Below, one piece after another: positions 1 to 64,000 of a stretch of 64,000 nucleotides of DNA. A program made the translations under genes and the position numbers. Positions within the stretch are counted from its first letter, which is position 1, and every line of letters starts with the position of its first letter. Where the stretch lies: NCBI GenBank assembly GCA_963664325.2, contig CAXXDQ010000007.1, positions 960,001-1,024,000 of the forward strand. The letters run 5' to 3'. The DNA is from Desulfomonilia bacterium. GTDB lineage: Bacteria; Desulfobacterota; Desulfomonilia; UBA1062. Below the pieces are notes generated by a model. It saw nothing but the letters and a program-made list of their open reading frames with translations, ran no database searches and was not told where the DNA came from.

Positions 1-21
1 ACCACAACACACAATATCTGC

Positions 22-618
22 CTAAGCATCTTTACCTCCTGTAACAAAGTCCATGATTCCGGAAATGTATTCAGTAGGAACCTTTTTTAAAATACCCATC
101 AGCCAATCATTTGCAATAGAATCCAGCGTCCCAACAATCATAAGCGTCATCAGGTCTATATCGATATTTTTATTGGTTTCATGCGATTGTGAAAGTATTT
201 CTTTCAGCATCCCGATGTTTTCCTTATAAACATCCCTCAGGCGCATAACAATCTGTGGGGTTATATCCGGTATGGGAAAATAGAATATTTCCATTATAAG
301 ACGCTGGAGATCAGGCTGTTTTTCCACCCAGTCAAGCCTGTATTCAATGAACGCAACCAGCCTGTCATGCCATTTGTTTTTCCCTGTCAGGGATTCCTTC
401 AATCCGGTATTGAAAGTCTCGATACCCTCAATGATTACCTCTGAAAAAAGACCCTGTTTGTTCGGAAAATAGTGATAAATAGTGCCCATTCCGAATTCTG
501 CGACACCGGCTATCTGTGACATTGTAGCATTGAAGTAACCATCCCGGGCGAATACTTTTCTTGCTGCCTCAAGGATAGTCTTCCTTCTAAGTTGTCTCTC
601 CCGTTCCTTCCTCATCAT
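22..618 (-). CDS. TetR/AcrR family transcriptional regulator
   Basis: N-terminal TetR HTH (ILEAARKVFARDGYFNATMSQIAGVAEFGMGTIYHYF). Confidence 0.93.
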   Translation of the reverse strand: MMRKERERQLRRKTILEAARKVFARDGYFNATMSQIAGVAEFGMGTIYHYFPNKQGLFSEVIIEGIETFNTGLKESLTGKNKWHDRLVAFIEYRLDWVEKQPDLQRLIMEIFYFPIPDITPQIVMRLRDVYKENIGMLKEILSQSHETNKNIDIDLMTLMIVGTLDSIANDWLMGILKKVPTEYISGIMDFVTGGKDA

Positions 619-621
619 AAA

Positions 622-685
622 GTAGAATCCATATTCGAACGTAGAATCAGTATTCCAATCTAATGTAAATATTCAATGAAGTCAA
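622..685 (-). promoter_or_regulatory. sigma70-type promoter with two GAAT-N4-ATTC candidate operators
   Basis: Minus strand TTGACT-17bp-TAGATT; repeats GTAGAATCcaTATTC (622-636) and GTAGAATCagTATTC (641-655). Confidence 0.55.
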
Positions 686-868
686 TAAGAAACATAAGGT
701 TACAGTTATCGAAAATGTCGAGATTTATTAAAAGCCGCAGGATTTTCTTTTTTGCCTGGAGACAGGATTCGATTCAGCTCCTAGTCTGTGAAGGTTTAAA
801 CTCTTTTATGTTAAAGGATTTTGTCTGTTTCGCCGAAAGCTCTCATATATTGCCAAGGGGAGGCATGC

Positions 869-2740
869 ATGAATGCAAGGATAGCCGGTGAGTATAGCAA
901 AAAGCTTGTAACTGCAGAAAAGGCAGTTGATACGATATCACAGGGAAAGAGGGTTTTTGTCGGCTCATACTGCGGGGAGCCGCAACATCTTGTCTCGACG
1001 CTTATAAAAAACACGCACAATTTCTTTGATGTTGAGCTGATAAGATTCCTCAATCTTGAAGGCTCGCTCATGGGACTTGTTGCCGAAGAGACCAAGGGAA
1101 GAAGCTATCATGTCAGGTCAATATATCAGGGTTCCGGAATGCTTACAGGGCTTTCAGCGGCAAAGCGCTTCTTAACGCCAATAAACCTATATATGGTGCC
1201 CCAGCTTTTCTTAAAAAAGCATATCCCTATCCATTATGCATTAATCCAGGTCAGCCCGCCTGACGAATTCGGCTGGGTAAACCTTGGGATATCAGTAGAT
1301 ATTACGCTGGCGGCGGCACAGGCTGCCGATATAGTAATAGCACAGATAAACAAAAATATGCCCAGGATCCCCGGTTACGGCATGCTTCATGTCGATGACC
1401 TGGACTATATTGTCGAACACGATGAGGAACTTCTCACAACCTATCCAACACCTGATTTGACCGGTATGGAAAATATTGCAAGGCACCTCTCAAATCTTGT
1501 TGATGACGGATCGACAATCCAGCTCGGTCCGGGTCTTCCAGGAGGGCTTGTCGAGCTTGCCCTGGAAAATAAAAACGACCTCGGGATACACAGCCAGTTT
1601 ATCCTCGATTCCATGCTGGCCCTATGTAAAAAGGGCGTCATAACGAATCGCATAAAAGGATTCAACGACGGCAAAATGGTCGCATCGGGCGCCATAGGCC
1701 CGGAAGAACTTTACAGGTTTCTTGACATGAATCCCATGGTTGAATTCAGGCCGAGTGATTATGTAAGCAACCCGCGCATAATAGCAAAACATAACAAAAT
1801 GGTGTCCATCAACCTTGCTTCCACAATAGATCTTAAAGGCCAGGTTTCCGCTGACGGTATGCCGCAAAACCATTTTGCGGACGCCGCGGGCATGGTTGAT
1901 TTCTCGAGAGGCGCTTCGATGGCCGACGGTGGTAAAACAATAATGATCATACCGTCGGTGTCAGCTGACGAGAGCCTGAGCAACATCATCACTGAGATTT
2001 GTACAGGAGCTGTCGCCATTACCGCCCCTGATGTAACATATGTCGTAAGTGAATATGGCGTTGTAAATCTTTTCGGTAAAAACATCCAGGAAAGGGCCAT
2101 GGCAATTATCAGCATTTCCCACCCGAAATTCAGGGATGAACTCTTTACCAAAGCCAAGGAGCTCGGGCTCATAAGCCACGAGCGTAATATCAATGAGTCC
2201 ATCAACGGCATCTATCCTGCATGGATGGAAGAAACCATAGAATCAGGCGGGGAAAAAATCACATTCAGACCCGCTAAAACAAGTGACAGCAGGCTCATCC
2301 AGGAACATTTTTATTCAATGGACAAAAAGGATATTTCAAAGCGTTTCTTCGGTTTCAGGATGCATTTTTTCTGGGATGAGCTCAAGAACATGTTTCTTGT
2401 TGACTACAAAAACAAATTCTCCGTGATCGCATATGTGGGAGAAGAGGGTCTTGGCAAGGTTATCGGCGTGGGCATGTACTGCGTTGAGGAAGGCAAAAAT
2501 ATTGCAGAGGTCGCCTACTCTCTTGATGTCGGCTGGCAGGGCAAGGGCATCGCATCAAAGCTTCAGCAGAAAATAGTAGATGCAGCGCGGCATAACGGCA
2601 TTGCAGGCCTCTATGCAATGACATACCCCGACAACAACACCATGATTAAACTTTTCAAAAAATTGCCCTACAAAATATCAAATCGCTATGATGACGGCGC
2701 CCTGATAATGGAGACGCATTTTTCCGAGCCGAAAGAATAA
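869..2740 (+). CDS. Acetyl-CoA hydrolase/CoA-transferase fused to C-terminal GNAT acetyltransferase
   Basis: ALIQVSPPDEFG, NLGISVD and YVVSEYG..NLFGKNIQERA motifs; C-terminal AEVAYS..WQGKGIAS GNAT motif; GGAGG before ATG 869. Confidence 0.88.
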   Translation: MNARIAGEYSKKLVTAEKAVDTISQGKRVFVGSYCGEPQHLVSTLIKNTHNFFDVELIRFLNLEGSLMGLVAEETKGRSYHVRSIYQGSGMLTGLSAAKRFLTPINLYMVPQLFLKKHIPIHYALIQVSPPDEFGWVNLGISVDITLAAAQAADIVIAQINKNMPRIPGYGMLHVDDLDYIVEHDEELLTTYPTPDLTGMENIARHLSNLVDDGSTIQLGPGLPGGLVELALENKNDLGIHSQFILDSMLALCKKGVITNRIKGFNDGKMVASGAIGPEELYRFLDMNPMVEFRPSDYVSNPRIIAKHNKMVSINLASTIDLKGQVSADGMPQNHFADAAGMVDFSRGASMADGGKTIMIIPSVSADESLSNIITEICTGAVAITAPDVTYVVSEYGVVNLFGKNIQERAMAIISISHPKFRDELFTKAKELGLISHERNINESINGIYPAWMEETIESGGEKITFRPAKTSDSRLIQEHFYSMDKKDISKRFFGFRMHFFWDELKNMFLVDYKNKFSVIAYVGEEGLGKVIGVGMYCVEEGKNIAEVAYSLDVGWQGKGIASKLQQKIVDAARHNGIAGLYAMTYPDNNTMIKLFKKLPYKISNRYDDGALIMETHFSEPKE

Positions 2741-2759
2741 ACCCAGGAGGAATATAAGA

Positions 2760-3110
2760 ATGGAAATTTCAGTTGAAAACTTATCCCCCAGGATCAGGAT
2801 TCTATCAGTGAGTGGCAGGGTTGATGCCATAACCGCCCCTGAAATGGAAAAGGTCGTGACAAATTCCTTTGCAGAACCGAGATCTGCCTGCATCCTCAAC
2901 CTCTCAGGGGTAGATTATATGAGCAGTGCAGGCATCCGAGTATTGGTTCTGGGCTCCAAAACAGCCGTTTCCACAGACGGGCTGTTCTATGTATCAAGCC
3001 TTCAGGAGGGCGTAAAAAAGGTCCTGGAAATTGTCGGTTTTCTCCCCCTGCTTGATGTTTTTGCCGATGTATCTCTTGCAAAGGATTCCGCTGCAAAGAA
3101 ATTGGCATAG
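2760..3110 (+). CDS. STAS-domain anti-sigma factor antagonist
   Basis: GRVDA...LNLSGVDYMSSAGIRVL phosphoacceptor motif. Confidence 0.93.
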   Translation: MEISVENLSPRIRILSVSGRVDAITAPEMEKVVTNSFAEPRSACILNLSGVDYMSSAGIRVLVLGSKTAVSTDGLFYVSSLQEGVKKVLEIVGFLPLLDVFADVSLAKDSAAKKLA

Positions 3111-3145
3111 CACTGACAATGGGGGAATAAATACCGGGAAAAGAG

Positions 3146-5495
3146 ATGTTCAATAAATTTTCCAAGAGCCTCACTACCAAGCTGGTGATACAGATATCCA
3201 GTACGGTCCTTATTATTTATACTATTGTATTTTCTTATAACTACATGGAATCCAGGAAACAGATTTCAGCCTATGCAGAGATGCATTGCAGGAGAGTTGC
3301 AGAAAGCACGGCAAGCCTCATCGAGTCAACCATGCATGAATCGGAAAGGTCTGCCATAGACTCGATTCCGGTTTTACTGAACAACATAGATGATTCAGTA
3401 CTTATTAAAACCCTGATTGAAATGATTATCAGGCAGAACCAGGGTCTCGTAGGTGCCATACTCATTACAGAAGAATCAGGCAAATCAGGAAAGCTTTCCG
3501 AAATACATATGCACAGATCGCCTCGCGGTATAGAACTGATAAATACAGATATTCTTAAAGAAGGTTCCTTCTACCGCAACTCATATGAAACCGTCAGAAA
3601 GTCACAGAAACCCTTTTGGAGCAACCCCATGATAGAACCTGATCTTGATTATCCCGAGATAGTTTTCACAATGCCCATGTTCAGTGAACAGGTCGGCAGG
3701 AAAGTGTTCAAAGGGGTTTTCCTTATCGAGGTCTCTCTTCTGAACATCTCTGAAATCGTATCAAACGTTAAGGTTTTCAATACCGGATACTGCTTCATCA
3801 TATCAGGTGACGGCACGTTCATAGCACATCCTTTTACTGACAGAATCGCACGCGAAACCATCTTCCAGCTTGCAAGCGAATTTCACAACCCGTCGGCTGC
3901 CGTTATAGGCACGCATATGATCAGGGGGGAGACGGGGTTTTCGGTTTTCGACAGTATCGTCCTGAAAGAAAGCAGTTTTATATATTATGTCCCCATACTC
4001 GAATATGGCTGGTCGCTGGCAGTCCTGTGTGCTCAATCCGACATGTTCAGCGGGATGAAGAAGCTTTCGAAAAGCCTTGTTATGCTTGCCCTGGCAGGGC
4101 TGCTGATACTCTTTATGTTCGTAGCGTTCATATCGGGAAGGATAACCAGGCCGCTAAGGGGTCTTGCTGCTGCAGCCTATGCAATAGGCAAAGGAGACCT
4201 TGACTACAACATACCCAGGATAAACATAAAAGATGAAGTCGGCGTGCTGACAAACGTATTTTCGGATATGTTGGAATCCCTGAAAAACCAGATAGCCATA
4301 CTCACTGAAACCACTGCCGCAAAAGAGCGTATTGAAAGAGAGCTGCAGATTGCACATGAGGTCCAGATGAGCATACTGCCGGGGCTTGACTCAATTCAGA
4401 GGTCCAGTGAATTCGATCTGTTCGCCTCCATGGTTCCGGCCAGGGAAGTCGGCGGAGACATGTATGATTTTTTCATGACCGACGAGAATTCCCTGTGGCT
4501 TATCATTGGAGACGTATCAGGGAAAGGCATCCCAGCGGCCTTTTACATGGCGCTGACAAAAACGATGCTTCACATGTCGGCTCTTTCAAATTCAACTCCC
4601 GGCGAAGTCCTGACATCGGTGAATAATGAACTCTGCAGAAACAACCCGTATTCCATGTTCGTTACAATCTTTATTGCCCGCTTGAATATAAAAACCGGAG
4701 TTATCCTGTACTCCAATGCAGGCCACAATCCTCCGGTAATCGTGCAGGAAAAAGGCGGGCTTTTATTTGTGGATGAAAGGATGGGTCCCTGCGTGCGGTT
4801 TGAAGCATGGAATAAAATACGGGACCAGGAGAACCAGGTTATTGAAGGGGAATACTCTTTTCATGTTTACAGACGGCGTAACGGAAAGTATTGATATTCA
4901 TGGAAGCCTGTTCACTGAAGAAGGGCTCAATAAAGTGCTCATGAACGCCGCTGATATGAATCCCGGGGAAATTATTTCAGGGATCATGCAAAAGATTGAG
5001 GGTTTTGCCAAAGATATGCCACAGAATGATGATATTACGATGCTGGCGGTTAAATATAACGGCATGGAATCCGAAACTTTTCATGCCAAAAACGCCCACA
5101 TCAATATTGAAAATAAACCTGATAATATTGAAAGGATCCATGCATTTATTTCCGATTTCATCAAGTCATGCGGCATCGGGGAACCCGCTGTTAATAACCT
5201 TGATCTTATCATTGAAGAGCTGTTCATCAACATATGCAGATACGCCTATTCTGACGACAAGGCTCATAATGTATATATATCTCTTTCCTTTGACGGTTCT
5301 GATATAACATTTTCTCTGGAAGATGACGGCCTTGAGTTCAATCCGCTCACCTATAACCCTCAGCCTTATTCGTGCTCTATTGATCAAACACAGGTCGGCG
5401 GACAGGGCATAAGGATTGTCAACAGCCTGTCTGAGTCGATAAGTTATCAGTACAGAAACGGGAAAAATATTATTACTGGGAAAATGAAACCCTGA
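3146..5495 (+). pseudogene. Cache-HAMP-SpoIIE(PP2C) phosphatase-HATPase fusion split by a +1 frameshift near 4787-4790 (possibly an assembly error)
   Basis: ORF 3146-4894 has TM/Cache/HAMP plus VGGDMYD, GDVSGKG, NAGH motifs; ORF 4767-5495 supplies FTDGVTE, DDIT and HATPase (EELFIN, DDG, GGQG). Removing one C from GGTCCCTGCG gives a continuous 782-aa frame. Confidence 0.85.
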
Positions 5496-5560
5496 TTAAC
5501 CGGATATTGCCAAAGCTGTATTGAATGTATCTAAGAAGAAATCCTGGTGCAGATAATAAA

Positions 5561-5584
5561 CGGGACGGCCCGTCGGCCGTCCCG
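5561..5584 (-). terminator. Rho-independent terminator of the cold-shock gene
   Basis: CGGGACGGCC-cgtc-GGCCGTCCCG hairpin followed by TTTATT on the minus strand. Confidence 0.7.
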
Positions 5585-5591
5585 GGTTTAA

Positions 5592-5792
5592 TCAGACTTT
5601 GACGACGTTCGAAGCCTGGGGGCCTTTCTGCCCCTGGACTACATCATACTTGACCCTGTCACCTTCCTGGAGCGTTTTGAATCCTTCCTGATTCAGCGAT
5701 GAAAAATGTACAAATACATCTGTTCCATCATCTTGTGTAATAAAACCAAACCCCTTTTTCTCATTAAACCATTTTACTGTTCCCTGCGCCAT
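5592..5792 (-). CDS. Cold-shock protein (CspA family)
   Basis: [15 protein letters not shown] and VFVHFS RNP motifs; GGAGG RBS. Confidence 0.98.
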
Positions 5793-6035
5793 TAAAACAC
5801 CTCCGTTTAACGACCCCTAAGTCTGGCAAAACATCAGGGCCTTTTGTTTTGTTTCTGGAACATGATTACTTTGCGCAACCTCAGGAAAAACTACTTTTTG
5901 GGTTTTACTGTGGTTCATGCCGATAATCCTTCCAGTTGGAGAATAATAAAATAGCAACTCCATTTTAATGTCAAGCTAAATGAAGAAGGATTTATAAATT
6001 TTACAGTGTAAACTTTTTATGCAACAATATGCCGG

Positions 6036-8030
6036 ATGAATTTCAAACTCATATCAGACTATAAACCCAGCGGCGACCAGCCTGGAGCAATCGATACCCT
6101 TTGTGAAGGCATAGAAAAAGGCGTGCGCGACCAGGTCCTTCTTGGAGTGACCGGGTCCGGCAAGACATTTACAATGGCCTGCGTAATCGAACGCATGAAC
6201 AGACCCTCCCTTGTCATTGCGCCCAACAAGATACTGGCCGCGCAGCTCTACGGGGAATTCAGGGAACTCTTTCCCGATAACGCCGTTGAATATTTCGTCA
6301 GCTACTATGATTATTACCAGCCAGAGGCCTATGTCCCTGCGCGCGACCTGTACATAGAGAAGGATTCGGACGTAAACGAAGATATAGACAAACTCAGGCA
6401 CAGGGCGACCCGGGCTCTTTTCGAGCGGGAGGACTGCATCATCGTGGCGTCCGTATCATGCATCTACGGCCTCGGCTCGCCCGAGGCCTATTCCGGGATG
6501 CTGCTCTTTCTGGAAGAAGGCCGTGATACAGGCCGCGAAACGATTTTGAAGAAGCTCGTCGAAATCCAGTACGAACGCGGCAATTTTGATTTTCACCGCG
6601 GTTCCTTCAGGGTTCGCGGTGATACGATCGACATCTACCCCGTTCATGAAGAGGAAAAGGCCATCCGTGTCGAGCTGATGGGTGATTCCATCGAAACCAT
6701 ATGGGAGATAGACGCGCTGAAAGGTTCAAAAATCAGAAGGCTTTCCCATTTCCCCATATATCCCGCCTCGCACTACGTAACGCCCGAAAGCCAGATGAAG
6801 AATGCAATAAATACCATCAGGGACGAACTCGCGGACAGGCTTGATTTCTTCAGGGCCGAAAACAGGCTCGTGGAGGCGCAGAGGCTCGAGGAGCGCACGC
6901 GCTATGACCTCGAGCTGCTCATGGAAACGGGCATCTGCAAAGGGATCGAGAATTACTCCCGGCACCTGACTGGCAGGAAAGAAGGTGATCCGCCGCCAAC
7001 CCTGATGGACTACCTGCCTAGAAACAGCCTCGTGTTCCTCGATGAATCGCATGTCGGCGTCCCGCAGCTGATAGGCATGTACAGGGGCGACCATAAGAGG
7101 AAGTCAACCCTTGTGGAATACGGTTTCAGGCTGCCTTCCGCCCTGGACAACAGACCGCTCAGATTCGACGAATTCAACGGCCTCGTGAATAAAATAATAT
7201 ATGTCTCGGCCACCCCCAGCGACTATGAGCTCAAGCAGACAAAAGGCAAGGTTGTCGAGCAGGTGGTAAGGCCCACCGGACTTGTCGATCCGCTGATAGA
7301 AGTCAGGAAGGCCGCCACACAGATTGACGACCTCTGCGCAGAGACGGCAAAGGTCACGGGCGAAGGAGGCCGGGTTCTTGTAACAACGCTTACAAAGCGC
7401 ATGTCAGAGGAGCTGACAGACTATCTTTCAAGCCTTGACGTCAAAGCAAGATACATGCACTCGGACATTGACACGCTCGAACGGATCGAACTGGTGAACG
7501 GGCTGCGCGAGGGCAAATTCGACGTACTTGTGGGCATAAACCTCCTGCGCGAAGGGCTGGACCTTCCCGAGGTCGAGCTCGTTGCCATACTCGATGCGGA
7601 CAAGGAAGGTTTCCTGCGCTCCGAGCGCTCGCTTGTCCAGACCTCGGGCCGGGCCGCCAGAAACATAAAGGGCCGCGTCATATTTTATGCGGACAAGGTA
7701 ACCGGCTCGATGGAAAGGGCCATGAACGAGACGCAGCGCCGACGCGAAAAGCAGCTCCTTTACAATAAGGAGCACGGCATAACGCCCAGGAGCATCCAGA
7801 AAGACATACGTGATATCCTTTCATCGATCTATGAACGGGACTATGCCGACATGAGCGCTGAGGTCAAGACCTCCGAAGGGACTGTCAGTATAAGGCAGAT
7901 TGAAAAGACAATAAAAAAACTGGAAAAGAAAATGACAGAAGCGGCCAAGACGCTGAAGTTTGAAGAAGCCGCAGAATTCCGCGACGAAATAAAAAGGCTA
8001 AAGCGCATCAGGCTCGCGGTCGAAGATTAG
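6036..8030 (+). CDS. uvrB: Excinuclease ABC subunit B
   Basis: [38 protein letters not shown]-terminal UVR motif. Confidence 0.99.
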
Positions 8031-8033
8031 TTT

Positions 8034-8792
8034 ATGATTACATGCGCTCTTCCCGGCTACCGTATCACCGAAAAAGGCAAGGCCAGGCTAATCCTGAAAG
8101 ATTATTTACCGGAGCACATTGTCCCGGCATCGGGCCCTGTCGGCGAACCGTCATCGTTTAAGGGCCGCGGCAATATGCGGCTGCTGGGCGATGATATGAT
8201 CGTAAGGGAGCTTACCCACGGCGGGCTGTTCGGAAAGATGACAGGCCGGCGGTTTCTCGGCACCTCCCGGAGCATCAGGGAATTGAAGATCAGCAGTTAC
8301 CTGAGGCAGAACGGCATCAATACGCCTGAAATTCCGGCCGTCCGTTTTTCAAAAAGCAGGTTGTTTTACACTATCGATGTCATCACCCGGCTGGTGCCTG
8401 ATTCAATCGACCTCCTGACATGGCTTGAAAGTTCCAAGCCCGGACAGAAAGGGGAAACACCCCGGACCGCTCAGAACAGCGGGTCTGACAATTCATTCGC
8501 GAAAGTCTTTTATGAAACCGGAGCCCTTATCCGCAGGATGCACGAGCTGGGCGTATACCATGCGGACCTGCACCTCAAAAACATACTTCTCGACGAGCAG
8601 ATGAATCCGTGGATTCTAGACCTGGACAAGGCCCGGCATATACCCAAACTTCCGACATTCATGCGGCGGATGAATATGAACCGCTTTTTCCGCTCCTGCC
8701 GGAAATGGTCTGACAAGGGAAGAATCCTGCTGCTTCCCGACTACAGGTCAAGCTTCCTCGACGGATATGAAAGCGCCGCTTTCATCAAATGA
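8034..8792 (+). CDS. Lipopolysaccharide kinase (Kdo/WaaP family)
   Basis: HGGLFG, IRRMHELGVYHADLHLKNIL, LDLDKA kinase motifs. Confidence 0.8.
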   Translation: MITCALPGYRITEKGKARLILKDYLPEHIVPASGPVGEPSSFKGRGNMRLLGDDMIVRELTHGGLFGKMTGRRFLGTSRSIRELKISSYLRQNGINTPEIPAVRFSKSRLFYTIDVITRLVPDSIDLLTWLESSKPGQKGETPRTAQNSGSDNSFAKVFYETGALIRRMHELGVYHADLHLKNILLDEQMNPWILDLDKARHIPKLPTFMRRMNMNRFFRSCRKWSDKGRILLLPDYRSSFLDGYESAAFIK

Positions 8793-8822
8793 GCTTTAAG
8801 GCCTGAAGGAAGGCCGCCGGTC

Positions 8823-9581
8823 TCAATCTGCCGGAACTTTCTGTATACGCTTCTTTATGACCTGCCAGCTGTGCGTGAACAAAAAGCTATCGCGGTAACA
8901 CCCCATAAGTCTTTTAAACATGGAATACGGCATTGAAAACGTCAGTTCATCCGGGGCCATGAACGGCCTTGACGATGGGTCGAATCCGCTAATCACCGCG
9001 CGCTCTTTCCCTTCCTCGAGATAGCGCTTTACCCAGGTATACACGCCTGCGCATCCGGCCCCGAACGGAGCTGTTATAGTTTCATTGTCTCCGGCATCAA
9101 ACTGGACAAGGGTAAAAAGACCTGAAAGCACATCCGGAGTTTCAAAAAAGGCAATTACTTCGGGAACCTCATTTTCATCGAGCATATCAAGAGGTTTGAA
9201 TATCCTGAACGGCAGAGGATCGGCCTTAAGTCTTATCAGTTCAAGATACCGGCTTACTATTTCAGGGCTTTTGCAGTATCGCTCGCCTTCAAAAACCCCT
9301 TCCATACCGGTAGAGACAAAAGCGGGAATAAAATCGGTTTCAGCTCCCTCAAGATTGCAGTAAACCCTGCCTCCCGGGCACAGGTTTTCATGGTTCATGA
9401 TTACAACAGGCAGCTTCTTTTTCCTGGCCAACCTTAATATGCCGACAACGCACCTTGAGTTTTTTGGAGTGAGCGCCCCTTCAGGGACAACATCCGTGCT
9501 GAATACAGCAAACGGCATCTCCCTTAGAGACAACGCATCGGCAAACGCCTTTAGCTCTTCAGGATCAATCAGTTTTCCCAT
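8823..9581 (-). CDS. DUF169-family protein
   Basis: CPGG, GERYCKSPE, PDVLSGLFTL, PFGAGC, DPSSR pattern. Confidence 0.75.
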   Translation of the reverse strand: MGKLIDPEELKAFADALSLREMPFAVFSTDVVPEGALTPKNSRCVVGILRLARKKKLPVVIMNHENLCPGGRVYCNLEGAETDFIPAFVSTGMEGVFEGERYCKSPEIVSRYLELIRLKADPLPFRIFKPLDMLDENEVPEVIAFFETPDVLSGLFTLVQFDAGDNETITAPFGAGCAGVYTWVKRYLEEGKERAVISGFDPSSRPFMAPDELTFSMPYSMFKRLMGCYRDSFLFTHSWQVIKKRIQKVPAD

Positions 9582-9605
9582 CCTGTTCTCCTTATCTCTT
9601 ATAGC

Positions 9606-10334
9606 CTAAGCCTTGCTGCAAAGTTCGGTAATGGACGTTCTTACGGCATCGATCAGTTTTTCCTTGTTCTCCAGCGTAAACTGCGAGGCCTCGATGGGTT
9701 TGCCTATGTTAACTTTGACCTCTTTTCCAAGATAGAAGTCCCACGTCTTGGGCGGCAGGATTTCCCCTGAACCGATAATCCCGACCGGAAGTATCGTGGC
9801 GCCCGACTCTATGGCCATTATTATCCCGCCCTTCTTGAATTCCCCGAGTTTGCCGGTTCTCGAGCGTGTTCCCTCAGGCGCGATCCACAGTACGATTCCG
9901 CTCTCCATCTTTTCGCGCGCCGCTTTAAGGTCTCTTTTCGCCTGCTCGAAATCATGCCTGTCAATCGCTATGAATTCGCCGGCTTTCATGCCCTTGCCCC
10001 ATACTGGCACCTTGAACAGCTCCTTTTTGGTCAGCATCCTTATGCTTCCGGGCATGGTCATGATAATCAACGGTATATCATAATGGCTTGAATGGTTGGA
10101 CATTATGATATAGCGCTTTCCCGGTTCAATCTTCGTATTGTACGGGTCGTTCACCGTATACCTGACATCAACCGCGCCAAGGAGTCTGGATGACCACCAT
10201 TTGAGCATCCCATCGCCGAACTTGCGGTCATATGTGTTCGTCAGCTGCTGCCACAGAACCTGGATCGTAATGAAAAGTGTTGCATACAGGCTTGCCGCCA
10301 TTATTCTGATCTTTCTCAATATCCCTGCCTTCAT
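9606..10334 (-). CDS. 1-acyl-sn-glycerol-3-phosphate acyltransferase (PlsC family)
   Basis: NHSSHYD, FIAIDR, APEGTRS motifs. Confidence 0.92.
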   Translation of the reverse strand: MKAGILRKIRIMAASLYATLFITIQVLWQQLTNTYDRKFGDGMLKWWSSRLLGAVDVRYTVNDPYNTKIEPGKRYIIMSNHSSHYDIPLIIMTMPGSIRMLTKKELFKVPVWGKGMKAGEFIAIDRHDFEQAKRDLKAAREKMESGIVLWIAPEGTRSRTGKLGEFKKGGIIMAIESGATILPVGIIGSGEILPPKTWDFYLGKEVKVNIGKPIEASQFTLENKEKLIDAVRTSITELCSKA

Positions 10335-10624
10335 CGGAAATCCGCTCCTCCCTTAATCCTGATATGTAAAGCAATAAAGCATCGCATCCGTTATTAATGT
10401 ATTTTTGTCAAGTTTTATAAGAACCGCGCCATATTTTCACCAGGCTCCCTTCATAAGCCGTCAAGCACGTGGCATCAGTCTTAAAGAACCGCTTAAATGC
10501 GTTCATCAGCAGTTTTGCCGTTCCTCAATCTGAAGAAAAAGATAATGAGAATTGCCCCATTGATGGCGGCTCCTTTGGTCTTGTCAAAGTGATGAAACCG
10601 CTATCGGACAAAGGAGAAACCGGT

Positions 10625-10651
10625 GGCCGGGCTTGAAAAACTGGCCCGGCC
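10625..10651 (-). terminator. GC-rich hairpin downstream of small ORF, possible terminator
   Basis: GGCCGGGC...GCCCGGCC inverted repeat; U-tract is weak. Confidence 0.4.
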
Positions 10652-10663
10652 TTGTTGAAAATC

Positions 10664-10801
10664 TCACACGAAATATCTGGGTATAAGGTAGGGAACCTGT
10701 TTTATAAGGTCTTTATAAAATCTCTTCTTGGAATCTGTCAGCTTAGACCAGCAAACTGCACCGGCGGCCAATGCTGCAGCACAAATGAGTTTTTTCTTCA
10801 T
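10664..10801 (-). CDS. 45-aa small protein not in the ORF track (MKKKLICAAALAAGAVCWSKLTDSKKRFYKDLIKQVPYLIPRYFV)
   Basis: AAGGAGGTG Shine-Dalgarno overlapping the upstream stop; basic N-terminus followed by a hydrophobic stretch. Confidence 0.7.
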   Translation of the reverse strand: MKKKLICAAALAAGAVCWSKLTDSKKRFYKDLIKQVPYLIPRYFV

Positions 10802-10813
10802 CTTTCACCTCCT

Positions 10814-12316
10814 TCAGTTTTCGTATTTTTCAATAAGGTCAGCGGCTATCATGCCGGATGCGATGACCGTGGGCACGCCGCCTCCGGGATGCGTGGATGC
10901 GCCGGTCAGGTAGAGGCCCTTTATGTTCTTCGACCTGGCGGCCGGCCGGAACACCATGGAGGACATCAGGTCCTGCCTGAGCGCATATATGGCGCCTTCG
11001 GGTGAAAGGAGCCTTCTCTCGAAGTCCTTTGGTGTGGCAAAGTTGGCGACCTTTATGTGCTTTGTCAGATCCGGTATGCACTTTTTCTCCATGAACTTTA
11101 TAACGCGGTCCATTATCTCGGGCTTTGCCTCGTCCCAGTCCTTGCCCTGAAGCTTGTACGGTCCCGGCGAGAGCGTAAGTACTATGACGTTGCTGCCTTT
11201 TGGCGCGAGCCCCGGATCGGTCTTTGACGTATAGCTGATGATCGCATACTGCTCAGTCGGGAAGAGCCCGTTCATATAGAATTCGTTCCAGTTCCTGTTC
11301 ATCTCCTCGACGGGCAGCGTGATTATCGTATGGTGGCTGTCGAGCGGCGGTTCGTAATCCACGCCCAGGTATATCATGGGTGTGGCCATCGCATAGCGGT
11401 AGCTCTTCACGCCCACCTGGGCCAGCCACGGCAGGTGTTCGAACCCGATCAGGTCCGTATAGAGCTGCTTGGCGTTGATGTTCGAGACTATGAGCCTGGC
11501 TGTAATCTCGGTCCCGTCTCCTAGCATGACGCTGACCGCGCGGCCGTTCTTAACGATCACTTTCTTTACGAGCGTATTGAGCCTCAGCTCCATGCCGAGC
11601 CTCTGTCCGCATTTGACGAGCGCCTCGGGAATGCCTTTCATACCGCCCTTCGTATAGTAGACGCCTTCATGCTCGGAATAGGGGATCATGGCGCTGTGGC
11701 CCGGGCCGAGTTCGGGCGGGAGCCCGAAGAAGTAGCTCTGGTATGCAATCGATTCCTTGATCTTGTCGCTTTTGAAATACTTGTCCAGAACCGACTGATA
11801 ATTCGTCATGAAGAGCGGTAAATATTTGAGCAGTGCGGGAGTCCTCGCGAACATCATGGTCATGTCGGTCATTGTATTGCCCGGCGAGAGGAAGAAGCCC
11901 TTCAAGGCCGCATCAAGAAATGCCTTCATATAGTCGGCGTATTTCCTCCAGCCGTCCTCGTCTTCAGGAGACAGTTTCCCGATCATCTTCGCGGTTTCCT
12001 CGCTGGATAACGGGTATGTCATCTTGGTGCCGTCCTTCAGGATGACCGTGTATATCGGGTCGCACTTAATCATTTCCGCTTCCTTGAAGACCGACGTGCC
12101 CAGCCTCTCGAAGCACCAGTTGATTACTTCGACGTCCTCGAGAATGGAAGCGCCGAGGTCGAAGCCGAAGCCCTCCTGCTCGAACGTGGAGCAGCAACCG
12201 CCCACAAGCGAGCTCTGCTCCAGCACAAGAGTCTTGCAGCCTTTTTTTGCAAGCAGCGCCCCTGCACTGAGCCCTCCGCATCCGGCACCGATGACGATCA
12301 CATCATAATCGCTCAT
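10814..12316 (-). CDS. Phytoene desaturase-family FAD-dependent oxidoreductase
   Basis: DVIVIGAGCGGL, GGCCSTFEQEGFGFDLGA, LYLTGASTHPGGGVP. Confidence 0.88.
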   Translation of the reverse strand: MSDYDVIVIGAGCGGLSAGALLAKKGCKTLVLEQSSLVGGCCSTFEQEGFGFDLGASILEDVEVINWCFERLGTSVFKEAEMIKCDPIYTVILKDGTKMTYPLSSEETAKMIGKLSPEDEDGWRKYADYMKAFLDAALKGFFLSPGNTMTDMTMMFARTPALLKYLPLFMTNYQSVLDKYFKSDKIKESIAYQSYFFGLPPELGPGHSAMIPYSEHEGVYYTKGGMKGIPEALVKCGQRLGMELRLNTLVKKVIVKNGRAVSVMLGDGTEITARLIVSNINAKQLYTDLIGFEHLPWLAQVGVKSYRYAMATPMIYLGVDYEPPLDSHHTIITLPVEEMNRNWNEFYMNGLFPTEQYAIISYTSKTDPGLAPKGSNVIVLTLSPGPYKLQGKDWDEAKPEIMDRVIKFMEKKCIPDLTKHIKVANFATPKDFERRLLSPEGAIYALRQDLMSSMVFRPAARSKNIKGLYLTGASTHPGGGVPTVIASGMIAADLIEKYEN

Positions 12317-12552
12317 GAATCCTCCTTTCTGAAAGTTGTTTTGTGGCAGGTGGTATTACCAAATGACTCAAGCAATTTACCCTTCTCAAGTCCTTAAGTC
12401 AAATGTCTATTCGTAAGATAAACTATAAATATATTGTAGAAATGTTACTGTATAACCGTTAGATTAATGCATGTTAGAATATTTTATCTCAAAATTTAGC
12501 ATACAAATAAATTTTTAAAATTCAATTTATATAAGTATTAAGAGGAGAAATT

Positions 12553-13191
12553 ATGGATAAAGAAATGCTAAACTTATTGATTCAAACATCATTAACAATC
12601 TTAGGTTGGATTGTGATGATCATCTGGGCTATAAAACAAATTAATATTGCCAATGAAAAATCTTTAGAATTACAACGCATTTTAATTAAGGAAAAGAACA
12701 AGCAAGAGTTGGTTAAAGAAATTATTATAATATATAAGGATATTACTGATTCTCTTGAATGTTTACTTCAAGCTGGCAATAATTTTATTCACAATTTCAA
12801 TCTTGAGAACTCACCATTGACAGAACATATTAAAAGCATAAACTTTTCTGCAATGAATCTTATTGATCCAATTAATCAGGCATACAACAAATTAGGTTCT
12901 GATATCAGTCGTATGGATACTTGGATTGAATTATCATCAAATTCACTTCCAAACACAAATAAAATTAAAAACGCTATCATGGAATACCAAAAACACTTCT
13001 CTTATCAGGATAATATTAAACCAGTATGGCTTGATTATCAGGCAATGCTCGTAACTTATAAATCCAGAACACTTAAAAATCATAATGCATTATATGATGT
13101 GTGGAAAGAAATATCTGGGAGCATCATCAAGGTTAAAAAGGATTTTATTGAAGCAATGATATTAATTATTCAAGAGAACCTCATTACATAA
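12553..13191 (+). CDS. AT-rich hypothetical protein with an N-terminal membrane anchor
   Basis: 212-aa ORF, GAGGAG RBS, one TM segment, strongly AT-biased relative to neighbours. Confidence 0.75.
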   Translation: MDKEMLNLLIQTSLTILGWIVMIIWAIKQINIANEKSLELQRILIKEKNKQELVKEIIIIYKDITDSLECLLQAGNNFIHNFNLENSPLTEHIKSINFSAMNLIDPINQAYNKLGSDISRMDTWIELSSNSLPNTNKIKNAIMEYQKHFSYQDNIKPVWLDYQAMLVTYKSRTLKNHNALYDVWKEISGSIIKVKKDFIEAMILIIQENLIT

Positions 13192-13225
13192 TTTTTTATA
13201 AAACCTTTATACTATATGCATATTC

Positions 13226-13415
13226 ACAGGGCGGCAGAACAAAGCAGACCTAGGAGTGACGAAGCGGAAATGTGAGGCATACTTTACCGTATGTCGCAGC
13301 GTTTCCGCGAGGAGCGACAACGGTATGCAAATTTTTGCATCACAAAAATTGACGCACCAAAGGTGCGCCCGAAGGGTGAGGGCTGTCTGCCCGAATCAAA
13401 GTTATCCCGCCCTGT
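13226..13415 (+). mobile_element. MITE/REP-like element copy 1, with nested ~60 bp insert
   Basis: Terminal IR ACAGGGCGG/CCGCCCTGT; AGAACAAAGCA..GGCATAC-N-GTATGTCG..GGTATGC core shared with other copies. Confidence 0.7.
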
Positions 13416-13421
13416 CCAATT

Positions 13422-15131
13422 CTATTTTATAGATATGCAGCGTCCATCCTTTCTTATCGTACTCCCATTGTTGTACGAATAAAGGTCCACAAACTCTATG
13501 CTGTCAAACGGCGTTATTACTATGAAGCTCTGCTCAGGATAGCCGGATGCGACCTTATCAACCCATGTGCCGGTATTGGCATAGATCGAATGGTAATCTT
13601 TGCCGATTTTTTTCAGGTAGCTGTTGGTCATAAGAGACATCATAGCCATATGGGTATGTCCGAACACCACTATCCTTTTTGTACATCCGTCATGATAAAA
13701 ATATTCGCCGCTCATAAGATCCATCAGCGGGTTGAATACGCCGTTAAGAATGGCGACCAGAACTGCAATATGTTGCGGCACATTGTTGATCGTCTGCAGG
13801 TTATCCCAGTTCGCGGCCTTTGCGTTGTCCTTGTAAATAATCCTGTCGTCGGTCGTGTTGTTTCCGATCACGTCCTTGTAGCTGTAGGTTTCGGAGAACC
13901 CGTCAATGCCTGTCATGAACGATTTTTCCTCCCAGCTGAAATTCGTCGGATATTTTATAAGTATGGGCAACCATGCCGCCTGATAGAGGTCAATCGGTAT
14001 GCCGTCACCTGTTTCCCCGGACATCCCTGTCGCGAACATTTCACTGGGGACATACTCTGACTGAGGATGCTGTCTCAAAGACGTAACCGAATCCTTGGAT
14101 ACGAAAAAGCCCGCCCCGAGTATCGTATGCTGACCTGTAACACTTGCATTAGAAACCGGATCCGGGGCATTGAAAAAGTCATACCTGTGGCTGTGCTCTA
14201 TCACTATCTCGGGACGTCCGTCAGGGGCATACGAACCCAACCCCGAATTTACGCCGCCTACATCATCCCTTGCATTGTTGATTCCCGGGAACCTTTCGTC
14301 CATATCGGCTTTTGTCACGAGCATGTCATGGTTTCCGGGAATATATGTCACCTTTATGTTTCCATCCAGGATTATGTTGTTGAGCGCATCGACTATGCCC
14401 TCATTGGCGTCGCAAATGTCATTGAAAAAGCCGTTTTCGTCTTTGCCGCCAAACGTGTCATATTCCATAGGGCAAATCCATTCGTCAAACATGTCTCCGG
14501 CTATGACAAGTTCCTTCACCGTGGGATTCGTCTTCAGCATCAGGAGGAAATTCTCCAGATGTAACCTGTTCGCGATCTGCCAGCCGTAATTCTCATCCTG
14601 AGCCCTCTCGTCTCCCAGGTGCAGGTCGCTTATTACGACGATCTGTTTCCTTTCTGCTCCCAGTTCGAGACTGCCTGTCTGGATGTCGAAAGAAAGCTCT
14701 GGCGTAAAATAGCCTGCATAGTCCTGAGCCGTTGTCTTGCCCGAGGCGGACGCGGCGCCGGCTTTCACTATAATCACGTATTCATTGCCGGAAATGAAAT
14801 TTTCCCCGTCTGTAAGAGAGACCCTTGCAATGTCAGGCGAGAGGCTGGTTACTTCAGGATCAAGGAGCACCGGTTCGCCGGTACCGTTAATAAGATAAAG
14901 ATATATTTTTCCGCCTATCGAACTGATATCCGGTTCTTCGCTGAACACGAGGTCTATATAGTCCGTTTTTTCCAATATTTCCGGGTTGTCTGCATATGAA
15001 GACGCAGATATGCCGCCTATAAGCGCCGTTACGGTAAACGGAGTGCTGCTTGCATTATCCGAACTGGTGGAGCACCCAGCAAATAGAAGGGGGGCCCACA
15101 GCAAAAAAGACAAAAAGAATAGTTTTCTCAT
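13422..15131 (-). CDS. Lipoprotein metallophosphoesterase with an N-terminal Ig-like region
   Basis: FAGC lipobox; SDLH, GDMFD, GNHD, GHTH calcineurin-like motifs. Confidence 0.85.
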   Translation of the reverse strand: MRKLFFLSFLLWAPLLFAGCSTSSDNASSTPFTVTALIGGISASSYADNPEILEKTDYIDLVFSEEPDISSIGGKIYLYLINGTGEPVLLDPEVTSLSPDIARVSLTDGENFISGNEYVIIVKAGAASASGKTTAQDYAGYFTPELSFDIQTGSLELGAERKQIVVISDLHLGDERAQDENYGWQIANRLHLENFLLMLKTNPTVKELVIAGDMFDEWICPMEYDTFGGKDENGFFNDICDANEGIVDALNNIILDGNIKVTYIPGNHDMLVTKADMDERFPGINNARDDVGGVNSGLGSYAPDGRPEIVIEHSHRYDFFNAPDPVSNASVTGQHTILGAGFFVSKDSVTSLRQHPQSEYVPSEMFATGMSGETGDGIPIDLYQAAWLPILIKYPTNFSWEEKSFMTGIDGFSETYSYKDVIGNNTTDDRIIYKDNAKAANWDNLQTINNVPQHIAVLVAILNGVFNPLMDLMSGEYFYHDGCTKRIVVFGHTHMAMMSLMTNSYLKKIGKDYHSIYANTGTWVDKVASGYPEQSFIVITPFDSIEFVDLYSYNNGSTIRKDGRCISIK

Positions 15132-15327
15132 GGGGAATACCTCTTTTTTTCAGTTTTGTTATTTATACAATCGGCTGTTTTCAATGATAACATGAACATT
15201 TACAGTCATTGCTGATTGGTTAGGAAAGTATTGGTCTCAGGCCCTTTTCCTGATCAATGAGGAAGCGACGCAGGCAGAAATATCTAATTCAATCGCGACA
15301 TGGCGTTAGAACATCAAACGACTTCTT

Positions 15328-15451
15328 TTCCGCTTTGCATTCAAGATGATACCGAGGAGTCAAGGAGGAAGCGACGCAGGCATACTTCTAACGTATGTCG
15401 AGGAGAATTCCGACGCGGACGACAAAGGTAGCGCATGAATGCGAAGCGGAA
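15328..15451 (+). mobile_element. MITE/REP-like element copy 2 (divergent subfamily)
   Basis: IR TTCCGCTTTGCATTCA/TGAATGCGAAGCGGAA; core GGCATACTTCTAACGTATGTCG and CGACAAAGGTA shared with 61339-61465. Confidence 0.6.
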
Positions 15452-16747
15452 TTATGTGTCGAAGACGCGTTTGAATATCGTGTCTATATATTTCATGTGA
15501 TGAGACAGGTCGAAGAGATCTTCTATCTTTTCCCTGCTCAGCTTTGCTGTTACTTCAGGGTCATTCAAGAGCGCTTCCTTAAAATCCCCCTTCCCTTCCC
15601 AGACCGGCAGCGCGTTCCTCTGCACAACCGCATAGGCGTCGTCGCGGAGCATACCGGCGTCGGTAAGCGCCAGCAGGACATTCTGCGAATGCCACAGTCC
15701 TTTGGTAAGTTCCAGGTTCTTTTTCACATTCTCGGGAAATACGACGAGGCCTTCGATGAGGCCCTTGAGCCTCTTGAGCGCGAAATCCAGGATGTTAGTA
15801 GCGTCCGGGCCGATCACGCGCTCCACGCTGGAATGGCTGATGTCGCGCTCGTGCCAGAGTGCCACGTTCTCCATGGCCGAGAGCGCATAGCCACGCAGGA
15901 GTCTCGACATGCCGGTCAGATTTTCGGAAAGTATCGGGTTCTTCTTGTGCGGCATGGCCGATGAGCCCTTCTGCCCCTTGCCGAAAGGCTCCATGGCCTC
16001 CAACACTTCCGAGCGCTGCAGATGCCTTATCTCGACTGCGATCTTTTCAATGGTACAGCCGACTAGTGCGATGGTCGTAAAGAATTGCGCATGGCGGTCA
16101 CGCTGCACTATCTGCGTGCTGAGCGGTTCTGCCGTGAGTCCGAGCTTTTTGCAGACATAGTCCTCGACCTCGGGCGGCACATTGGCGAAGGTGCCGACCG
16201 CGCCCGAAATCTTGCCGCATGCGATCACGTCTACGGCGTCTTCCATGCGCTTCAGATTGCGCCCCATCTCTGCATAGAAGAGCGCAAACTTGGAGCCGAA
16301 AGAAACAGGTTCGGCGTGTATGCCGTGGGAGCGTCCCATCGCGGGCAGGTCCTTGAACTCGTAGGCGCGCTTCTTGAGGGCCTCCATCAGAATCTTTATA
16401 TCCTCTATGATGACTGCTCCGGCCTCTTTGCACTGAAGCGCATATGCAGTGTCAAGCACATCGGAACTGGTAAGCCCCATATGTACATACCTGGCGTCAT
16501 CGCCGATGTATTCGGCCACGCAGCTCACGAACGCGATTACGTCGTGGCGCGTTATGTTCTCTATCTCCTCGATCCGAGCGACCTCGAACCTGGAGTTCTT
16601 CTGTATGTTTTCAAGGCTATTCTGCGGGACCTTGCCGAGCTTGGCCCAGGCTTCGCAGGCCGCAATCTCGACATCGAGCCACTTCTGGTACCTGTTCTGA
16701 TCCGACCAGATTCCGTTCATAACCTTTGTGGAGTATCGGGGAATCAT
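15452..16747 (-). CDS. purB: Adenylosuccinate lyase
   Basis: MIPRYS start, HMGLTSSD, GRSHGIHAEP, GSSAMPHKKNP signature. Confidence 0.98.
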   Translation of the reverse strand: MIPRYSTKVMNGIWSDQNRYQKWLDVEIAACEAWAKLGKVPQNSLENIQKNSRFEVARIEEIENITRHDVIAFVSCVAEYIGDDARYVHMGLTSSDVLDTAYALQCKEAGAVIIEDIKILMEALKKRAYEFKDLPAMGRSHGIHAEPVSFGSKFALFYAEMGRNLKRMEDAVDVIACGKISGAVGTFANVPPEVEDYVCKKLGLTAEPLSTQIVQRDRHAQFFTTIALVGCTIEKIAVEIRHLQRSEVLEAMEPFGKGQKGSSAMPHKKNPILSENLTGMSRLLRGYALSAMENVALWHERDISHSSVERVIGPDATNILDFALKRLKGLIEGLVVFPENVKKNLELTKGLWHSQNVLLALTDAGMLRDDAYAVVQRNALPVWEGKGDFKEALLNDPEVTAKLSREKIEDLFDLSHHMKYIDTIFKRVFDT

Positions 16748-16764
16748 ACGCTCACCTCTTCCTA

Positions 16765-16888
16765 TACAGGGCGTCATAACTTTGCATACCGGCGTCGCTC
16801 CTTATCCCGTCATTACGGCGTACGCTTAAAGTACGCCTCATTCCTCGATTTCCTCGCTCCCAGGTCTGCTTTGTTCTTACGCCCTGTA
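16765..16888 (-). mobile_element. MITE/REP-like element copy 3
   Basis: Terminal IR TACAGGGCGT/ACGCCCTGTA; reverse complement aligns with 13226 and 61339 copies. Confidence 0.72.
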
Positions 16889-17020
16889 AATGTTTTATAG
16901 TTTAATCAATCGCTACAGTTGCTAATTTCATATCCGCCCAAAGAGGATGGGAAATCTTTTGTTCAATGTAAAACAAAACTCCTCTTTGATCGGAATAATA
17001 AAAATAACTATAAAAGATAT

Positions 17021-18925
17021 CTACCTTATCCTTGCGCCCACTCTGGCATTCCTGTCGAAACCTATCAGGGACAGACCACCCTCTTCCGTGTCCGTGGCCA
17101 GGAGCATGCCGAAGCTCTCGATGCCCATGAGTTTTGCAGGCTTCAGGTTGGTCACCACCGCGATTTTTTTGCCGGTGAGCTCTTCCGGCGTATAGGCCTT
17201 GCCTATGCCGGCCACGATCTGCCTTTCCTCTCCGGTGTCAACCTTCATCAGGATCAGCTTGTCGCTCTTGGGCACGCGTTCGGCGCTCATAATTTTGCCC
17301 ACCCTGATCTCGGCCCTGGCGAATTCGGAGATGTCTATCAGGTTCAGGGGCTCTTTCTTTTCCTCTGTTTTTGCCGCTTCCGCCACGACCTCCAGAGTTT
17401 CCAGCTTTTCCACGCGCGGGAAGAGAACCTTGGGTTCCCGGGTCTTGACGCCAGCCCTGATGGACCCGAACACGTTGAGGCTGTCCATATCAAAGCTGCC
17501 TTCGGAGCCGATCATGGCAAGAACCCTTTTTGACGCGTCCGGCATTACCGGGTATGTCATTACGGCAATGAACCTCAAGCCTTCCATAATGTTGTACATC
17601 ACGGACCCGAGACGCTTCCTGTCGGTTTTTGCAAGCGTCCACGGCGCGGATTTGTCTATGTATTTGTTGAGCCCTGAGACCAGCGTCCATGTGGCGGCCA
17701 GGGCATTCTGCATCTCTATGGACTTCATCCTAGAACGGTAGTGGATGGCCGAGCTGAGTGCGAGGTCCCTCAACTGGATGTCTTCCTCGTTATCGGATTC
17801 ATCGGCATCCGGTATGACGCCTCCGTAATACTTATTCAGCATGCCGAGGCTCCTGTTGACCAGGTTGCCGAGGTCGTTTGCAAGGTCTGCATTGTAGCGG
17901 TCGATCATGGCGTCTTCGGAGAAATTCGAATCGAGCCCGAACACCATGTCGCGCACAAGATAATAGCGGAAGGCGTCCAGTCCGTATTTTTCCTTCAAAT
18001 CGAGCGGGTTGATGACATTGCCCAGGCTCTTGCTCATCTTCGCCATCTCTATGTTCCAGTAGCCGTGTACATTGAGGTGTTTATAAGGTTCAAGCCCGGC
18101 GGCCTTGAGCATTGTGGGCCAGTAAACGCCGTGGGGCTTCAGGATGTCCTTCGCTATCAGGTGCTGCGCCGCACCCCAGTATTCGCTGAAATGCCCGCCG
18201 CCAGGATAGCCGATGCCGGTTACATAGTTTATAAGGGCGTCGAACCAGACATAGCATACATAGTCATTGTCGAAAGGCAAATCTATGCCCCATGACAGGC
18301 GCTTTTTGGGCCGGGAGATGCACAGGTCGTCAAGAGGCTCGCGAAGCATCCCGAGCACCTCGTTCCTGTAGCGCTGCGGCCTTATGAAATCCGGGTTGGC
18401 GTTAATATGATCTATCAGCCATCCCCGGTATTTTTCCATTTTAAAGAAATAGTTCTGTTCCTTGATGTGGGTCGGCTCAGTCCGATGCTGGGGGCATTTC
18501 CCGTCTTCAAGCTCGCTGTCGGTTAAAAAGCGTTCGCATCCCAGGCAGTAGTTGCCGCCGTATTCACCGAAATAGATGTCGCCGGAATCGTACACCTTTT
18601 GCAGAATGGACTGCACGACTTTTACATGCTCGGGGTCGGTGGTCCTTATAAAGCGGTCCGGCTCCACCGACATTTCGGGAAGTATGGCCCTGAAAAGCGC
18701 GCTGTTCTCGTCCGCCAGCTCCTTTGCCGTTTTGCCCAGTTTTTTCGCCGACTGCACTATCTTGTCGCCGTGTTCGTCGGTGCCGGTCAGGAAAAAGACG
18801 TTTTTCCCGGATATCCTGTTGAACCGCGCAAGCACGTCGGCGACTATGGATGTATAGACATGGCCGATATGCGGCTTGGAGTTAACATAGTAGATTGGGG
18901 TGGTTATATAAAAATAGTTCATCAT
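17021..18925 (-). CDS. metG: Methionine--tRNA ligase with C-terminal tRNA-binding domain
   Basis: YITTPIYYVN, HIGH, GTDEHG, YVWFDAL, KMSKS. Confidence 0.98.
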   Translation of the reverse strand: MMNYFYITTPIYYVNSKPHIGHVYTSIVADVLARFNRISGKNVFFLTGTDEHGDKIVQSAKKLGKTAKELADENSALFRAILPEMSVEPDRFIRTTDPEHVKVVQSILQKVYDSGDIYFGEYGGNYCLGCERFLTDSELEDGKCPQHRTEPTHIKEQNYFFKMEKYRGWLIDHINANPDFIRPQRYRNEVLGMLREPLDDLCISRPKKRLSWGIDLPFDNDYVCYVWFDALINYVTGIGYPGGGHFSEYWGAAQHLIAKDILKPHGVYWPTMLKAAGLEPYKHLNVHGYWNIEMAKMSKSLGNVINPLDLKEKYGLDAFRYYLVRDMVFGLDSNFSEDAMIDRYNADLANDLGNLVNRSLGMLNKYYGGVIPDADESDNEEDIQLRDLALSSAIHYRSRMKSIEMQNALAATWTLVSGLNKYIDKSAPWTLAKTDRKRLGSVMYNIMEGLRFIAVMTYPVMPDASKRVLAMIGSEGSFDMDSLNVFGSIRAGVKTREPKVLFPRVEKLETLEVVAEAAKTEEKKEPLNLIDISEFARAEIRVGKIMSAERVPKSDKLILMKVDTGEERQIVAGIGKAYTPEELTGKKIAVVTNLKPAKLMGIESFGMLLATDTEEGGLSLIGFDRNARVGARIR

Positions 18926-19959
18926 TGTCCGGGTTTCCTCCTGGATCTGTTACGCCGGTTCCTGTTATGGCGCCTGTGCTTGTTCTTCTTATCATCGTTC
19001 TGCGCATCCGTTTTCGCCTCCGGCGGTTTGACCTGTGCAGCAATTGGCGCAGGCTCGGGAAGTTTCTGCTGGGCCTGGTGCTTCTGGTCGGACACCTTGT
19101 GAAATTCTTCTTCCGTAAGGATGTCTGAGACCTTTGCCTTGACGAACTTCCTGTCGGCCAGCTTGGCAATAAACGTCTGGTTGATGACGTTGATGCTTAT
19201 TACGGTCGCCTCTCCCTGCTCAAGGAAAACCGTCTTCCCGGCCTTGGGCAGGTTGTCGATCAGGTTTGCATAGGATTCCTTTTCATAGGCAAGACAGCAT
19301 TTAAGTTTGCCGCAGATACCGGATATCTTTGTGGGATTAAGGGTCATGTTCTGATTCTTTGCCATCTTGACCGATATGCGCTGGAAATTGGTCAGAAAGC
19401 TCGCACAGCACAGCTCCCTTCCGCAGCTCCCTATGCCGCCCAGTATGCAGGTTTCCTGACGGGCCCCTATCTGTCTTAACTCTATCCTCGTCCTGTATTT
19501 TTCAACGAGGTCTTTCAGCAGTTCCCTGAAATCCACCCTGCCTTCGGATACGAAGAAGAATGTAATCTTGTTGCCGTCGAACGACTGCTCGACAAGGATG
19601 AGTTTCATTAGGAGTTTCCTTGCGATTATCCGTTCCTTGCAGAAGTTAAAGGCCGTCTTTTCCTTTGTTTTTATATCGCTTAACTTCTTTTTGTCAGAAT
19701 CACTGAGCAACCTGAGTACAGGTTTGATTTCATCGAGTCCGGACGCGTCCTCTTCCGTCGTAAAGGCAAGTACCTTGCCGGCGGCAAGACCAAGCTCGGT
19801 TTCGACTACAGCCATCATGCCTGGTTTTAAATCAAGATCGCCAGCATTGAAAATATATGGTGTGAGCATGCTGGAAAACCTTATATAAACAAGCTTTCTG
19901 GGTTTAGTCCCCTGCAGATCATCATTTTGTACAGATTCAGAATTTTCCATAAAAGTCAT
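18922..19959 (-). CDS. PSP1/YaaT (RicT) family protein
   Basis: GRVDFRELLKDL, GGIGSCGRELCC, SGICGKLKCCLAYE; usual position upstream of metG. Confidence 0.93.
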   Translation of the reverse strand: MTFMENSESVQNDDLQGTKPRKLVYIRFSSMLTPYIFNAGDLDLKPGMMAVVETELGLAAGKVLAFTTEEDASGLDEIKPVLRLLSDSDKKKLSDIKTKEKTAFNFCKERIIARKLLMKLILVEQSFDGNKITFFFVSEGRVDFRELLKDLVEKYRTRIELRQIGARQETCILGGIGSCGRELCCASFLTNFQRISVKMAKNQNMTLNPTKISGICGKLKCCLAYEKESYANLIDNLPKAGKTVFLEQGEATVISINVINQTFIAKLADRKFVKAKVSDILTEEEFHKVSDQKHQAQQKLPEPAPIAAQVKPPEAKTDAQNDDKKNKHRRHNRNRRNRSRRKPGQ

Positions 19960-20177
19960 GTTATCAATCTTAAAACATATTTTGCAAGCCCATCTTTTCT
20001 AACGCGGCCGAGGGCATCATCAAAGGTGCTGACGGTTACGTTATCGTAATCGCGATTACGCACAATCTGTAACGGTCCGCCGTGTGCTTTTTATAATATC
20101 TTTAAATTTATCGGTTTTTTAAATGGCTCACCGATTGCTCCCTTATATCACAGATAAAAGATTTGGAGGCACCGACG

Positions 20178-22577
20178 ATGAAGAAATATTTTATTCTGTT
20201 ATCACTAATCATGGCTGCAGCGATTTTATACCCTGTCCAACTGCTGGCTGTTTCTATTGAGGTAAGCTGGAATGCGAATACCGAAACGGACCTTGCGGGA
20301 TACAAGGTTTATTACGGAACCCAGTCAGGGACATACGCTTCAACTTTAAACACAGGCAAAACGACTACCGCTACCATTGACAATCTACAAACCGGCAAGA
20401 CCTATTACGTGACCATGAGCGCTTATGATACTTCAGGCAATGAATCCGAAAAATCAGCTGAAGTCAGCATATCAATCCCTGTTCCCGACACAACGCCTCC
20501 GACTGGAAGTATCACTATAAATTCAGGAGCGGCAACCGCCTCTTCAAGAACTGTAACCTTAAGCCTTACCGCAACCGATACCGAAGGAACTGTTGCAGCG
20601 ATGAAGATAAGCAGCGACGGTACGACATGGTCCGCCGAGGCGCCGTTCAGCGCCTCACAGGCGTGGGTACTGCCCGAGGGTGACGGTACCAAAACCGTAT
20701 ATGCAGTTTTCAAGGACAACAGCGGCAACTGGATGACAACCCCGGCAAGCGACACGATTCAGCTTGTGCTTGACTCCGACAGCGACGGGCTGCCGGATGT
20801 CTGGGAAATCGCCAACGGACTCAATCCCAACGACCCCGCCGACGCGGGCCTTGACAGCGACGGCGACGGTTACAACAACATGGAGGAATATGCCAACAAA
20901 ACAAACCCGAATTACAGGTATGATTACGCGCCGATAGCCGAAGCCGGCACCGGCCAGCAGAGCGATCCTACAAGGATATATCTTGACGGTTCAGCCTCTT
21001 ATGACCCCAACGGCGATGCCATTGCCTATTCTTGGACTCAGGTTTCCGGCCCGCAGGTCGCGATAGAAAACTCCACAACCAGCAGGGCGAGCTTCATGGG
21101 CGTAAAGGCCGGAACCTACAGACTCATGTTAAGCTGTTCGGACCTAAGGGCCACATCCACCGATTATGTTGATATAATCATCAACAATGTTGCACCGAGC
21201 GTAAACGCAGGAAGCGACATGACTGTTGACTCGGGCACTGTAATAACGCTTCATTCTTCGGGATCGGACCCTAATGGCGATGCGCTGACATACACATGGT
21301 CGCTCGTTGAGGGCCCGGGCATTGCGCTTCCGGCAATGACCACGCAGGATATAACGCTAACGCCGCAGATCGGCGGACTGTACAAGTTTGCAGTCGTCTG
21401 CTCTGACGGAGCCAATATCAGCCCTGCTGATGAGATCCTTCTTACCGTAAATGCAATAAACCACGCACCGACGGCCGAAGCCGGCGCTGATGTCGATGTC
21501 CAGTCAGGCACCCTTGTAACCCTGGATGGAAGCGGTTCAACCGATCCCGACAATGACAGGCTCAGCTACTCGTGGACCCAGGTTTCCGGTCCCCAGGTGC
21601 AGCTGTCAAATACGGGCATCGACAAACCGACGTTTACCGCCTCCACAACAGACACGTATGTATTTGAATTGACAGTTGCCGATGCAAAAGTCAGTTCGAC
21701 ACCTGACACCGTTACGGTAAGGGTGCTCAGGCAGAATACGGCACCGGTAGCTGATGCCGGGAATGACCAGGTCACCGGGGCCGGCTCAACCGTAACCCTC
21801 GATGCAGGCGCCTCTTACGATCCGGATGCAGACGCCATAACTTATGCATGGTTGCAGACCGGCGGCGCATCGGTTGAAATGTCGGGAGTCAACATGGCCC
21901 GTGTGACATTCACCCCGACCGTATCCGGTGTCCTGGAGTTCAAGGTGACCGTATCCGACGGCCAGGCACAGGCTGAAGACACCGTCAAGGTAACCGTTGA
22001 AAGCGTCAATACGGTTCCTGTAGCAGAAGCCGGAGACCCTCAGACCGTCACACTGACCCCTACGCTGGGTCAGAGGATAACCCTTGACGGCAGAAACAGC
22101 CTGGATCCAGACGGAGATGCCCTTTCTTACATCTGGTCTCAGATTTCGGGGCCCAGCACATCCCTGACAGGCTCTAATACGGCAACCCCATGGTTCGCTC
22201 CCGGAGCGGCCGGAACCTATGTCTTCGAACTCAAGGTGTATGACGGCAAAGATACAAGCCTTGCCGATACGGTGACGGTCACGGTCCTGAGCATGCAGAG
22301 CAATATAACCCTTATCGCTCCGCTTAACGGGTCGCAGGTATCAAGCAATCCCACCATGAAATGGAGCGGCGTCAACATGACGGGCTATACGCTCTATCTG
22401 GCTCTCGACGGCAAGAATTACACAAAGATGTACTCCGGAAGCTGGACATCATATACCGTTCACTCTGCGCACTGGTACTGGTTCATTCCCAAAAAGACAA
22501 CCATAAGCTGGTATGTGATCGGACAGAAAGGCTCCACTCAGGTCAAAAGCAGCGTCTATACATTCATCAAGTCATAG
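20178..22577 (+). CDS. Secreted FN3 + Ig-like/PKD-repeat surface protein
   Basis: Signal peptide; WNANTETDLAGYKVYYG FN3 motif; DSDSDGLPD acidic repeat; repeated P.A.AG.D..LDGS.S.DP.GD..YSWTQ.SGP units. Confidence 0.85.
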   Translation: MKKYFILLSLIMAAAILYPVQLLAVSIEVSWNANTETDLAGYKVYYGTQSGTYASTLNTGKTTTATIDNLQTGKTYYVTMSAYDTSGNESEKSAEVSISIPVPDTTPPTGSITINSGAATASSRTVTLSLTATDTEGTVAAMKISSDGTTWSAEAPFSASQAWVLPEGDGTKTVYAVFKDNSGNWMTTPASDTIQLVLDSDSDGLPDVWEIANGLNPNDPADAGLDSDGDGYNNMEEYANKTNPNYRYDYAPIAEAGTGQQSDPTRIYLDGSASYDPNGDAIAYSWTQVSGPQVAIENSTTSRASFMGVKAGTYRLMLSCSDLRATSTDYVDIIINNVAPSVNAGSDMTVDSGTVITLHSSGSDPNGDALTYTWSLVEGPGIALPAMTTQDITLTPQIGGLYKFAVVCSDGANISPADEILLTVNAINHAPTAEAGADVDVQSGTLVTLDGSGSTDPDNDRLSYSWTQVSGPQVQLSNTGIDKPTFTASTTDTYVFELTVADAKVSSTPDTVTVRVLRQNTAPVADAGNDQVTGAGSTVTLDAGASYDPDADAITYAWLQTGGASVEMSGVNMARVTFTPTVSGVLEFKVTVSDGQAQAEDTVKVTVESVNTVPVAEAGDPQTVTLTPTLGQRITLDGRNSLDPDGDALSYIWSQISGPSTSLTGSNTATPWFAPGAAGTYVFELKVYDGKDTSLADTVTVTVLSMQSNITLIAPLNGSQVSSNPTMKWSGVNMTGYTLYLALDGKNYTKMYSGSWTSYTVHSAHWYWFIPKKTTISWYVIGQKGSTQVKSSVYTFIKS

Positions 22578-22592
22578 CCGGAAATGCGGCGT

Positions 22593-22628
22593 AAAAAATA
22601 AAGGGGCCGCATGGCCCCTTTATTTTTT
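22593..22628. terminator. Bidirectional Rho-independent terminator
   Basis: AAAAAATAAAGGGGCC-gcat-GGCCCCTTTATTTTTT. Confidence 0.9.
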
Positions 22629-22657
22629 TCTGTTAATATCTTGATAATTCGGGCAAG

Positions 22658-22673
22658 TGGCATATTATTGGCA
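22658..22673 (+). promoter_or_regulatory. Possible sigma-54 promoter
   Basis: TGGCAT-ATTAT-TGGCA gives GG-N10-GC, 26 bp upstream of ATG 22699; deviates from the TTGC consensus. Confidence 0.35.
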
Positions 22674-22698
22674 CAATATTTTTCCCGGAGGTATCATA

Positions 22699-22974
22699 AT
22701 GAAAAAGGCATTCTGGTTATTAATGATGATCGGTTCCCTTTGCGGCTGGGCGTTTGCAATCACCGGACTTGTAAAACCCTTTGAAGATGAAAAGCTGAAA
22801 AAGATATGGAAAGGGGTTTTCTGCACATGGGTATACGGGCACCCGCTCGAGCTCGCCTTGTCTCTCTGGATAGGTAAGAAGGCCGGCCTTTCCGGATTAA
22901 GAACCATATTTAAAACACTCGCCTTCGGATTTACATGGTGGGTCCCCCTGAAGCTGGGAATTATAAAAAAATAA
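22699..22974 (+). CDS. Small membrane protein
   Basis: GGAGG RBS; hydrophobic segments; HPLE and FGFTWWVP motifs. Confidence 0.7.
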   Translation: MKKAFWLLMMIGSLCGWAFAITGLVKPFEDEKLKKIWKGVFCTWVYGHPLELALSLWIGKKAGLSGLRTIFKTLAFGFTWWVPLKLGIIKK

Positions 22975-22994
22975 CCTATTCAAGGGAAACCGGG

Positions 22995-23447
22995 ATGATA
23001 AAAGTCAGAGATATCATGACAACCGGGCCGGTAACGTTTTCCCCGGATGACGAGATCGCCAAGGCCACGCAAATCCTGCTGGAAAACAGGTTCAACGGAG
23101 CGCCGGTGGTCGATTCAACGGGAAAACTGGTTGGGATTTTATGCCAGAGCGACCTTATTGCCCAGCAGAAAAATCTCCCCATTCCATCCATATTCACATT
23201 CCTTGACGGTTTTATCCCTTTGACTTCCATGAAACACCTGGAAAAAGAAATCGAAAAAATAGCGGCAACCCTGGTATCCCAGGCAATGACCCCGAATCCC
23301 GTTACCGTAAGCCCTGAAACGGAAATCGAAGAGGTCGCCAGGCTGATGGTAGATAAAAAATTTCATACACTTCCGGTTGTGGATGACAAAGGCTGTGTCA
23401 TCGGAATAATAGGCAAACATGATATTTTGAAAACCCTGCTCAAGTAA
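22995..23447 (+). CDS. CBS domain protein
   Basis: KVRDIMT..PVVDSTGKLVGIL and MTPNPVTV..LPVVDD CBS pair. Confidence 0.92.
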   Translation: MIKVRDIMTTGPVTFSPDDEIAKATQILLENRFNGAPVVDSTGKLVGILCQSDLIAQQKNLPIPSIFTFLDGFIPLTSMKHLEKEIEKIAATLVSQAMTPNPVTVSPETEIEEVARLMVDKKFHTLPVVDDKGCVIGIIGKHDILKTLLK

Positions 23448-23705
23448 AGAAAGCCGGCTGATTTTCTAAAAATATCTTCAGGCCCGGGCTTTCCGCTTTA
23501 AACGTAAAACACAGTGCCATCTGGTACTAAGCAAGGGCCGAAACCTTTTAAATCAATAATGCCGGTTTCGATGGATTTTCATTGTAAAATCGTTTTGCTT
23601 GACGCCTGCTTCCATATTGCTCCCACCCAACTGTCATTAAAGCCCTGTTTCCAATGAAACTCAGGCTTGCCATCTTGCTCAAAAGGATATAAATATTATT
23701 ATTCT

Positions 23706-25154
23706 ATGAAAATTGGATTGCGCGAAAGACTTGCAATGACCTTTGTGGTCTATCTGGTAGTAATATTGGGTTTATGTCTATTGCTACTCTATGTCTCCTC
23801 AAGCCTTGGGGGAATGACCGCCGAGGTATACAGCCTGGACTACAAGAAAAAGGACACAAGCGAAACATTAATCCAGAACCTTATTAATATTGACGAAGCG
23901 TCACGAAAGTATATCCTGCTTCAAGATACCGCATATATGGACACCATCAGGGAAAGCGCCGCGGAGATATCCAAGGCCTTTGCATATTTGAAAAAAGGCA
24001 ACGTCACCTATAACAAGAAGGAAGCCGAATTAATAAATCTCTCTGAAGCCAAATGGCATGATTTCATCAAGACTTACTATTTTGAGGCCCAGAACATCCC
24101 TGCAGAATCCAAGGCATTAGAAACCATGTTTGAAAAAAACGGCAAGTCCATTGACGAGCTTGTTGAGAATGCAAAGATCCTCAGACAGAATTCGATAAAT
24201 TCAATTGACGAAAAGATTTTTAAGCTTAAAGCCCTTGGAGAACAGGTGGTATCGATAACATGGTGGTCATTCATCATCGCCCTTGCTGTTGGACTGTTTA
24301 TTCCCCTGATAATCTATATCGGCATATCAAAAGACATAGGCCTCATAAACACAGGGACAAGGCACATATCCCAGGGTGATTTCTCCTACAGGATACCAAT
24401 TGATTCTAAAGATGAACTCGGTAACCTTGCAGGATCTTTCAACAGGATGGCCATGCGCCTGAAAGAACTCGACGACATGAAATCCGAATTTATTTCAGTA
24501 GTCTCGCACGAACTGAAAACACCGCTTACATCGATGAAGGAAGCAGCCAACCTCCTCATGGACGGCATCGGAGGAGAACTCGACGGAAAACAGAAAAGGC
24601 TCATCTCCATAATGGACCAGGGCATAAACAGGCTTCTTCAGATAATAAATGAACTGCTTGACATGTCCCGGCTTGAAGCAGGCCTGCTAAGGCTTGACCT
24701 GGTTCAGAATGACCTGAGGGTTATCATAGCCGAATTCGTCACGGAGATCATGCCGTACTCGCAGAACAAAGGCATCAATCTGATATTCAAGAATCCCGAT
24801 TCACCATGCATGGCGAGTGTTGACAAAAACAAGATTTTGCAGGTGTTGACAAATCTGACTCATAATGCAATCAAATATTCGGAAGAAGGCGGAGAGGTTG
24901 AAATAAGACTAAGCCGTCAGGGAAACGATTTTATCATTGAAGTCCAGGATCATGGAAAGGGTATTCCCGAGGAAGACATACCTCTCATTTTTGAAAAGTT
25001 TTATCAATCCAGGGCCACCAGAGGTCACAGTGGAATAGGTCTTGGGCTTGCAATCGCCAAACATATTGTGGAGGCCCACGGAGGAAAGATACATGCGCAG
25101 AGCAGGGTTGGAAAAGGCAGCGTGTTTTATTTCAGCATTCCTGTTGGTGCTTGA
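23706..25154 (+). CDS. HAMP sensor histidine kinase (GlrK/QseE-like)
   Basis: Two TM segments, HAMP, SHELKTPL, NAIKY, DHGKG, GIGLGL. Confidence 0.95.
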   Translation: MKIGLRERLAMTFVVYLVVILGLCLLLLYVSSSLGGMTAEVYSLDYKKKDTSETLIQNLINIDEASRKYILLQDTAYMDTIRESAAEISKAFAYLKKGNVTYNKKEAELINLSEAKWHDFIKTYYFEAQNIPAESKALETMFEKNGKSIDELVENAKILRQNSINSIDEKIFKLKALGEQVVSITWWSFIIALAVGLFIPLIIYIGISKDIGLINTGTRHISQGDFSYRIPIDSKDELGNLAGSFNRMAMRLKELDDMKSEFISVVSHELKTPLTSMKEAANLLMDGIGGELDGKQKRLISIMDQGINRLLQIINELLDMSRLEAGLLRLDLVQNDLRVIIAEFVTEIMPYSQNKGINLIFKNPDSPCMASVDKNKILQVLTNLTHNAIKYSEEGGEVEIRLSRQGNDFIIEVQDHGKGIPEEDIPLIFEKFYQSRATRGHSGIGLGLAIAKHIVEAHGGKIHAQSRVGKGSVFYFSIPVGA

Positions 25155-25668
25155 AATAACAATCGCCGGTTGTGCTCCGTGGATACCCCCGGAGATAATG
25201 TCAGCCGAAGACAGTGTCGCTGCGGGCAATGGGCTTAAATCGACGTCTTCCATGGATACACCGATCGATAATCCCGACATCGCAGCAAGGAAGAAAATAC
25301 TCCTGATAGTCAACTCGATAATAACCGAGGAATACTCCACCGAAGAAACAACGGAGACGCTTAGGGCCATCCAGAATAACCCTGAAGTCTCAAGAGATCT
25401 GAGGATAGAAGCCGGATACATAATTTCCATGGTTGAAAAAATCAGTAGCAGAAACAAAGATATCGACCGCCTTCAGAATAAAAACACAAAATGCATGAAT
25501 GATAAATCGGATCTGGAGAAGTCCCTGAAAGAAGACGAGCTGTTATTGAAAGAAAAAGAAGAACTGATCACCGTACTTGTCGTAGAAAAGCAGGATCTGA
25601 AGTTCAAATTACAGAAGCTCGAAGAAATATACCAGAAGTCGGAGAAAAGAAGAGGCCTCAGAAAGTGA
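25093..25668 (+). CDS. Coiled-coil lipoprotein (start uncertain)
   Basis: IAGC lipobox after a hydrophobic stretch; C-terminal coiled coil; overlaps both neighbours. Confidence 0.7.
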   Translation: MRRAGLEKAACFISAFLLVLEITIAGCAPWIPPEIMSAEDSVAAGNGLKSTSSMDTPIDNPDIAARKKILLIVNSIITEEYSTEETTETLRAIQNNPEVSRDLRIEAGYIISMVEKISSRNKDIDRLQNKNTKCMNDKSDLEKSLKEDELLLKEKEELITVLVVEKQDLKFKLQKLEEIYQKSEKRRGLRK

Positions 25669-27020
25669 ACCCCGAAATTATCATTCTTGATGATGAGCCT
25701 AATATTGTAGAAGTCTTGATAACCCGCCTTGAAACCAAGGGCTACAATGTAATCGGATTCACAAAACCGGACAAGGCGCTTGATGCAATAAGAAACGGCA
25801 ATGCCTGCGTTCTGCTGACAGATATGAAAATGCCTGAAAAAGACGGGATAGCCGTCCTCAACGAGGCCAAGGAACTGGACCCGGACATAGAGGTAATCAT
25901 ACTTACTGCTTATGGAACGGTTTCCAGTGCCGTTGAAGCAATGAAGCAGGGTGCATATGACTATATCCTCAAACCGTTCAACCCGGCGGAACTTATCGCC
26001 AAACTGAACAGGGCGCTTGATAAACGGGAACTCAAGCAAAGGGTGCGCGCCCTGGAGAAGAAAGTAGAATCATCAACCGATAATATGATATACGCCGTCA
26101 GCCGTGCGATGAACCATGTCATACAGCTTGCAAAACAGGTAAGCTCAACAGATGCCACAGTGTTGATTACGGGTGAATCGGGAACCGGCAAAGAGCTTAT
26201 CGCCCGGCTTATCCATCGTGAAAGCAACCGCTCAAATAAAAATTTCGTGATCATGGACTGCGGCGCGACACCTTCGGGACTTATCGAATCCGAGATGTTC
26301 GGTTATGTTAAAGGGGCTTTCACGGGAGCGATAAAAGACAAGACCGGGATAATAGAAGAGGCTGATAAAGGCACCCTGTTCCTGGATGAGATAGGCAATA
26401 TATCTTCCGAACTGCAGAATCGCCTGCTCAGGGTTATAGAGTCAGGCGAATTCCGCCGCGTTGGAGATGTCGCGCAAAAGCATTCTGATATCAGGGTCAT
26501 TGCCGCCACGAATGCAGATCTTCTCTCCCTTGTTAAGAACGGCACTTTCAGAGAAGACCTCTATTACAGGCTCAGGGTAATAAATATCGACATTCCTCCG
26601 TTGAGAGAAAGGATTGAGGACATCCCTGGATTGGTCCAAATATTTGTCAATGAATTCTCCCAGAAAACCGGCAAGCACATCCTTGGCATATCAAAAGACG
26701 TCCTTGAAATCATGAGAAAACATACATGGCCGGGTAATGTCAGGGAACTCAGAAATACGGTGCAATCGGCAGTGGTTCTGTGCAGCAGCGACATAATTAC
26801 AAGAGATGACCTGCTCATTTCGGGAATCTGTGAACCGGAAGAAGTCTTTGATGAAAGTCTCAACAAACTCGAGGAAACGGAAAAGGATATGGTTATAGAC
26901 GCCTTGAAAAAGTCCAAATGGGTTCAGAACGAGGCGGCCAAAACGCTGGGCATATCAAGGCGGGTAATGCATTATAAAATCAAGAAGTATAATATAAATA
27001 TCAACGAAAAACCTGTCTGA
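25665..27020 (+). CDS. Sigma-54-dependent response regulator (NtrC/GlrR type)
   Basis: Receiver domain, GESGTGKE, GAFTGA, LFLDE, WPGNVREL, Fis-type HTH. Confidence 0.96.
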   Translation: MNPEIIILDDEPNIVEVLITRLETKGYNVIGFTKPDKALDAIRNGNACVLLTDMKMPEKDGIAVLNEAKELDPDIEVIILTAYGTVSSAVEAMKQGAYDYILKPFNPAELIAKLNRALDKRELKQRVRALEKKVESSTDNMIYAVSRAMNHVIQLAKQVSSTDATVLITGESGTGKELIARLIHRESNRSNKNFVIMDCGATPSGLIESEMFGYVKGAFTGAIKDKTGIIEEADKGTLFLDEIGNISSELQNRLLRVIESGEFRRVGDVAQKHSDIRVIAATNADLLSLVKNGTFREDLYYRLRVINIDIPPLRERIEDIPGLVQIFVNEFSQKTGKHILGISKDVLEIMRKHTWPGNVRELRNTVQSAVVLCSSDIITRDDLLISGICEPEEVFDESLNKLEETEKDMVIDALKKSKWVQNEAAKTLGISRRVMHYKIKKYNININEKPV

Positions 27021-27031
27021 AAGAAAGACTA

Positions 27032-29176
27032 TTACAGTTCCATTCCGGGCAGCCTCGTACCTAGAAAGCATCTGTCCGCGCCATATAAGCCGGAATAATC
27101 GTACTCATGGACTTTCATTTCATAACTGGAGAAAACAAGCCTTTTGCCCTTCGTATCGATATAAGGACCGAACAGCCTTCCGTTGCAGATGAATTCTTTC
27201 GAAAGGCAAGTCCCCGTCTTTGAATCATACACACTCATATATGAACGTCCTGTGTCAATTCCTCCGCAGGGGCTTCCCTCGGAAAAGTGGACAACATAAA
27301 CATTGCCGTCCATTATCAGCATTTGTATGATTTGAGGGCTTTCAATCCTCTGCGACCATATAAGCCTTTGTAAATCGGTACAGAAAACCTGATCTTTTGT
27401 ATAACCGCAGAGAAAAAGCCCCTTTCTGAATGTATATGCATGTATATCAATGATATCATCCATAATCCCGGTTACGATCGTTGTATTAAGAATAAGCCCT
27501 CTGTTTAATACAAATATTTTTCCCTCCGAGGACCCTGCATAAATAAAGGCTTCAGCAGGGTCAAGGTTGAGTGAAGTGATTTTTTCTGACAGCCCGATAG
27601 TGGAAATTTCTTTGCCTGAAGACAGTTCAATTGCTTTTATGATATTGCTTTTCACAAGGAAGGCCGTTGAATTTGATACATCAAACATATCTGCGTCCGA
27701 TCCCCAGACGAGCTCCGGGGTATTTGTAAAGCAGAATATTCTCCCTTCGGAAGAAGGACCTGCAACAATATGACCGTTTATACTCTTTATTCTTCCGCCC
27801 GGACCCTTGATGGACCATTTCAGGTTCCCTGATGCCATGTCTACAAGGCTTACTGAATTGCCCGAAGTTGAGATGTAAAGGTTATCTCCTTCACTGTATA
27901 CCGATTCTGCAGGTCCCGGATATGCAAACGCCTGGCATTGAGCCAATGCACCTTTTGAGTTCACCTTAAAATATTTTGCTCCCGCATTGTCGGTCCATGA
28001 AGGGCTGAACCGGCCGAACCTGTTTTCAATGAACATGGTTTTATCTTCTCTCATCACCGGCATGGTGCTGGAAAATGGTGTTTCCAGCAGCAGATCATCG
28101 GAGCCGGGCATTTGTTTGCCTTTTCCTTTAATGACAACTGATTTTAAAAAATCCGTTTTCGGACCCAGCACATGTACAGAAACGCCCTCCGACGCCGCAT
28201 AAGAACTTACATCATCCAGACAGTGAGAGCCTGTTGAGGCGATATGCGTATCATTCAAATTTAAATCCCTGTCGTAGTCCTTTAACCATGACGGGACATT
28301 GCCGTCATCTTTTGCCAGCCCATCGGTTAAAAAAATGATGTGCTTCATTGTTGCACACTCATCAGGATATTTATCTACAAGCTCATAAAGGGATTTTGCC
28401 AGGCTGGCCTTTTCCTCAACAAAATCGATATTGCCAAGCATTTCAATGAGCTTATTTCTTTTGGACCCATAGGGCATGATTATTCCCTTTGAGACAGATG
28501 CAAGTGCTGCTTCTGCAATACTTACAGAACCAGCAATTTCATGGACAGCCTGCATATAAAGTGTTGATGACGGCATTGCACCTGAATATCCGCTTAAATC
28601 GGAGGCCGGCGCTTTCATATGGGAATTTCCATATGAACCCTTGAAATATGTACCTTCAGCGGCAGTCACATAATCCTCCTCCCCAATTGCAAAATCGGAA
28701 ATAGATATTTCCCCTTTTACATTTTTCAGATAAACTGAATTATCATCATAATCTCGATCACCTGCCTGTCTCAGGCTTTCCGAGTCCTGGATAAGAAATA
28801 AAATGTATGGCCTGTTGCTGGAAATTTTTATATCATTTTTCATATAGCAACTATTATTTGCTGTTTCAGAGCGCCAGTAGATTTCATTTTTTCCACCCGG
28901 ACACTTCTTTTCTATAAGATCGGTCTGAAAAGCCATATGATCCCATTTTTCCGGCACCGGCAGCTTAAAATGACTGACTGTGCAATCATTGTTTCCAGTC
29001 CCGGTAGTTTTAAGAATGTGCTCGAATCCCCTGCCGGAAACCATCCTGAATCTTGTGACGGTAAACGCCGATATGGATATTGAAAAGATCAGCAGCAGGA
29101 AAACCAGGGTGTATACAAGAACCCAGCCTTTATTATCCGAGATTGTAGTTATAACTGATTTCTTTGGTTGTTCCAT
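27032..29176 (-). CDS. Type IV pilus-associated protein: pilin-like N-terminus, vWA-like region, beta-propeller (PilX/PilY1-like)
   Basis: KG/WVLVYTLVFLLL pilin-like leader; C...HIIFLTDG and LDDV vWA-like motifs; PQQ-type repeats; follows a PilW-like gene. Confidence 0.55.
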   Translation of the reverse strand: MEQPKKSVITTISDNKGWVLVYTLVFLLLIFSISISAFTVTRFRMVSGRGFEHILKTTGTGNNDCTVSHFKLPVPEKWDHMAFQTDLIEKKCPGGKNEIYWRSETANNSCYMKNDIKISSNRPYILFLIQDSESLRQAGDRDYDDNSVYLKNVKGEISISDFAIGEEDYVTAAEGTYFKGSYGNSHMKAPASDLSGYSGAMPSSTLYMQAVHEIAGSVSIAEAALASVSKGIIMPYGSKRNKLIEMLGNIDFVEEKASLAKSLYELVDKYPDECATMKHIIFLTDGLAKDDGNVPSWLKDYDRDLNLNDTHIASTGSHCLDDVSSYAASEGVSVHVLGPKTDFLKSVVIKGKGKQMPGSDDLLLETPFSSTMPVMREDKTMFIENRFGRFSPSWTDNAGAKYFKVNSKGALAQCQAFAYPGPAESVYSEGDNLYISTSGNSVSLVDMASGNLKWSIKGPGGRIKSINGHIVAGPSSEGRIFCFTNTPELVWGSDADMFDVSNSTAFLVKSNIIKAIELSSGKEISTIGLSEKITSLNLDPAEAFIYAGSSEGKIFVLNRGLILNTTIVTGIMDDIIDIHAYTFRKGLFLCGYTKDQVFCTDLQRLIWSQRIESPQIIQMLIMDGNVYVVHFSEGSPCGGIDTGRSYMSVYDSKTGTCLSKEFICNGRLFGPYIDTKGKRLVFSSYEMKVHEYDYSGLYGADRCFLGTRLPGMEL

Positions 29177-29816
29177 TTCTACTCACCCTTAAGTTGATAT
29201 TCAGTTCATTGCCTGACTTTACGGCAGAAAAACCTGTAATATTTTCTGCTACAAGCTGACCGTTCCTGTACAGACCGTCTTCCTTCATCTGATATACGAT
29301 TGCCGGTACTGTCCTGTCTCCTTCTTTTGGAGCTCCTCCCTTCAGCGCTACCGGCATGTTGCCTTTCGAGTAATAATGCATGATTTCATATGCCCCGCTG
29401 TCGCTGATGATACCGTAATCAGCCCTGTAATCAGCCTTGCCGTCAGTATCAATATCAAGAGTGTCCAGGACTATCGAATCACCATATTGAGAGGACACCA
29501 CCGAAAAATATGGCGGCGTATATAAGGAATTAAAGGTAAGACCCCCGTTATCTGCAGTAACAGGAAACCCTGCTATAAACAATTTACCGTCACTGCATGA
29601 TATTTTCAAATCCTGAGGGAGCAAATAGGCACATTCTACAATGTCCCTGTTAAGCATAAGCATTGCTGTTCTTAATGACTGCATGCACAACCAGTCGGAC
29701 CTTTGCGAACTGGAAGCCCAACCGACAGCAATATATACGCTTGATACAGAAAGCATTATAAGCGAACCCAGAAGTAATCCGATCATAAACTCAATCAGGG
29801 TCATACCTTTGGACAT
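29133..29816 (-). CDS. Prepilin-type minor pilin (PilW-like)
   Basis: KG/MTLIE N-methylation motif followed by a hydrophobic helix. Confidence 0.85.
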   Translation of the reverse strand: MSKGMTLIEFMIGLLLGSLIMLSVSSVYIAVGWASSSQRSDWLCMQSLRTAMLMLNRDIVECAYLLPQDLKISCSDGKLFIAGFPVTADNGGLTFNSLYTPPYFSVVSSQYGDSIVLDTLDIDTDGKADYRADYGIISDSGAYEIMHYYSKGNMPVALKGGAPKEGDRTVPAIVYQMKEDGLYRNGQLVAENITGFSAVKSGNELNINLRVSRNGTTKEISYNYNLG

Positions 29817-30110
29817 TTTTCCCTCCCCAATAATATTGAATTCCAAAAAACCATAAAAACCGCTTTTAATTGCCTGCAGATTGCAGCGGCTTGCATTAAT
29901 ATTCTATATCATACCAGTATTATTTTATATTGTCAATTTGTTTTATGACTAATATTACTATTATTCACTATGAAATTACTGCAGGGAAAATATCTGGCTG
30001 TTGCCCTTACAGGGAATTACACATCAATTAATATCTGGATCCTTACGGCTGCGATTGCTTTTAGGATTTGCTTATTGCTGTTTTATACAGTTCAGCGCGT
30101 TACCTGTTTT

Positions 30111-31403
30111 TCATATATCCCTGTTATCAATTACGCGTATTGCCTTGCCTGTATCATTATATGGCAGACTGTCTGGTTCACAGAGTTCAACCTCCGGGGT
30201 AAGAAGTATTTCATCGTGGAGCTCCCTCACAATCCGGTTTCTTAATGATGCAAGCACTGTCGGATCCCCGACAAAAAATGCCGAATCAACTTCCACCTTA
30301 ACTATCATGTGGTCGTTATGGCCCTTGCTGAGGAGGATGATCTGATAGTTCCGCCTTACTCCCTCTATACCGATAAGCACCTCTTCGATCTGCACCGGGA
30401 ATATATTGACGCCTTTAAGAATAATCATGTCATCCGATCTTCCTGTAATCCTTCTGATCCTGTGGTGAGTCCTGCCGCATTCGCATTGATCCTCAATAAG
30501 ACTGGTAAGGTCCTTTGTGCGGTATCTCAAAATAGGCATCGCCTCTCGAGTAAGAGTCGTGAGTACAAGCTCTCCCGTCTCACCGGGTTTAACCGGTTCG
30601 AGCGTGATAGGATCCAGTATCTCGACAAGGAATGAATCCTCCCATATGTGCATACCGTTTTTAAAAGGACATTCGAAGGCGACCCCGGGGCCGCACATCT
30701 CCGAAAGGCCGTATGAATTGAAGCAGTCCATGCCGAAGAATTCTTCTATTTTTTTTCGGGTTTCCTCGGAGTATGGCTCGGCGCCGACAAATGCATATTT
30801 CAGATCAGGAAATTCCTTTTTAGGATCGATTCCCATCCTTTCCAGGGTATCGGCAAGGTGAAGTGCATAACTGGGAATAATATGGATTGCAGTCACATTG
30901 TAATCTTTCATGAATTTCAGCTGGCGCTTTGTATTTCCCGGACCAGACGGTATTGTCAGGCAGCCTATTTTTTCCGCACCGTAGTGAAGACCAAGTCCTC
31001 CGGTAAAAAGACCGTAGCCTATCATGTTTTGAAAGACATCGCTCGCACGGACACCTGCCATGTACATACAGCGTGCAACGAGCCCGGCCCATAAATCGAT
31101 GTCGGATTTGCTGTGGTAGACGACTGTCGGGATGCCGGTAGTGCCCGATGAAGAATGAAGTCTGATCACTTTTTCAATAGGCAACGAAAGCATCCTGTAT
31201 GGATAGGAATCCCTCAAATCCTGTTTGATGGTAAAAGGCAGTCTGGATATATCTTCAAGGCTCTCAATTCTAATATCTGCCAGTCCCCGGTCCTTATAAA
31301 AAGGGGCATTCGTAGCTGCTTTAAGAGTTTTTTTAAGCCTTTTCAGCTGCAAACCGGCAAGGTCGGCTCTCGACATGGTTTCGCTTGTCTTGTCCCAGTA
31401 CAC
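30111..31403 (-). CDS. paaK: Phenylacetate--CoA ligase family protein
   Basis: RLHSSSGTTG, YGLFTGGLGLHYG, YGLSE, RYRTKD, GRSDDM; GTG start with AGGAG RBS. Confidence 0.9.
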   Translation of the reverse strand: MYWDKTSETMSRADLAGLQLKRLKKTLKAATNAPFYKDRGLADIRIESLEDISRLPFTIKQDLRDSYPYRMLSLPIEKVIRLHSSSGTTGIPTVVYHSKSDIDLWAGLVARCMYMAGVRASDVFQNMIGYGLFTGGLGLHYGAEKIGCLTIPSGPGNTKRQLKFMKDYNVTAIHIIPSYALHLADTLERMGIDPKKEFPDLKYAFVGAEPYSEETRKKIEEFFGMDCFNSYGLSEMCGPGVAFECPFKNGMHIWEDSFLVEILDPITLEPVKPGETGELVLTTLTREAMPILRYRTKDLTSLIEDQCECGRTHHRIRRITGRSDDMIILKGVNIFPVQIEEVLIGIEGVRRNYQIILLSKGHNDHMIVKVEVDSAFFVGDPTVLASLRNRIVRELHDEILLTPEVELCEPDSLPYNDTGKAIRVIDNRDI

Positions 31404-31490
31404 TTTAAAACTCCTTGAAATATATTTGAAAAACCATGTAAAGGAATACAGAAAAAAGATAGTCAAGTCAAACCTTGCGGGGAGAAATAT

Positions 31491-32810
31491 ATGAAAATCT
31501 GCATGATCGGATCAGGATATGTCGGCCTTGTAACTGGTGCCTGTCTTGCCGAAATGGGTAATGATATACTCTGTGTTGATGAAGACAAGACAAAGATAGA
31601 TATGCTGGAAAAGGGTGATATACCGATTTATGAACCCGGCCTGAAAGACATGGTTATAAGAAACAGGGATGAGGGCAGGCTGAAATTTACTCTCGACCTC
31701 GCTGAAGGAGTCAACGGCAGTCTTTTATGTTTTATCTGCGTAGGCACCCCCCAGGACAGGGACGGCTCCGCAGACCTGTCTTATGTGCTCCGTGTGGCCA
31801 AGCAGATAGGCGAAATCATGACAGAGTATAAGATAATCGTGGACAAATCGACCGTGCCTGTAGGTACAGGTGACAAAGTCAGGGAGATCATCAGGGGCAG
31901 CCTTAATGAAAGAGGTTTGAACAATGTCGAGTTTGACGTAGTATCAAACCCTGAGTTTCTTAAAGAAGGCAATGCCGTGCAGGATTTCATGAGGCCGGAC
32001 CGTGTTGTAATCGGAACCGATAATGTCAGGACTGCGGCAATATTAAAAGAGCTTTACATCCCCTTTGTAAGAACGACAAACAATCCCATGCTCGTAATGG
32101 ACATCAGGAGTGCGGAACTTTCTAAATACGCTGCAAATGCCTTCCTTGCCACAAAGGTCTCATTCATAAACGAGCTTTCCATGCTGTGCGACAAAATGGG
32201 AGCCGATATATCACACGTGAGGGACGGCATGGGTACCGATGACCGGATAGGACCCCGCTTCCTGCTGGCAGGCCCGGGATTCGGCGGTTCCTGTTTCCCC
32301 AAGGACGTGCAGGCCCTTATTGCCACATCGCGCAGTTATGACCACGTTCTTGAAATCACTGAGGCGACATGGCGTGCAAACCAGCGCCAGATGAGATATT
32401 TTGCTGACAAGATACTTTCATACTATATCGATCCCGCTCATAAGACTCTGGCGGTCTGGGGACTCACTTTCAAGCCGAAGACCGATGATGTCCGGGAATC
32501 ACCCGCCCTTTACATAATACAAATGCTTCTTGAAAAGGGCATGAAGGTCAGGGCATTCGACCCCAAAGGAATCGAGAATACGAAAAAGATGCTTGGCGAT
32601 AAAATATTTTATGCAAAGGATGCTTATGATACGCTTGATGGGGCTGACGGGCTGGCAATCATTACGGAGTGGAACATGTTCAAGAGCCCGGACTTTGACA
32701 GGATTAAAGAGACGCTCAAGACTCCTGTTATTTTTGACGGAAGAAACCTTTTTGACCCGGATGAGATCAGGGACAAGGGGTTTGAATATTTCGGGATAGG
32801 CAGGGGCTGA
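31491..32810 (+). CDS. ugd: UDP-glucose 6-dehydrogenase
   Basis: GSGYVG, KSTVPVGT, NPEFLKEG, GFGGSCFPKD. Confidence 0.95.
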   Translation: MKICMIGSGYVGLVTGACLAEMGNDILCVDEDKTKIDMLEKGDIPIYEPGLKDMVIRNRDEGRLKFTLDLAEGVNGSLLCFICVGTPQDRDGSADLSYVLRVAKQIGEIMTEYKIIVDKSTVPVGTGDKVREIIRGSLNERGLNNVEFDVVSNPEFLKEGNAVQDFMRPDRVVIGTDNVRTAAILKELYIPFVRTTNNPMLVMDIRSAELSKYAANAFLATKVSFINELSMLCDKMGADISHVRDGMGTDDRIGPRFLLAGPGFGGSCFPKDVQALIATSRSYDHVLEITEATWRANQRQMRYFADKILSYYIDPAHKTLAVWGLTFKPKTDDVRESPALYIIQMLLEKGMKVRAFDPKGIENTKKMLGDKIFYAKDAYDTLDGADGLAIITEWNMFKSPDFDRIKETLKTPVIFDGRNLFDPDEIRDKGFEYFGIGRG

Positions 32811-32879
32811 TCGCAATTCCAAATCAAGCGCGCCCCTTGATTCGGGCCATCCACGGCCGTCTTCTGCAGGCGCATACAG

Positions 32880-33221
32880 GATGTTCATGATCCCTTTGTC
32901 TCTGCGCCTCCGGCTTGAGGAGTTGAACAATGATGCTCAAGATCCCTTTGTCTCTGCGCCTCCGGCTTGAGGAGTTGAACAATGATGCTCAAGATCCCTT
33001 TGTCTCTGCGCCTCCGGCTTGAGGAGCTGAACAAAGATGCTCATGATCCCTTTGTCTCTGCGCCTCCGGCTTGAGGAGTTGAACAATGATGCTCATGATC
33101 CCTTTGTCTCTGCGCCTCCGGCTTGAGGAGCTGAACAAAGATGCTCATGATCCATTTGTCTCTGCGCCTCCGGCTTGAGGAGTTGAACAATGATGCTCAT
33201 GATCCCTTTGTCTCTGCGCCT
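32880..33221. repeat. Tandem repeat, 52-bp unit, about 6.5 copies
   Basis: GATCC(C/A)TTTGTCTCTGCGCCT recurs at 32889, 32941, 32993, 33045, 33097, 33149 and 33201. Confidence 0.98.
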
Positions 33222-33334
33222 TTTCGGTATCAACCTGAATGCAAAACTGAACGGATATATTTTATGTGCCGAAAGTCAGGATAAATTGATGTCATCCCGG
33301 CTCCGGCCAGTTGAATTCCTATTCCTGTCTTCTG

Positions 33335-34075
33335 TTACTTATTATTCACCGCCAGCCTGAGTGTTTTCTCAATATAATCAATATGCTCAATAGTAGCGAG
33401 TCTGGCGGCATCGGGATCCCGCTTTTCAATTGCATTCCATATCTTGCCCAGTTGTGTGAATATCTTGCGGGAACTTCCTCCAACGTTTGTAAGCTTCTTC
33501 CTGCTGTAAGGGAAAGCCCCTTTGAGTATTCCGGCAATCGTCTGCCTTATATGCATAAATACTGTGTTTTTCGTAGATTCAGCCAGAAGGTCAAAAAATC
33601 TTGTATAAATCAGGCCTCCGTCCTTAGTTACAAGCAGGGTGTCGAGTCCGGCCTTTTCAGCCCTTTCGGACAGGCTTTTCATCTCTGCGATCTGTTCCGG
33701 TGTTGCATTTTTAGCGGCAAGATATGCGGCTTCAGCCTCAATAAACCTTCTGACATAAAGCAATTCCCAGATCTTTCCCTGGTCAATCAATATCAATTCT
33801 TCAATAGTCGATATCATGGAATCGGCAATAGACTTGACGAATTTGCCCCTCCTGTCGAGGGATTCGATATAACCTCTTGCCTCAAGAAGTTTCATGGCCT
33901 CACGAAGAGATATCCTGCTTATACCGAACATCTGCGTCATTTTATGCTCGCTTGGCAGTTTATCTCCAGGCTTCAGCTTTCCTTCCGAAATAAGGTCTAT
34001 TATCTGCTTCGATACAAGGTTTGGAATATCAGGAGATTTTTCTATGCGGGAAAGACCAAACGGCTTTGTCTCCAT
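33335..34075 (-). CDS. GntR/FadR family transcriptional regulator
   Basis: LKPGDKLPSE..FGISRISLREA wHTH plus FCD domain. Confidence 0.94.
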   Translation of the reverse strand: METKPFGLSRIEKSPDIPNLVSKQIIDLISEGKLKPGDKLPSEHKMTQMFGISRISLREAMKLLEARGYIESLDRRGKFVKSIADSMISTIEELILIDQGKIWELLYVRRFIEAEAAYLAAKNATPEQIAEMKSLSERAEKAGLDTLLVTKDGGLIYTRFFDLLAESTKNTVFMHIRQTIAGILKGAFPYSRKKLTNVGGSSRKIFTQLGKIWNAIEKRDPDAARLATIEHIDYIEKTLRLAVNNK

Positions 34076-34105
34076 TATTCACCTCATCTGTATTTTATTG
34101 TGTTG

Positions 34106-34124
34106 TTGTATGATAATCATACAA
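34106..34124. promoter_or_regulatory. Candidate autoregulatory operator of the GntR gene
   Basis: Perfect palindrome TTGTATGAT-A-ATCATACAA about 30 bp upstream of the start. Confidence 0.65.
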
Positions 34125-34174
34125 TCATAAACAGCTCAAGCACTATCTTGCAAGCACTTGTTCGGGACTTGCCG

Positions 34175-34870
34175 TCATAAGATCCTGACAGGCCTGAAAC
34201 CTACACAATCGGCCGAAGTGAAAACAAAGCGGGTGCTTCCAATTGTTGTATTGAATCCGGAATAGTCGTTGCCATCTATATGCATGTGGCCGAAAACCCA
34301 TGTGTGTACATCAAACCCCTTCAGAGTCTCGACTGCCCTTCCCGTCCTGTTATCAGGCGAAATCGGCGGGAAATGCGTCATAACGATAATCTTCTCAGTT
34401 TTTCCTGAAAGTGATTCAATGGAATTTTTAAGCCTGCCCAATTCTCTCTCAAAAAGCTTCCCGTCTTCGTCCGTTGCCTTTTCAAGGTTAAGGCCGGGGT
34501 CGATCCATAATCTCGTCCCGGCAATACCTATACCCTGCGTTTCATATGAAGTGTTATGCAACGGTAAAATTGAATCCGGAACAATATCCCTGACTTTTTT
34601 CAGCCCCTGCCACCAGTAATCATGATTTCCTTTTATAATGATTTTTTTACCGGGAAGCCCGTCAAGAAATGCCAGGTCTGCCTTTGCCCCCATCGGCTTC
34701 ATTGCCCAGGATATATCCCCGGCTACAAGGACAATATCATCACCGGAAACCGTATTGGTCCATTCCTGACTGATTCGTTCATGATGCAACTCCCAGTGCG
34801 GACCGAAAATATCCATAGGCTTATCTGAATCAAAGCCGAGATGAAGGTCTGATAAAGCAAAGATTTTCAT
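34175..34870 (-). CDS. Metallophosphoesterase
   Basis: SDLH, GDISWA, GNHDYWW, FGHMH. Confidence 0.9.
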   Translation of the reverse strand: MKIFALSDLHLGFDSDKPMDIFGPHWELHHERISQEWTNTVSGDDIVLVAGDISWAMKPMGAKADLAFLDGLPGKKIIIKGNHDYWWQGLKKVRDIVPDSILPLHNTSYETQGIGIAGTRLWIDPGLNLEKATDEDGKLFERELGRLKNSIESLSGKTEKIIVMTHFPPISPDNRTGRAVETLKGFDVHTWVFGHMHIDGNDYSGFNTTIGSTRFVFTSADCVGFRPVRIL

Positions 34871-34896
34871 TATGTTTGCTTTTTATGCTGCTCCGT

Positions 34897-35838
34897 TTAC
34901 CGGTTTTTGCTGTTGAACCTGTTTAATATTTCGCCGGCCTTTCTGCAGTCTTTATCGATCTGTTTAGTCAGCTGCTCCTTGCTTTCGAACTTGATTTCGG
35001 TTCTCAGGCGATCAATAAACTCTATTGTCATAGACCTGCCGTACAGGTCGCCATCAAAATCGAAAAGGAAGGCCTCAATTGACGTTCCTTCATCACCGAA
35101 TGTCGGGTTGTCACCTATGTTGGTTGCCCCTGTATAGCGTTTGCCGTCCAGATATATGTTTGTCGCATAAACACCGTAAAAGGGGATCAAGGATTTGTCA
35201 GGCTTGATATTTGCCGTCGGAAAACCGAGCAGTCTACCCCGCGCCATACCGTGAACGACGGTGCCGGGAAGCCTGTATGGCCTTGACAGGAGCCCGGCCG
35301 CAGTACTTACATCCCCTGCTTTTATCATGGCCCTTATCAGTGTGCTGGAAACGACTATCCCGTCCTTGATCACGGCAGGAACGCTTTCTACAAAAAACCC
35401 GAGTTTATCCCCCTTTTTTTTTAAAAAGGGTATATCTCCCATCGCCCTGCGGCCGAAAACAAAATCATAACCCACAACGATACCTTTCGCCTTAATCCCG
35501 CTTACAAGCACCTCGTCAACGAACCTCTCAGGATGAGTATCTGCAAACTCTCTCGTGAAAGGAACGACAACCATGAAATCCATTCCCAACGAATCAATCG
35601 CTTCTATCTTTTCATTAAGCGTATATATGGTACTGGGTTCATTCTCATGAATCACCGATGCGGGATGCGGATTGAATGTATAGACGACTGATGATCCGCC
35701 CAGGGCGGCAGCATGCTTTCTTACCCTTCTGAATATTTCCTGATGCCCGACATGACATCCGTCGAAGTTGCCTATGGTGACAACCGGATTCTTTATTTTC
35801 CCGGCATCAATTTTATCGTTTCCCCAGAAAATTTTCAT
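34897..35838 (-). CDS. ribF: Bifunctional riboflavin kinase/FAD synthetase
   Basis: GNFDGCHVGH, VSSTLIR, GFPTAN, NIGDNPTF. Confidence 0.97.
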   Translation of the reverse strand: MKIFWGNDKIDAGKIKNPVVTIGNFDGCHVGHQEIFRRVRKHAAALGGSSVVYTFNPHPASVIHENEPSTIYTLNEKIEAIDSLGMDFMVVVPFTREFADTHPERFVDEVLVSGIKAKGIVVGYDFVFGRRAMGDIPFLKKKGDKLGFFVESVPAVIKDGIVVSSTLIRAMIKAGDVSTAAGLLSRPYRLPGTVVHGMARGRLLGFPTANIKPDKSLIPFYGVYATNIYLDGKRYTGATNIGDNPTFGDEGTSIEAFLFDFDGDLYGRSMTIEFIDRLRTEIKFESKEQLTKQIDKDCRKAGEILNRFNSKNR

Positions 35839-35907
35839 GTCCTCAATCCTTGACTTTTTTAAGGTTCAAAAGTATAGGGGAAAAGCTCTTGCATTGCAAG
35901 GGCATGT

Positions 35908-35994
35908 GCCGGGGTGGCGGAACTGGCAGACGCGCTAGGTTCAGGGTCTAGTGTCCGAACGGACATCAGGGTTCAAGTCCCTGTCCCGGCACCA
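35908..35994 (+). tRNA. tRNA-Leu(CAG)
   Basis: Acceptor stem GCCGGGG/TCCCGGC, anticodon arm CTAGG-TTCAGGG-TCTAG, long variable arm, GTTCAA T-loop, encoded CCA. Confidence 0.97.
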
Positions 35995-36151
35995 ATCTAA
36001 AAACCATAAGGTTTTGACAGTGCCTCATGTGTAATGACATTACAATTCTACAGGAGGCATAAAACAATCCGATATCTCAGCAGCCAGTCATGCCTCCTGA
36101 CATCAAGTTAAAGTATTGATCCGTGTTGCCAGATCAAACTGGACTCAGCAA

Positions 36152-37792
36152 TCAGATTGCTGAAATGTATGTCATATAGCCGCCGCTCAGGTTAAATACG
36201 TTATAGCCTTTCTGCATGAGTATCCTGCTTGCCAGGTATCCTCTCAGGCCTATTGCGCAATATATGATGATCCGCTTTTCTTTCGGAAATTCCCCTAGCC
36301 TCCCCCGCAGTTCATCAACCGGGATATTTACAGCACCATCGATTGACCCTGCTCTGAATTCAAACGGCGTCCTTACATCGACAATTAACGAATCATCTCT
36401 ATAATTTTCGACATCATCCCAGTAAATTATCCTTACTTTCCCGCTCAGGATGTTCTCTGCGACAAAACCGGCCATATTGACAGGGTCTTTTGCCGAGGAA
36501 AACGGCGGCGCATAGGCATGTTCGATCCGGGTCAGATCATAAATGGTTCCTTTTCTCCCTATCACGGAGGCTATCAGGTCGATCCTCTTGTCGACGCCTT
36601 CCTGACCGATTATCTGAGCACCTAGAACAAGGCCATTATCCGGAGAATACATAAGCTTGATCGACAGCATGGAAGCCCCGGGATAATACCCCGCATGCGA
36701 GGCCCCGTGAGTGATGGATGAGACAAAATCGATACCTGATGATTTAAGCAGGCGTCCCGACGCGCCTGTTATTGCACAGTTGAGCCCGAACACCTTGACT
36801 ATGGCGGTCCCGATTGAGCCCTGATAGCTGCTGACATCTCCCAGTACGATATTGTCTGCAACGATCCTGGCCTGCTTGTTGGCAGGGCCTGCCAGAGGTA
36901 CAGCCACAGGCCTGCCAAGTACCGGATGCATCATTTCGACTGCGTCTCCGAGCGCATATATATCGGGATCGGACGTGCGCATGTATTCATCCACAATTAT
37001 GCCGCCTCCGGCCCCTATATCGAGTCCTGCCTTTTTTGCCAGGGATGAATCCGGCCGTACACCGATAGACAGAATAATCATGTCGGCAACTATCTCTTTC
37101 CCGCTCTTTAGCGAGACTGCAAGATTCTTTCCCTGTCTTGAAACCGAAACAAGAGAGTCATTCAGAATAAGATCAACCATTTTTTTCTTCAGATGTTCCC
37201 CAACAAGAGCGGCCATTTCATAATCAAAAGGCGGAAGTACTTGGCCCTGCATCTCCACGATGCTTACATCTATCCCAAGGTTGATCAGATTTTCGGCCGC
37301 CTCAAGACCTATGAATCCCCCTCCTGCAACAAGGGCTTTTTGAGGCTTATTCTCCTGGATAAAGGACTTCAACCTGTCCGAGTCGCCGACTGAACGGATC
37401 GTGAATACAGCTTCATCGTCAATTCCGCTAACAGAGGGCCTGAACGGGTATGCTCCCGGCGACAGAACAAGTTTGTCGTATCGTTCAGAATATTCTTTGC
37501 CGCTTTTTAGGTCCCTTGCCTTAACCGTTTTCGAAGTCCTGTCCACTTCCGTCACTTCATTCTTTACTCGGACATCCAGGTTATATCTCTGGCGGAGACC
37601 TGATGCGCTTTGTACAAAAAGGCTGTCTCTTTTGGGTATGACGCCGCCTACATAATACGGCAATCCGCAGTTCGCATATGAGACATAATCGTCTCTCTCG
37701 AAAACTATTATCTCTGCATTTTCATCAAGCCGCCTTAGTCTGGCCGCAGTCGAAGCACCTCCGGCCACTCCACCGACAATAATATACCGCAT
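36152..37792 (-). CDS. CoA-disulfide reductase family flavoprotein with C-terminal rhodanese domain
   Basis: GGVAGGAS, SYANCGLPY, YAPPFSSAKDP, rhodanese YCAIGLRG; AGGAG RBS before ATG 37792. Confidence 0.92.
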   Translation of the reverse strand: MRYIIVGGVAGGASTAARLRRLDENAEIIVFERDDYVSYANCGLPYYVGGVIPKRDSLFVQSASGLRQRYNLDVRVKNEVTEVDRTSKTVKARDLKSGKEYSERYDKLVLSPGAYPFRPSVSGIDDEAVFTIRSVGDSDRLKSFIQENKPQKALVAGGGFIGLEAAENLINLGIDVSIVEMQGQVLPPFDYEMAALVGEHLKKKMVDLILNDSLVSVSRQGKNLAVSLKSGKEIVADMIILSIGVRPDSSLAKKAGLDIGAGGGIIVDEYMRTSDPDIYALGDAVEMMHPVLGRPVAVPLAGPANKQARIVADNIVLGDVSSYQGSIGTAIVKVFGLNCAITGASGRLLKSSGIDFVSSITHGASHAGYYPGASMLSIKLMYSPDNGLVLGAQIIGQEGVDKRIDLIASVIGRKGTIYDLTRIEHAYAPPFSSAKDPVNMAGFVAENILSGKVRIIYWDDVENYRDDSLIVDVRTPFEFRAGSIDGAVNIPVDELRGRLGEFPKEKRIIIYCAIGLRGYLASRILMQKGYNVFNLSGGYMTYISAI

Positions 37793-37814
37793 AGACAAAT
37801 GCTCCTTTTGCTTG

Positions 37815-38396
37815 TTATTTGGTAAGCATACCCCCGCAGCCGCCCACTGGCATGCCTCCACCACATGATACCTGAAATTGAGTTGTTTGTGATCCCCCTT
37901 TGGCAATAATTTCAAGAGCCTTGCCAGCTGCTTTTCCAACAACTCCCGAACAATGATCGGACATGCCCTGTTCAAATGCGCTATTCATGTCATCAGGGTT
38001 TCTCAAGTCGAAGCTTCGCCCCATTAACCTCTTCTGAATATCGGCGCACCGGCATGTCCCGTATTCCGAGATGAAATATTCGTGAAGCTCCTTTGCAAGG
38101 TCATATGATTTTATGGCTGCCAGAGGGTCTTTGAAGTTTGAGGCATCACGGCCAAAGAGAAGCCCCATCACCATTGCCCCGCCTGTCAGCGCACCGCAGC
38201 TGCCGTCGCTGCTGAGTCCAATACCGTCGGCCATGCCGCTTGACGCCTTGAACACGTCTTCGTTATTTATCTCAAGGATTTCAAGAAGCGCTGCAACCGT
38301 GCTTTGTGCACAGCCAGTGCACGTCTTCTCATATTCTTTGCCAAGCGCTTCAACCCTTTTAATATCCGATTCCTTTATCTTTTGTAAATCCTTCAT
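37815..38396 (-). CDS. C-GCAxxG-C-C family putative redox protein
   Basis: GCAQS, SCGALTGG, CRCADI, HC motifs. Confidence 0.88.
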   Translation of the reverse strand: MKDLQKIKESDIKRVEALGKEYEKTCTGCAQSTVAALLEILEINNEDVFKASSGMADGIGLSSDGSCGALTGGAMVMGLLFGRDASNFKDPLAAIKSYDLAKELHEYFISEYGTCRCADIQKRLMGRSFDLRNPDDMNSAFEQGMSDHCSGVVGKAAGKALEIIAKGGSQTTQFQVSCGGGMPVGGCGGMLTK

Positions 38397-38412
38397 GGCT
38401 TACTCCTTCAGA

Positions 38413-39711
38413 TCAGACCAGATGCCACGGTTGCCGGAGCGAGAACAGTATCTTGCTGCCCGATATACGCTTTTGATAACCATTCTCGTCCAGTATCCTC
38501 GTCACAAGAACCTTGGGACGGGATGGAAACGGGAAGCATTTTTTAAATTTCATCTCAGGGGTTTCCAGTTTGAACATCTCTTCAACAATATCCTCTATGG
38601 TCGCTTCGCCTATCTTTGAGTGGACCTCAAGCACGTCACGCTTCAGTCCTAGATAAAATTTTTCAAAGGTGGAGAAAAACGTAATGCATTCATCTTCGCC
38701 CCTTGCGCAGTCTTCAAGCTCTATGGGACTAAGCGGTGTAATGTTCAAAAGATGCATGGCATCAACAAGGAAGGTCTTGCTCCTGTGCGCGTCCGATGCA
38801 AGAGCGATAAAGCCCTGCTCAGCCATGCGCCTGAACCCCCTGGCGGCGCCTATACATTTTTCAAAACAGCTGTCAAAAAAAGGCGGATTTATCTCGACAG
38901 TAACATCGCCGCTTAAGAGGAGTCGGTTTTCGGGATCATACAGACATACATGACCCGGGCTATGCGAACCGTCATGAATAATAAAAAAGCGCCCCACCTG
39001 CCAGCCATGGAATTCCGTATCGCCGAAGACCCGTTTTTCGCGTCCGGAAAGCTTCAGGACTTCGGCCCTTTCGGCAAGGCTGCGTTTGTTTCCGACAAGT
39101 ACCCGGTCAATGAGAAGCTTCAGGGCTGTCCGGTAGCCTTCATAGCTTGAATCAGGTTCGAGCATGGCAAGGCTTCTCCACACATCTGCATATTGAGGTT
39201 CGCTGTATTCTCTGAAATTCCTGGCATACCTTTCTATCTCCTGAAGAAGATCCCTCCAGGCGGTATAGGGGTTGAAAAATGCTTCCAGCTTTCTGAAATC
39301 GCCAAGCCAGTGGTACGCAGAGTCGATGACCGGCACTTCCGGCTCCGGTAAAAGGAAACGCACGGTTTCAAAGCCCGCATCAAGCACCACATCATTGTTG
39401 AGGGCATGGTCCCAGTGGCCCTGGGTATCCATGAGAACAAGCCTCTTGCAGCCGGCAGCCGAATACCTGCGAAGGACATCAAGGATTCTCTGCCTGTAGA
39501 AAGGCTGCATGCCGGTATCCAGAACGAACACAAGGTCTTTGTCCCTGAGGACGTAGACATTGCTGGACGGCGGAGCGAGGAAAAAAGAGAAACCGACAAA
39601 ACCTTCAATCTGCCAGACATCAGGGGCTATTTCCCGAACAGCCGATTTCGAATAGGTGTCATCCATATCCGGAAAACAGAACGGATGCAGTTTTAACTGA
39701 TGCTTATCCAT
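38413..39711 (-). CDS. Metallo-beta-lactamase fold hydrolase
   Basis: DTG, QGHWDH, HSPGH, LLLSGD motifs. Confidence 0.8.
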   Translation of the reverse strand: MDKHQLKLHPFCFPDMDDTYSKSAVREIAPDVWQIEGFVGFSFFLAPPSSNVYVLRDKDLVFVLDTGMQPFYRQRILDVLRRYSAAGCKRLVLMDTQGHWDHALNNDVVLDAGFETVRFLLPEPEVPVIDSAYHWLGDFRKLEAFFNPYTAWRDLLQEIERYARNFREYSEPQYADVWRSLAMLEPDSSYEGYRTALKLLIDRVLVGNKRSLAERAEVLKLSGREKRVFGDTEFHGWQVGRFFIIHDGSHSPGHVCLYDPENRLLLSGDVTVEINPPFFDSCFEKCIGAARGFRRMAEQGFIALASDAHRSKTFLVDAMHLLNITPLSPIELEDCARGEDECITFFSTFEKFYLGLKRDVLEVHSKIGEATIEDIVEEMFKLETPEMKFKKCFPFPSRPKVLVTRILDENGYQKRISGSKILFSLRQPWHLV

Positions 39712-39749
39712 AATATACCTCCTTATTTTTTTGTGCTCATGGTTTAGCC

Positions 39750-39765
39750 AGCAATACCCATGCCT
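39750..39765 (-). promoter_or_regulatory. Sigma-54 (-24/-12) promoter
   Basis: Minus strand AGGCAT-GGGTA-TTGCT (GG-N10-GC), divergent from a sigma-54 activator gene. Confidence 0.75.
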
Positions 39766-39838
39766 TACGCAGTATTATTTGTTAGTATTCGTTTTTATTG
39801 ACTATTTGGCTTGTTTGTCTTACTAATCATGATATAAT

Positions 39839-39876
39839 AGACCATATTGGGTCATTATAGTGACCTTATACGGTCA
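39839..39876. promoter_or_regulatory. Paired upstream activator sequences
   Basis: AGACC-N6-GGTCA (39839-39854) and TGACC-N6-GGTCA (39861-39876), 22 bp apart. Confidence 0.65.
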
Positions 39877-39938
39877 TTTATTTGATATAGGTCCTTTCTG
39901 GTGATACCAGGTCACGGAAAGCAGGGAAAGGAGAGACG

Positions 39939-42900
39939 ATGAAAAAGGACATCCTCAAGTTTACGCCCGAGCAATGGCAATTGCTGGCCTTTATGCACAT
40001 AGCCGCTGCACCTGTGCATATAGATTCGGCCGCTACGATTATACCGATAAAGCCCGGCCCCTTGATCAACCTGATAAATCAGGGAATGCAATCAGGTTAT
40101 ATATTTCAGATGCAGGAAAATAAATATTCCCTCTCAAAGGAGCTTACCAATGAACTGGATCTGGGCATAAAGAAGATTGTCACACGGAAATTTCTTATAT
40201 CCATTCTTGAATCGATTGAAGAGAGACATCTGGAAGAGCAGCTTCCCCGGGAGTCAATGGCTGCAGTTCTCGAAGGTGCCGGAAGGATGTATGAGGCGGC
40301 ATATGCTTACCATGAGATTGCATCAAAAGATTTTTTAGCCGGTAAAGCCGGCTCGGCGCTCAAATATGAGATTTCGGCAATAAACATCCTTAAAGGCGAA
40401 AAGGCGTCAAGGGACAGGGATAAGCTTTTTGTCTCCGCCGTTCTAGGGCTTTCAGAGATATATATAGGAATCTCACAGGCCCACAGCGAGATAATCACGC
40501 TTTTAAAAGTCGCAAAAAAAATTGCGGCAAGGATGGGCGACAGGCGCTCATCGTTACTTATAGACTTTCATCTGGGCCGCTATTATTTCATGGCCAACAA
40601 ATTGTCAGGCACACTCGATGCCCTGCATAAGGCCATAGAAGAATTAAATGAGTTCAGCGATGCCGACATCAGGGACAGGACAGAACAATTTGTAGGTCTT
40701 TATTATTATCTCCAGGGCATGTACGGCAAGGCCGCAGTCCATCTTGAAAAGACCCTGCATTCGCGATCTAATTTTTTTATGGGGCAGACGGACTATATTC
40801 TTCTTCTTTACTATGCATTCAGTTGCGCCTGCACCGGACAATTCCATAAGGCGATAGGTGTTCTTGATGCAAACTGGAGACGTGCATTCAAACGCTCGGA
40901 GTATGAGCAGGCTTTCCATACCCGGGCCGTGCTCGGATATATTTTGCTTATGAGTGGAAGGACGGACGAGTCTCTTGAACATCTGAACGCTTCAAAAGAA
41001 TATGCGTGGAAGGACTCTAATGCATTCGGCAAGTTGATTACCGAGGCAGGATTTGCTTTCGAGGCTTTCAGGTCAGGACGCATAAAGGAATCCTACAATA
41101 TACTCAAGGATTTTCTCTCCGGGGGATTTTATGTCAGACAATATCCAGTTTCCGCTTTTCTGGAAATGCTTTCAGAGTACAACAGGAGAAAATATCCGCC
41201 TGTAGTATCCGGCTATGTCTTTGATGAGGAGTCAAACCGAATCATCAAAGGTCCGAACATTCATTTAAAAGGCGCTGCTCTTAGAATAATGGCACATGAT
41301 GCAATTACCGCGTCACCCAAAAGCCCGCTGATTCCAAGATACCTTGCTGAAAGCGAGAAGCTTCTCCTTGAATCAGGCGATCCTGTTGAACTTGCCAGGA
41401 CATATGTCGAATTCTCGAGATATTTATTAAACAGGGGGGAAAAGGAAAAGGCCTCGGAATACGCAATGAAGGCCTGGGAAAACTTCTCGGGTCTTGGAGA
41501 TCTATACTGCCCTGCGGATATAAAACACCTACTGACTGATGACACGAAAGAGGGATTAATACTCAGGGAGCGCGGCAATCTTACGGCGCGTCTTATGAAA
41601 ATGGTGGGTGGTATCATTCCATCCCATGATACACAGAACCTTTTTGATCAGATACTTGAAGCAGTGGCCGGCTTTCTGAAGGCTGAAAAGGCGGCGCTAC
41701 TATTCTTTGACAAAAAAAAGGGTAATGCGCCGCTTGTTAAAGCGTCACGCTCAATAGCCGAGGAAGAAATATATGCAGGCTCATTCCGCAATTCCCTCTC
41801 ATTGATATTCACGGCCAGGAAGGAGAAAAAAACTGGTTATAAGGACATTCAAAGATGAAGACGGGACCGCACACAACACAATGTGCCTACCTGTTGATGC
41901 CGGTCCTGATTTCGACAGCGTCATGTTCTTTGAATCCGTTTATAATGACAGTGAGTTAACAAAATTAGAACAGGCCGTCCCTGATCTTATCATGAATATG
42001 GCCAAAGATGCTTTTGCAAAGATATTGAGATTCGAAAGCATAAGGCAAGAGATGGACTTGCCACCGGCAAGAGACATGCATCAACAAGACATCGGCAGCA
42101 ACGACGAAATTATTTCCAAAAACTCCCTCATGACCGGGCTTCTATCCCGGATTGACAAGGCGGCGGTTACGGACGCTTCGATACTTGTGACAGGAGAAAC
42201 AGGCGTCGGCAAAGAACTTGTCGCCAGACGCATTCATGCAAAAAGCAAAAGGGCGAAAGGGCCCTTTGTCACCGTGAACATTGCGGGCATACCGGAGACA
42301 CTTATAGAAAGCGAGCTGTTCGGCCACGAAAAGGGCGCGTTTACCGGAGCAGCTGCACAGCGCAAGGGTAGGATAGAACTTGCCCATAACGGGACCCTTT
42401 TCATTGACGAATTTGGAGATATCCCGTTCTCCATTCAGGTAAAGCTCCTGCGCGTATTGCAGGACAAGACATTCTCAAGGCTGGGCGGCGCCAGAAACAT
42501 CCTGTCCGACTTCAGGCTTGTTACAGCCACCAACAAAGACCTCGAAAGTGAAGTTGAGTCAGGGAGATTCCGCAGAGATCTTTTTTACCGTGTCAATACG
42601 ATTCAGGTTCATGTGCCGCCTTTGAGGGAGAGGAAAACCGACATCGTACTGATTGCCAGGAATTTTTTGAAACGCTTCATAAAGGAATTCGGCAAACCGG
42701 AACTTAAATTTACACCGGAACAGGAGCAATCACTCATGGACTATGCATGGCCCGGCAATGTCAGGGAACTTAGAAATGTAATTGAGCGCAGCATCCTTGT
42801 ATCTGCCGGAAGTTCCATGGAACTGAGCCTTCCCGACCATAAAGAACCCGGGCAGGATAATATCTGTTCGGACATTCCAACACTTGATGAACTCGAAAGG

Positions 42901-43035
42901 CGCTATATAAGACATATTATCAAGATGACTGGCGGGAAAATATCCGGAAAAAGCGGTGCCTGCCTAATACTTGGCATGAAAAGGACGACCCTGAACGGGA
43001 GGATGAAAAAACTGGGAATTGCCCACAGACAATAA
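39939..43035 (+). pseudogene. Large TPR/GAF-like sigma-54 enhancer-binding protein split by a +1 frameshift in the A7 run at 41826-41832 (possibly an assembly error)
   Basis: Second ORF has GETGVGKE, GAFTGA, WPGNVREL and HTH; removing one A joins both ORFs into a continuous 1031-aa frame. Confidence 0.82.
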
Positions 43036-43269
43036 TTCACCTGAAATACTTTTTGCTCCGTCCATTGGGACAAGAGGATTGGCGTACACACGGCGCCGGC
43101 CGTCAAAAAACCATTGTGTCAAAGTCAATTGTTGAGGTCAGCCTTCTCCTCTTCCATATGGCATTCTGGCAGCATAGAAATTGAAGCCATATTTATTAGG
43201 GCATGTTGTACCAAACTCCCTTAATACCTAAGACCAGACCATCATTTATTGAGCTATCCGGCTGACGCC

Positions 43270-44256
43270 TCAATCTGCCGCCGGAAAATCCTCCTTGTAA
43301 AAAACCTCTTCCTTTTTCTCCATCCACCTGCGGTAATACTCCTTGTCTAAAACTGTCATACACAGCGGAGGATAACCCTTGACCTGGCTTACATGGGCAT
43401 TCAGCGCCTGCGACTTTATATCGCCCAGGTCGCTGATATCAAAAGTAAGGTCCCATTTGGGAGGCCTGGGACGCTGTATTGAATTGGCCAGTGCGCAATA
43501 ATTAAGACTGGGTCCTTTGTTAGGCCAGAAGAGATCTCCCAGGCAGCAGAAACCGAGATCAATGATAAACTCATCATGAACTATGGAGCTGAGCAGGGTC
43601 ACAGGGATATTGAGGTTGGAGCTTACGGCAAGCGCGGCCGATTTTGCTGCGTAGTAGTCAACGCGATGGTCCGGGTGGCCGTCCCATCCTGAACCCGAAA
43701 TTATTGTAAGGTGTTCGGTGCCTGCAGGCACAAGGTCCTGGACAAGAGCAGTTATTTCATTGATTGCCTCTGTTCCGTCAGCATTAAGGGTGTCAACACG
43801 CTTGCCCTTGACCAGTTTTGTGTTTGATACCACGCCCTTATCCGGATATCTCAGGAAGTGAATGAAAGACGGATCAAGACCGAGTACATTCCATGCATTT
43901 CTTGTTTCATTTTCCCTCAGGGCAACGATCTTTTCCTTTCTTACCTCCGCGCTCGTCTCATGGCATTTTCCCTTGCCGCCGGCGGCGTCGCCCGAAGATA
44001 AATAAATTGCCTGGACTGATGTGTCAGGGTCCAAACATGCTCTGTGAATAGTGCCCGCGGCCATTATGCTTTCATCATCGGGATGCGGGGAAACGACTAT
44101 CAGGGCTTCCTTTCTGACGGTTCCGTCGGTTGTAAGCATATCTGCGGTATACATCGAAGACTGAGTCGTATCATCTTTCATCTCCCCCCCGCAGCCGTAA
44201 ATGGATGTGACAATCATCAAAAGAAAAACTGCTTTCATCAAATTCGAATTCTTCAT
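43270..44256 (-). CDS. PIG-L family deacetylase lipoprotein
   Basis: YGC lipobox; SPHPDDE, HPDH, AHVSQ. Confidence 0.88.
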   Translation of the reverse strand: MKNSNLMKAVFLLMIVTSIYGCGGEMKDDTTQSSMYTADMLTTDGTVRKEALIVVSPHPDDESIMAAGTIHRACLDPDTSVQAIYLSSGDAAGGKGKCHETSAEVRKEKIVALRENETRNAWNVLGLDPSFIHFLRYPDKGVVSNTKLVKGKRVDTLNADGTEAINEITALVQDLVPAGTEHLTIISGSGWDGHPDHRVDYYAAKSAALAVSSNLNIPVTLLSSIVHDEFIIDLGFCCLGDLFWPNKGPSLNYCALANSIQRPRPPKWDLTFDISDLGDIKSQALNAHVSQVKGYPPLCMTVLDKEYYRRWMEKKEEVFYKEDFPAAD

Positions 44257-44448
44257 GGACCTCCTTATAACTTGCTACCCTTCAGTTTATATCTATCAAG
44301 AATCATCATTATCAGACTTTGGGCTACCCGCACTTCAGGAGTCAAGCGGCTACCTCATAATGTTTAATTGAAAGTCCACAAAACTTCTGTAAAAGCTAAC
44401 TGCTTTAATTATAATATCGAAGGCATTATTTTGCAAGTTGACACAGGA

Positions 44449-44728
44449 TTACGGTTTATCAGGCACCAGGCCTTCAAGGGTAAAGTCATAACCGGCTTTG
44501 CCGTAAATTTCCCGTATACGCAAAAGATCCTCCACCTTATCTTCTCCGGGAAAGATTTCGCCCAGCCATCGGGTGATTTTATTCCCGTTATCCAGATACC
44601 GGCAGATAATGGAAATATCTGCTGCCTTGGCAATTTGCCAGAAACCGGTTTTTATTGTTTTTGTCCCTAATGCAGTAATATCCGAAAGATTGATCAGTTT
44701 CGGCTCTTTTCCCAGCCAAGGCTGCTCC
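44449..44728 (-). pseudogene. Probable C-terminal remnant of a PlsC-like acyltransferase
   Basis: Startless frame KTGFWQIAKAADISIICRYLD...DLLRIREIY resembles the KTGFY.IA....P....LD tail of glycerol acyltransferases (recalled similarity). Confidence 0.45.
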
Positions 44729-44774
44729 TATCTCCCTCACCCGCGTGGTTTTCAGTGCAGCCGTTGATCTCCTG

Positions 44775-45338
44775 CTAAAGGATCTTCAATATTTCCGGTG
44801 CATGACGCTCTGAGGCCTCAGGTATATTTGCAGGATAGCCCAATATTATCGGGGCGACAATCCTGCAGTCTTCCGGAAGGCTGATCTCCTCAAGCATTTT
44901 TCTATCCCTGATATTAGCCCCCAGGGCAATCCAGCAGGTACCAAGCCCCCTGTCGGCTGCGGAAAGCATTAAGTAGGAAACAGTCAGACTGCAGTCAATA
45001 TCAAGCGACCAGATGTGCTTAGGACCGACCACTAAGACAAGGCACGGCGCATTGTAAAAGGCATTAAAACTTTCATCGGCCAGAGCCGCCTTGTAATTAT
45101 TCAACGGAGATTCGGGATTCAGCTCGCAGTCGGCCAGCAGATTCTTTTTACTTTCATCTGAAAGCTTTTTTATCATTTTCTTGTCCTGAACAATGATAAA
45201 TTTGCATGGCTGGCCGTTGCTTGCAGTCGGGGCCAGGCTTGAATCCTGTAATACAGCCTTAACGACCTCCAATGGAACCTGTTTATCCATGAAATCCCTT
45301 ATGGCACGCCTTTTTTTCAATAGTTCCTGAAATTCCAT
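44775..45338 (-). CDS. Nitroreductase family protein
   Basis: RRAIRDF, APTASNGQP, LSAADRGLGTCWI, LGYP. Confidence 0.93.
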   Translation of the reverse strand: MEFQELLKKRRAIRDFMDKQVPLEVVKAVLQDSSLAPTASNGQPCKFIIVQDKKMIKKLSDESKKNLLADCELNPESPLNNYKAALADESFNAFYNAPCLVLVVGPKHIWSLDIDCSLTVSYLMLSAADRGLGTCWIALGANIRDRKMLEEISLPEDCRIVAPIILGYPANIPEASERHAPEILKIL

Positions 45339-45808
45339 AATCAGTCCTCCTGTCAGTTATATATGGGGAAGTAACCTATCCCGATATGTCCTTCATTCTT
45401 GTTTTTAACAACAGCTGCTATATTTACTGTGCATCGGTATCAAAATGTTCAATAATGCCGAGCAGAACCTGCGGAGCAACCGGCTGTTCAAAAAGCGTTT
45501 TCTTTGATTACTCCCCTAGATTTGAACCTGTTGAAATAATGAATAGGTGTCAATAACCATTTATTCAAGGGGGCATCCGGGAATATATTTTAATGTTGGA
45601 GAACCATCCTGCTTATTTTTGCTGTTTGATAAATAGACCCTTGAAGTTGTCTTTTTTAAGGATATGCCTGTTTTTGATATTCAAGATTTAGGTTGATGAA
45701 ACCGTAATTTCAATAATATATTATTTCTAATGTTGAACTTGGGAGCAGGCTGGTTTTAGGTTCAATCCAATGCATCATCTATGATCAGATAATACAAAAG
45801 GGGGTGGT

Positions 45809-46642
45809 ATGGACAATACAAAAAAAACGGTCTTGATTACCGGAACAGCAAGCGGCATAGGCATGGAAACCGCACTGTACTTCTTCGATAAAGGCTTCAA
45901 TGTCATCGCCACCATGCGCAATCCCGGACAGCGTAAAACCACTCTTCATGAAAAGGGCCTGCCCGACCTGGTGCATCTTGATGTTACGGACGCAGCATCC
46001 ATAAATGCGGCTGTTCAATACGCTCTGGATAAATATGGTAAAATAGACGTGCTGGTGAACAATGCCGGTTATGCGGTTTTCGGCCCGTTCGAGGCTGCTA
46101 CGAAAGAACAGGAAAAGCGCGAATTCGACACAAACCTATTCGGGCTCATTGAAGTGGTTCGAGGAATTCTACCGGTTTTCCGAAATCAAAAGACCGGGAT
46201 TATAATAAACGTGACCTCCATGGGCGGCCGCATCGGGTTTCCTCTTTACGCCCTGTATAATGCCACCAAATGGGCCGTAGAGGGGTTTACCGAGGCGCTC
46301 ATGTATGAATTGAAGCCGCTGGACATAAAAGTCAAACTGATTGAACCCGGGGTCATCAAGACCGATTTTTACGACCGCTCGCTTGACAAGACGGACTGTT
46401 CGGCCCTGACGGACGCCTACGGCGCTGTAATGAAGCGTGCGGAAAAGCTGACAGATGAAAGTTCTATAAAAAAGGGCAGCGAGCCTAAGCTGGTGGCTGA
46501 AATTATCTACCGTGCCGCTACCGATGGCAGCTCCCGGCTGCGATATCCTGCCGGAAGCGATGCAAAGCTTGTTTGGATGCTGCGCCGTATTCTTCCTGAA
46601 AGCCTGTTCTTCCGGGTGCTGGAAAAGGCAGTCCTGGATTGA
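45809..46642 (+). CDS. Short-chain dehydrogenase/reductase
   Basis: TGTASGIG, NNAG, YNATK. Confidence 0.95.
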   Translation: MDNTKKTVLITGTASGIGMETALYFFDKGFNVIATMRNPGQRKTTLHEKGLPDLVHLDVTDAASINAAVQYALDKYGKIDVLVNNAGYAVFGPFEAATKEQEKREFDTNLFGLIEVVRGILPVFRNQKTGIIINVTSMGGRIGFPLYALYNATKWAVEGFTEALMYELKPLDIKVKLIEPGVIKTDFYDRSLDKTDCSALTDAYGAVMKRAEKLTDESSIKKGSEPKLVAEIIYRAATDGSSRLRYPAGSDAKLVWMLRRILPESLFFRVLEKAVLD

Positions 46643-46753
46643 GCATGCAGTACTGACCGGCCAGCAGCATAATAAAAAGAACTGGAACAACAGACCTTAC
46701 ACCTTGATGTTTCATACATTAAACATTCAAATGGCCGGGCGGTTAATGCTTTA

Positions 46754-47197
46754 TCAAGATATGAATCCCCTCAGGTTTCTTTCAAGCTCTTCCTTGGGCC
46801 GGGCGCCAACAAGGCTTTTAACCACTTCTCCGTTTTTGAATACCAGCAGTGCGGGAATCCCCTGAATGGAATATTTTGAAGGAATGATGCGGTTTTCATC
46901 GACGTTCATCTTTGCAAATTTGATCTTTCCTGCATATTGAGCTGAAAGTTCATCTATAATCGGGCTCATCATCTTGCAGGGGGCGCACCATGATGCCCAG
47001 AAGTCTACCACTACAGCGCCGGGAAAGCCCAGAACCTCTTCGGAAAATGTTGAATCGGTAACTGTCACCGGTTTTTTTAATGCGGGTTTATCAAGAGGTT
47101 CATGGCATTTCCCGCATTTTGCACCAGACCTTGATTTTTCAGAAGGTACCCTGTTTTTGGTCCCGCATTGCTGGCACTGGTATATTTTATAATTCAT
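46754..47197 (-). CDS. trxC: Thioredoxin 2-type protein with N-terminal zinc finger
   Basis: CQQC..NR..CGKC zinc finger plus DFWASWCAPC. Confidence 0.88.
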   Translation of the reverse strand: MNYKIYQCQQCGTKNRVPSEKSRSGAKCGKCHEPLDKPALKKPVTVTDSTFSEEVLGFPGAVVVDFWASWCAPCKMMSPIIDELSAQYAGKIKFAKMNVDENRIIPSKYSIQGIPALLVFKNGEVVKSLVGARPKEELERNLRGFIS

Positions 47198-47355
47198 CAA
47201 GACTTCTCCTTTCACTATATTACGGTCAAACAATTATATAGGGGGTCGATTATGCTTTTTCCAGTAGGTGGCAATAAATATGAATGGGCCGGCAGGGAAA
47301 AGGCACAGGCCTTTTCCTTTATCTGATTTCCGCCTGCAGCAATTTTATTTGGATT

Positions 47356-48111
47356 TTATCTTTTGCGCCTCTCGTCAAAAAGCGCCCCCTGAATTATCGG
47401 CGTTATATACATGCCCTGATCCAGATTGAAATATGTACCCCTGACTCCCCTGTTTTCCCTTCTGAATTTTCTTGCATGTTCTTCCGACCGGAAGAATACC
47501 GAGCGTCTTCAGAACGAGTTTATGATACTGGGTTCATTCAACTTGTCAAAATCGACTATGGGCGCAAATGCGACCGGTGCGGCATCATTTGAAATAACCC
47601 TGTATCTCATTGAGCTTTCGATCTCGATAACAAGAGGTTCTTTACAGCATGCGCATTCGGTATCAACCGTTACCTTAAGTCCGGTGTTTTTCAAAAGCCC
47701 TTGCACGAAGGGCGCCGCAAGCGCGTCAACCGCTCAGGCGGCATAAATGTGCTCTCCCGTGCTGAAAGTAAGCCTGTGAGGGGTCTTCTCGACGGTGACC
47801 GGATAGGCCCATGTAACCTCCCCGTCAGGATTCCTGTAGAGAAAGGTCATGTTTTTTTCAAGCTCGTCAAGTATTTCAATAACCCGGCCGGTTTCGATCT
47901 GCAGGGCCTGCGAGATATGAACGGGCGTTAACGGAACACCTTTAGCAGCGATCTCGGTTACAACAAAATCCCTCACTTTATGGTGGTCATCAGTCATGAA
48001 GGCAAGCCTTGCGGCATTAAGCTTTGACATGTCGCCGATCTGAGCCTTCCATGCAAAGCCGGGTATTCTTAAAAGATATTTCCAAACACCGAGAAGAAGG
48101 GCGTCTTTCAT
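47356..48111 (-). CDS. MerB (organomercurial lyase)-like selenoprotein, 251 aa, two predicted Sec residues (U126, U201)
   Basis: One frame from ATG 48111 (GGAGG RBS) to TAA 47356 with in-frame TGA at 47734-47736 (YAA-U-AVD) and 47509-47511 (NSF-U-RRSVFF), matching MerB YAW-C-ALD and QSF-C-CHVHFF; SECIS-like hairpin after each. Confidence 0.88.
47479..47496 (-). promoter_or_regulatory. SECIS-like hairpin for the second UGA
   Basis: UUCUUCC-GGUC-GGAAGAA at +13 to +30 after the UGA. Confidence 0.8.
47697..47713 (-). promoter_or_regulatory. SECIS-like hairpin for the first UGA
   Basis: GCCCUU-CGUGC-AAGGGC at +21 to +37 after the UGA, with GU in the loop. Confidence 0.6.
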
Positions 48112-48328
48112 GCCAAACCTCCATATTTATTTTATAATTAACCCTATTTGGAAAAAAGAAAAGTTATTTCATAACAATAATAAAAAAACATGCCGTATCT
48201 CATGATTCAACATGCTGACGATATTTGACGGTCTGAGTTCTCCATCGGCTGAGCATACGTTGTACCGTCATATGCACATTGACAAAACCTTATTCGGCTT
48301 TATTATCAGAAACACGAGGTGGTGAACG

Positions 48329-48829
48329 ATGTACAAAAAATTCATGGAACTTATTGAGATCAATTCCGAGGATCTCGCCAGAAACATATTGCGTGAAATA
48401 AGCGACATAAAGGAATTCCGGCAATACCGGGGGATACCGGAAGACGTCCTGCTGGAGCGTATTTACCAGGTAATGCGAAACGTGCATGAACGGCTTGGGA
48501 ACTGGCTCGATAAAAACAAGTCGAAGAACACATTGTTTGCCTATTATTCCGATCTGGGCGCGCAGCGGATGCGTGAGGGCATACCTCTTGATGAGGTTAT
48601 CAAGCTTTATCTGCTTATCAAGCGGGAGATATGGCATATGTTCAGAGAGCAGCTGACGGTGAACGACGAATCCGAACTCAAACGGCTCATGGAAATCGAT
48701 TTTTACGTGAACCTGTTCTTTGACAGGATTGTCACCTCCATAATCTCCGGATACCAGGCCGAACTGGGTAAGATTTGGGAAAAAACAGGTCTTGATAACC
48801 CGCTTGCAACAGAGATCTTCAATAAATAG
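48329..48829 (+). CDS. Hypothetical helical protein (RsbRD N-terminal-like)
   Basis: GAGGTG RBS; Y..LG..R..EGIPL.EV pattern. Confidence 0.7.
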   Translation: MYKKFMELIEINSEDLARNILREISDIKEFRQYRGIPEDVLLERIYQVMRNVHERLGNWLDKNKSKNTLFAYYSDLGAQRMREGIPLDEVIKLYLLIKREIWHMFREQLTVNDESELKRLMEIDFYVNLFFDRIVTSIISGYQAELGKIWEKTGLDNPLATEIFNK

Positions 48830-49055
48830 CAGGAAAAGAACAGGCCAGAGCATGGCAATAGTGCTTAATCTTATTTTCTAATATGTCTTCCCTCGCTTTG
48901 CTGCTGTGCCGAAATGCACCTTGACTCCACGGCATCATCCCGGACTCAGAGAATTCCCGAGTATCATCATGCAAAAAATGCACTTCTGGCTATGTTAAAA
49001 GACAATGCCGGCAGCAGAACGTCAAACCATTTTGAAATAATCTCTTTTTGAGCAT

Positions 49056-50198
49056 TTAAGATATCCTTGAGAAATCCCGGCCGCGTTCCCTGAGCATACG
49101 GCTTCCTGCTTCGGTCCTGGTTTCCGGAATATCTTCGCCTGTCTCATTTCTTCTTTGAAGTTTGCGGGACTGCATCGGGCATTTGTGGGCGCATACACCG
49201 CAGCCTATGCACTTTTCCCGGTCATATTCAAAGACCTTTCCGGCATCCTGTATTTTACATATTGACCCGTTTGAAGGTGGAATCTTTTTGATTTTTACAG
49301 CTTCGACCGGGCATCGTTTTTCACACAGCCCGCATAGTTTGCACGTTTCGGCATTATGCACAACCACATAGTTCGAGCGCTGGTGTCCGCGTAAGATCGA
49401 CGGCAACACTGCAGCCCGTTCAAGGAAAAGACAGCAGCATGAGCAGCAGTTGCAGATTGTGTCAATCTTCGTCTTATAGTTGCTGATGCCGTGAACCAGA
49501 CCTGCATCCGCAGCGTCCTTCAATATTTCAAGCGTCTGCTGCTTTGATATCTCCTTACCCATGCCGTATTTGAGCATATACCTTCCGAGACTGCCGAAAT
49601 GCAGGCAGTTCATGGTAACGTGACTGCATTTCTCAAAGTCCGGGTCAAGATTGTGCCTGTGTCTGCAATCGCAGGTTGAAACTATGAAAAAGTCTTCTTT
49701 GTCGATGAATGCGAGTATATCCTCATAGGGCAGTATCTGTTTTGTATCTTTGATTGTTTCCGCAATCGGGATGGCGCGCAGTCCTTTTGTTGGATGTTTC
49801 ATCATTTCATGCGACATATGGTTGATGTAATACCGATGGGCCAGCGATGCATACTCCCTGTTCAACTCATCATTGATTCCCACCCATCCCGGTACCTGGA
49901 AGTTCGCAAAGTTGTTGTCATTAAGGAAATATCCTGGCCCGGACTTTCCCTGAGCCTCGAAAATAAAACCTTTTTTTATCAGCGGTTCCATCTTCGCTAT
50001 CAATTCGTCTGCAGACATATGGAATTTTTCCTTAAGCTGCTCCATCGTATGCGGCATGAAAGGAAAGGCCGAGAGAAAGGCGGCTTCGTCCGGAGTACAC
50101 CTCAATTTGAGCAGCCGCGTGAAATCTTCAGGGGCGGGCACATCGTAAATCCACGTTTTATATCTCTCAATCAGCGAATCATATGGTCTGTTTTCCAT
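49056..50198 (-). CDS. 4Fe-4S dicluster protein
   Basis: CDCRH, ICNCCSCCC, CKLCGLCEKRCP, CIGCGVCAHKCP. Confidence 0.9.
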   Translation of the reverse strand: MENRPYDSLIERYKTWIYDVPAPEDFTRLLKLRCTPDEAAFLSAFPFMPHTMEQLKEKFHMSADELIAKMEPLIKKGFIFEAQGKSGPGYFLNDNNFANFQVPGWVGINDELNREYASLAHRYYINHMSHEMMKHPTKGLRAIPIAETIKDTKQILPYEDILAFIDKEDFFIVSTCDCRHRHNLDPDFEKCSHVTMNCLHFGSLGRYMLKYGMGKEISKQQTLEILKDAADAGLVHGISNYKTKIDTICNCCSCCCLFLERAAVLPSILRGHQRSNYVVVHNAETCKLCGLCEKRCPVEAVKIKKIPPSNGSICKIQDAGKVFEYDREKCIGCGVCAHKCPMQSRKLQRRNETGEDIPETRTEAGSRMLRERGRDFSRIS

Positions 50199-50218
50199 TT
50201 TTCCCCCTTTATACAGGG

Positions 50219-50989
50219 CTACCCCAGGCATGCGGGACAAACGCCTATGCATTTGAAGCAGTGGTATTCGAAGCCTATGAAATTCGCCTGATAAAGGCTC
50301 AGGATAGCCGGGTCTTTTAAAAGCGCCTTTTTACCCTCAAGGTCCGCCTTGATGAAATTCCTCAAATAGCCTATCAGTCCTCCGATTCCGTTGGGCTGAG
50401 AGACCTTCAGACACTTGAACATGTCGGTTTTGCCCTCCTCGTCAAGGGCCCGGCCTGGGCAAGATTCTACGCACAGGCCGCAACCATTGCACAGGTCATC
50501 CGTTACGCGCTCATCCGATTCAAGCGGCAGAGAGGTAAGTACGGCGGTAAATATAATGCGGCTGCCGAACCTGGGATTGATGACCAGATTGTGCCTTCCG
50601 AAAACTCCCAGCCCGGCTGCGACGGCCGCGTGCCTCAGCGAGATGTCGCCCGTAAGCCCCATGACCGGCGGCTTCATATCAAGTGGATATGACGGAGCAA
50701 CAGGAGCCGCCTTTGTCCTGAAAGCATCTTCAACAAAGCGCGAGATGAGATAGCTGTTTTTTCTCATCAAATCCATCATGCCCAGGCGCGCAGCCATGCT
50801 TGTTCGGTTGTTCGGGCTTTCGATGGCCCCGTCAATCTCCCTGTAGCCGGTCACGATAATCGATCTGACGCCGGGTAAAATCGCATCCGGCGCCATCGCC
50901 CCTTTCAGCTCATAATCGCCGACCGAGGCAAACCCCACGACATCGGCCCCGAGACCCAGGCAGAAACTGCTGATTTTTTCTTTCTCCAT
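50219..50989 (-). CDS. Epoxyqueuosine reductase (QueG)/reductive dehalogenase-like Fe-S protein
   Basis: LGADVVGFA, SLRHAAVAAGLG, NPRFGSR, CNGCGLCVESCP, CFKCIGVCP. Confidence 0.82.
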   Translation of the reverse strand: MEKEKISSFCLGLGADVVGFASVGDYELKGAMAPDAILPGVRSIIVTGYREIDGAIESPNNRTSMAARLGMMDLMRKNSYLISRFVEDAFRTKAAPVAPSYPLDMKPPVMGLTGDISLRHAAVAAGLGVFGRHNLVINPRFGSRIIFTAVLTSLPLESDERVTDDLCNGCGLCVESCPGRALDEEGKTDMFKCLKVSQPNGIGGLIGYLRNFIKADLEGKKALLKDPAILSLYQANFIGFEYHCFKCIGVCPACLG

Positions 50990-51018
50990 ATCATCTCCTT
51001 TTCCCTTCCGGTAATAAT

Positions 51019-51036
51019 ATATACCGGACGGTATAT
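51019..51036. promoter_or_regulatory. TetR operator 1
   Basis: ATATACCG-ga-CGGTATAT palindrome upstream of the QueG-like gene. Confidence 0.75.
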
Positions 51037-51052
51037 TTTAATCGAAAAAAAT

Positions 51053-51646
51053 TTATTCCCTCAGTTCGTCTATAATTTTTGATTTAAGAATGGATACGTT
51101 TCTATCAAGATGAGACCTGTCACCCGTGACTTTCGAGAGCATGATGCCGCCTTCGATAAGAGAGACGAAAAAGGATGCAAAAATTTCGGGATCAACGCCT
51201 TTTCTGATCTCGCCATTTTTGACCCCCCTTTTCATGATATTTTTTATAGAGCCGGTCCAATTATCCAGCGACTTTACCACGACGTCCCGTAACGGAAGAT
51301 CGCTGTTGTCAGAGTCGACAGCGGCATTCAGGATAGGACATCCGCCGGACTGCGAAAGCCTGTCAAAGGCATTGGAATAGTATTCGGCCATGGCGATGAG
51401 CTTATCGCATGAATCGGATTTCTGAGAGACTTTTACAGCTATTTCTTCGGCAATCCTTCTGATGTTGTATTTAAGTGCCGCAACAGCTATGTCGTCCTTG
51501 TTCCTGAAATTGCCGTACAGGGCTCCTTTGGTAAGTCCGACTGCCTCGGTCAGGTCAGACAGGGAGGTCCCTTCATAGCCATGCTTGTTGAAAAGCGGAG
51601 CCACTTTTTCTATTATTATCCTTTTCGTTTCTTCGGACTTTTTCAT
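51053..51646 (-). CDS. TetR/AcrR family regulator
   Basis: LFNKHGYEGTSLSDLTEAVGLTKGALYGNF HTH; GGCP motif. Confidence 0.94.
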   Translation of the reverse strand: MKKSEETKRIIIEKVAPLFNKHGYEGTSLSDLTEAVGLTKGALYGNFRNKDDIAVAALKYNIRRIAEEIAVKVSQKSDSCDKLIAMAEYYSNAFDRLSQSGGCPILNAAVDSDNSDLPLRDVVVKSLDNWTGSIKNIMKRGVKNGEIRKGVDPEIFASFFVSLIEGGIMLSKVTGDRSHLDRNVSILKSKIIDELRE

Positions 51647-51659
51647 TTGAGTTCTATAT

Positions 51660-51675
51660 TATACCGTTCGGTATA
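51660..51675. promoter_or_regulatory. TetR operator 2, next to a TTGACA -35 box
   Basis: TATACCG-tt-CGGTATA, same motif as operator 1. Confidence 0.75.
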
Positions 51676-51740
51676 TTTGTCAACATCCAAAATATACATA
51701 TCAGGTTCTCTTTAAGGGATAGCCGAAAACTATTTAACGC

Positions 51741-52688
51741 TTATCGCAGTATTCTGTCTTTCAGGCTTGCAAGGTAAGGCATGTCAACACCCAGGTCTAA
51801 GCCGGTTTCAAAAACAATCCGATAAACGTCTTTCATCTCTTCGGGATGTGTATCCAGATGACTGTGTTTTCTTGTACGCTCATAATGGGGGGAACTCAAA
51901 ATCCCCTGTCTCAGAACCTGCGCCGCCTCTTCATCGTTTTCCATCATAAAGACCCTGACATCAGGGTATTTGCGGTAGTCCACTCCACGCTTTTCAAGCA
52001 CCTTCAGAGCATCCTTTACCGCCCTGAGGGTAAATATCCATTCGTCAAGAGGTGTCTGAGATCCAGGCATTCTTCCTTCAGCAAGCGCCTCACCCATTAT
52101 ACCGGCAACGATGGCCATATGGACCCAGAGCCATTCTATGATATTCTCCTTGATTTCAGGCATGATCCCGGCCTTCGAAAATGTCTCGATTACTTTTTGC
52201 AGCAGTTCCTCCGGACTTCCGGGAAGAGCGCCTATTCTGAATATTTTTTGAATATTGGCATACAGGGTTCCGTCATTGCCGTTTGCGCCGCTGAATACGG
52301 AGTAGCCCCAGAGATAGCGGTCCCTGGGCAGCAGCGCGTCTATCTCTGCGGGACCGCTCCAGTTGGCGCAGAATATCAGAAAATCCGACGTCGGCAGGGC
52401 GTCTTTATACTGTCTTACGGCCTCTACAGCCTGCAAATGATTTGTCGCCACGATCACAAGGTCATAATCGTCTGAAGGAGTAACTGTATCGACAACCTTC
52501 GGTCTGTAAACAGCCGGATAGCAGTCCGGAGAGCCCTTTCGCATATCCATTACATCCATCCGGATGTCGCCAGAATGTTTCGCAAGGGAGCCTTTTCTTA
52601 CAACATGAGTAATGTCGACACCGCCATCGGATAAAACCCATCCGTGCATAAGCCCGACATTTCCCATTCCGATTATAAGAACCTTCAT
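51741..52688 (-). CDS. Ketopantoate reductase (PanE/ApbA) family protein
   Basis: IIGMGNVG Rossmann motif, YDLVIVAT, WLWVH. Confidence 0.75.
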   Translation of the reverse strand: MKVLIIGMGNVGLMHGWVLSDGGVDITHVVRKGSLAKHSGDIRMDVMDMRKGSPDCYPAVYRPKVVDTVTPSDDYDLVIVATNHLQAVEAVRQYKDALPTSDFLIFCANWSGPAEIDALLPRDRYLWGYSVFSGANGNDGTLYANIQKIFRIGALPGSPEELLQKVIETFSKAGIMPEIKENIIEWLWVHMAIVAGIMGEALAEGRMPGSQTPLDEWIFTLRAVKDALKVLEKRGVDYRKYPDVRVFMMENDEEAAQVLRQGILSSPHYERTRKHSHLDTHPEEMKDVYRIVFETGLDLGVDMPYLASLKDRILR

Positions 52689-52907
52689 GAATGCCCTCCT
52701 GTATTCGTTGAATCGTTAGATCCTTAATCGGTAAGCAGCAGGCAACCCTTTAAAAAGTATAATATCGGAATCAGTCTCCAACATTCTTCAGAGATGTATT
52801 AACACAATAAATATGGCTTCACGGCTTAATGGGGTTACTGACAAACAACTGCACTTATGATATTCAGGACCAATGAATACAAATTTTCTTATCAAAAGCG
52901 GCTTCTT

Positions 52908-53471
52908 ATGGATGATCTGAAAAGAGAAAAAACAAAAGGCCTGAGCCGCTGGTATCTCAAGGATGTCCTGTTAAAGCGCCGGATTATCGGAAAAGCGCAC
53001 CACACCCCGGGTTTTGGTTTTGCCGCCCTGATTTTTTCCGTGATGAGCAGACTTATCATGGAAAAACTGGGTAAAGCTGAAGGAGAGGAGCTGATCGCCA
53101 GGGCGGTCAGGACCTTCGGACTTGAAAGAGGAAAGCGTATCGCCTCTGTCGTTGCCGGCCTTGGCAAGCCTCTCAGCTTTAAAAACTGGCTCATCTATAC
53201 CGACATTGAAAGCTCTAATTTTGAAGCCTCCCCTTCGATTGACAGGGATGACCTTGTAGCCGAAGTCCACAATTGCAGCTTCATGGCTGCGGCCAAAAAA
53301 TGGGGGCTCGAAGATTACGCATCGCTTTACTGCAAATATGCCGACTATGCCATATTGGAAGGATACAACCCGGATATCAGACTCAAGCTTGAAACAAGAC
53401 ATGAAACAGGCAGGGACTACTGCCTGTTCAGATACATCATGAAGGAATCAAATAAGCAGAACTTGCAGTAG
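52908..53471 (+). CDS. L-2-amino-thiazoline-4-carboxylic acid hydrolase-like (4VR) protein
   Basis: AVRTFGLERGKR, C-x-F..W, YCKYAD..I..GYNP, C.F pattern. Confidence 0.7.
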   Translation: MDDLKREKTKGLSRWYLKDVLLKRRIIGKAHHTPGFGFAALIFSVMSRLIMEKLGKAEGEELIARAVRTFGLERGKRIASVVAGLGKPLSFKNWLIYTDIESSNFEASPSIDRDDLVAEVHNCSFMAAAKKWGLEDYASLYCKYADYAILEGYNPDIRLKLETRHETGRDYCLFRYIMKESNKQNLQ

Positions 53472-53524
53472 AAGTATAGGCCGATATCCCATTCTGCACG
53501 CACCTGATGATGAAGGAGGTTACC

Positions 53525-54178
53525 ATGACAGCTGCATCCGAACTTGCAATCAAGGGACTCAGAGATCTTTCGAGTCTTCAATGGTATGTCATCCCGCTGC
53601 TTGCAATTGTTTTTTACATCTACACCTTTGAAATAAAGAAGGCCCGTGAATCGGGAAACTGGGATGCCGTTTTTGCAGGCCTGACGCTTTTCGGCACGGA
53701 CTTTTTCTTCGAAACCATAAACGGCTGGATTTTCCACTTCACGCAACACGCAGCCTTGTGGACCACCCCGGGGGTCACTGCATTGCGTACGACTGTCGGA
53801 TGGAATATCGAGATCATGTTCATGTTCTCCATTGCAGGGATCATCTATTACAACACGCTGTCCCGTGACAGGCATGCCAAAATTCTGGGTATTCCGAACC
53901 GCCTGTTCTGGGCCATCTGCTATGCGGCCTTTTGCGTGTTCGTAGAATGCCTGCTTAACAAAGGCGGGCATCTGGTGTGGGAATATTCCTTCTGGAAGCT
54001 TACTCCTCTGGGGGTATTGCCCATCTTTTTTGCGGCCTACTTTCCTCTCTTTCTGAGCCCCATGCTGGTTATCGGTTTGAACAGCAACAGAGCCAAGGTG
54101 AAAGCCGTTGCGGCAATATACGCAATTGCTATTGTTATGAATATTCTGGCTTTCGGTTTTATGGGCTGGAGCTATTAA
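53525..54178 (+). CDS. Integral membrane protein of unknown function
   Basis: AAGGAGG RBS; multiple TM segments; GWNIEIMFMF motif. Confidence 0.8.
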   Translation: MTAASELAIKGLRDLSSLQWYVIPLLAIVFYIYTFEIKKARESGNWDAVFAGLTLFGTDFFFETINGWIFHFTQHAALWTTPGVTALRTTVGWNIEIMFMFSIAGIIYYNTLSRDRHAKILGIPNRLFWAICYAAFCVFVECLLNKGGHLVWEYSFWKLTPLGVLPIFFAAYFPLFLSPMLVIGLNSNRAKVKAVAAIYAIAIVMNILAFGFMGWSY

Positions 54179-54234
54179 GGATCACAAAACCAGCCGTAAG
54201 TGTAAGGGTCGGCTTAATCTCCTGTTCAGGCCGA

Positions 54235-54924
54235 TCAGGTTTCCGGGTTTCCGATAAGCCGGTAAATCAGCGCACCAAGGAGGGCGCCTGCGATTGGGGC
54301 CACCCAGAAAAGCCATAGCTGAGAAACAGCCCAACCTCCGGCAAACAAGGCAACTCCGGTGCTGCGGGCGGGATTTACCGAGGTGTTGGTCACAGGAATG
54401 CTGATCAGGTGAATCAGAGTAAGACCCAGGCCGATTGCGATGGGCGCGAAACCCTGGGGTGCACGCTTGTCTGTTGAACCGAGGATAATCAGCAAAAACA
54501 TCATTGTCATAACCACTTCAGTTATCAGTGCGGCCAGCAGGGAATACCCGCCAGGCGAATGATCGCCATAACCGTTTGAAGCAAAGCCCGCGGATACATC
54601 AAATCCGGCCTTGCCGCTTGCAATGAGATAGAGGACTCCTCCAGCGACAATCGCACCCAGAACCTGCGCCACTATGTAAGGTACAAGATCTTTCGCGGGG
54701 AAACGGCCACCGGCCCAGAGCCCTACAGAAACAGCCGGATTGAGGTGACAGCCGGATATGTGCCCGATGGCAAAGGCCATCGTCATTACGGTCAGACCAA
54801 AAGCCAGCGCAACGCCGAGCAGGCCGATGCCCACGTTAGGAAATGCGGCGGCCAGCACGGCGCTGCCGCACCCGCCAAGAACCAGCCAGAAAGTACCGAT
54901 AAATTCTGCACCGTATTTTTTCAT
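54235..54924 (-). CDS. aqpZ: Aquaporin Z
   Basis: [42 protein letters not shown]. Confidence 0.98.
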
Positions 54925-55286
54925 GCTCCCCTCCTTTACGTTAATGGTGTAACACCCTTCAATTGATTATACTGCATGCGCTATATTTTAGAAAGCCCTG
55001 GATAAACGGCAGGGTCATTCCTTTACTATTCCGTATAATTAGTAACTCCATGACTGGAAATGTGATAAAATGCCCTTGTTGACAAGGAATCCGCTAAAGT
55101 ACTAAAGGATACCCCATTGTGAGCGGTTGTCATTCGGGCTGGATTCATTTTTGTTCCAATTTTTATTATATGCTTTTCTTTCCGGTTGAATACTTCACTT
55201 ATCATTGAACGGCCTGGGAATGCAGACTAATTCACAAATAGAACACGAATACAAAACGATCGTCATGAGAGACAGGAGGCACAGGA

Positions 55287-57182
55287 ATGGATAAGCATAT
55301 TGGGCAGGTATGGAAGAATCGTTTTTTCAATTTGTTCACAGTACTTTGTTTGTTGCTGACACCGATACTGCCGGGATGTGGTAGCGGTGGCGGTGGCGGC
55401 GGTGGAGACGGCACAGGCTCAGCTGAAGAAGGAACCGGCGAGGTGGCTATCAGCCTTACCGACGCACCTTCGGACTTCGCCAGCTATACGGTGGATGTAG
55501 TCTCGATAAGTCTGAAGAAGTTAAGCGGTGCCGAGGTTGAAACACTGCCGCTTACCCAGCGGGTAGATTTCAGCCAGTATGCGGAGATGACCGAGTTTGT
55601 AACGTCCTGCACCATCCCTTCCGGGGTATATACCGAGGTAGCCCTTACACTGGATTATTCCAATGCCGATATCAGGGTGGAGGACAATGCAGGGATAATC
55701 AAGCAGATTTCACAAGGGAATCTCATCATCCTGGATGATGAGGACAATCCCGTCACCGACAAAACCCGTGTCAGGGTATCCGTAAACCTGGGCACGCCGG
55801 CTCTCACCATCCTCCCCGGTGTGGCCGCACATCTTGCCCTGGACTTCAACCTAAAGGCCACCAACTCCGTGGATCTCAGCGGCAGCGCCCCGGTCTTGAC
55901 CGTGAGCCCCATGTTGCTGGCCGACCTTGAACTCCAGGCCAAAACCCTCCGCGTGCGGGGTACGCTGGCTGATGTTCATCTCGCGGATGCCAAACAAGCT
56001 GACAACTTTTATGTCCTGATCAAGCCGTTCATCTACGCCATCCTCGGAGACCAGTACTATTTCGGAAAGCTCATGGTTAGCCCGGACGACAACACGGTGT
56101 ATGTGTTCGATGACGGGCAGAAAACAGGAAGCGTAGGCCTTTCCCAACTGGCTAGCATGCCTGCCAATACCCCGGTATTGGCGCTGGGCAGCTTCGCTGC
56201 AGGCCCCAACCGGCTGGAGGCAGAGGAAGTGTATGTGGGTTCGAGAGTTCCCGGGTTGGACACGGATGTCGTAAACGGCAGTGTTATTGCCCGCAGTGGG
56301 GATACCCTCACCATAACAGGAGCGAGCCTGGTGAATTCGTCCGGTCAGCTCAAGTTCTGCAAAACTGCGGTGGTAACACTGAATGGAAACACCCAGGTCA
56401 GCCGGCAGTTCACCAAAGATACATTTTCAAAAGACGACATATCCGTTGGACAGCACATTGTGGTCTTTGGAAATAATGCGGTCTTCAATGAATCTACCGA
56501 ACAGCTCTTTATGACAGCATCCGCTGCACGCATGCTCGTCACACATCTACGGGGCACGGTGAAAAGCGTATCCAGCAGCACCATCGTGGTTAATCTAAGC
56601 GCCATTGACGGCAGGAAACCCTCGGTCTTTAATTTTACCGGCACAGGGGCAGATCCCGCCAATTATAAAATCGACAGGACAGGGCTTACTCTTTCTAAAA
56701 TCGCCACGAACACGCGCGTCAAGGTATGGGGCTTTGTCAATCAATTCGGGCCCTCAACTACTCCTGATTTCAATGCCCGGACAGTCATCGACATCTCCAC
56801 CATGCTCGGCCTGATGCAGGTCAATTGGAATCCGGCTTATAATGGGGCCTTCAGCATATCGAACCAGAGCCTGGTCCTGAACTTCAATGAAGACCTCGGA
56901 CGGTTCCATTTCCTGCTCCGTGATGGCATGGTCGATGACCTCGTGACGGATTTTGGTTCTCAGCAGGTTGTCATTAAAGACGGCAAGGGCCTCTTCTTGA
57001 TCGCACAAGGCCTTTTCTTCTGGCCCTATATAGATTTCGGCAATTATGTTAACGAGCTTGATAATTACCAGTATAAAGGCGCGAAGGTGCGCGGCATCAC
57101 TGCAATAGGAACGTTCGATGATGATACAGCCACCATGACGCCTGGCTACCAGGTCGTTCGCTTCCAGGGCGTTTTGTTTTAG
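55287..57182 (+). CDS. DUF4382-like beta-rich lipoprotein
   Basis: LPGC lipobox, poly-Gly linker, ISLTDAP and LDFNL motifs. Confidence 0.78.
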   Translation: MDKHIGQVWKNRFFNLFTVLCLLLTPILPGCGSGGGGGGGDGTGSAEEGTGEVAISLTDAPSDFASYTVDVVSISLKKLSGAEVETLPLTQRVDFSQYAEMTEFVTSCTIPSGVYTEVALTLDYSNADIRVEDNAGIIKQISQGNLIILDDEDNPVTDKTRVRVSVNLGTPALTILPGVAAHLALDFNLKATNSVDLSGSAPVLTVSPMLLADLELQAKTLRVRGTLADVHLADAKQADNFYVLIKPFIYAILGDQYYFGKLMVSPDDNTVYVFDDGQKTGSVGLSQLASMPANTPVLALGSFAAGPNRLEAEEVYVGSRVPGLDTDVVNGSVIARSGDTLTITGASLVNSSGQLKFCKTAVVTLNGNTQVSRQFTKDTFSKDDISVGQHIVVFGNNAVFNESTEQLFMTASAARMLVTHLRGTVKSVSSSTIVVNLSAIDGRKPSVFNFTGTGADPANYKIDRTGLTLSKIATNTRVKVWGFVNQFGPSTTPDFNARTVIDISTMLGLMQVNWNPAYNGAFSISNQSLVLNFNEDLGRFHFLLRDGMVDDLVTDFGSQQVVIKDGKGLFLIAQGLFFWPYIDFGNYVNELDNYQYKGAKVRGITAIGTFDDDTATMTPGYQVVRFQGVLF

Positions 57183-57190
57183 GATCCAAT

Positions 57191-57219
57191 CCGGGACGGC
57201 GGGCATGTCGCCGTCCCGG
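57191..57219. terminator. Hairpin between convergent genes
   Basis: CCGGGACGGCG-ggcatgt-CGCCGTCCCGG. Confidence 0.65.
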
Positions 57220-57245
57220 CCTTGATGGTATTTCGTATGGAATTA

Positions 57246-58826
57246 TTACTTTACAAACGGGATTTTCAGCACGGGCCTGTCATCATAATGGAACCTGACC
57301 GTGTAAGCAGGCCTGTCAGGAAATCCGCAGCGTCTTTCATAGGTATCGAAGACAACGGCCAGTCTGTGGTTTTTCTTGAGCCGCCACGCAATGGCATGGA
57401 AGTCAAAGGACAGCCTCTTCCTCTCGCCGGGATTTACATTCCAGAGAGTCCATGCGCTGTGGCTGATAAGTTCGCCGTAGCCGAGCGGGTTTACATCGTA
57501 GAGGTGGGCAATCACCTGTGCATCCTTCTGCGATGGAGTGACGCTCAGGTCAAGAACCGGGATGCCTGCAATAATGCCCTCGCTTGCTGACGGGGCCGAA
57601 ATATGAGTCAAGGCATAATCCTTATCGAGCAGAAAAATATTCAGCCCGGTATCGACATTGAGCATCTGGGAAACGGTATCGTCCGGCCCGAAGGATGCCA
57701 TTGAACCCTTGCCGCTCTTAATTTCCCGGAAAAACAGGGTGAATTCGGGCGAGCTGTCAAGGCTGCCCCGGCCGGTGGCAGAGCTTTTCAGTCTGTCCAG
57801 GTTGAGATAATAGTTCCGGTATTTTATCTGTTCGGTCGGCCATGATGAAAAATAAAGCCTCGTCTTTTCGTCCTTGAGCCCGAAGCTTACCGGTGTTTTG
57901 GTGAGCCTGTCCGAAATGCCCGCGTCAATGCCTTTGAGGTAATAGTCGAACCATTTGTAAACCGTATCCCAGGTGACCTCCGGCATGTCCAGGCAGCCGT
58001 ATCCCACCGGAAAGGCGTGCATGCCGTCATTCATGTCGATTACCTTGTCAGGAACATCAAGCAGCGAGTAAAAATCCATAACGCTGTTCGGAGAAAAAAG
58101 CGGGTCGGCATAATAGTTGGAGATATAAACGCTCAGCCTGCCGTTGGTCCTGGCATAAGCATCCAGAAGCCTGAATGGGGAGATGTCATCAAGCCATTTA
58201 AGGATCTCGGAAACATTGCGGCCCTGCTCCAGGTCATTGACCCTGTCGCTGATCATGTTTGAATCTCCGCCTGTCTGGGTCGAGGCCCAGGATTTGTTGG
58301 GCGTATCCTGGGGGAACAAGGCGTCATGCATTATCGCCGTGCCGCTCATTGCAGCGACCGCCTTTATGCGTGTATCGAATATTCCGGCCTCCAGCGACCG
58401 GCAGGCGCCCATTGAAATGCCGGCCATGCCGATATTTTTGACATCAACGGGATAATTTTTAATCACGAAATCAATGATGGTTGAGACGTCTTTCAGGTCA
58501 TTTTCCTCACCGACATTGATCTTGCCGGTCGAGCCGAACCATCCTCTTGCCGAATATGAAACTGCTATGTAACCTTCGGCAGCCATTTTTCTGGCAGGGA
58601 AAAGGTACTCTATCTTCGGCAGTCCCCAGCTTGGCGAGAAAACGACAAGAGGCAGGTTGATGCCGTACTGGGGGGCATAAACATCGCAATCGAGCTTGAA
58701 CCCGTCATAGGTGGTCACCCAATGCTGAGTCACCTTGATCGGGTATTTTGCGGCGTGCACGGGCGAAACCAGGGAAAGGACAATGATACAAAACAATGAC
58801 ATGATGAATATCTTCCTGATGCTCAT
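57246..58826 (-). CDS. Secreted CocE/NonD (peptidase S15) family hydrolase
   Basis: Signal peptide; YSARGWFGSTG, GISMG nucleophile elbow, C-terminal jelly-roll region. Confidence 0.85.
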   Translation of the reverse strand: MSIRKIFIMSLFCIIVLSLVSPVHAAKYPIKVTQHWVTTYDGFKLDCDVYAPQYGINLPLVVFSPSWGLPKIEYLFPARKMAAEGYIAVSYSARGWFGSTGKINVGEENDLKDVSTIIDFVIKNYPVDVKNIGMAGISMGACRSLEAGIFDTRIKAVAAMSGTAIMHDALFPQDTPNKSWASTQTGGDSNMISDRVNDLEQGRNVSEILKWLDDISPFRLLDAYARTNGRLSVYISNYYADPLFSPNSVMDFYSLLDVPDKVIDMNDGMHAFPVGYGCLDMPEVTWDTVYKWFDYYLKGIDAGISDRLTKTPVSFGLKDEKTRLYFSSWPTEQIKYRNYYLNLDRLKSSATGRGSLDSSPEFTLFFREIKSGKGSMASFGPDDTVSQMLNVDTGLNIFLLDKDYALTHISAPSASEGIIAGIPVLDLSVTPSQKDAQVIAHLYDVNPLGYGELISHSAWTLWNVNPGERKRLSFDFHAIAWRLKKNHRLAVVFDTYERRCGFPDRPAYTVRFHYDDRPVLKIPFVK

Positions 58827-59059
58827 AAAACCCCCTCATAAAAATATTAACGTAATGACATAATATAACCATTTAAACAACTGAAGTAAAGCAAAAGAGT
58901 CACAGCAAACAAAAGAGCTGTACTTTCCGGGTTTCAATGTCTTACAACGACCTGCTGCCCTTCGGATTATGGCTATCGGAGCGGTTTCTTACAGATATCC
59001 ATGGTCCAGTGTTCAGCTACGGGAAGCAAAGGTTTTGCGGACATATATTCAGGTCAGTC

Positions 59060-59163
59060 TGAGTTCCGGGAATGTCTTTTTACGTCAGGAATACTAACTT
59101 TTACAGAAAGGCTTGGAACTCGGGAAGAATGCCGGTTTTGTTTACATTGGACAATTTTTCCAT
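59060..59163 (-). pseudogene. Possible decayed N-terminus of an integron integrase
   Basis: MEKLSNVNKTGILPEFQAFL*KLVFLT*KDIP, divergent from and just upstream of the cassette array; similarity recalled, not computed. Confidence 0.35.
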
Positions 59164-59357
59164 GATATACCCGCCGGGCTTTTTGTCTTTATTACCTTTA
59201 AATACCCGCTGGTGAAAGTTTGATTCTTCTGATCTTATGACATATTTTTCTTTTCATTTCTTCGTTAAATACAGTACTATTTCACAAAATATTCCCAAAA
59301 AGGATTTAGGGTATATTAATTGTTGGGGTAAATACATAATAGAAAGGAAAGTAGAAT

Positions 59358-59696
59358 ATGAACGCTGGGAAAAAGGCTCTTATTAAATACTTGAAAAATA
59401 ATAAAGATAAGTTGGCAAATTATTTCAAAACAACAAAAGATTTGGAAAACTTTATAACCTTATTGGAAGGTGAATTAATAAATAAGAATATTAGAGTGAT
59501 TTATTTTACTGAATGTATGGCCGACATCAATGGTGGCCGCGCTGGAAAGCAATTTGAATATTGGTATGAGTCTCTTGAGAAGGCGAAGTCTGCGCCATTG
59601 CCAGAAGGTTGTGTATCCGGATGTATTTTTGCTGAAGAAGGTACTTATTATTTTAACAAACATAATGGATGGGAGTTCTACAAAAAAAAGATATAA
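59358..59696 (+). CDS. Cassette 1 hypothetical protein (AT-rich)
   Basis: 112-aa ORF with AAGGA RBS, ending 3 bp before attC. Confidence 0.8.
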   Translation: MNAGKKALIKYLKNNKDKLANYFKTTKDLENFITLLEGELINKNIRVIYFTECMADINGGRAGKQFEYWYESLEKAKSAPLPEGCVSGCIFAEEGTYYFNKHNGWEFYKKKI

Positions 59697-59699
59697 TAC

Positions 59700-59760
59700 C
59701 CCCAACCAGTCGCTAAAGCCGATCGCCGTTTCACGGCTCCGGCTTAGCTTTTCGTTAGTG
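59700..59760 (+). repeat. attC site 1 (61 bp)
   Basis: R'' CCCCAAC, L'' GCTAAAGCCG, L' CGGCTTAGC (one unpaired base), R' GTTAGTG. Confidence 0.88.
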
Positions 59761-59777
59761 CACAAGAGGTCGAAGCT

Positions 59778-61046
59778 GTGAATCAAGCGATTATCGATGA
59801 AGTCACAAGGCATTATCTGGAGTCGGGTGATTTCAATGGTTATCCTGTTTACACCTTAAAGAAGCAGTTTGATGTCGATGACGAAACCGTAAAAGCACTT
59901 CTTCGGGAGCTAATCGTCACTCGAAAGATCGATGTTGTATTTGGAAACATTCACCCAAACCCGCATATAAAAGCATTTTCCGATACGTCAGCAGAACAAC
60001 AAGTCGAGTTTCTCAGTCAACTTGAGTTTAATGACCACTTTTGCTTATACCCCTCCAAGGAAACTCTTGGCGATCTTTCACAAAGACCAAATTTCAGCAA
60101 TGAGCCGTACACTGAGCAACTAGCGCTTGGTGATGGGCAGTTGGACTTTCGGGTATTCGATCTCTCCGTTCTCGAGCACTACCGGAATGACCCAAGGTAT
60201 TACTATCAAACAGATTTTATTAACGGCCAGATTTCCGTAATAGATGAATATTTCGAGTCTGAATCCATGCCTGAACATGATCAGGTATTGCTGCAAACCT
60301 TCGGGTTTGCTCATGACAAAGAGTTAAATAGGGCAGTTGCTGTTTTCTTGCGTTATCTATCAGATCTCAGTCCGGAGCATCAAAAGATTTGGAAGTCCAA
60401 AGAGTTACAGGGCGATTTTCAACTTCACCCGGATTATTTAAGAAATAGTATGGGTCATTGGGGTACGAGAATGTCCATCTTTGAAGCATTCAATCAGGAA
60501 ATGATCACAATAAATGAGATGGCAGTCTTGATGGATAAGCCACCTCTTTTTCGCAAAACCTACGAGCATGATTATCCCCGCAACTTTGGGTTTCTTCTTC
60601 GGCCTACCCTCGCGGAATTTAATGCCTTTGTCCTGTTGCTAGACAAGCTAATGTCCGATAACTTAAACAAGAATTTTTTCTCGCCGGAATTGGAGCTTGA
60701 AGAAGATCACTTGCGGAACGATGAGAGAGTAGAGGTAAGGCAGAAAGGAACAATCGCTCTACTTGATGAATGGGTACATCGCTATTTCAGGCCTCAAGAA
60801 CCTGAGCCGCTAGACCGGATGATAGCTACGTTTCGGAAAGTTCGTTCTTTGCGGCAAACGCCAGCGCATTCGATTAAAGAAGATGAATTCTACCAAAAAT
60901 ATTTCCACGAACAGCGGTCTTTAATGATTGACGCGTACGGTGCGATTCGAACTCTCCGGTTGGTACTTGCGAATCACCCCAATGTCAAAGCAAACCCGCC
61001 AGAGATTAACGAATTAATTTACGAAGGAAAAATATGGACAGTATAG
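59778..61046 (+). CDS. Cassette 2 protein with a C-terminal HEPN-like RxxxxH motif (candidate defence effector)
   Basis: 422-aa ORF between two attC sites; RQTPAH at 60852-60869 in a helical context. Confidence 0.75.
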   Translation: MNQAIIDEVTRHYLESGDFNGYPVYTLKKQFDVDDETVKALLRELIVTRKIDVVFGNIHPNPHIKAFSDTSAEQQVEFLSQLEFNDHFCLYPSKETLGDLSQRPNFSNEPYTEQLALGDGQLDFRVFDLSVLEHYRNDPRYYYQTDFINGQISVIDEYFESESMPEHDQVLLQTFGFAHDKELNRAVAVFLRYLSDLSPEHQKIWKSKELQGDFQLHPDYLRNSMGHWGTRMSIFEAFNQEMITINEMAVLMDKPPLFRKTYEHDYPRNFGFLLRPTLAEFNAFVLLLDKLMSDNLNKNFFSPELELEEDHLRNDERVEVRQKGTIALLDEWVHRYFRPQEPEPLDRMIATFRKVRSLRQTPAHSIKEDEFYQKYFHEQRSLMIDAYGAIRTLRLVLANHPNVKANPPEINELIYEGKIWTV

Positions 61047-61047
61047 G

Positions 61048-61127
61048 CGCTAACAATGTCGTAAACTCGGACGCATTTTTCGTTTGCTACGCTCACTACA
61101 AATGCGCCGGTTACGCCTGCGTTTGCA
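61048..61127 (+). repeat. attC site 2 (80 bp)
   Basis: R'' CGCTAAC, CGTAAACTCGGACGCATTT pairing with AAATGCGCCGGTTACG, R' GTTTGCA. Confidence 0.85.
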
Positions 61128-61338
61128 TCTCCCGCGAAGACATTTAATTCTTAAAGCCTGTAAAAATCAGGGTCTTCGTAAGTTATATGTAGTTAAAATA
61201 TCAAAAGCAAAAGTCCATGTCTTGGCACGTTATGGTTAGAAAAGACCTTTTTTTACCGAGGGGGATTAGATATGCGAAGTTATAGCGCCTTATAATTTCC
61301 GCTCTTCATTCAACATGATGCATATAAATCAACATCAG

Positions 61339-61465
61339 GTGTAAGGCGTTAGAACAAAGCATACCGCGAAGTGACGCAGGCGAGAAATGAGACATACTTT
61401 TAACGTATGTCGCAGTGACGAGCCAAGGATGCGACAAAGGTATGTAAAGTTATAACGTCTTACAC
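61339..61465 (+). mobile_element. MITE/REP-like element copy 4
   Basis: Terminal IR GTGTAAGGCGTTAGAAC/GTTATAACGTCTTACAC; central GACATAC-N-GTATGTC hairpin. Confidence 0.72.
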
Positions 61466-61466
61466 A

Positions 61467-63221
61467 TCACCAGAAGATTATGTTCAGTGCTATTGCACAG
61501 ATCAGCACTATTACAGCCAGCAGTACAGGCTTCTTATACCAGGGAAGGCCAGTTTCCCTGATCTTTTCGGTCAGAGAATATACAAGTCCTTTAAGGTCTT
61601 CATCGGATTTCCTGCGCGTTGTCAGCAGGGAAATTATGACTGTCATTGTCAGGCATACTATAAAGGCATAGATCGCTGTCCAGAAATTCTGGGCCATCTC
61701 GCTGTGATATTCGGTGACGACGGTCCCAAGCCACCCGCCCTTTATTCCCGGATAGGAATTCATGGGCAGCGAGAGTCCGTGGTTTATGGCCGCGGCAACC
61801 GTGCCTGAAAGCAGCCCGAAGAAGGCCCCGTGGCCCGTTGTCCTTTTCCAGAACATGCCCAGCATGAAGGTTGCAAAAAGCGGCGCATTGACAAAGGCGC
61901 AGACAAGCTGGAGCATATCGTTGATATTGTTGAAGCTCGCCGCCATATAGGCAGCCCCCATGCTGAGCAGGATTCCCGCAACCGTTGAGGCGCGCCCCAT
62001 CATGAAATAATGCCTGTCTGACTTTCCGGGCCTGATGTAGCTCTGGTAGATATCATAGGTCCAGACCGTGTTGAATGCAGTGACATTGCCTGCCATGCCC
62101 GACATGAAGGAGGCCATCAATGCGGTAAGCCCGAGCCCAAGAAGTCCTGGCGGGAAATAGTGGCCTATCATGACAGGTATGACCATATTGTAATTAAGCG
62201 TGCCGTCTTTGAGAACCGGCAGAAAGTTTTGCCCCAACCCTATGGCCTCATGCGTGGGTATGAACCTGTGCATGCCGCTTGTGTAATTAAGGGCGATCGC
62301 GATCATGCCCGGCAGGATGACGATAAACGGGAAAAGCATCTTGGGAAAGGCCGCGATAAGCGGAGTCCTTCTTGCCGCATTCATGGAGTTTGCGGCCAGG
62401 GCCCTCTGTACGACAAGAAAATCGGTGCACCAGTATCCGAACGAAAGGACAAAACCGAGGCCGAATACCATGCCGAACCATTCGACCCCCATGGGGTTGC
62501 TTGATGAGGAGGCCATCGGACGCCATGACTCCGACCATGTGCCCGGGGCAAAACCGTGCAGTGTGCTTACCGTATTAAGCCTCTCGACAAGCCCGTGCCA
62601 GCCCCCTATGTCGATCAGGCCGATAACGACCAGCGGCAGGAAACCCAGGACAATAAGAAAGAACTGCAGGACCTCGTTATAGATGGCGGACGTAAGCCCG
62701 CCCAGGAATATATAGGCAAGGACAAAAAGCCCGGAGACGACAATGCTGAAATTAAAATTCCAGCCAAGCAGCAGTTCCAGCAGAACGGCAAGCGCATACA
62801 TGGAAATCCCCGAAGAGAATATGGTCATGAATGCGAAAGATATCGCGTTGAAGCCCCTTGTCTTCTCGTCAAACCTGAGCTTGAGGTATTCGGGGACCGA
62901 CCGGACCTTGGAGCCGTAATAAAAAGGCATCATGAACACGCCCATGAACACCATGGCCGGTATCGCCCCGACCCAGTAGAACTGGCTGGTCATGATGCCG
63001 TATTTTGCGCCCGAGGCCGCCATGCCCAGGAGCTCCTGGGCCCCCAGGTTGGCCGATATAAAGGCAAGGCCTGTTATCCATGCGGGAATTGAGCGCCCCG
63101 AGAGGAAGAAGTCCTCGCTTGTTTTCATGTTTCTTTTGAGCATCCACCCTATTCCGAGGACAAATACGAAATAGGTGCAGAGCAGTACGTAATCTACCGT
63201 CGCGAGCTCGATGGCCCTCAT
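61467..63221 (-). CDS. Sodium:solute symporter (SSS) family protein
   Basis: DFFLSGRS, YWCTDFLVVQRALAA, LMASFMS; many TM segments. Confidence 0.95.
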   Translation of the reverse strand: MRAIELATVDYVLLCTYFVFVLGIGWMLKRNMKTSEDFFLSGRSIPAWITGLAFISANLGAQELLGMAASGAKYGIMTSQFYWVGAIPAMVFMGVFMMPFYYGSKVRSVPEYLKLRFDEKTRGFNAISFAFMTIFSSGISMYALAVLLELLLGWNFNFSIVVSGLFVLAYIFLGGLTSAIYNEVLQFFLIVLGFLPLVVIGLIDIGGWHGLVERLNTVSTLHGFAPGTWSESWRPMASSSSNPMGVEWFGMVFGLGFVLSFGYWCTDFLVVQRALAANSMNAARRTPLIAAFPKMLFPFIVILPGMIAIALNYTSGMHRFIPTHEAIGLGQNFLPVLKDGTLNYNMVIPVMIGHYFPPGLLGLGLTALMASFMSGMAGNVTAFNTVWTYDIYQSYIRPGKSDRHYFMMGRASTVAGILLSMGAAYMAASFNNINDMLQLVCAFVNAPLFATFMLGMFWKRTTGHGAFFGLLSGTVAAAINHGLSLPMNSYPGIKGGWLGTVVTEYHSEMAQNFWTAIYAFIVCLTMTVIISLLTTRRKSDEDLKGLVYSLTEKIRETGLPWYKKPVLLAVIVLICAIALNIIFW

Positions 63222-63225
63222 GAGC

Positions 63226-63426
63226 TTAATCCTTCTTCTTGGAAGCCTTCCAGGCCATGCCCGTCATAATGGAACCGAAGGCTACAAGCACGAAACCCCA
63301 CAGGAGGTTGACGTTTATGTCAAGAGAGCGGAAATAGATCTCGGGGTTTGATATGAAACCCCAGGCGACAAGGATAAGCCCCATTATCAGAAACATCAGA
63401 CCGATCGGTGTTCTAATATCCAGCAT
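63226..63426 (-). CDS. Small two-TM membrane protein associated with SSS genes
   Basis: GGAGG RBS; LDIRTPIGLMF..INVNLLWG. Confidence 0.8.
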   Translation of the reverse strand: MLDIRTPIGLMFLIMGLILVAWGFISNPEIYFRSLDINVNLLWGFVLVAFGSIMTGMAWKASKKKD

Positions 63427-63438
63427 AGCGTGCCTCCA

Positions 63439-64000
63439 TTACCAGAAGATTATATTAAGGGCCAGGGCGCAGCCGAGCACTATCACAGCGAGAAGCGCAG
63501 GACGCCGGTACCATGGTATGCCTTCCTCGGTCACGCGGCCGGTCAGGGAATACACAAGCCCCTTCAGTTCTTCGTCGGATTTTTTGCGGGCTGTAAACAT
63601 TGAAATTGCAGCCGTCACAACAAAGCAGGTCGTCCAGGCATAAATGGCGGTCCAGAAATTCTGCGCCATTTCGCTCGGGTAATTGTGTGCTATCGTTCCC
63701 AGCCATCCGCCGTGAATCCCTATTCTGGCAGCATCTGCCGGGAGGGTAAGCCCGTGATGTATGGCCGCCGCGAGCGTACCTGTAAGCAGCCCGAAGAAGG
63801 CCCCGTGGCCGGTTGTCCTTTTCCAGAACATCCCCAGCATGAAAGTTGCGAACAGGGGCGCATTCACGAATGCAAACACCAGCTGCAGCATGTCCATGAT
63901 ATTGTTGAAGCGCGTGGCCAGATAGGCAGTGCCTATGCTGAGCGCAATTCCGACGACGGTGGTGGCCCTTCCGACCCTCAGATAGTGGGTGTCCGGCTTG
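63439..64000 (-). CDS. Second SSS symporter paralog (C-terminal part; runs off the window)
   Basis: LQLVFAFVNAPLFATFMLGMFWKRTTGHGAFFGLL nearly identical to 61467-63221. Confidence 0.92.
   Translation of the reverse strand, partial: KPDTHYLRVGRATTVVGIALSIGTAYLATRFNNIMDMLQLVFAFVNAPLFATFMLGMFWKRTTGHGAFFGLLTGTLAAAIHHGLTLPADAARIGIHGGWLGTIAHNYPSEMAQNFWTAIYAWTTCFVVTAAISMFTARKKSDEELKGLVYSLTGRVTEEGIPWYRRPALLAVIVLGCALALNIIFW

What the first reader, a model, noticed from the sequence alone, without database searches (positions are those of the whole stretch)
47356..48111. MerB-like organometallic lyase with both catalytic cysteines recoded as selenocysteine
Seen: track ORFs 47734-48111 and 47509-47706 plus a further 50 unlisted codons are one frame broken only by two TGAs, ending at TAA 47356 (251 aa). 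Contexts are IYAA-U-AVDAL and IINSF-U-RRSVFFRSEEHA, with an N-terminal wHTH-like region, AYPVT and ECACC. Known: MerB uses Cys96, Asp99 (YAWCALD) and Cys159 (SFCCHVHFFAS); U126, D129 and U201 align to this triad. MerB-family selenoproteins have been reported (e.g. SaoL), so the family-level idea is not new. A Sec/Asp/Sec site outside any mer operon (no merA, merR, merT or merP here) is unusual and would be mis-annotated as fragments. Inference: a selenium-dependent C-metal lyase, possibly for anaerobic methylmercury demethylation or another organometal.
Basis: partly seen in the sequence, partly recalled or inferred. Interest (0 to 1): 0.93.

Follow-up and report, generated by a model that had tools for sequence, protein, structure and literature searches.

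The report
Two-selenocysteine MerB-like lyase gene
This is an intact gene for a relative of the methylmercury-splitting enzyme MerB in which both metal-gripping cysteines are replaced by selenocysteine; it belongs to a widespread family that databases hold only as cut-off fragments.

Summary
Observation confirmed. Window 47356-48111 (minus strand) is one 251-codon frame broken only by TGA at codons 126 and 201. It matches Pfam MerB (55.3 bits, cut-off 27) and folds like MerB. U126, D129 and U201 align to MerB Cys96, Asp99 and Cys159.

The TGAs are very probably selenocysteine codons:
- The genome has selA, selB, a Sec-containing selD and tRNA-Sec.
- All 33 of 33 genomic homologues examined carry TGA at both sites, down to 43% identity and in two phyla.
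- Each TGA is followed by a conserved hairpin whose synonymous sites are frozen. One stem pair switched U-A/C-G at least three times without a mismatch.

It is neither canonical MerB nor SaoL; it scores below both NCBIfam cut-offs. No MerA or MerT passed their cut-offs, but the genome has hgcA. Catalytic activity and substrate are untested.

Public databases hold the family mostly as 125-aa "hypothetical proteins". My literature searches found no description of it. This scan noted the same design before on other DNA: 115 findings in at least 109 genomes.

The parts
47356..48111 (-). Complete coding sequence of the two-selenocysteine MerB-like protein (251 aa, ATG 48111-48109, TAA 47358-47356)
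   Evidence: Translation. Pfam MerB 55.3 bits, residues 106-234. AlphaFold2 pLDDT 90.8, and the 11 best PDB matches are all MerB or MerB2.
48118..48122 (-). Ribosome-binding site GGAGG, 6 nt before the ATG
   Evidence: Read directly from the sequence.
47734..47736 (-). UGA codon 126, read as Sec; aligns to MerB Cys96
   Evidence: TGA at this column in 33 of 33 homologues. Cys at this column in some database relatives.
47725..47727 (-). Asp129 codon (GAC); aligns to MerB Asp99, the proton donor
   Evidence: Profile alignment to PDB MerB. Asp in 33 of 33 homologues.
47697..47713 (-). SECIS-like hairpin 1: stem GCCCUU/AAGGGC, loop CGUGC, starting 20 nt after UGA126
   Evidence: Folds. The six core pairs are kept in 30-33 of 33 sequences. 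Codons 134-138 have 0-0.44 bit of synonymous entropy, against about 1-2 bits elsewhere.
47509..47511 (-). UGA codon 201, read as Sec; aligns to MerB Cys159
   Evidence: TGA in 33 of 33 homologues. Cys at this column in P0002, P0003 and P0149.
47479..47496 (-). SECIS-like hairpin 2: stem UUCUUCC/GGAAGAA, loop GGUC, starting 12 nt after UGA201
   Evidence: Folds. The loop-closing pair is U-A in 20, C-G in 13 and unpaired in 0 of 33, with at least 3-4 switches on the gene tree. Codons 206, 207, 210 and 211 are frozen.
47653..47655 (-). Cys153 codon; aligns to MerB Cys117
   Evidence: Cys in 33 of 33 homologues.
46754..47233 (-). Thioredoxin-2-type gene 122 nt downstream on the same strand. It is a neighbour here only and not a conserved partner.
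   Evidence: Pfam Thioredoxin plus Zn_ribbon_Thio2 and NCBIfam thioredoxin. No homologue was found beside the gene in any of the 14 other loci searched by tblastn, and it appears in no recurrent neighbour cluster over 33 loci.

Best explanation
The stretch is one functional gene for a MerB-fold selenoenzyme. Both UGA codons are decoded as selenocysteine by SelB and Sec-tRNA(Sec), and each is directed by its own hairpin inside the coding sequence just downstream. The product has a winged-helix-like N-terminal part and a MerB catalytic core. In that core Sec126, Asp129 and Sec201 take the places of MerB Cys96, Asp99 and Cys159. By analogy with MerB, it most likely binds an organometal cation, with methyl- or other organomercury as the first candidate, between the two selenolates. 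Asp129 would then protonate the carbon ligand, releasing the hydrocarbon and leaving the metal bound to Se/Se/Asp. It works without a mer operon. In other genomes it often follows a small MarR-type regulator. Shown here: the reading frame, family and fold, alignment of the triad, the Sec machinery, conservation of both TGAs, and RNA-level selection on both hairpins. Inferred: Sec insertion itself, the chemistry, the substrate and how the metal product is released. My odds: genuine two-Sec protein 0.93; carbon-metal lyase of some kind 0.6; methylmercury as the physiological substrate 0.35.
For: Frame and motifs. Family: Pfam MerB 55.3 bits against a cut-off of 27. Fold: AlphaFold2 pLDDT 90.8 and pTM 0.89; the top 11 Foldseek PDB matches are all MerB or MerB2, with target-normalised TM 0.60-0.80 (0.74-0.80 for the ten crystal chains). 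Triad: the profile alignment puts site 1 on Cys96, Asp129 on Asp99, Cys153 on Cys117 and site 2 on Cys159. Sec machinery in the same genome: selA 441 bits, SelB wing domain 67.9 bits, selD 379.7 bits with its own in-frame TGA in a GSGUACK context, and tRNA-Sec. TGA is also the commonest ordinary stop of long ORFs (894 of 2065), so there is no code change. Conservation: 33 of 33 homologues (43-75% identity, the window's phylum and Chloroflexota) have TGA at both sites, and the protein stays conserved after each. In samples, all 26 strong hits among 401 genomes of the window's phylum have 2 TGA (one has 3), as do 2 of 301 Chloroflexota genomes. RNA signal: of 66 conserved degenerate codon columns, 9 of the 10 inside the two hairpins have under 0.5 bit of codon entropy, against 1 of 56 outside. 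The tenth, Ser209, covaries with codon 208: U-A 20, C-G 13, 0 mismatches, with at least 3 changes forced by well-supported branches. Cys occupies the same columns in relatives.
Against: There is no direct evidence of selenium in the protein and none of transcription. No activity was tested. No conserved operon points to a substrate: the neighbours differ between loci, and a MarR-type gene sits upstream in only 8 of 33. Two selenolates should hold Hg(II) very tightly. No MerA passes its cut-off (best 346.5 against 454), so product release is unexplained. Some relatives have Ser, Gly or Glu at site 1; in MerB that would abolish catalysis (recalled), so part of the wider clade may only bind. Single-sequence folding of the hairpin regions is not better than shuffles (z from +1.04 to -1.46). 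Rfam has no matching family.
Confidence: 0.8

Rival explanations
1. It is a genuine two-Sec protein but not a lyase. It would be a very high-affinity binder, chaperone or sensor for Hg(II), methylmercury or another soft metal, holding or handing on the metal between two selenolates without cleaving a carbon-metal bond.
For: Relatives with Ser, Gly or Glu at site 1 still keep the fold. No MerA passes its cut-off. The N-terminal part is winged-helix-like, with weak Foldseek matches to MarR-type regulators at E 0.05-0.3.
Against: Asp129, the MerB proton donor, is kept in 33 of 33 two-Sec members, as is the whole U-x-x-D spacing. A mere binder would not need it.
Confidence: 0.12
2. It is a genuine two-Sec protein whose selenols act as a redox pair (selenol/diselenide), recycled by thioredoxin, on a non-metal substrate.
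For: A thioredoxin-2 gene lies 122 nt downstream on the same strand in this genome. Most bacterial selenoproteins are redox enzymes (review PMC9312934, abstract in the search listing).
Against: The thioredoxin neighbour was not found beside the gene in any other locus examined. The whole fold and triad are those of MerB.
Confidence: 0.05
3. It is a dead gene or three separate small ORFs: the TGAs are real stops.
For: Gene callers and databases treat it so: a 125-aa 'hypothetical protein'.
Against: The same two TGAs occur in 33 of 33 homologues down to 43% identity. No other stops or frameshifts occur, and the protein is strongly conserved after each TGA. Synonymous sites are frozen in the downstream hairpins.
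Confidence: 0.02
4. TGA is read as another amino acid (Trp, Cys or Gly) by a changed code or by near-cognate readthrough, not as Sec.
For: Some database entries show W at both sites (P0007, P0155).
Against: TGA is the commonest stop of long ORFs in this genome, and many homologues end at TGA. The full Sec machinery is present. The sites align to catalytic Cys. The W entries are most simply translations made under a TGA=Trp table.
Confidence: 0.02

Closest known systems
SaoL, the MerB-like 'selenocysteine-assisted organometallic lyase' (NCBIfam NF040728; Haft & Gwadz, bioRxiv 10.1101/2022.07.06.499078)
   Same: It is a selenoprotein of the MerB family (PF03243) found in anaerobes. It has Sec at the Cys159-equivalent position, lies outside mer operons and is truncated in databases at the UGA (paper sections 12 and 13).
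   Different: SaoL has one Sec, in a C-U dipeptide, and keeps Cys at the Cys96-equivalent. Here both sites are Sec and the residue before U201 is Phe. The score on the SaoL model is 50.1 bits against a cut-off of 140. The nine-gene SAO neighbourhood with its ABC transporter is not here. This protein also has an extra N-terminal stretch (the profile alignment to MerB starts at profile position 56, against residue 32 of MerB).
MerB organomercurial lyase of plasmid R831b (PDB 3F0O, 3F0P, 1S6L) and MerB2 (PDB 5C17)
   Same: Same fold (target-normalised TM 0.74-0.80 for the crystal chains, 0.60 for the 1S6L solution structure). The catalytic positions Cys96/Asp99/Cys159 and the conserved Cys117 are occupied in register.
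   Different: Sequence identity is 17-20%. The scores are far below the NCBIfam MerB cut-offs (53.7 against 193; 46.9 against 200). Sec replaces both Cys. There is no second Cys after site 2. No merA, merT or mer operon accompanies it.
Cys/Sec and Ser/Cys relatives in the same clade (for example P0004, P0009, P0013; P0002, P0003)
   Same: They have 36-43% identity over the whole length and the same N-terminal extension and WAYPVT, TPHR and SVFFWSEEHA motifs.
   Different: Site 1 is Cys and the entry stops at residue 200, which implies Sec at site 2 only. Or site 1 is Ser and site 2 is Cys.

Membership tests
MerB family (Pfam PF03243) | Score over the Pfam gathering threshold | tested here: met
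   55.3 bits against 27, residues 106-234; 38.6 bits in the six-frame genome search.
MerB family (Pfam PF03243) | MerB three-dimensional fold | tested here: met
   The model has pLDDT 90.8. The 11 best PDB matches are all MerB or MerB2, E 3e-12 to 4e-7.
MerB family (Pfam PF03243) | Nucleophile / Asp / nucleophile at positions of Cys96, Asp99, Cys159 | tested here: met
   U126, D129 and U201 align to them, with Sec in place of Cys.
MerB family (Pfam PF03243) | Protonolysis of a carbon-mercury bond | not testable with these tools
   This needs an enzyme assay.
Canonical mer-operon MerB (NCBIfam NF009710, NF033555) | Score over the curated cut-off | tested here: not met
   53.7 against 193, and 46.9 against 200.
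Canonical mer-operon MerB (NCBIfam NF009710, NF033555) | Placement in a mer operon with merA, merR, merT/P | tested here: not met
   Nine neighbouring ORFs carry no mer domain. In the genome the best MerA-model hit is 346.5 bits against a cut-off of 454, and MerT has no match. merR and merP were not searched by model.
SaoL (NCBIfam NF040728) | Score over the curated cut-off | tested here: not met
   50.1 against 140.
SaoL (NCBIfam NF040728) | C-U dipeptide at the Cys159/160 site and Cys at the Cys96 site | tested here: not met
   Here the site reads F-U-R and site 1 is U. The SaoL features come from the paper.
SaoL (NCBIfam NF040728) | Nine-gene SAO neighbourhood (ABC transporter SaoA/P/B, SaoX, SaoE, SaoC, SaoT, SaoD) | tested here: not met
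   The neighbours are thioredoxin, SDR, nitroreductase, PIG-L, two Fer4 proteins, TetR, ApbA and an ORF with no family. The Sao models themselves were not run.
Bacterial selenoprotein (UGA decoded as Sec) | selA, selB, selD and tRNA-Sec in the genome | tested here: met
Bacterial selenoprotein (UGA decoded as Sec) | In-frame UGA aligned with Cys in homologues; conservation continues downstream | tested here: met
Bacterial selenoprotein (UGA decoded as Sec) | Hairpin shortly downstream of the UGA with G-U in the apical loop, under selection as RNA. The SelB-binding features are recalled and come from no call. | tested here: met
   Hairpins start 20 and 12 nt after the UGAs, with loops CGUGC and GGUC. 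Covariation and frozen synonymous sites support selection on the RNA.
Bacterial selenoprotein (UGA decoded as Sec) | Selenium found in the protein | not testable with these tools
   This needs 75Se labelling or mass spectrometry.

The most novel reading that the evidence does not exclude
The two-selenocysteine MerB-like family could be the long-sought mer-operon-independent methylmercury demethylase of anoxic habitats. On this reading, Sec at both metal-binding positions lets it capture picomolar methylmercury from sulfide and thiol ligands. It sits in many hgcA-carrying methylators (14 of the 26 carriers sampled here), so these organisms would both make and break methylmercury. Gene surveys that count merB from predicted proteomes would then have missed much of the demethylation potential.
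Probability: 0.3. Interest if true: 0.9.

Novelty: new variant of a known kind. Interest (0 to 1): 0.75.

Why it matters
Net methylmercury in sediments, paddies and wetlands depends on demethylation as much as on methylation, and the enzyme behind anaerobic, mer-independent demethylation is not established. One review says the mechanism in the methylator Geobacter bemidjiensis is not fully understood (PMC10114901, passages). [quoted passage not shown] That study selected MerB from predicted proteomes with PF03243.

This family is invisible to such a screen. The three pieces that table 11 yields from this gene give no MerB hit (125 aa), none (65 aa) and 12.3 bits against a cut-off of 27 (50 aa). 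Here 14 of 26 carrier genomes also have hgcA over its cut-off, including the window's own genome.

For selenium biology, it is a large family in which Sec, not Cys, is the rule at two metal-binding positions of one active site. Of the 150 best database representatives, 103 end exactly before site 1 and only one is Cys/Cys. The family gives a direct handle for testing what Sec adds to carbon-metal chemistry.

Tried and rejected
tblastn of the window's ten neighbourhood proteins against 14 homologous loci found no thioredoxin beside the gene. Clustering 300 neighbour ORFs from 33 loci gave no thioredoxin cluster. I rejected it as a conserved partner; a local role is not excluded.

A conserved operon. 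The only recurrent neighbour is a roughly 149-aa MarR-family gene directly upstream on the same strand, in 8 of 33 loci. A Fer4 protein like window 49056-50252 recurs within 5 kb in 4 loci. Other neighbours scanned were an alpha/beta hydrolase, a FUSC transporter and a PEMT/ICMT-like protein.

Linkage to hgcA. In the 14 genomes with both genes, the two lie on different contigs in all 14. The raw enrichment is 14 of 26 against 105 of 375 (Fisher p 0.008). I do not rely on it, because kin are not independent and both genes are common in the same taxonomic families.

Single-sequence folding of the regions after each TGA was not better than shuffles.

The Rfam search of 46500-48600 gave only two chance-level hits, E 3.5 and 7.

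The promoter and terminator scan found no more sites than shuffles.

Sequencing runs: no RNA holder was listed. I laid no reads.

The pseudogene and changed-code readings were rejected (see rivals).

The upstream ORFs 48290-48853 (-) and 48329-48829 (+) match no Pfam or NCBIfam family.

Literature searches for a description of a two-Sec MerB-like protein: 'SaoL'/'MerB', 'alkylmercury lyase' + 'selenoprotein' (4 papers), 'organomercurial lyase' + 'selenocysteine' (7 papers), and 'MerB' + 'selenoprotein' from 2022 (4 papers). None describes it in the parts I read. Supplementary tables are closed and may list more.

Full report
OBSERVATION. On the minus strand, 48111 to 47356 is a single 251-codon frame from ATG to TAA. 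Its only internal stops are TGA at codon 126 (47736-47734) and codon 201 (47511-47509). A GGAGG lies six bases before the ATG. The contexts IYAA-U-AVDAL and IINSF-U-RRSVFFRSEEHA, and the WAYPVT and ECACC motifs, are as described.

FAMILY AND FOLD. With C in place of U, the protein matches Pfam MerB at 55.3 bits (cut-off 27) over residues 106-234. It scores far below the NCBIfam cut-offs for canonical MerB (53.7 against 193; 46.9 against 200) and for SaoL (50.1 against 140). It is the only MerB-family match in the 4.3-Mb genome. An AlphaFold2 model built on a 29-row alignment has mean pLDDT 90.8 and pTM 0.89. Its 11 best PDB matches are all MerB or MerB2: target-normalised TM is 0.74-0.80 for the ten crystal chains and 0.60 for the 1S6L solution structure, with 17-20% identity. 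Rank 12 onward falls to E 0.02 and worse, mostly MarR-type winged helices matching the N-terminal part.

A profile of the alignment was aligned to the R831b MerB sequence. It puts site 1 on Cys96, Asp129 on Asp99, Cys153 on Cys117 and site 2 on Cys159. The pairwise alignment to MerB2 agrees for both Sec sites. The alignment to MerB begins at profile position 56 against MerB residue 32, so this protein carries an extra N-terminal stretch. The model shows it as a beta-hairpin and a long helix.

ARE THE TGAs SELENOCYSTEINE? Four lines of evidence bear on this.

1. Machinery. The genome encodes SelA (441 bits), a SelB wing domain (67.9 bits), and SelD (379.7 bits) with its own in-frame TGA in a GSGUACK context followed by a hairpin. 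It also has a tRNA-Sec.

2. No code change. TGA ends 894 of 2065 long ORFs, more than TAA or TAG.

3. Conservation. Nine of 41 related genomes, the window's own included, hold a homologue, each with two TGAs. I extracted 33 genomic copies: the window, 8 from relatives, 4 from records titled Anaerolineae or Chloroflexia, and 20 of the 22 other strong hits in a phylum-wide sample (G093 and G280 were not fetched). All 33 have TGA at codon 126 and at the aligned second site, at 43-75% identity to the window. Asp129 and Cys153 are invariant, and the protein stays strongly conserved after each TGA. In a sample of 401 genomes of the window's phylum, 26 have a strong full-length match (E 1e-84 or better). 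Each has two TGAs, and one has three. In 301 Chloroflexota genomes, 2 have it, both with two TGAs.

4. The RNA. After UGA126 comes a hairpin with stem GCCCUU/AAGGGC and loop CGUGC, starting 20 nt downstream. After UGA201 comes a hairpin with stem UUCUUCC/GGAAGAA and loop GGUC, starting 12 nt downstream. Across the 33 sequences, 66 codon columns hold a conserved degenerate amino acid. Nine of the ten columns inside the hairpins have less than 0.5 bit of synonymous-codon entropy: codons 134-138 at 0.20, 0, 0, 0.44, 0; and codons 206, 207, 210, 211 at 0, 0, 0, 0.45. Only one of the 56 columns outside them does (Asp129). The exception inside, Ser209 (TCA 20, TCG 13), pairs with the first base of codon 208 (TGG Trp or CGG Arg). 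That pair is U-A in 20, C-G in 13 and unpaired in none. The gene tree needs 4 changes of this label, and at least 3 are forced by well-supported branches. An amino-acid replacement is thus matched each time by a synonymous change that keeps the stem. Hairpin 1 hardly varies, so it offers conservation rather than covariation; its shuffle test is not significant. Single-sequence folding energies are not better than shuffles and Rfam has no matching family, so the support for the hairpins is comparative. That SelB recognises a G-U in the apical loop is recalled knowledge, not a result of a call.

DATABASE STATUS AND SPREAD. A HMMER scan of 1.84 billion representative proteins gave 532 hits at E 0.001 or better. 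The 150 best divide as follows:
- 103 end exactly at residue 125, immediately before site 1.
- 22 end earlier.
- 7 have Cys at site 1 and end exactly at residue 200, which implies Sec at site 2 only.
- 3 are Ser/Cys.
- 1 is Cys/Cys.
- 1 shows W/W.
- The remaining 13 comprise degenerate forms (Gly, Glu or Ser at site 1; 7), C-terminal fragments that begin after site 1 (4), and two with Cys at site 1 that end before residue 200.

Sources name the fragments 'hypothetical protein'. Two 251-aa members of one cluster read W at both sites, as a TGA=Trp table would give. The window's own 125-aa fragment is in the collection as such. The three table-11 pieces of this gene do not reach the MerB threshold: no hit, no hit, and 12.3 bits against 27.

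On the gene tree the window's genus sits in a well-supported set of 14 rows that includes Chloroflexota sequences, apart from its same-class relatives (54% identity against 47%). This suggests horizontal transfer, although the deeper branches are weak.

CONTEXT. Downstream on the same strand lies a thioredoxin-2-type gene. Upstream lie an ORF with no family, two 4Fe-4S proteins and a TetR regulator. None of these is conserved next to the gene elsewhere, except a Fer4 protein in 4 loci. The one recurrent neighbour is a MarR-family gene directly upstream in 8 of 33 loci.

The genome has no MerA over the cut-off (346.5 against 454) and no MerT match. It does have HgcA at 403.8 bits against a cut-off of 275, on another contig. 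In the phylum sample, hgcA passes its cut-off in 119 of 401 genomes and in 14 of the 26 carriers of this gene, always on a different contig. A fifteenth carrier, G328, has hgcA split over two contig ends. The raw odds ratio of 3 is not corrected for kinship, and both genes cluster in the same families. I therefore claim co-occurrence, not association.

MECHANISM. What is shown and what is inferred are set out under Best explanation. The chemistry is carried over from MerB, whose mechanism I recall rather than read here. One thiolate binds R-Hg+, the second coordinates, and Asp99 protonates the leaving carbon. Hg(II) stays on Cys96/Cys159/Asp99 until it is passed to MerA or to thiols. Selenols are ionised at neutral pH and bind mercury much more tightly than thiols do. 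That fits capture of trace organomercury in sulfidic, thiol-rich anoxic settings, but it makes product release the open problem. The substrate may equally be another organometal, as Haft and Gwadz argue for SaoL (section 13).

COMPARISON WITH PRINT. I read the outline and sections 12, 13 and 30 of Haft and Gwadz (bioRxiv 10.1101/2022.07.06.499078), plus passages. They describe SaoL with a single Sec in a C-U motif at the Cys159 position, Cys at the Cys96 position, and a nine-gene SAO locus. Two catalogues of prokaryotic selenoproteins list only that MerB-like entry, and the 2026 catalogue gives it one Sec (PMC9312934 and PMC13188914; passages only). My four literature searches found nothing on a two-Sec MerB-like protein. 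Supplements were closed. NCBIfam release 20.0 has no model that this protein passes.

EARLIER NOTES OF THIS SCAN. The same design was noted before on other DNA: 115 findings in at least 109 genomes, plus three notes on this same stretch. Their main claims are a real two-Sec MerB-like family, widespread, truncated in databases, closest to SaoL and not found in print. These agree with what I tested here independently. The suggestion of thioredoxin 2 as a partner was not borne out by the other loci.

VERDICT. This is a real and intact gene, very probably a two-selenocysteine MerB-fold enzyme. It is a new variant of a known kind, the MerB-like selenoproteins. Its function is plausible but untested.

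Noticed in passing
own genome, contig C6:130316-131293 (outside the window): The genome encodes HgcA (403.8 bits, cut-off 275), so the organism is a putative mercury methylator that also carries the two-Sec MerB-like gene.
   Followed up: partly
L043, L044, L045 (genomes G291, G026, G357) and L046 (G148): There are further, more distant MerB-like genes with TGA at both catalytic columns. One clade reads ...WF[GA]Q-U-[AG]FE... and ...A-U-STMN[FL]FRSEEH, with Glu where this family has Asp. In G148 the residue three places after the first Sec is Gly. Two genomes (G291, G026) carry this type as well as the family described here. L048 (G260) shows the SaoL-type C...D / C-U pattern.
   Followed up: partly
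L004 (own genome C3:477478-478392): SelD is itself a selenoprotein here (GSGUACK), with a GC-rich hairpin starting about 12 nt after its TGA.
   Followed up: partly
L022:842-1914 and 3444-4194: One Chloroflexia record holds two divergently placed copies of the gene. The second copy and the C-terminus of the first are frame-shifted. This could be assembly error or decay; I did not resolve which.
   Followed up: no
window 49056-50989 (-) and 51053-51646 (-): Two 4Fe-4S proteins lie upstream behind a TetR regulator. One has weak QueG and reductive-dehalogenase-like matches (58.9 and 42.3 bits, both below cut-off). A homologue of the 398-aa protein lies within 5 kb of the MerB-like gene in 3 other loci.
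   Followed up: partly
window 47294-47319: An 11-pair palindromic hairpin sits in the 122-nt gap between the MerB-like gene and the thioredoxin gene. Its T-run is on the plus strand only. Its role is unknown.
   Followed up: no
gene tree of 33 homologues: The window's genus groups in a well-supported set with Chloroflexota and other families rather than with its same-class relatives, which suggests horizontal transfer of the gene.
   Followed up: partly
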